DNA from: Gammaproteobacteria bacterium
GTDB taxonomy: Bacteria > Pseudomonadota > Gammaproteobacteria > Steroidobacterales > Steroidobacteraceae
Direction: 5' to 3'
Length of the DNA stretch: 24,000 nt
NCBI GenBank assembly: GCA_025359565.1
Contig: JANYFY010000005.1
Coordinates: 19,746 to 43,745, forward strand
Under the pieces are notes generated by a model that saw only the letters and a program-made list of their open reading frames with translations, did not search any database and was not told the origin of the DNA. The translations under genes were made by a program, and so were the position numbers. This document shows, piece by piece, positions 1-24,000 of the stretch. Numbering within the stretch: position 1 is the stretch's first letter; the number at the start of each line of letters is the position of its first letter.

Positions 1-1080
1 CACTTAGGGAATCTGCTGCAAATGGGCAATATTTCCGGCACGTATTTTGAGCAACCGGCCTGGGGAAAGGCCGGTCAATTTCAACAGGATGGCTATGCAG
101 TGGTCTCGGGCCAAGAAGATCCCAGAACTGGTCAGCTCGGTCACACCATTCATCACAACCTGCAAAAACCCATTCATCTCTCTCAAGACAGTTATTTTCT
201 CTACAGCCACGCATTTGATGAAACACACCGCCAAGGCGGCCTGACCGGCTACGCGCACTTGAACGCGCCTTGGTTTAATGTGGTCCGCGGATTGGCGCTG
301 GACGTGCCTTTGAGGGCAGTCGATTTTGTGGAGATACTACAAGCCGGCAAGCTGCTGACCGACGATTGGTACGATTTCCTAAACTTAGGCTTCAAGCTCA
401 TTCCTTCTGCAGGTTCCGATTTCCCGTACACGGATCTGCCAGGAGTTGTGCGCACCTATGTAAAAACGGCAGCGGATGGGAGTGCGGATGCTTGGTTCGC
501 GTCGTTTCGCCAAGGCCATGCCTATGTTACCAATGGCCCGTTCCTGAACTTTACGGTCAACGGACAGCAAATGGGCGAGGAACTTCACGTGGCTCGGGGT
601 GCCCCATTGGACATTCTCGCCAGCGCCCAGCTCAACCCGGATGTTGATACGCTGGATCGGCTGGAACTCGTGGTGCAGGGAGACGTAGTAGCGACTGAAA
701 CCGCACGCGGCCAAGACCATGTCCAATTGCATACTCATCTGACCACCGATCACAGCCTGTGGATTGCCGTGCGAGCCTACGGGGGTCGTCACGAAGAATG
801 GAATATGACGGTGGCGCATAGCACGCCGATATACGTGGTGGTGGGCGATCAGCCAACCTTAAAAAAACAAGGTCTCGCGCAACGCGTCGAGAAGGTGCGG
901 AAACATTTGCATGAAATACTCACCGCACCCCTGATACCCTCCGAAGATCTGGAAGCATTCGAAACTGAAAAAATAATGCTTGAACAATGGCCGAAACAAC
1001 GTCGCATGCTAGAGCCGCGCGTGCAAAAAGCGGACGCCGTGTACCAACAGATTTTGGATAAAGCGCTAGCTTCGCGCTAG
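1..1080 (+). CDS. Putative metal-dependent hydrolase (CehA/McbA- or PHP-like), C-terminal part; 5' end outside the window
   Basis: The frame is open from base 1 (HLGNLLQ precedes the first Met at 22) to TAG 1078-1080, so the ORF-track start is an edge artefact. Motifs GGLTGYAHLN, LIPSAGSDFPY and GHAYVTNGPF recall CehA/McbA-type metallohydrolases. The family call is from memory only. Confidence 0.5.
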   Translation, partial: HLGNLLQMGNISGTYFEQPAWGKAGQFQQDGYAVVSGQEDPRTGQLGHTIHHNLQKPIHLSQDSYFLYSHAFDETHRQGGLTGYAHLNAPWFNVVRGLALDVPLRAVDFVEILQAGKLLTDDWYDFLNLGFKLIPSAGSDFPYTDLPGVVRTYVKTAADGSADAWFASFRQGHAYVTNGPFLNFTVNGQQMGEELHVARGAPLDILASAQLNPDVDTLDRLELVVQGDVVATETARGQDHVQLHTHLTTDHSLWIAVRAYGGRHEEWNMTVAHSTPIYVVVGDQPTLKKQGLAQRVEKVRKHLHEILTAPLIPSEDLEAFETEKIMLEQWPKQRRMLEPRVQKADAVYQQILDKALASR

Positions 1081-1095
1081 GGCCAAGCGAGACCT

Positions 1096-2841
1096 ATGCA
1101 CAAGTCCTTCCCCAGCCTTTCCCGATTCCCCAGCCTTTCCCGACGAGAATTTATAAAATTCCCCGTGGCCGCATCCGCGATCGCGCTGCTGCAACCGCAA
1201 GCCTTCGCGCAAGCTCAGTCGGAGCTCGTGATTCGCAATGCCCGCATCTACACCGTAGACAAAGCGCGTCCTTGGGCAGAGGCAGTGGTGATCAAGGGTG
1301 ATCGAATCCTCTGGGTGGGCAGCGACCAGGAAGTGCCCCGAATTGCCTCAGCTAATGCCCGGACCATCGATGCCGGTGGGCGTCTGATTTTGCCGGGGTT
1401 CATTGACAGCCACAATCACATTGATTCCGGTTCCGACCCCGACGCGCTGCTCATCGGCGATAGCAAATCACTCGCGGAGATTCAGGAGAAGGTCAGAACA
1501 TTTTCCAAAGTACGACCTGATTTAAAGTGGATCATTGCGAACGGTTGGAATTACTCAATCTTTCCTCGCGGCACCCTACCCAGCAGCCGCGACCTCGACG
1601 GCCTGACCGGAGGCCGACCCGCTTTTCTGGTTGCCTACGACTCCCATACCATCTGGCTCAACCCAGAAGCCATTCGCGAATTGGGCATATCGAAAAGCAC
1701 CACCACAGCGGATGTACAAAAAGATCCCAAAACGGGTGAGCCGACCGGCATTCTTATCGGCCTTTCCAGCGGCATCTCTGAAGGCTGGCTCACGCATCTG
1801 CCGGTCCGAACCCGGCAGCAGGAGTACCAGAGTTTCATGACCAACCTTGCCATGGCAGCGGGGTTCGGTATTACCACGGTGATCGAGCCACAATGTACTT
1901 TGCAGCGCCTGCAAATGTATAACGACGCGCGTCGGCGTGGTGACATCCCTTTGCGCATGCAGGTGGCGCTCTACCACCGCCAGCACACACCCGCCGCAGA
2001 AATCGATCAGTACAACACTGCACGCCGAAAATTTCATAACGATGACACGCTGCGCATCTCAGCAGTGAAGCTCTACAGCGATGACGTCGTCGAGCCGCAC
2101 ACCGCAGCTATGCTGGCGCCCTACACCGATCGCCCCGACACTCAAGGAGCGACTCTTTGGACTCCGCAAGACATGAATCACATAGTCGCCAAAATCGACA
2201 AGCTAAAGTTTCAGTGCTTCATCCATGCGACGGGTGATCGAGGAATTCGTACCGCGCTCGATGCCTTCGAGCACGCGCGGCGCGTCAATGGTGTGCGCGA
2301 CAGCCGACATCAGATCGTTCACGTGGAATGCCTGTCTCCCCAAGATGTTTCGCGTTTTAGCGAATTGGGTGTGGTGGCTTGTATGCAGCCGCGGCATTGT
2401 GCTCCGGACATCACGGGCCAGTGGGCAGCAGCGGTGGGACCCGAGCGTTCGAAATTGGCATGGCCCTTCCGCAGTCTTTATAATTCTGGCGCCACACTAG
2501 CTTTTTCCAGCGACTGGGACGTGGCCGAAATGGATCCTCTGGTGGGCATTTATACTGCGCTGACTCGCAAGGGACTCGACGGAAGTCCCGAGAAAGGTTG
2601 GATTGCCGATCAAACCATTGATCTGGAAACGGCTATTCGCGCGTACACCCTCAACGGCGCTTATGCGAACTTTACAGAAGTGAACCGCGGTTCAATCACG
2701 CCTGGAAAATATGCCGATCTGATCGTGATGTCGGACGACCTATTCACAATGCCAGCCGATCACGTCAAAGATACGCATGTGCTTCTGACACTACTGGGGG
2801 GACGCGAAGTGCATCGCGCTCCAGATGCGAAATTTTTCTAA
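1096..2841 (+). CDS. Tat-exported amidohydrolase-family protein (Amidohydro_3 / YtcJ-like metal-dependent hydrolase)
   Basis: 581-aa ORF. It has the twin-arginine signal SRREFIKF followed by a hydrophobic stretch and AFAQA. The HxH metal motif is IDSHNHIDSG, with further His (CFIHATGD, HQIVHVE) and a C-terminal Asp motif (AFSSDWDV), typical of amidohydrolase TIM barrels. Confidence 0.85.
   Translation: MHKSFPSLSRFPSLSRREFIKFPVAASAIALLQPQAFAQAQSELVIRNARIYTVDKARPWAEAVVIKGDRILWVGSDQEVPRIASANARTIDAGGRLILPGFIDSHNHIDSGSDPDALLIGDSKSLAEIQEKVRTFSKVRPDLKWIIANGWNYSIFPRGTLPSSRDLDGLTGGRPAFLVAYDSHTIWLNPEAIRELGISKSTTTADVQKDPKTGEPTGILIGLSSGISEGWLTHLPVRTRQQEYQSFMTNLAMAAGFGITTVIEPQCTLQRLQMYNDARRRGDIPLRMQVALYHRQHTPAAEIDQYNTARRKFHNDDTLRISAVKLYSDDVVEPHTAAMLAPYTDRPDTQGATLWTPQDMNHIVAKIDKLKFQCFIHATGDRGIRTALDAFEHARRVNGVRDSRHQIVHVECLSPQDVSRFSELGVVACMQPRHCAPDITGQWAAAVGPERSKLAWPFRSLYNSGATLAFSSDWDVAEMDPLVGIYTALTRKGLDGSPEKGWIADQTIDLETAIRAYTLNGAYANFTEVNRGSITPGKYADLIVMSDDLFTMPADHVKDTHVLLTLLGGREVHRAPDAKFF
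1108..1143 (+). repeat. Perfect 18-bp tandem duplication (2 x TTCCCCAGCCTTTCCCGA) inside the signal-peptide coding region
   Basis: Units at 1108-1125 and 1126-1143 are identical. Together they encode FPSLSR-FPSLSR directly ahead of the RR motif. Confidence 0.95.
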
Positions 2842-2939
2842 CGCGTAAGGAACGGCCACAATAAAACCGTTGATGTTGTGACTCCACTGTTTCGCAGGTC
2901 GATTCGTTGGTTGCTTGCGACGAGGCGCCGCGAATGTTA

Positions 2940-5273
2940 TTAGTAATGACGCCAAGCGACGGAAATACCCATGGTGCGAGGTCGATTGGTAAAAATTCGC
3001 GAGCGTGTGGACGAGTCATAGTTGTCGGAGGTAAATCGGGACAAGGCGGCCTGATTTTTCATTACATTGTTGACGAACAAATTGGCTTCCCACTGCTCGT
3101 GGACTATTCCAACTCGTAGGTCGAGTAAGGTGTAGGCCCGCTGGAAAGTCGCAGGATCTGTACGCTCGAAGTCGGGATAGGATTGAGACACATAGTGAGC
3201 ATCAGCCCGCAAAAATCCGTGGTAACGGGGCGCGAGATCGAAGGTATATTTTGCCATTGCATTACCATTCCAGCGCGGGACATTCTCGAGTTGTTGTCCC
3301 TTAATACCATTGAGCGAAGGCGCGTCTACCGCTAACACCGCCTTAGTGTAACCCGCACCCGCACCGAGTTGAATGTGCTCATTTACCTTGCTCTCTATTT
3401 CAAGCTCGGCACCGTGCACCACGGCCTTACCGGCATTCTCGGTGATTTGGTACGAGCACGGCAGGGTGCGACCTTGCTGGATTTCATTCCAATGAATGTA
3501 ATACGCAGCAGCATTGACAGTCATCGCACCACCGAACCAACCGCTCTTGGCGCCGGCCTCGTAACTCCACAGGCTGTCCGGTCCATACGGACCATAGTCT
3601 TGGCCGCACCCCTTCTGCGCCAAGTTGCTGGTGTTAACGCCGCCGGGGCGCACGCCGCGCGACACCGCGGTGTAGTAGAGCTGATCTTGGGTCGCCTGAT
3701 AAGAAATCTCGGCCTTAGGATTGTAGCCAACATCCTTCGCCGATCCTGCCGACACGCTGGGACCCCCATTACTGAGCCCGCCCTCATTGCGTACGGTTGT
3801 GTACTGAAGTTCATACCAACGAAGGCCGGCGGTTGCTCGCAACTTGTCGGTCAGCTGGTAATTCAATTCGGTGAATACTGCGGATTGCTTCGGGGAGTAA
3901 TCGCCCTGCTGAGAATAATTCGTATTGTCTAATGGACCCGGTCCGAACAAAGCGATCGACGTGGGTGAGTTGCGAAACAGCGCGTCATAGTTCGGAATGA
4001 CGTAGTTAACGGAGTAGTGGCGATTGCTATTGTTAAAGTAAGCACCTAACACGCCGCTTAAAGGGGATCCCGATGGCGAAAATGCGAATCTTAATTCTTG
4101 GCTGAATTCGCGCGTGGTGACCGTAGGGGCGTAAGCGTTTGCCACGAATTGTCCCTGTGGAATGTTGACTTCCAGCGCTTCAGTCTCATCGTCGGGGGTT
4201 GTTTCCTGGCGGCGCATGTACGAAGTAGTCGACAGTAGAGTGCCAAAGCCGAGATTGTAGTTCACGGTTAGATTGCTAAGCACGAAGCGATCGGTGTAGG
4301 CTTCGGACACATTAAAAGGGCGACGCTGCAACAGCGGGCCGCCCGATTGCCCGGTCGGTACATCGTAGTTACTGGGGGCTCCCGCTCGCAGATCCTGAAT
4401 CCAAACAGATGGCGTGAAGGTCAATGCTTCAGTCACGGCAATTTTCAAGATCGTCCGCAGACTGTAGCGTTTTTCGGTGTTGACGTTGCGAATCACCGCA
4501 CTCGGTAGGGATGGCGAGATGGGGTACGTGGGATCGCCTGGCGCTGTCGCCGGGTTGGGCGCCCAGACACCAATTTGGCGATCAATGAATCCGCTGTAAT
4601 CCTTGTAGGTTGCCACCACCCGTAACGCCGCGCGTTCTGCAATCAGTGGGACATTCAGCATGCCGTCAAAGCGAAAATTACCACCGCCATGATTGGTATC
4701 AGAGCCCTCGGTTTTTATTGCAGCCTCGATTTTAGACAGATTCGGCTGGTTAGTAATCAATCGTACCGTTCCACCCATGGAACTTGCGCCATACAGAGTG
4801 CCTTGTGGTCCGCGCAGGACTTCGATACGAGCCAAGTCGAACAGATCGACATCTATGCTGGCGTTAGCCCCATCACCCCCCGACGGTAGGATCGGTGTTT
4901 CATCAACGTACAGGCCGGTAGTCGGCGCGTTGCCGCCAATCGAGGCGATACCGCGAATCGAATAGCTACTACGCCCGGGACCTGCGGAGTTCAGCGTCAC
5001 TCCCGGGATGCGTGCGGCTAAGGAGGAGAAATCCTGTACGCCAGTCTCAGCAAGCGCCGCGGAGGTAAATGCCACGACACTTAAGGGTACCTTTTGTAGG
5101 CTCTCGCTGCGTTTTTCTGCCGTCACCACGATATCCTCCAGCGCATACGGAGTAGCGGCAGTCGAAACGGGCGTCACTTGTTGAGCGAGCACCCATGAGC
5201 TGGTAAAAAATAACGCGAGTGACGAAGCTACGACGCATTTGCTGGGGTTTCGGGTACTTAGCCTCATCTGCAC
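2940..5273 (-). CDS. TonB-dependent outer-membrane receptor
   Basis: 777 aa with a signal peptide (…FFTSSWVLAQQ). The plug motif is DIVVTAEKRSESLQKVPLSVVAF, followed by RGPQGTLYGASSMGG. A long beta-barrel region follows, with an aromatic C-terminus (…GISVAWRHY). Confidence 0.9.
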   Translation of the reverse strand: MQMRLSTRNPSKCVVASSLALFFTSSWVLAQQVTPVSTAATPYALEDIVVTAEKRSESLQKVPLSVVAFTSAALAETGVQDFSSLAARIPGVTLNSAGPGRSSYSIRGIASIGGNAPTTGLYVDETPILPSGGDGANASIDVDLFDLARIEVLRGPQGTLYGASSMGGTVRLITNQPNLSKIEAAIKTEGSDTNHGGGNFRFDGMLNVPLIAERAALRVVATYKDYSGFIDRQIGVWAPNPATAPGDPTYPISPSLPSAVIRNVNTEKRYSLRTILKIAVTEALTFTPSVWIQDLRAGAPSNYDVPTGQSGGPLLQRRPFNVSEAYTDRFVLSNLTVNYNLGFGTLLSTTSYMRRQETTPDDETEALEVNIPQGQFVANAYAPTVTTREFSQELRFAFSPSGSPLSGVLGAYFNNSNRHYSVNYVIPNYDALFRNSPTSIALFGPGPLDNTNYSQQGDYSPKQSAVFTELNYQLTDKLRATAGLRWYELQYTTVRNEGGLSNGGPSVSAGSAKDVGYNPKAEISYQATQDQLYYTAVSRGVRPGGVNTSNLAQKGCGQDYGPYGPDSLWSYEAGAKSGWFGGAMTVNAAAYYIHWNEIQQGRTLPCSYQITENAGKAVVHGAELEIESKVNEHIQLGAGAGYTKAVLAVDAPSLNGIKGQQLENVPRWNGNAMAKYTFDLAPRYHGFLRADAHYVSQSYPDFERTDPATFQRAYTLLDLRVGIVHEQWEANLFVNNVMKNQAALSRFTSDNYDSSTRSRIFTNRPRTMGISVAWRHY

Positions 5274-5378
5274 GACCTCGCCAGGAACTAGTTGTTTGGG
5301 TGAATATAATGAATATAGGGGCGCAGCGCCAGCGATGAGTAATGCGCCCTACAACGCGCGAGGTGCGCGCGATCGCTG

Positions 5379-6431
5379 CTAGGCGCCGCGTTCCAACCCA
5401 CGTATTGCGTCCAGCAACTCAAGCACCTCGAGTCGTTGGGTAACGTAGGACGTGACTAAGCGGATGGCAACATTGCGCGTCGCGCACAGCGGCCATCGAT
5501 AAAAACCAAATCCCCGCGTTTCCAAGGCGCTCACCCAGGCCTCCGGCATAGACACGAATAATTCGTTGGCATCGACCGCCTGCAAAAGCACCACTTGACT
5601 GATTTGCTGCAACCCGTCCGCCAAAGCTGTAGCCATAGCATTCGCGTGCGCAGCATTGCGCAACCATAAACCCTCATCCAAGTAGGCCAGCAATTGCGCG
5701 CTGACGAACCGCATCTTGGACCATAAATGACCCGCGCGCTTGCGGCGTCGATCAAAATCAAACGCGCGCTGCGCATCGAAAAAAATAACTGCTTCAGCAC
5801 ACAGGGCGCCATTCTTGGTGGCGCCCAAGGACAACACATCAATACCGTTTTTCCAGGTCGCTTCAGCCGGCGTGCACCCTAAATGCACCAAGGCATTGGC
5901 AAACCGGGCACCATCCATATGCATCGGTAGCCCATGTCTTACCGCCACCGCGCCAATCGCCGCGACCTCATCCAATTGATACACAGTGCCCCACTCGGTG
6001 GCCTGCGAAAGGCTTACCGCCGCCGGCTTGACGTGATGCACACCCATGTCCTCGGCGAACGCGACGGCACTCGATATTTGTTCCGGCCTAATCTTACCGT
6101 CGGTAGTTGGCAGTCCGATGAGTTTGGCGCCACCGGTGAAAAACTCCGGCGCGCCACCTTCGTCGGTCATAATGTGCGCCGCTGCGTCGCAGTACACTGT
6201 GCCGTAGGGTGGCGCAATTTGCGACAGCGCCAAGGCATTGGCCGCAGTACCGGTTGTGACCGGAAATATCGCCACCTGGCGTTCGAATACTTTGCTTGCC
6301 ACCGAGGCCAGCGACTCGCTCAATGCATCGCCGCCATAGGACGGCATCGAGCCCTGGTTGGCCGCATTAATCGCTGTCATGATGTCGCCACACACCGGCG
6401 TGACATTGTCGCTTTTAAAATTTCCGCTCAC
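5379..6431 (-). CDS. ltaE: Low-specificity L-threonine aldolase (beta-eliminating lyase / PLP fold type I)
   Basis: 350 aa with a GTG start. The N-terminus FKSDNVTP…YGGD, then FPVTTGTAANALAL, HMDGARFANAL and the PLP-lysine context SLGATKNG are colinear with LtaE-type threonine aldolases. Confidence 0.75.
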   Translation of the reverse strand: MSGNFKSDNVTPVCGDIMTAINAANQGSMPSYGGDALSESLASVASKVFERQVAIFPVTTGTAANALALSQIAPPYGTVYCDAAAHIMTDEGGAPEFFTGGAKLIGLPTTDGKIRPEQISSAVAFAEDMGVHHVKPAAVSLSQATEWGTVYQLDEVAAIGAVAVRHGLPMHMDGARFANALVHLGCTPAEATWKNGIDVLSLGATKNGALCAEAVIFFDAQRAFDFDRRRKRAGHLWSKMRFVSAQLLAYLDEGLWLRNAAHANAMATALADGLQQISQVVLLQAVDANELFVSMPEAWVSALETRGFGFYRWPLCATRNVAIRLVTSYVTQRLEVLELLDAIRGLERGA

Positions 6432-6507
6432 AGTGACTCACACATGTGCAGAGTGTATAAGATGATCGAGCCCCTGTGACAGTGATGTGCTAAGTTATTT
6501 GCACATC

Positions 6508-7224
6508 ATGAAGAAGAAAATTCTGATCGTTGAAGATGAGCCCGCGATTGCCGATACCTTAGAGTATGTGCTGCGGACAGAAGGGTTTGAGACTGTTTGC
6601 GTAACACTGGCCCAACAAGCATTGCGAACGCTCGCCGCCGAGGATATCGCGCTGGTCATTCTCGACATTGGCCTACCCGACCAAAGCGGGTTTGATGTAT
6701 GTCGCGAGCTGCGGCGCACCTCGGACATTCCCGTTATATTCCTGACGGCCCGCTCGGAAGAAGTCGACCGCATCGTGGGCCTCGAACTCGGCGCCGACGA
6801 TTACGTCGCCAAACCATTCAGCCCTAGAGAGGTAGCTTCGCGCGTTCGCGCTATTCTACGCCGCACGACGCCGCTTTCACCGCGATCGGCCACTGCTCCA
6901 CCAGTGGCAATATCGACCACAGCGCCCGGCGCGCAATCGCTATTTGAGATTGACGCCGCCGGGAATCGAATTTCATATGCCGGAATCAGGTTAACTCTGA
7001 CTCGCTACGAATACGGCTTGCTTGGCGCTCTGCTACAACGCCCCGGACGCGTACTCAGCCGATCACAACTAATGGAAATAGTTTGGCACGACGCCGAGGA
7101 CAGTTTGGATCGCACCGTGGACGCGCACATCAAGACCTTACGCGCCAAGCTACGCGCAATACAGGGCGACCCCATCGAAACTCACCGTGGCCTTGGCTAC
7201 AGTATCCGCGATAAAACGCCGTGA
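6508..7224 (+). CDS. creB: Two-component response regulator CreB (OmpR family)
   Basis: Receiver domain MKKKILIVEDEP…LDIGLPD…KPF, plus a winged-helix output (RTVDAHIKTLRAKL…HRGLGYSI). It sits immediately upstream of creC and creD. I prefer ATG 6508 (MKKKILIVEDE) over the ORF-track GTG at 6487. Confidence 0.85.
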   Translation: MKKKILIVEDEPAIADTLEYVLRTEGFETVCVTLAQQALRTLAAEDIALVILDIGLPDQSGFDVCRELRRTSDIPVIFLTARSEEVDRIVGLELGADDYVAKPFSPREVASRVRAILRRTTPLSPRSATAPPVAISTTAPGAQSLFEIDAAGNRISYAGIRLTLTRYEYGLLGALLQRPGRVLSRSQLMEIVWHDAEDSLDRTVDAHIKTLRAKLRAIQGDPIETHRGLGYSIRDKTP

Positions 7225-8654
7225 ACATTGCAATTCGGCTTTTCTTAGGTTTTTTTCTAATCGTCGGGCTAGCGGCGTGGTTCATTTTAAATATTGCATT
7301 GGGAGAAATCGAACCGGGTGTTAGGCAGGCCGCAGAGGACACAATGGTTGACATGGCCAATCTTTTAGCCGAGCAGGTCGACGATGTGACGGCCGGTGAT
7401 GTTGCGCATGGACGATTTTCAAAAGCGGTGCAATCTGCTCTGCAACGCTCACCGCGCGCATCTATCTACGGCGTCGACAAAGAAGAACTCGATCTTCGTA
7501 TTTACATGACCGATGCAAGTGGAATTGTTGTCTATGATTCCGAAGATATCGCGGTAGGTGCTGATTACAGTCATTGGCGCGATGTCGAGCGCGTTCTGCA
7601 CGGTGAGTACGGGGCGCGTAGCACCCGCGAAGACCCAACCGACCCTGGGTCTTCCTTCATGTACGTCGCAGCGCCGGTAATGCGCACCGGTAGGCTTGTC
7701 GGTGTCATTACGGTCGCCAAACCGATGGCAAGTCTTACACCCTATACAAAACAAGCACAGCTCAAGGTGCAACGCGCCGGCATTGCTCTGCTGACGGTGT
7801 CTACGCTCATCGGCCTGCTGTTCACCGGGTGGCTTACTTGGTCGCTTAATCGCCTGCGCGACTATGCCAGAGCGATCGCCGAGGGACACAAGGCAACCGC
7901 ACCCACGACGGGTGGTCGGCAACTGTCCGAATTAGCAAAGGCACTGGCGCTCATGCGCGATCGACTGGACGGCAAACAATACGTCGAGAATTACGTGCAA
8001 AGCCTCACCCACGAGATCAAAAGTCCTTTGACAGCCGTGCGCGCAGCAGCCGAATTGTTGCACGAGAATCCCAACGCCGAGGATCGGCAGCGTTTTATCC
8101 ACAATATCAGCGAGCAAACCGAGCGAATGCAACAAATTGTCGAGCGCTTATTATTGCTCGCGCGCATCGAACAACTGCAACTGCCTGAGGAGGCCAGCGA
8201 TGTCGCGCTCGTCGATTTGGTGCGCACCAGTCTGACCAACTACGGCAGTCGGCTCGCCGAGCGCCGCCTTACGCCGCATATCGATTGCCAGGACAATAGT
8301 AGAGTCGTAGGCGATTCGTTTCTTCTGCAACAGGCCGTCGACAACCTGATCGATAATGCTATTGATTTCTCTCCTGACGGATCGCCAATCGTGATCGCAT
8401 TAACAACCGATGATAAAAATAGTACGCTCTCCGTGCGCGACTGCGGCCCTGGAGCACCCGCTTTTGCCGTCGCCCATATCTTTGAGCGTTTCTATTCGCT
8501 GGCGCGCCCACTTACCGGCAAGAAAGGTACCGGGCTTGGACTTGCGTTCGTGCGCGAGGTGGCCAAAATTCATGGCGGTACGGTGACTTTTAATAACGTC
8601 GCCAGTGGTGGTGCCTTGGTACAAATGACGGTCTCGCGCAACGCGACTCGTTGA
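7221..8654 (+). CDS. creC: Sensor histidine kinase CreC
   Basis: GTG start overlapping the creB stop (GTGA). It has two TM segments flanking a periplasmic domain. The H-box is THEIKSPLTAV, the N-box is DNLIDNAIDFSP and the G-box is GTGLGLAFV. Synteny is creB-creC-creD. Confidence 0.85.
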   Translation: MNIAIRLFLGFFLIVGLAAWFILNIALGEIEPGVRQAAEDTMVDMANLLAEQVDDVTAGDVAHGRFSKAVQSALQRSPRASIYGVDKEELDLRIYMTDASGIVVYDSEDIAVGADYSHWRDVERVLHGEYGARSTREDPTDPGSSFMYVAAPVMRTGRLVGVITVAKPMASLTPYTKQAQLKVQRAGIALLTVSTLIGLLFTGWLTWSLNRLRDYARAIAEGHKATAPTTGGRQLSELAKALALMRDRLDGKQYVENYVQSLTHEIKSPLTAVRAAAELLHENPNAEDRQRFIHNISEQTERMQQIVERLLLLARIEQLQLPEEASDVALVDLVRTSLTNYGSRLAERRLTPHIDCQDNSRVVGDSFLLQQAVDNLIDNAIDFSPDGSPIVIALTTDDKNSTLSVRDCGPGAPAFAVAHIFERFYSLARPLTGKKGTGLGLAFVREVAKIHGGTVTFNNVASGGALVQMTVSRNATR

Positions 8655-8693
8655 CTTCACAGGGGCTTCATCCGGCCTTCATCGGCACTTCAT
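8655..8693 (+). promoter_or_regulatory. Array of four phased cre-tag-like repeats (CTTCAC/CTTCAT every 11 bp) upstream of creD
   Basis: CTTCA(C/T) begins at 8655, 8666, 8677 and 8688, an exact 11-bp period. The published CreB site (cre tag) is TTCACnnnnnnTTCAC, which has the same period. The array starts 1 bp after the creC stop and ends 46 bp before the creD start. Confidence 0.55.
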
Positions 8694-8738
8694 CGAGTCC
8701 CGCTAGGCTTTGCCCTGGATCAAACATCGGAGTTCGTC

Positions 8739-10097
8739 GTGCAGAATAAACTGATCGTAAAACTAGCTACTATCGTTGGAGTTTCAATTGCGCTGCTAAT
8801 TCCACTGTTTCTTATAGGCGGCCAAATTTCAGTTCGGAGCGCGCATCAGAGCGAGGTATTACAGGAGATCTCCGCTTCGGCGGCCAGCGCTCAAATTCTT
8901 TTAGGCCCGCTTTGCGTAGTGCGTTATCACGAACTCATCGAGCACGTCGAAAAAGATTCGATCACTCATCAGGAGACAATACATCGCGAAAGTACCGAAG
9001 GCTACCTCGTGCTTCCACCCAAAACGCTGGATATCCGTGGGGAGGCGCGCGTCGAGACTCGAAGCCGCGGCATCTATCACGCACGCCTATATCATTCGGC
9101 GCTACAAATATCGGGTGAAGTGGTGATTAAGCCTGGTATCGATTTTGCTCCTCAGCGCAGGATTCTGGACGCACAAGCCTTTTTGGTGGTCGGCATATCC
9201 GACCTCCGAGGCATATCTAATGATCCTACGATTTCCCTCAACGGAGAAGAGCGGCATTTTAACACCGGAACCCTTGGCATCGGCCCACGATCGGGAGTGC
9301 AGCTGAGCTTAGGCCTCGTAGACATAGCAAAGGGTAATCACTTCTCGTTTGCCTTCCCACTGAATATTATGGGTTCGGATCGCCTCTCCATCGCGGCGGC
9401 GGGCGATCAGACCACCGTTGCACTCAAATCGGATTGGCCGCACCCAAGTTTTCAAGGTCGATTTCTACCTAACACGCGCAGCGTCAGCGAGCATGGCTTC
9501 GAAGCCCGGTGGCAAATTTCCGCGCTGGCACGCAGCTTTGAGCGAGTGATCGATAGCAATATCGGCGCGAACGGCGCGACAACCTCGGAAACGCTAGAAA
9601 TCGGCTTCCTTGAACCCGTCAATATCTACCTCATGTCCGCGCGCGCGGTGAATTATGGAATCCTTTTTGTTGTACTGATATTCGCTGCTTTCTTTTTAAC
9701 AGAGATACTGCGACGCCTGAGAATTCATCCTCTTCAGTACTTACTCGTAGGTCTTGCCCTTGCGATTTTTTTCTTATTGTTGACAGCCCTTTCCGAGCAT
9801 GTTTCCTTCGGACTGGCCTACGGCATTTCAGCCGGTGCTTGTGTCGCATTGATTGGGATCTATCTGGTCGGCGCGCTGGGCCAGCGCATCTTAGCGCGTT
9901 ACTTCACCGTCGGTATTGGTCTACTGTACGCTGTGCTGTACGGGGTATTATTGTCGGAAGATAACGCCCTGCTAATGGGATCGATCATTCTTTTCGCCGC
10001 GCTAGGACTGACCATGTTGGCCACTCGTAGGCTCGATTGGTACGGCGTCGAGATGTCTGCCAATGCTAATTCACAATCAGACTCATTGTCGGAATAA
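8739..10097 (+). CDS. creD: Inner-membrane protein CreD
   Basis: 452 aa. The GTG start is preceded by GGAG at 8729-8732. The N-terminal TM segment, a large periplasmic region with SDWPHPSFQGRFLPNTRSVSEHGFEARWQIS, and C-terminal multi-TM bundle are colinear with E. coli CreD as I recall it. Confidence 0.85.
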   Translation: MQNKLIVKLATIVGVSIALLIPLFLIGGQISVRSAHQSEVLQEISASAASAQILLGPLCVVRYHELIEHVEKDSITHQETIHRESTEGYLVLPPKTLDIRGEARVETRSRGIYHARLYHSALQISGEVVIKPGIDFAPQRRILDAQAFLVVGISDLRGISNDPTISLNGEERHFNTGTLGIGPRSGVQLSLGLVDIAKGNHFSFAFPLNIMGSDRLSIAAAGDQTTVALKSDWPHPSFQGRFLPNTRSVSEHGFEARWQISALARSFERVIDSNIGANGATTSETLEIGFLEPVNIYLMSARAVNYGILFVVLIFAAFFLTEILRRLRIHPLQYLLVGLALAIFFLLLTALSEHVSFGLAYGISAGACVALIGIYLVGALGQRILARYFTVGIGLLYAVLYGVLLSEDNALLMGSIILFAALGLTMLATRRLDWYGVEMSANANSQSDSLSE

Positions 10098-10460
10098 GAT
10101 CGGAATACCAATCATGCTTTCAGCACTATTTGACGGCTCACGCAGGTCACAGGACAACGCGACACGACTGTGGCACTTGAAGTACACTTTGAATGGACCT
10201 CCAACGCACTGCCACGAAACCCCTTGTTTTCAAGGTATTTCCTACCAAGGCAACAAATGGGACAGTCCGCGGCACGGTAAGTCGCGGTGACATGGGCGAG
10301 ACGGCGGAGACGATTGCGATTGCCGAGGCGTTCGCTGCGGCCGCACCCGCTATTTAGATTCAATCGAGAAGTGGCGGCAAGGCAATGGCTTTAACATTCC
10401 CGCCGAATTTATAATTGCCGCAGCGGTGCGCAACACTTAGTAGCAATGTGGCGTTCGCCG

Positions 10461-12422
10461 CTATGGCGCTGCGCGCTGCGCAATAATGGTTTTCCCGTCA
10501 ATTCGTCCGTTGAGCGATGCAATGGCGTTCGGCTTGCTGTCATCCCAAGTGATGGTCAACTCGCCAATCTGCGTAGCTTCGCGCAGCAAATCCAAAACCC
10601 CCACAATCGCACCAGTCTTTAAGTTCCAGGAAATTCGTCCTGACACGCTAAGATCTGTCGTCCAACGCGCCCGATCCAAGAAAATGTTATACCCGAGAGT
10701 GGTGGCAACATAGGTATATCCGCCCCCTCGCAAGGCGAGTGCAGTGTTGCCCAAGGCTACGGCAAAGCGGGCAACGGCATCGCCGGCTGTCTCGGCTGCC
10801 ACTGAGGCAAGTTGCAACTCACGCACTCCGCCGGTATTTCTCGTGAGGGGCTGTGCGGGATCTACGCCAGAACTCAACAGCGGAAAATTTGATACCGCAC
10901 GAATTGATCGTACCCGAGAGAGGCAGCGTGTGTCATCGACGTCTAAATCACGGTAAAAATGCCGCACTATTTTCGCAGCGCATTGCACAAGGTAACCGTC
11001 ATAATTCGAATACCCCAGCGCAGTAACGTGTCCCTGGTTCGGCACGATAATTTGAGTCGCGTTCGGAAATTGACGTGCCGTCTGGCGACCATCTTCAGGC
11101 GATGTTACCGAATCGAATTCACCATTCAGAATCAACGTGGGAACCGCGGGAAATTTTACGTTAGGCGGAATTGACTGAGCCTGCGGATAGGCAGGACTGG
11201 TCGCGGGCCAATCCAAACACAAAGCCAACGGATTAATGTTGGCGCTCGAACCGAGCGCTTCATCAATTGTAAAGGGAGCAAAAAGAGTGGGACGTTGGTT
11301 CTTAGTCAGCTCAATAGACTCATCCAACTGCCGCCGGCGTGTCGTCAGCGGCGCGGAAAGATCAAAAAGCAACGGATAGTCGCTGCACGAGACTGCCGTA
11401 AAAAGGCCGGCGCTGTAGGTGCCCGGATCAAAAATCGAGGAAGTATTATATTCAGCCGCGAGCCGCAAAAGCGGTAGTGCATCACCGGCGCGAAACCAAA
11501 CACGCGCAGCAGCATCGAGCTCACGGTACACCGTAGCGGCATACCCGCCATTCGAGATAAGCGCATAAAGCGTTGAGGGATCGAGAGTCACGGGTTGGAG
11601 TTGACCGTTGGCATCTGGAGCAATGCCGGTGATCGGATGCTGGCGCAGTGCTCTCACCAGCGCCGCGATTCGATCTGAGGGGCGTCCGCCCAGCTCATCG
11701 CATTCAGCCGTTCGTTCACAGGTCAGATCGATTCCCTGGATGGCAGTCGCATAGTCTGTCGGAAACCAAGGATCAGTGATGCGTACCGGATAGGTGCCAT
11801 CGAAGACTAGACTGCGCACGCGGTTCGGGTAGCGTGCAGCAAACACCTGTCCAAAGAAGGTGCCATAGCTATCGCCATAGAAATCGACCGCATCTACGTC
11901 AAGCGCATCCAGTACAGCGACCACATCGGCAGCCGCTAGAGCGGTACCGTATAGGTCCGCTGTGCGTCCTAGCTGTCGTCCGCAGGCTTTAAGTGAAGAC
12001 GGATCCGTCGAAGCAGCACCTTGCAGTGCGGGGCAGTCAATTGCTTCCGACACGCCCGTCCCCCGTTTATCGACAATCAGCACATCACGCCGGTTGCGCA
12101 TCGGGGCAAAGAGGGCCAAGTAATTGTCCCGCGTGCCCGTCGAGGAATAACCAGGTCCGCCTTCCTGAGGCAAAAAGGTCCCCAGAGCGGGCTTGGAACT
12201 GTCTCGCCGCGGGTACCACTCGAAGCCGATGTTGATGGACCCGGAGACGGCGCCGGTCGGGTCAAGCGGGCGATCGATCGAACCGCAATATCCCAACGGG
12301 TTGGAGTTGCACTTGACCAACGTCAGTTTGCCGACGCTGAGTGTTGCTGTCGGCTTGGCCAGAATCGGCGTGCTGACCGCAACCATCGTCAATACTAAGA
12401 CCCAATGCAAATAGTGCCTCAT
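10461..12422 (-). CDS. Secreted alpha/beta hydrolase (TAP-like / S33-type peptidase family) with extended C-terminal region
   Basis: Signal peptide MRHYLHWVLVLTMVAVSTPILA from ATG 12422; the ORF-track start at 12506 adds 28 implausible residues. The nucleophile elbow is YGDSYGTFFG and the catalytic His context is VPNQGHV. About 165 further residues follow the His. Confidence 0.75.
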   Translation of the reverse strand: MRHYLHWVLVLTMVAVSTPILAKPTATLSVGKLTLVKCNSNPLGYCGSIDRPLDPTGAVSGSINIGFEWYPRRDSSKPALGTFLPQEGGPGYSSTGTRDNYLALFAPMRNRRDVLIVDKRGTGVSEAIDCPALQGAASTDPSSLKACGRQLGRTADLYGTALAAADVVAVLDALDVDAVDFYGDSYGTFFGQVFAARYPNRVRSLVFDGTYPVRITDPWFPTDYATAIQGIDLTCERTAECDELGGRPSDRIAALVRALRQHPITGIAPDANGQLQPVTLDPSTLYALISNGGYAATVYRELDAAARVWFRAGDALPLLRLAAEYNTSSIFDPGTYSAGLFTAVSCSDYPLLFDLSAPLTTRRRQLDESIELTKNQRPTLFAPFTIDEALGSSANINPLALCLDWPATSPAYPQAQSIPPNVKFPAVPTLILNGEFDSVTSPEDGRQTARQFPNATQIIVPNQGHVTALGYSNYDGYLVQCAAKIVRHFYRDLDVDDTRCLSRVRSIRAVSNFPLLSSGVDPAQPLTRNTGGVRELQLASVAAETAGDAVARFAVALGNTALALRGGGYTYVATTLGYNIFLDRARWTTDLSVSGRISWNLKTGAIVGVLDLLREATQIGELTITWDDSKPNAIASLNGRIDGKTIIAQRAAP

Positions 12423-12532
12423 CGCATACTCCCCGCCGATTACGTTTCCCAGCGCCCATAACTCTATCCTAAAGCTGTGCCGTTGCGGTGCCGGGACATC
12501 GCCCACCGCCGACCGACCGCAATATCGAAGGG

Positions 12533-12585
12533 ATTTGCGGCCGTTGCACTGCGCAAACTAAAAATGTCACTGAGTGAGGTGCGCG
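12533..12585 (+). repeat. 53-bp copy of an internal vapC segment, located upstream of the vapB promoter
   Basis: ATTTGCGGCCGTTGCACTGCGCAAACTAAAAATGTCACTGAGTGAGGTGCGCG at 12533-12585 is identical to 12990-13042 inside vapC. The flanks on both sides are unrelated. Confidence 0.95.
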
Positions 12586-12598
12586 AACCCTTGGCAGT

Positions 12599-12623
12599 GA
12601 TATACTTAATAATTACGTATATC
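12599..12623 (+). promoter_or_regulatory. Candidate vapBC operator/promoter (7-bp inverted repeat GATATAC-N11-GTATATC in an AT-rich patch)
   Basis: Perfect arms at 12599-12605 and 12617-12623. It lies 16 bp upstream of the vapB GTG, and a GAGGGG Shine-Dalgarno sits at 12627-12632. Type II antitoxins usually autoregulate through palindromes of this kind. Confidence 0.4.
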
Positions 12624-12638
12624 TATGAGGGGCGCGCC

Positions 12639-12872
12639 GTGCAGGTTTCGAAATGGGGTAATAGCCTGGCGGTTCGCCTACCCGCAACAGTCGTAGAGGC
12701 GCTCGGGCTGAAAGAGGGCGATCAGATTGAGATTCAGGTAGCCGGCAAACAGTCGTTCGCAGTAGCTAAGGCGCCCGGTGTGCGTGAACTTTTGGCACGA
12801 CTCCGAAAGTTTCGTGGTCGATTGCCCAAGACGTTCAAATTTGATCGTCTCGAAGCTAATGAGCGCCGCTGA
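12639..12872 (+). CDS. vapB: AbrB/MazE/SpoVT-fold antitoxin VapB
   Basis: VQVSKWGNSLAVRLPATVVEALGLKEGDQIEIQV is a classic SpoVT/AbrB swapped-hairpin motif. The GTG start at 12639 has an SD. The 3' end overlaps vapC by 14 bp. Confidence 0.8.
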   Translation: MQVSKWGNSLAVRLPATVVEALGLKEGDQIEIQVAGKQSFAVAKAPGVRELLARLRKFRGRLPKTFKFDRLEANERR

Positions 12873-13269
12873 TACTTTCTTCGACACGAGTGTTCTTCTG
12901 TACCTGCTTTCAGCCGAAGCACCCAAAGCCGACCGAGTGGAACAACTATTGGCGGATCGCGGCACCATCAGCGTGCAGGTACTGAATGAATTTGCGGCCG
13001 TTGCACTGCGCAAACTAAAAATGTCACTGAGTGAGGTGCGCGCGATCCTCGACACCCTCCGCGCCGTGTGTAATGTAGAGCCCGTCACCGTGGCGACGCA
13101 CGATCGCGGACTCGCAATTCACGAGCGCTACGGTTTCTCGCTCTACGACTCAATGCTGGTCGCAGCAGCACTCATTGGCGGAACTACGGTACTCTATTCG
13201 GAAGATTTACAGCACGGACAGCTCGTTGACGGCCAGTTGCGCGTTACCAATCCATTTGTCAATCTTTGA
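12859..13269 (+). CDS. vapC: PIN-domain ribonuclease toxin VapC
   Basis: MSAADTFFDTSVLLYLL carries the first acidic PIN residue. It is followed by VQVLNEF, SLYDSMLVAAAL and VLYSEDLQHG, the conserved D/E/D pattern. 136 aa from ATG 12859; the ORF-track start at 12778 is upstream read-through. Confidence 0.85.
   Translation: MSAADTFFDTSVLLYLLSAEAPKADRVEQLLADRGTISVQVLNEFAAVALRKLKMSLSEVRAILDTLRAVCNVEPVTVATHDRGLAIHERYGFSLYDSMLVAAALIGGTTVLYSEDLQHGQLVDGQLRVTNPFVNL
12990..13042 (+). repeat. Second (in-gene) copy of the 53-bp repeat
   Basis: Identical to 12533-12585. It encodes FAAVALRKLKMSLSEVR within vapC. Confidence 0.95.
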
Positions 13270-13350
13270 ACGATCACAGAACGGCTGCTATCTAAACTGC
13301 AACCGCCACTGCGCGCGTCGCGAGGAATGGCGTAGCCTAGAGTCGTCGTT

Positions 13351-14832
13351 CTAGGAGCGGCGGCGCAGGCCGGCTGGGATGAATATAATGGCCAGCAATT
13401 CAAACATACCGTGCGCGGCCAATGCCATCAGCGCGGCGGGAATCGCGCCGGTGAGCACCGTGGGCACGTCGTTCAAGGCCAGTCCCGACACGATGAGAGC
13501 GCCATAACCCCCCGCGCCTACCAATGCCGCAAGCGTCGCCGTGCCGATACTGACGATGGTCGCCGTCTTGATGCCCGCCAATAGGGTTGGGCTTGCCAAT
13601 GGCAGCACCACTCGAACAAGAACCTGCCACCGATTTAATCCGAAGGCGCGCGCATTTTCCATATGAATGGGATTGATGGACCGAATGCCCGTGAAGGTGT
13701 TTAGCACCACCGGCAGCAAGCTGTACAGACACAGCGCGACCAAGGCCGGTTGAGTGCCGACGCCAAACACTGGAATAAGAAAGCACAACAGTGCCAGCGA
13801 AGGAACGGTCTGGATCAACGCGCTCGACAACAAGATCGCCTGCCCAGCCGCACGAAAGCGTACGGCTGCCACCCCTGATGGGATGCCAACTAGCACCGAA
13901 AACAGCAGCGACACGCCGACCAGCCATAGATGTTCGCGAGTGCGTCGCAGTACTTTATTCGTCAAACTCTCGCTCTTCGGCACATCGCTGCCGAGAAACT
14001 GTGCGGCAATCTTCTCGAAACTAAACTTTTGAATATCAGCCATCGCGTTCATATCCCGCATAGCCCTTTCGCTGATCTTGCCTTCGAGTCCGAGCAAAGT
14101 CTGCCATTCGCTGGCGTGTTTTTCGACGAACGATTGTCTGGCCACCCAGACTGCCTGGTATTGCGGAAAGTAGTTGTGATCGTCCCTGAGCAAGCGAAGA
14201 TTGAGTTTCTTGATTTTGGCATCTGTCGAATACACGTCGATCACATCAACCGCATTTTTCTCAATGGCCTGAAAACTTAAGGAATGCTCCATACGGTTGA
14301 CATTTTGCGGATTGAACGTCAGATGATAGTTTCCCATCATGCCCGCAAATCCGTCCTGCCGGCCCATAAATTCGTAGCTGAATGCCGCCTTGAGGGTGGA
14401 TTCGATGGCAATTAAATCGCCGATGGACTGCAAACCATGCTTTTGCGCGAACTCATCCCTCACCGCCAGAGCATAAGTGTCGTTAAAGCCCAGTGATCCG
14501 GAAATCGTCAGCCCCAGGGGCGACAGCGCCTGACGAATCTCATCCAGCGATTTTAAGTTAGGCTGTTTGAGTATCGCTTCAGCAAGGGTCCCGGAGTAAT
14601 CCGGATACACATCGATGGCGCCGCTTTTCAGGGCCTCAAATAAAATTCCCGTGCTGCCCATGCCGAGTTTGCGGCTTACCGAAACGTGGGTGGCTTCCAG
14701 GGTCTGCGCCGCAATCTCGCCCAATATATAACCTTCAGTGAAAATCTTGCCGCCGACTACAATGTTGGCCGCCCCAGAGCTCATGGGAAACAGCCCGAAC
14801 AGTAGCAAGACTGTGCATGCCCAGGGCCTCAA
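13351..14832 (-). CDS. ABC transporter fused substrate-binding/permease protein (glycine betaine/choline/osmoprotectant type)
   Basis: The N-terminal signal peptide and OpuAC/ProX-like binding domain (GSTGILFEALKSGAIDVYPDYSGT) are fused to a multi-TM permease. The permease carries the EAA loop (ENARAFGLNRWQVLVRVVLPLA). The TTG start overlaps the stop of the ATPase gene. Confidence 0.8.
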   Translation of the reverse strand: MRPWACTVLLLFGLFPMSSGAANIVVGGKIFTEGYILGEIAAQTLEATHVSVSRKLGMGSTGILFEALKSGAIDVYPDYSGTLAEAILKQPNLKSLDEIRQALSPLGLTISGSLGFNDTYALAVRDEFAQKHGLQSIGDLIAIESTLKAAFSYEFMGRQDGFAGMMGNYHLTFNPQNVNRMEHSLSFQAIEKNAVDVIDVYSTDAKIKKLNLRLLRDDHNYFPQYQAVWVARQSFVEKHASEWQTLLGLEGKISERAMRDMNAMADIQKFSFEKIAAQFLGSDVPKSESLTNKVLRRTREHLWLVGVSLLFSVLVGIPSGVAAVRFRAAGQAILLSSALIQTVPSLALLCFLIPVFGVGTQPALVALCLYSLLPVVLNTFTGIRSINPIHMENARAFGLNRWQVLVRVVLPLASPTLLAGIKTATIVSIGTATLAALVGAGGYGALIVSGLALNDVPTVLTGAIPAALMALAAHGMFELLAIIFIPAGLRRRS

Positions 14833-15575
14833 TGGAACTCGCTCGCGTCTGGCAGGGTGCGCTGCGCATTGATAAACTCCGTGACAAACGGACTGGCAGG
14901 ATTTAGCAGCAGATCGCGGTAAGTACCGGTCTGCATTATTCGCCCACCGTGCAGCATGGTGATGTGTTCAGCCAGATATACCGCCTCGCCGAGATCGTGG
15001 GTGACCAATAGCACCGTCTTATCGAGACGCTTAAAAATGGATTTTAGTTCCTGCTGTAAACTGCGGCGGATCAGTGGATCTAATGCGGCCATGGGTTCAT
15101 CGAGCAACATCACGTCGGGATTCATCATCGCTGCACGCATGATCGATACACGCTGTTTCTGCCCACCGCTCATTTCATAGGGAAAACGCGCCAGAATCTC
15201 CTCGCCTAAGTCCACCAGCGTGCGCAGCTGCTCGACACGATCCTCGATCCGGGTGCGCTTCCAGCCCCGCAATTTTGCGATCAACGCGACATTGTTTTTG
15301 CCGCTAAGATGCGGAAAAAGACCACCATCTTGAGGAACATATCCGATGCGATCGGCCCATTCGATTTGTGTGAACGACAAGAGGGCTTGGTCATTGATCT
15401 TGACGTACCCCTTGTCGAAGGGAATCAAACCAAGGGTAATCCGCAGGAGCGTGGTTTTGCCCGACCCGCTTGAACCAATCAAGGCATGCGTGGCGCCCTT
15501 CGGAACCACGAGATTCACGTCGCAGAGGACCGCTCTATCCTCGAAGGTCTTAAAAATGTGCTGCAGTTCGAGCAT
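14829..15575 (-). CDS. ABC transporter ATP-binding protein
   Basis: Walker A GSSGSGKTT, Q-loop YVPQDGG, signature MSGGQKQRV, Walker B MLLDEP and H-loop VTHDL. I prefer ATG 15575 (MLELQHIFKTF) over the ORF-track TTG at 15650. Confidence 0.85.
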   Translation of the reverse strand: MLELQHIFKTFEDRAVLCDVNLVVPKGATHALIGSSGSGKTTLLRITLGLIPFDKGYVKINDQALLSFTQIEWADRIGYVPQDGGLFPHLSGKNNVALIAKLRGWKRTRIEDRVEQLRTLVDLGEEILARFPYEMSGGQKQRVSIMRAAMMNPDVMLLDEPMAALDPLIRRSLQQELKSIFKRLDKTVLLVTHDLGEAVYLAEHITMLHGGRIMQTGTYRDLLLNPASPFVTEFINAQRTLPDASEFH

Positions 15576-15615
15576 GTCGGAGACTCTTAGCGTGTTCGCA
15601 TTGTGCGCCGATGAT

Positions 15616-15637
15616 CGCGATTTCGCCAGAAATCGCG
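15616..15637. promoter_or_regulatory. Perfect 8-bp inverted repeat CGCGATTT-N6-AAATCGCG in the ABC-operon leader
   Basis: Arms at 15616-15623 and 15630-15637, 41 bp upstream of the ATPase ATG. It could be an operator or an RNA hairpin. The function is not determinable from sequence. Confidence 0.25.
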
Positions 15638-15687
15638 GAAACGCCGTCAACCGCTGCTTATCGGCGCCTTTCCCGCTAGCACAGCCT

Positions 15688-16788
15688 TTACCATCCGATC
15701 AAGCGCCTCCATATTAGGCGGATCGCCGCCAGGTCGATCTGGCCGACGGTATGCAGTGTCAGTTGGAAGTTGGGGAGCCAGCCAGTGGTGTGCGGCTGCT
15801 TGGGCTGCTGGCGCCAGAGCTGCTCGCTCACTCCGGCGATGATCCCCCCGAATCTCGTCTCGATGTAACCCATTTCGCACAATCGATCAAAGCTGATCGT
15901 GTCCGCGGCGTACGCGTTGTCCTTCGCGATCACGACGACGAACGGGTCCGTGAATAGCTTCGCGGAGCACAGGAATTCGCCGATCATACATACCGCAGCG
16001 AGGCGAGCCTCGCCGCTCCGGATACCTCGCGGCAACCCATGGCGAAATTGACCGCGCCGCATGATGCAGTTTGCCGAACAATTCCTCGACAGTGGGATTG
16101 CGTCGCCGCTGACTACACAATTGAACTGGTCGCACGTCGTTGAGGTACGTCCGATCTCACTCTTATCTAGTATGCCCAAGCTCGCCAGCCGCCCCTGATT
16201 TGCAAGCAGCCGTTTGCGGCGATTCTCGATGGCCTCAGTTGCGGAGTGTGCAAGTGAGCCGTTGAAGGCATCTAAGTCTCCACGGACCCAGATAAGCTGC
16301 TGCTCGATCGCCTGGAGTGCGCGTTCTATTTCTGGCTTCAAATCCCGAGCCGCATCGTGGGGTGTATCCCAGGACAGAATCAAAGACTGATTTTCGATGA
16401 CGCCGCGCGGAAACACTGAAGTAAACATGCTGGGTCGGCAATAGAATAACTCGCTGTCGCCGTCGAACGGGACCACCCGAATGCGTTGACCCGGTATGTA
16501 ATAAGGCCCTCGGTGTACTTCCAAGAAAAATCGCTCTCTGTCCCTACTGACCTCGATGCGGCATTCGGATTCGTCTACGGTCCATGGGTCGCGCCGAAGA
16601 TCGATAGGATTGATCCGGTATTTGTCGACGAGGTACGCCGCAAGATCAGCCGGTGCCGTATTGAGCAAGCGGTTGGGTTCCAAATTATCGACTTCGCGTT
16701 GTAGCGCTGCACGCGCCCCTTCGATGACTTCGCGCAATTCTCGGCTCGCGAACAGGTATCCGTCACCCTTGGCCGCTAAACGAAACAT
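15688..16788 (-). CDS. Hypothetical 366-aa protein (unplaced N-terminal domain, coiled helix, CX4C-X12-CX3C motif, unplaced C-terminal domain); distal gene of the four-ORF cassette
   Basis: ATG 16788 is preceded by GAGGGG 7 nt upstream and lies 12 nt after the previous stop. The long uninterrupted ORF has a protein-like composition. Cys219/224/237/241 form a zinc-ribbon-like spacing. I recognise no catalytic motif. Confidence 0.6.
   Translation of the reverse strand: MFRLAAKGDGYLFASRELREVIEGARAALQREVDNLEPNRLLNTAPADLAAYLVDKYRINPIDLRRDPWTVDESECRIEVSRDRERFFLEVHRGPYYIPGQRIRVVPFDGDSELFYCRPSMFTSVFPRGVIENQSLILSWDTPHDAARDLKPEIERALQAIEQQLIWVRGDLDAFNGSLAHSATEAIENRRKRLLANQGRLASLGILDKSEIGRTSTTCDQFNCVVSGDAIPLSRNCSANCIMRRGQFRHGLPRGIRSGEARLAAVCMIGEFLCSAKLFTDPFVVVIAKDNAYAADTISFDRLCEMGYIETRFGGIIAGVSEQLWRQQPKQPHTTGWLPNFQLTLHTVGQIDLAAIRLIWRRLIGW
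16096..16119. repeat. 24-bp direct repeat, copy 1 (GATTGCGTCGCCGCTGACTACACA)
   Basis: It matches 20820-20843 at 23 of 24 positions (C/T at 16101/20825). It lies inside codons 224-231 (CVVSGDAI) of the 366-aa ORF. The flanking sequence is unrelated. Confidence 0.9.
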
Positions 16789-16800
16789 GTCGCCCCTCGA

Positions 16801-17076
16801 CTATTCACGCAGCGTGACCCTCACGCGCTCGGGTACCATGTCTCGGATAAGGTATAAGCCGGGCTCTTGAGCACCCGATACACTTGCGCCTGGCGAAACT
16901 TCCAACACGACGTGCCGCGGCCCGGTGTATGAGGCCAGGCGGCTTGTCTCACCGATCTGCGGCAAGCGGGTGCCCAAGTACTCGAGATGATGGCCTGCAA
17001 TGAGCTTATTAGCTTGCGCCTCGTCAGCGTGTATGACTTTCGTCAACGGTGCTTCATGCACCCCGGAGCGCACCAA
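16801..17076 (-). CDS. Hypothetical 91-aa protein
   Basis: TTG/GTG start with no clear SD. Third-position GC is enriched by eye (about two thirds). The frame is actually open upstream to 17215 and overlaps the end of the 137-aa ORF. It is in the same frame as the 366-aa ORF, separated by TAG plus 4 codons. Confidence 0.4.
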   Translation of the reverse strand: MVRSGVHEAPLTKVIHADEAQANKLIAGHHLEYLGTRLPQIGETSRLASYTGPRHVVLEVSPGASVSGAQEPGLYLIRDMVPERVRVTLRE

Positions 17077-17102
17077 CAGTATCCGGACGCGTGGTCGACG
17101 CT

Positions 17103-17516
17103 CTACATAGCTACGAGCAACCGCCGAAATAAGTGAGGATGGCGGCGGTGAGTAACCGAGCCCGTCAACTCCGACAAGATTACGTTGAACAGCCGATAAG
17201 TTGTCGCTTGACCTTCAGCCGCGTGCTGAGCTAGTGCGTCGATCTGATCCGCAAGCCCCTGAATCATTCGCTGACGCTCGATTCGCCCAGCCGGACCGAG
17301 TAAGCCATCTCTGCGGCTGTAGACGCTCAAGGAACATCCTCCGTTCTGCTGCTTGTAGAAACTGACATGAATCCGACCAAGAGTTGCTTCGGATTCAGGA
17401 ATGCACACAGCCCAAGGAAGCTGGGGGCCTGCGCGAGCCTCGACTCGACGCAGGATGTCGTCGAGATTGATAGCTTCTTTCCGGTGGGTCGCAATTCGCT
17501 CCGCATCATCTTCCAC
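17103..17516 (-). CDS. Hypothetical 137-aa protein
   Basis: GTG start with no SD, in frame with the upstream HTH ORF across a single TGA plus 7 codons. The predicted layout is helix, beta-rich core, helix. I recognise no family. Confidence 0.45.
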   Translation of the reverse strand: MEDDAERIATHRKEAINLDDILRRVEARAGPQLPWAVCIPESEATLGRIHVSFYKQQNGGCSLSVYSRRDGLLGPAGRIERQRMIQGLADQIDALAQHAAEGQATTYRLFNVILSELTGSVTHRRHPHLFRRLLVAM

Positions 17517-17528
17517 GATGGAAACGCT

Positions 17529-17544
17529 GTCAGGCCGTCAGGCC
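17529..17544. repeat. 8-bp tandem duplication (GTCAGGCC x2) spanning the HTH stop codon
   Basis: Units at 17529-17536 and 17537-17544. The minus-strand TGA stop (17538-17540) lies in the second unit. Confidence 0.9.
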
Positions 17545-17726
17545 AAATGCCGCTCGTCTAATCTGCGCCAGGCGCGTAGCGCCGCCTCAGCCGGCCCAGA
17601 GACTTTTTCGCCCTCAGCACACCATCGGGTTACCGTGCGCGGCGAGATACCCAGAAGCTGCGCTGCCTCAGTCTGGGTCAGACCCAATGCTTGAATGTGC
17701 TCCTGAAGCTCTTGTGCTGACATCAT
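17538..17726 (-). CDS. Small XRE/Cro-like helix-turn-helix protein (62 aa)
   Basis: MMSAQELQEHIQALGLTQTEAAQLLGISPRTVTRWCAEGEKVSGPAEAALRAWRRL is a typical short HTH regulator or antitoxin pattern. It is the first gene of the minus-strand cassette. I prefer ATG 17726 over the TTG at 17747. Confidence 0.7.
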   Translation of the reverse strand: MMSAQELQEHIQALGLTQTEAAQLLGISPRTVTRWCAEGEKVSGPAEAALRAWRRLDERHLA

Positions 17727-17729
17727 TGC

Positions 17730-17772
17730 GCAAATTGCACCAGCCAAATTGTCTTGTGCCTATAGCCAAATG
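17730..17772. promoter_or_regulatory. Candidate operator elements for the HTH cassette (palindrome GCAAATTGC; direct repeats AGCCAAAT 22 bp apart)
   Basis: GCAA-A-TTGC at 17730-17738 abuts the HTH start codon. AGCCAAAT(T/G) occurs at 17742-17750 and 17764-17772, within the divergent intergenic region. Confidence 0.3.
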
Positions 17773-17833
17773 TGCCGAGGACTGCGCACAACTTATTGAT
17801 TTTAATTAGATTGCGCGTGAAGACGATTACTAG

Positions 17834-17851
17834 TAGAATACGCACATTCTA
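17834..17851. promoter_or_regulatory. Candidate phd-operon promoter/operator (TAGAAT-N6-ATTCTA inverted repeat)
   Basis: A perfect 6-bp-arm palindrome. The left arm TAGAAT is a good -10 hexamer. The AGGAG SD at 17851-17855 and ATG 17865 follow directly. Confidence 0.35.
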
Positions 17852-17864
17852 GGAGATACGTACT

Positions 17865-18146
17865 ATGCGCACAGACAACATCGTAACTGTCACCGCAGCC
17901 GAGTTTCATCGCAACATTGGGACGTACCAAGACATCGCGCTGACCAAGACAGTTACCATTACAAAGAATGGCCGGGAACGGACTGTCCTCATCTCCGCGG
18001 AAGAGTACGCACGGCTCAAGCGGCGAGACCGCCGAGTCATCTCGGCTGGGGAGCTCACGGATCGCCAAATCGCAGCGCTGCGGGAGACGAAGGTTCCGGA
18101 TCAGCACGCTGACCTGGACCGCGAGATCAAAGACTGGAAGCCGTGA
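17865..18146 (+). CDS. Phd/YefM-family type II antitoxin
   Basis: VTVTAAEFHRNIGTYQDIALTKTVTITKNGRERTVLISAEEYARLKR is the canonical Phd/YefM N-terminal fold signature. It has a strong SD, and its stop overlaps the next start (GTGA). Confidence 0.8.
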   Translation: MRTDNIVTVTAAEFHRNIGTYQDIALTKTVTITKNGRERTVLISAEEYARLKRRDRRVISAGELTDRQIAALRETKVPDQHADLDREIKDWKP

Positions 18147-18580
18147 GGTTCCCCGAACCGTATGCCGGTCTGATCATTCGCTATTCCTATCTCTGGAAGC
18201 GGGAGTTCGACGCTGGACGCGAAGAAGGCACTAACGACCGCCCCTGCGCCATAGTCATGACCATCGTAGATGAGGACGGTGACAAGGACGTGCTGGTGCT
18301 GCCGGTCACGCACAGCCCACCGGCTGATCCCGCCGATGCGATTGAGATTCCGGCGACAACCAAGAGCCGGCTCGGGCTCGACGGCGAGCGATCTTGGATC
18401 GTGATTACGGAAGCGAATGAGTTCGTATGGCCTGGTCCGGATCTCCGAGCAGTTCCGGGCCGCGATGAATCAACGATCGCCTACGGTCCATTGCCACCAC
18501 GTTTCTTCGCTCATGTGCGCGATAAATTTCTGGAGCGCGACCAGCGAGAGAAATCTGGGCGCGTGAAGCGCACTGAATAA
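18143..18580 (+). CDS. Putative toxin with MazF/PemK-like features (145 aa)
   Basis: Translationally coupled to the Phd gene. GLIIRYSYLW…GTNDRPCAIVMTIV…VLVLPVTHSPP…ERSWIVITEANEF resembles the SH3-like barrel pattern of PemK/MazF-related growth inhibitors (G-x-I/V … RP-x-V/I-V … P-I/V-T). The assignment is from memory. Confidence 0.5.
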   Translation: MRFPEPYAGLIIRYSYLWKREFDAGREEGTNDRPCAIVMTIVDEDGDKDVLVLPVTHSPPADPADAIEIPATTKSRLGLDGERSWIVITEANEFVWPGPDLRAVPGRDESTIAYGPLPPRFFAHVRDKFLERDQREKSGRVKRTE

Positions 18581-18790
18581 TCGTCCAACAGTCTCCAACA
18601 TGGAGCACTCCGAAATCGACAGTGGACCGGCATACCCCGACTGCGCGAGCATAAATGAAATTGGTGCCCGGACTTTGTTGTGATGTAGAAGCCGCCGTTG
18701 CCAAGTTCGTAGTTAGGGGAATTTTTGACTGTGGCACCGGAAATGGGCGCTACAGCCGCTCCACGTCAGAGGGCGCGGCCGCTGTTGTGA

Positions 18791-18959
18791 ATCGGCAAGC
18801 TGTTTGGACGCCGACCGGCGCCGCAACCTGTTGAGTCGACGGACACGGTTTCCAAAATCCCTGGTCCAAATTCAACGCCGATTCACACCCTCGACGACGG
18901 CGAGGCGGCAACGATTGCCTATGCCATGGAGCACTCTCTGGGCGTCATAATTGATGACG
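18791..18959 (+). pseudogene. PIN-domain gene remnant, 3'-truncated by an IS66 end
   Basis: The frame reads …IHTLDDGEAATIAYAMEHSLGVIIDD, the G-E-A-x-x-I-A … DD motif of PIN/VapC-like proteins. It has no start codon, an upstream in-frame stop at 18788-18790, and runs straight into the IS66 terminal sequence at 18960. Confidence 0.4.
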
Positions 18960-19057
18960 GTAAGTCCGCCCTTGCCTAGATCGGCTCGGTGTTGAAGGGT
19001 AGCATCGCCTCGAAGTCTTCGACGGTTTTGGCCCTCGGTAATTCAGCGAACAGGCGC
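18960..19057 (-). mobile_element. Solo IS66-family right-end fragment (inner part of the terminal inverted repeat; outermost ~12 bp missing or diverged) plus the last ~27 codons of tnpC
   Basis: GTAAGTCCGCCCTTGCCTAGA at 18960-18980, followed on the minus strand by …RLFAELPRAKTVEDFEAMLPFNTEPI*. It is 94/98 identical, in inverted orientation, to 22543-22640. Confidence 0.75.
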
Positions 19058-19188
19058 GCAAGGGCCTGCGCGGCGGCAATGCCCTCGAACCGACGATAGC
19101 CGAGTAATTTGCGCACGACAGACCCGTTTTTTTGCTCAATGCAGGCCTGATCGTTCTTCCGATAGGGTTTCGAGCGCGTCAGTGGCAC
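19058..19188 (-). pseudogene. Fragment of an rve-type (DDE) transposase/integrase core
   Basis: TRSKPYRKNDQACIEQKNGSVVRKLLGYRRFEG carries the conserved KND-x3-EQKN segment around the catalytic Glu. It is fused in frame to the IS66 tnpC tail, making the chimeric ORF 18976-19188. Confidence 0.5.
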
Positions 19189-19427
19189 TGCGCGCCGAGA
19201 GTGACAACGACTACGGCAGTCATTATCGGCAGGCCGAAGCGATCATCGCCAAGCTCATGCATCAATACAACGAAGAGCGATTACGTGCGACCTTGGGTTA
19301 CATGACGCCGGCAACCTGGCATCGTGGAGAACCGGAGGAAGTTCGAAACGAGCGTGCGCGGCGAATAGCGGCGGCCCGTGCGCATCGTAGAATGACCAAC
19401 CCGCAGCGATTTATCGAGGCGGCCTAA
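19182..19427 (+). pseudogene. C-terminal fragment of an IS3/IS481-like transposase
   Basis: …AEAIIAKLMHQYNEERLRATLGYMTPATW matches the conserved YN-x-x-R-x-H/R-x-x-LGY-x-TP tail of rve transposases. There is no N-terminal or catalytic region. Confidence 0.5.
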
Positions 19428-19521
19428 GCAGTGAAAGTCTCTCTTTCTGGTTCAGGCATTTTGTCCGGCTTGACTTGAAGCGCGACAATGCCGCAGCTGG
19501 GCCTCTGTTTGTCGAAAATCT

Positions 19522-19558
19522 AAACGCAAGTATGACGTATATAGCAAGCATGGCGTTT
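19522..19558. promoter_or_regulatory. Candidate operator upstream of the NTase/XRE pair (AAACGC…GCGTTT inverted ends enclosing GCAAG(T/C)ATG direct repeats)
   Basis: AAACGC at 19522-19527 pairs with GCGTTT at 19553-19558. GCAAGTATG at 19526-19534 and GCAAGCATG at 19544-19552 are 18 bp apart. The element ends 8 bp before ATG 19566. Confidence 0.3.
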
Positions 19559-19565
19559 ATCCCTT

Positions 19566-20141
19566 ATGATTAACCCCATGGGTCCTTTACCTCCCTTTGA
19601 CCAAGACGGCCTCTTGCCGGCGGGCGATTACGAGCTGGACTTTCAGCAGCTGCGCGAATCGTTTCTGGTGACGGGCGCAGGCGGCGAGTCGGTGACGTGG
19701 GATGCCCCTTGGCGGGAACTCCTCGTCAACAATCTGCAAGTCATGACCGCGCAACTCTGGAACGTGGGCGTGACCGATGTTTTTGCAGATGGCTCCTTCG
19801 TCGAGGAGAAGGACCACCCGAACGACATTGACGGGTATTTCGTTTGTTCTCTACAGGCGTTGGCTAGTGGGGAACTCGCACGCAAGTTGAACTTGCTCGA
19901 TCCACATAAGATTTGGACCTGGGACCCTCGATCCCGGCTGGCGTATCGGGGGTACCCGAAGAAGCAGCTTCCTATGTGGCACCGGTACCGAGTGGAGCTC
20001 TACCCGCATGTCGCAGGCTTCATGAGCGGCATTCGCGATTCCAACGGACACGAGCTGGAGTTTCCATCGGCCTTTCGCCAGTCGCGGCGTGACGGAAAGC
20101 CGCGCGGCATCATCAAGTTAAAACGAGGGGCATCGCCATGA
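19566..20141 (+). CDS. Minimal nucleotidyltransferase-fold protein (pol-beta superfamily, uncharacterised family); putative toxin/effector
   Basis: ADGSFVEEKDHPNDIDGYF is the G-S-X9-D-x-D NTase signature (G76, S77, D87, D89). The N-terminus LPPFDQDGLLPAGDYELDFQQL and the C-terminus VELYPH…FRQSRRDGKPRGIIKL match an uncharacterised NTase family I recall (possibly catalogued as DUF6932, unverified). The start could instead be ATG 19578. Confidence 0.7.
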   Translation: MINPMGPLPPFDQDGLLPAGDYELDFQQLRESFLVTGAGGESVTWDAPWRELLVNNLQVMTAQLWNVGVTDVFADGSFVEEKDHPNDIDGYFVCSLQALASGELARKLNLLDPHKIWTWDPRSRLAYRGYPKKQLPMWHRYRVELYPHVAGFMSGIRDSNGHELEFPSAFRQSRRDGKPRGIIKLKRGASP

Positions 20142-20587
20142 TTCGGAACGAAGCAGAGTACCAAGAGGCCGCTCAGCGGCTTGCTCAGGAATCTCTTCGG
20201 CTCGCCGAACATCGAGCCCGTCTCAAAGAGGCGGGTCTCGGCGACGACGAGATCAATCGCGTCATCGACCCGATTGAATCCTTCCATCTGCAGCTAAAGG
20301 AGGAAGTAGACGCTTATGAGCGGCTGAAGCGAGGGGAGTTCGCCGAGTTGGATGACCTGCGCGCCGTTGGACCTCTGCTCATCACGTCCCGTATCGCCCA
20401 AGGCATCTCCCAGCGTGAGCTCGCCCGTCGACTCGGCGTGCATGAATCCCAAGTGTCGCGCGATGAACGGAATGAGTACTTCGGAATTACCCTGGAGCGG
20501 GCGGCCAAAATCTTAGATACGCTCAACGTCCGATTGCACACCAAGATCGCGATCGAACCGCCGGCTCCGGTGGCGCAGGCCTCGTGA
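20138..20587 (+). CDS. XRE-family HTH protein with N-terminal helical extension; putative antitoxin/regulator
   Basis: ATGA overlap with the upstream gene. The C-terminal HTH_3 is LITSRIAQGISQRELARRLGVHESQVSRDERNEYFGITLERAAKIL. The N-terminal 75 aa are a charged helical region (NEAEYQEAAQRLAQESLRLAEHRARLKE…), as in HigA-like antitoxins. Confidence 0.8.
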   Translation: MIRNEAEYQEAAQRLAQESLRLAEHRARLKEAGLGDDEINRVIDPIESFHLQLKEEVDAYERLKRGEFAELDDLRAVGPLLITSRIAQGISQRELARRLGVHESQVSRDERNEYFGITLERAAKILDTLNVRLHTKIAIEPPAPVAQAS

Positions 20588-20694
20588 CGCCGGGGAGTGC
20601 TAACCGACGTCACACTTGCACGCCGACCAGCGCGCCAAATCGTTGATTCACAATGTCTGACAAGTCCCAAAGCTGATGAATCGGTGACGCTGGT

Positions 20695-20901
20695 TCACAC
20701 GTTGGGAGATTTCAGCGCATCCAGGAGATGCGTGTTATGGCCCCAGGGTAGCTGTGCAACAAGCTGTTGCACAATTGCCCCGTCCGGCCAGGCCTCGGCG
20801 AACGCACTCATATACTTGAGATTGTGTCGCCGCTGACTACACAGCAGTCCCGTGGCAGATGAATGGTCGCCTACTGTTTGAAATCGAACAGGCCTTTGAT
20901 T
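20695..20901 (-). pseudogene. N-terminal remnant of a YhcG/DUF1016-family (PDDEXK nuclease) gene
   Basis: The minus-strand frame reads …NLKYMSAFAEAWPDGAIVQQLVAQLPWGHNTHLLDALKSPNV*. The segment NLKYM-x-x-FAEAWPD…IVQQ-x-VAQLPWGHN is the highly conserved YhcG N-terminal motif. There is no start codon, the frame stops after 68 codons, and the nuclease domain is absent. Confidence 0.6.
20820..20843. repeat. 24-bp direct repeat, copy 2 (GATTGTGTCGCCGCTGACTACACA)
   Basis: It matches 16096-16119 at 23 of 24 positions. Its left edge coincides with the point where YhcG homology (NLKYM…) begins. Confidence 0.9.
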
Positions 20902-20910
20902 TTATGTTGA

Positions 20911-20935
20911 AAATGTCTCATAAATGTCGTACATT
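20911..20935. promoter_or_regulatory. Candidate AbiEi operator (AAATGTC direct repeats 11 bp apart; palindrome AATGTCGTACATT)
   Basis: AAATGTC at 20911-20917 and 20922-20928. The palindrome at 20923-20935 overlaps the ATG at 20924. AbiEi antitoxins are known autorepressors that bind repeats at their own promoter. Confidence 0.3.
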
Positions 20936-21361
20936 GACAGCATGAGAGAGACGCTGAAAACTCAAGTATCGAATCGGATCGACCGCAAGCGCGGCGACGT
21001 GTTTCTGCGTGCGGATTTCGACGATCTCGGCGACTACGATCAGGTCGGTCGCGTACTGCGACAATTCGTCCGTCAGGGCAAGCTCCTGAGAATCGGATCG
21101 GGTCTCTATGCGCGTACACGGCCATCGACGTTGGATGGTACGCCGACCCCGGTCAAGGGTCTGCGCGCCCTTGCCGATGAAGCGCTTCGACGTCTCGGCA
21201 TTCAGACCGCGCCAACGCGTCTTGAGCAAGACTATAGCGCCGGGAAAACTACACAGGTGCCTGCCGGCCGCCGCGTGGCCGTGAATAAGCGTGTCCGCCG
21301 CAAGATCGGCTTCAACGGTGTCCTCGTGAGTTTCGAGCGTGCTCGACCGTCGCCTCGTTGA
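20924..21361 (+). CDS. AbiEi-like (DUF6088-type) type IV antitoxin / transcriptional regulator
   Basis: GDVFLRADFDDLGDYDQVGRVLRQFVRQGKLLRIGSGLYAR is the winged-helix signature of AbiEi/DUF6088 proteins (vF…dF…lg…v…L.rLv..G.l.Ri.rGlY). It overlaps the start of the AbiEii gene. Confidence 0.7.
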   Translation: MSYIDSMRETLKTQVSNRIDRKRGDVFLRADFDDLGDYDQVGRVLRQFVRQGKLLRIGSGLYARTRPSTLDGTPTPVKGLRALADEALRRLGIQTAPTRLEQDYSAGKTTQVPAGRRVAVNKRVRRKIGFNGVLVSFERARPSPR

Positions 21362-21695
21362 GGATATCGCCAACAGGCTGCGTCCCGGCGGCGAGGGCCT
21401 GATTGAAAAGGACTGGCACGTCGTCCGCGCCATAAAGGCACTTGCGGCAATCGATCATGGCGATATGCGGCCGGCATTCTCGGGCGGAACATCTCTCTCG
21501 ATAGGCTGGGGGCTAATCAAGCGATTTTCGGAAGACGTTGATTTCAAGGTTGCTGCACCAGCAAGTGCGACCGTTTCGAAAGCGCGCGCGCAGCGGAGCG
21601 CTTACCGAAAAAAAATTCTTTCAGCCCTCAGTGAAGTGGACTTCCAACTTATCGGAACGCCTCTCGTCCGCAATAGCAGTTCCTTCTTTGCGTAA
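21339..21695 (+). pseudogene. AbiEii/AbiGii-family nucleotidyltransferase toxin, N-terminal ~117 codons only (truncated by IS66 insertion)
   Basis: EKDWHVVRAIKAL…FSGGTSLSIGWGLIKRFSEDVDFKV is the AbiEii NTase core (GGT-x-L … RFSEDxDF). The ORF ends at a TAA supplied by the IS66 left end (GTAAGCG at 21692). Full-length family members are roughly 2.5 times longer. Confidence 0.7.
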
Positions 21696-21774
21696 GCGAC
21701 CGGGTAAGTACGCCCTGCCGGAGTTGATCGAAGTCTGATGATATATCGACCGAGTTGAACTTCAGGAGATTGGC

Positions 21775-22141
21775 ATGTTGACCTCAGAACAGCGGGCGAC
21801 GATGAGTGCGATGTGGCGTGCGCATTGGGAGGGCTGGAAGGAGTCGGGCGAGTCAATGGCCGGCGTACGCGCGGCGGCAGGGATTTGATGCGGATGCGGC
21901 GTATCGGTGGAAGCGGATTTTACGTCGCGGCGGTGCGTGGATTGAGGATGCGCCGTTGACTTGCAAAGCGATGCCGCCGCCCCCGGCGGTGAAGTTTGCA
22001 CGCGTGGCGTTGAACGATTCAGCGCGCCCGGCATCGATGTTGCTGCAGATTTCACTCTCCCATGGCCGGCGAGCGGAGCTCGATCTACAGGATGTGTCGC
22101 AGCACGGCGCGGTGATCGCAGCGCTCGAGCAGGCGGGGTGA
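21775..22141 (+). pseudogene. tnpA: IS66 tnpA (orf1) with a +1 frameshift
   Basis: AGGAG SD, then ATG 21775. MLTSEQRATMSAMWRAHWEGWKESGESM is followed after an extra G near 21860 (ATGGCCGGCGTAC) by a second frame: AYARRQGFDADAAYRWKRILRR…ALEQAG*. Confidence 0.7.
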
Positions 22142-22170
22142 TCGTAACCGGTGTCAGGCCGGCGTATTGA

Positions 22171-22410
22171 TTAGTTCGGTATACCGTGCAGGTCAGAGCG
22201 CAGCGGATTGTCGGCGAAATATTGTTTCCACAGACGCGGCGTGAGCTCGGCGACTCGGGACGCGGGGTGCTGTGCGACCCGTTGCAGTACGTCGACGAGA
22301 TAGGTATACGGATCGACGCCGTGCAGCCGGCAGGTCACGATCAAGCTTTGAATGATGCCGACGTCGCGGGCGCCGAGTTCGGTCCAGCAAAAAAGCCATG
22401 AACGTCTGTT
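22171..22410 (-). pseudogene. tnpC: 3' fragment of a second, different IS66-family tnpC (inverted)
   Basis: NRRSWLFCWTELGARDVGIIQSLIVTCRLHGVDPYTYLVDVLQRVAQHPASRVAELTPRLWK is the conserved C-terminal block of IS66 TnpC (NWLF … SLI-x-TC-x-x-x-G-x-x-P-x-x-YL). It diverges from the plus-strand copy. Confidence 0.65.
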
Positions 22411-22414
22411 ATAG

Positions 22415-22624
22415 AAATACTTCGAAAACAGACGCAACTGGTTATTCGCGGACACCGTGAAGGGAGCGAAGGCTAGTGCAGCCCTCTACAGCATCGTCTC
22501 CACTGCACGCGCCAATGGCCTCGAGCCCTACGCGTATCTGCGGCGCCTGTTCGCTGAATTACCGAAAGCCAAAACCGTCGAAGACTTCGAGGCGATGCTA
22601 CCCTTCAACACCGCGCCAATCTAG
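22415..22624 (+). pseudogene. tnpC: 3' fragment of IS66 tnpC ending in the right inverted repeat
   Basis: KYFENRRNWLFADTVKGAKASAALYSIVSTARANGLEPYAYLRRLFAELPKAKTVEDFEAMLPFNTAPI*. The stop at 22622-24 lies inside the terminal repeat. Confidence 0.7.
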
Positions 22625-22666
22625 GCAAGGGCGGACTTACCCAATCGCTTACTCCGATTCGTACTG

Positions 22667-23107
22667 TCAGGGGATGCTTACCTCCACGGGGCAAGGGCTG
22701 CATTCGATTTTCAATAGAGCCGCACGACGCCAATCCATGTCCTTAGAGAAGCATTGGCATTCCTCCATTCGATCGCATGCGTTGACGTTGCCGCGCTCCA
22801 TATTAGATTCTTTTAACTTGGTGCCATCTCGGAATTTCAAGTACGACTCTTGGAGCTGTTCGGCACGCAAATTGACTGGTATTAGTTCATCAATCAATCC
22901 GGCCGCGTGGTATCGAAGAAGCGGAAAATATTTGCAGCAAATGTTTGCGAGCGACATCTGGGATTCGGGATTCTTAACTTGCACATTGGCTGGTAGCGTG
23001 GTGCTCCACGGATCGAGCTTCAGTATTTCGTCGCACGCGCTGTCCGTTTGGTGTTCTTTCGCGAGGTTATCTCGATCTCTTTTTTTTTTGCCTTTTTCCC
23101 TGGACAA
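22667..23107 (-). CDS. Hypothetical 146-aa protein (low-GC cassette, distal ORF)
   Basis: ORF with a TTG start and no SD. It contains an A10 tract (T10 on the plus strand, 23080-23089) at codons 6-10 (KGKKKR). It ends 15 bp from the IS66 right end. I recognise no family, and the coding status is uncertain. Confidence 0.3.
   Translation of the reverse strand: MSREKGKKKRDRDNLAKEHQTDSACDEILKLDPWSTTLPANVQVKNPESQMSLANICCKYFPLLRYHAAGLIDELIPVNLRAEQLQESYLKFRDGTKLKESNMERGNVNACDRMEECQCFSKDMDWRRAALLKIECSPCPVEVSIP
23080..23089. repeat. Homopolymer tract (T10 on plus strand / A10 in the minus-strand ORF)
   Basis: Ten consecutive T at 23080-23089. The present length keeps the 146-codon frame open. Either a +1 or a -1 change terminates within about 20 codons. 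Confidence 0.9.
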
Positions 23108-23135
23108 GCGCTCGATAGCTTAGGGCTTCCAATAT

Positions 23136-23693
23136 CTAATAGAAGTGAACGGATGGGCTCCCGCTCTTAGTTGTAATGATCTGAAAGATCGCCTCGCAGG
23201 GAACCATATGTTCATGCGAAAATCCCTTCAAGCTTGTCACTACTCCCAATTTTATGTGACCGTTAGGGTTTGCTTGTTGCTTGAGGATGCGATACGTCCT
23301 TTTCGTCACAAAATCCACTGTCCGCGCAAAATCCGCTGACTCACTGCTCCACCGTATCAACTTGCTCACAATGAACTTACGCTCGCTGCTCCCGTCCTTT
23401 GCACCACGAACTTTTTCGTTCAATTGCCACCATGTGTCTCTCGCCTCGGTTCGTAGCCATTCTAGAAGTTTGGCGTAGAAGGCAATCTGCGCCTTTCGGT
23501 CGAACAACTCCGATTCAACGGTCGCCGGATCGTCATCACCGCGAAATATTGCTTGGTGCGATGTGCGATTAGGATTGTTTTCGTCTCGAACTCCCTTGCA
23601 GAGGGACTTTCCTGTACGGAGTTTTTGGATGTCCTTTCGGTGAACACTCACCGCGCTAAGTCCTAGAGCCGGTAACATCGCGATCGAGCTCAT
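23136..23693 (-). CDS. Hypothetical protein (~165-185 aa; start ambiguous between 23651, 23678 and 23693)
   Basis: The sequence is protein-like (…RKAQIAFYAKLLEWLRTEARDTWWQLNEKV…RTYRILKQQANPNGHIKLGVV…GFSHEHMVPCEAIF). The ORF-track N-terminus (to 23795) overlaps the upstream small gene and is Ser/Arg-rich, so it is probably not translated. I recognise no family. Confidence 0.45.
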   Translation of the reverse strand: MSSIAMLPALGLSAVSVHRKDIQKLRTGKSLCKGVRDENNPNRTSHQAIFRGDDDPATVESELFDRKAQIAFYAKLLEWLRTEARDTWWQLNEKVRGAKDGSSERKFIVSKLIRWSSESADFARTVDFVTKRTYRILKQQANPNGHIKLGVVTSLKGFSHEHMVPCEAIFQIITTKSGSPSVHFY

Positions 23694-23823
23694 CCATCCA
23701 CAGCCGTTCACCAGCGATGATATTGATGACCGCCTGGTCGAATTCGTCCCGCTGGCTGATCGAAATGTCCGCCTCGACGGGAATGATTTTGGCATGGGGC
23801 GGCAGGCGCGTGACGTTGCTCAT
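23656..23823 (-). CDS. Small hypothetical protein (55 aa), first gene of the low-GC cassette
   Basis: ATG 23823 is preceded by AAGGGA 7 nt upstream. The product is MSNVTRLPPHAKIIPVEADISISQRDEFDQAVINIIAGERLWMDELDRDVTGSRT. Its size and position suit an antitoxin or regulator, but I recognise no motif. Confidence 0.4.
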   Translation of the reverse strand: MSNVTRLPPHAKIIPVEADISISQRDEFDQAVINIIAGERLWMDELDRDVTGSRT

Positions 23824-24000
23824 GTTATTTTCCCTTATTTTCCTCATATCTTGTCGTCGCCTCAAGGGGTCGTCCCTGCCCAAAACAGCTGCCCGCGACG
23901 GATGTGTATGTATGTGAGCTCCTCAATTTCTCATCTTGCCGGACGTAGCACTGGCCGCGCCAGCCCAAAGCAGCTGTCACGGTCGGCGCTTAGGACCTTT

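Follow-up and report, generated by a model that had tools for sequence, protein, structure and literature searches.

The question raised by this locus is whether an open reading frame (ORF) of 366 codons, read from ATG to TAA on the minus strand at positions 15688–16788 of the window (the whole 24,000-nucleotide stretch of contig JANYFY010000005.1 that was analysed), encodes a new zinc-binding defence protein. The original prediction, made from the sequence alone, had described a protein with an unplaced mixed alpha/beta N-terminal region, a long helix, a zinc-ribbon-like knuckle, and a Cys-rich C-terminal domain, preceded by a strong Shine–Dalgarno sequence. As a description of the reading frame and of its first half, it held up well. 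The frame was found at the proposed position, GAGGGG lies 6 nt 5′ of its ATG, and the translation contains the spacing C219-X4-C224-X12-C237-X3-C241 (encoded at 16134–16066) together with three further cysteines in the tail (C268, C274, and C304). AlphaFold2 predicted a mixed alpha/beta domain over residues 1–145 and a single long helix over residues ~151–203, in agreement with the boundaries of 1–150 and ~150–205 proposed earlier. Block means of pLDDT were 72–98 for residues 1–205 and 31–61 for residues 210–366, the alignment input consisting only of the N-terminal halves of relatives and a LysR fragment. The N-terminal domain also stayed unplaced in the general databases, as had been supposed: Pfam and NCBIfam searches with the 366-residue ORF gave no match, neither the ORF nor the family profile retrieved anything but coiled-coil noise from the PDB sequences, and Foldseek on the ORF model found nothing (best E 1.1), leaving this N-module without a fold match in the PDB.

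A family assignment was obtained from the PADLOC collection. Its profile PDLC05036 (PDC-S54) matched residues 9–206 of the ORF at profile positions 4–200 of 410 (E 4e-47), and BLASTP aligned residues 1–206 to residues 1–207 of the 418-residue protein P0003 with 90% amino acid identity. P0003 itself matched profile positions 4–407 of 410 (E 1e-157); since it spans the whole profile, it is an intact member of the family, and the window ORF corresponds to the front half only. In both comparisons, homology to any protein family ends at residue 206, at the boundary between helix and linker. When 5.8 billion protein clusters were searched, the matches of the ORF fell into two unrelated sets, the first composed of about 58 proteins, nearly all of 405–432 residues, covering only the first 50–64% of the ORF, and the second of about 60 regulators of the LysR type (NodD in the JGI labelling), covering a different 22–30%. 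Among these clusters, full-length coverage was given only by the ORF's own cluster, with no other protein exceeding 64%. An ExK motif was present in 55 of the 58 homologues, and 48 of the 58 were full-length with both motifs. The homologues thus carry a different C-terminus, an outcome which, in the terms of the original prediction, makes the ORF a chimera.

The origin of each segment was resolved by aligning three reference contigs to the window, namely L001 and L002, which encode P0003, and L003, which encodes the 311-residue LysR-type protein P0059. On the minus strand, the N-terminal module of the PDC-S54-type gene (residues 1–206) occupies 16171–16788, an assignment backed by the PADLOC profile, BLASTP, tblastn, blastn to L001, and the AlphaFold2 model. 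It is followed at 16147–16170 by an out-of-frame remnant of the PDC-S54 linker, with a 1-bp insertion around 16165–16167: the stretch that directly follows codon 206 measures 28 nt in the window and 27 nt in L001, so the frame is already shifted over the last ten parental codons. Residues 209–224 of P0003 were found by tblastn in a different window frame, although weakly (E 3.4). Next, at 16139–16146, lies the junction of an 811-bp deletion marked by ACCT microhomology, around which the two L001 blastn segments overlap by 8 bp in the window. The missing DNA (L001 6654–7464) contains codons ~218–418, the stop codon, and ~200 bp of 3′ spacer. Beyond the junction, former intergenic spacer (15999–16146; 84% identity to L001 7465–7613) now provides codons ~215–263. 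It is succeeded by a 17-bp filler that matches neither L001 nor L003 (15982–15998), an internal fragment of a LysR-type regulator gene in its native frame (15720–15981; residues 166–252 of 311 in P0059), and finally ten unrelated codons and the TAA stop (15688–15719), the homology to L003 ending at 15720.

In reference coordinates, L001 3978–5318 corresponds to window 18644–17305 (upstream genes and the start of a partner gene), L001 5502–6653 to window 17280–16139 (the remainder of the partner gene and the PDC-S54 codons to ~217), and L001 7465–7613 to window 16146–15999, a segment that is intergenic in L001, where the gene stops at 7257. L001 6654–7464 is absent from the window, and the 262 bp of LysR sequence at 15981–15720 correspond to L003 2469–2730. 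No remnant of the C-domain and no additional LysR sequence was detected by tblastn in the other window frames. The original prediction had vaguely likened the N-terminal region to uncharacterised defence-island proteins with nuclease-like C-termini, while remarking that the C-terminus here does not show that motif. Both points were borne out: the region belongs to the uncharacterised PDC-S54 candidates of PADLOC, whose C-termini are nuclease-like, and in the window the profile match stops at position 200 and the deletion accounts for the remainder.

The zinc-ribbon interpretation of the four cysteines fared differently. The first knuckle cysteine sits three codons beyond the deletion junction; hence, all four are encoded by DNA that is spacer in the intact locus. 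Read in the same frame, C237 is Phe in L001, a 1-bp indel separates the window from L001 after the 'ANCIM' codons, and L001 has stops in the frames used by the window. Of the 31 comparable codons, 3 differ by synonymous and 7 by non-synonymous changes, a substitution pattern which is what neutral DNA gives. Residues 213–260, for which the alignment has no depth, were modelled with pLDDT values of 37–47 and with neither secondary structure nor hairpins. A six-frame translation of the genome (3.14 Mb) contained loose knuckle-like Cys spacing 518 times and the exact spacing five times, so that the pattern is rare at one spot (expected 0.013 per 160-residue tail) but not special genome-wide. With cysteines in formerly intergenic DNA, one of them replaced in the nearest relative, no homologues, and no predicted hairpins, the proposed zinc ribbon has to be abandoned. 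Logan's gene caller placed a 107-residue ORF over the spacer in L002, and this ORF was considered as a possible real Cys-rich protein; it was rejected, since the large protein collection contained no homologue of it and neither Pfam nor PADLOC gave a match. The knuckle DNA also includes the left copy of a 27-nt direct repeat (window 16093–16119 and 20817–20843; 25 of 27 positions identical), which occurs only twice in the genome. The left copy is conserved in the L001 spacer (7492–7511), and the repeat may be a site at which the island recombines or is regulated.

The supposed Cys-rich C-terminal domain is likewise composed of spacer read-through and a slice of a LysR regulator, modelled with low AlphaFold2 confidence, and it does not stand as a domain. 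ORF residues 270–356 are 87% identical to residues 166–252 of P0059 (BLASTP), and window 15720–15981 is 88.6% identical at the nucleotide level to L003 2469–2730. The regulator's helix–turn–helix (HTH), its final 59 residues, and the beginning of its effector-binding domain all lie outside these 87 residues. Thus the winged HTH (PF00126) is absent, the effector-binding domain (PF03466) is incomplete, and Pfam finds nothing in the ORF. An intact orthologue of the fragment was not found in the genome, in which the other LysR genes are 24–31% identical to it. Because P0059 is nearest to LeuO/BsrA in NCBIfam, and below the cut-offs, the name NodD is to be read as a pipeline label only. The fragment was also considered as the relic of a resident gene beside the neighbouring ABC transporter, a suggestion rejected on finding no LysR gene within 1.5 kb in six genus relatives that have the transporter. 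In two of these six, 17 kb of upstream sequence had nothing in common with the window and so gave no island borders.

The gene next upstream of the ORF is damaged as well. The window HTH, 137-residue, and 91-residue ORFs are fragments of a 360-residue Xre-HTH gene that is intact at L001 4900–5982, and since the three small ORFs are pieces of one gene, the four-ORF stretch consists of two broken genes. In tblastn searches with the L001 partner, the broken gene extended over 16819–17723 (minus strand), with residues 1–241 in one frame and residues 236–356 in another, and it has three lesions: codon 62 is a premature stop, ~183 bp (L001 5319–5501) are deleted, and the frame is shifted. Both L001 and L002 show the undamaged arrangement, in which the 360-residue gene with an N-terminal Xre-type HTH is followed after 18 bp by the 418-residue gene. 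The HTH gene was rejected as a general partner of PDC-S54, as it was absent from 80 other loci and is confined to the closest clade. Further upstream, an intact Phd-family antitoxin gene and its 145-residue partner (window 17865–18580, plus strand) are common to the window and L001. Synonymous divergence from L001 (dS) was mosaic, with values of 0.57–1.6 in the partner-gene fragments and 0.11–0.25 in the Phd/toxin genes and the PDC-S54 half, a pattern suggesting that the partner gene recombined or was replaced.

L001 represents a defence island that includes a PD-T7-1/5-like gene, toxin–antitoxin (TA) pairs, and an integrase. The coordinates recorded for this island are 2098–3144 (minus strand), 1383–1978, 4042–4757, and 10702–11982, and its contents include a 348-residue PD-T7-1/PD-T7-5-like protein (E 1e-65), PIN and Phd-type TA pairs, an 878-residue protein with faint TPR matches, and a phage-type integrase. 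Downstream of the ORF lies a core osmoprotectant-type ABC transporter, the ATPase segment of which was present in 16 of the 24 genus relatives searched, compared with none of the 24 for the PDC-S54 segment. The ATPase ORF at 14829–15650 (minus strand) has a TTG start and 273 residues, another gene caller gives 248 residues, and most relatives align only from residue ~26. Judging from these alignments, the 273-residue call is probably too long, in which case the gap to the chimeric ORF would be ~110 bp rather than 38 bp.

What the deletion removed can be appreciated from the intact family. In an alignment of 39 full-length members, the C-terminal half was the best-conserved part, holding about 50 of the 66 invariant columns. 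The invariant residues, in P0003 numbering, are E299, G-K-T-D308, E322-C-K324, and Q338-L-L-x-Y, and they follow the layout of PD-(D/E)xK nucleases. The P0003 model (mean pLDDT 82) consists of an alpha/beta N-domain (1–145), a long helix (152–204), a disordered linker (205–247), and an alpha/beta C-domain (248–412), the last with the order of elements expected for the alpha-beta-beta-beta-alpha-beta core of PD-(D/E)xK enzymes. Foldseek with full-length P0003 gave a weak match to McrC (6ut7_G; probability 0.90, 4.9 Å over 146 columns) and other weak matches to EcoT38I, BsaWI, and viral Mrr-like proteins, all with E > 1e-3; additionally, 5 of the 39 members had weak Pfam matches to Mrr_cat or DUF234. 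Matches of nucleotidyltransferase type appeared as well, equally weak, with none reaching E ≤ 1e-3; a nucleotidyltransferase relationship of P0003 is not claimed. Taken together, the PDC-S54 C-domain is likely a PD-(D/E)xK-like nuclease. This domain (profile positions ~240–407, with the invariant E, D, ExK, and Q) is missing from the window ORF, and tblastn found neither an intact PDC-S54 gene nor a separate C-domain elsewhere in the 98%-complete genome. As a class, the PDCs are computational candidates that are mostly unvalidated (PMC12988326; bioRxiv 10.1101/2024.01.29.577857), and our literature search for PDC-S54 found no paper mentioning it. The parental family may act in phage defence through nuclease activity.

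The family is widespread. When one genome per species was scanned, PDC-S54 relatives turned up in at least 583 species genomes from many bacterial and some archaeal phyla, and essentially all of the best 80 relatives were of ~414 residues; because the search patterns were taken from the C-domain, this count of 583 favours full-length copies. A filter-free search with residues 1–206 retrieved 1,643 N-module representatives. Among the best 150 of these, 61 carried the PDC-S54 C-domain, 57 ended within 45 residues past the module, nine had TIR_2 in place of the nuclease (P0178, P0190, P0201, P0204, P0205, P0211, P0228, P0259, and P0266), and one had a Schlafen AlbA_2 domain there (P0189). Several of the remaining representatives among these 150 had frameshift-like tails, and the short forms could be fragments at contig ends. 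P0052, the one short homologue on a long contig, was considered as a stand-alone N-module and rejected, since it proved to be a full gene interrupted by a single in-frame stop. That stop is located in the linker (L103 3001–4242, on a contig with 2.7x coverage), and the PDC-S54 copy of Nitrotoga sp. HW29 (L025 4001–4630) carries one among its first 210 codons; the damage in both may reflect decay or sequencing error.

These observations are best explained by the ORF being a chimeric pseudogene, in which the front half of a PDC-S54 gene reads through a spacer into a LysR fragment, an explanation that we hold with high confidence. In this account the ORF is the relic of a horizontally acquired two-gene locus, with the 360-residue HTH gene followed by the 418-residue PDC-S54-type gene, whose intact product comprises the alpha/beta domain with its helix of ~50 residues, the disordered linker, and the highly conserved PD-(D/E)xK-like nuclease domain. 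Through the 1-bp insertion after codon 206 and the 811-bp deletion, the gene has lost its stop codon along with the linker and all of the nuclease domain, so that translation from the inherited start codon and Shine–Dalgarno sequence would continue through 148 bp of former spacer, the 17 bp of filler, and the 262-bp in-frame LysR scrap until it meets a stop. Such read-through yields both the 'zinc knuckle' and the 'Cys-rich domain' as by-products, with no function of their own. Now that the effector domain is lost and the upstream partner gene disrupted, the locus has most likely ceased to act, and we infer that its product is non-functional. Set against the pseudogene reading are the structural completeness of the retained module, its preserved start codon and Shine–Dalgarno sequence, and its low dN/dS, all three taken up below, as well as the openness of the frame: the chance of ~73 non-ancestral codons staying open is ~6%, and that of an open read-through combined with the one-in-three landing in the LysR frame is ~2–3%, a figure that carries a selection bias because the ORF was chosen for being long.

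The openness of the frame for 160 codons past the homology, together with the four-Cys spacing, is also what could be cited in favour of a real protein of several domains, in which a zinc-ribbon knuckle is followed by a Cys-rich C-terminal effector domain of a new kind. This we regard as scarcely credible, as the knuckle DNA is intergenic in the nearest relative with one cysteine unconserved, the 'domain' amounts to 87 residues of the central part of a LysR effector-binding domain, and the region has no homologues, low AlphaFold2 confidence, and no hairpins. That three unrelated pieces abut within 500 bp in a 33-contig draft genome might instead point to an assembly artefact, that is, to contigs or reads wrongly joined. 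A separate Logan assembly of run SRR20627845, which may share source reads with the draft, agrees with this 6-kb arrangement without gaps and at all but one of 5,951 bp; moreover, the L001 homology continues on either side of each lesion, and the junction has microhomology, as in real deletions. An artefact is therefore very unlikely.

A further reading accepts the truncation and proposes that the shortened protein is still made and used, its N-module, a putative sensor or oligomerisation unit left without an effector, serving for example as a regulator, decoy, or dominant-negative partner and its tail being irrelevant. The module is complete, is confidently folded, and ends at a domain boundary; its start codon and Shine–Dalgarno sequence are intact; and, as a portable unit, it has been recombined with TIR, Schlafen/AlbA_2, and nuclease effectors. 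The retained half also shows dN/dS of 0.26 against L001, which is below neutrality, with 21 synonymous and 19 non-synonymous changes and dS of 0.16; the corresponding ratios are 0.04 for the Phd gene and 0.17 for its partner. Low dN/dS is, however, expected if inactivation was recent, and the value fits either recent inactivation or weak residual constraint, the 40 substitutions being too few to separate the two. Our searches yielded no genuine stand-alone gene for the N-module, P0052 being a full-length gene with an in-frame stop and the other short matches being compatible with contig-end fragments or frameshifted copies. Additionally, the genome has no intact PDC-S54 to regulate, and three separate lesions disrupt the neighbouring partner gene. 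Continued use of the truncated protein is thus improbable, and we consider it a little less probable still that the effector-less module is expressed and has been kept to act on its own upon related defence proteins, by regulating them, by serving as a decoy, or by inhibiting them in a dominant-negative manner; were it so, its retention would represent the domestication of a defence gene by truncation.

Under the favoured reading as a chimeric pseudogene, the ORF should be retired as a candidate new zinc-binding defence protein and considered a gene relic whose architecture is an accident of deletion and read-through. What remains useful is the intact PDC-S54 family, which combines an N-module of no known fold with a conserved PD-(D/E)xK-like domain. 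A common N-module with interchangeable effectors is a pattern typical of immune proteins, and for this reason the intact PDC-S54 relatives, rather than the window ORF, are worth testing. When compared to known systems, the ORF shares the N-terminal half of PADLOC PDC-S54 (PDLC05036, a single-gene putative defence candidate), but the block containing GETFN, GKTD, ECKFW, and QLLxY is deleted. With zinc-ribbon and zinc-knuckle modules it has in common two CXnC pairs 12 residues apart; in contrast to such modules, its cysteines are unconserved, lack homologues and predicted hairpins, and are encoded by formerly intergenic DNA. Of the NodD/LeuO-like LysR regulators (PF00126 and PF03466), it holds only the internal slice of 87 residues. 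Finally, the family N-module swaps effectors in the manner of modular single-chain defence proteins with TIR, Schlafen/AlbA_2, or PD-(D/E)xK effectors, whereas the copy in the window is the module without an effector.
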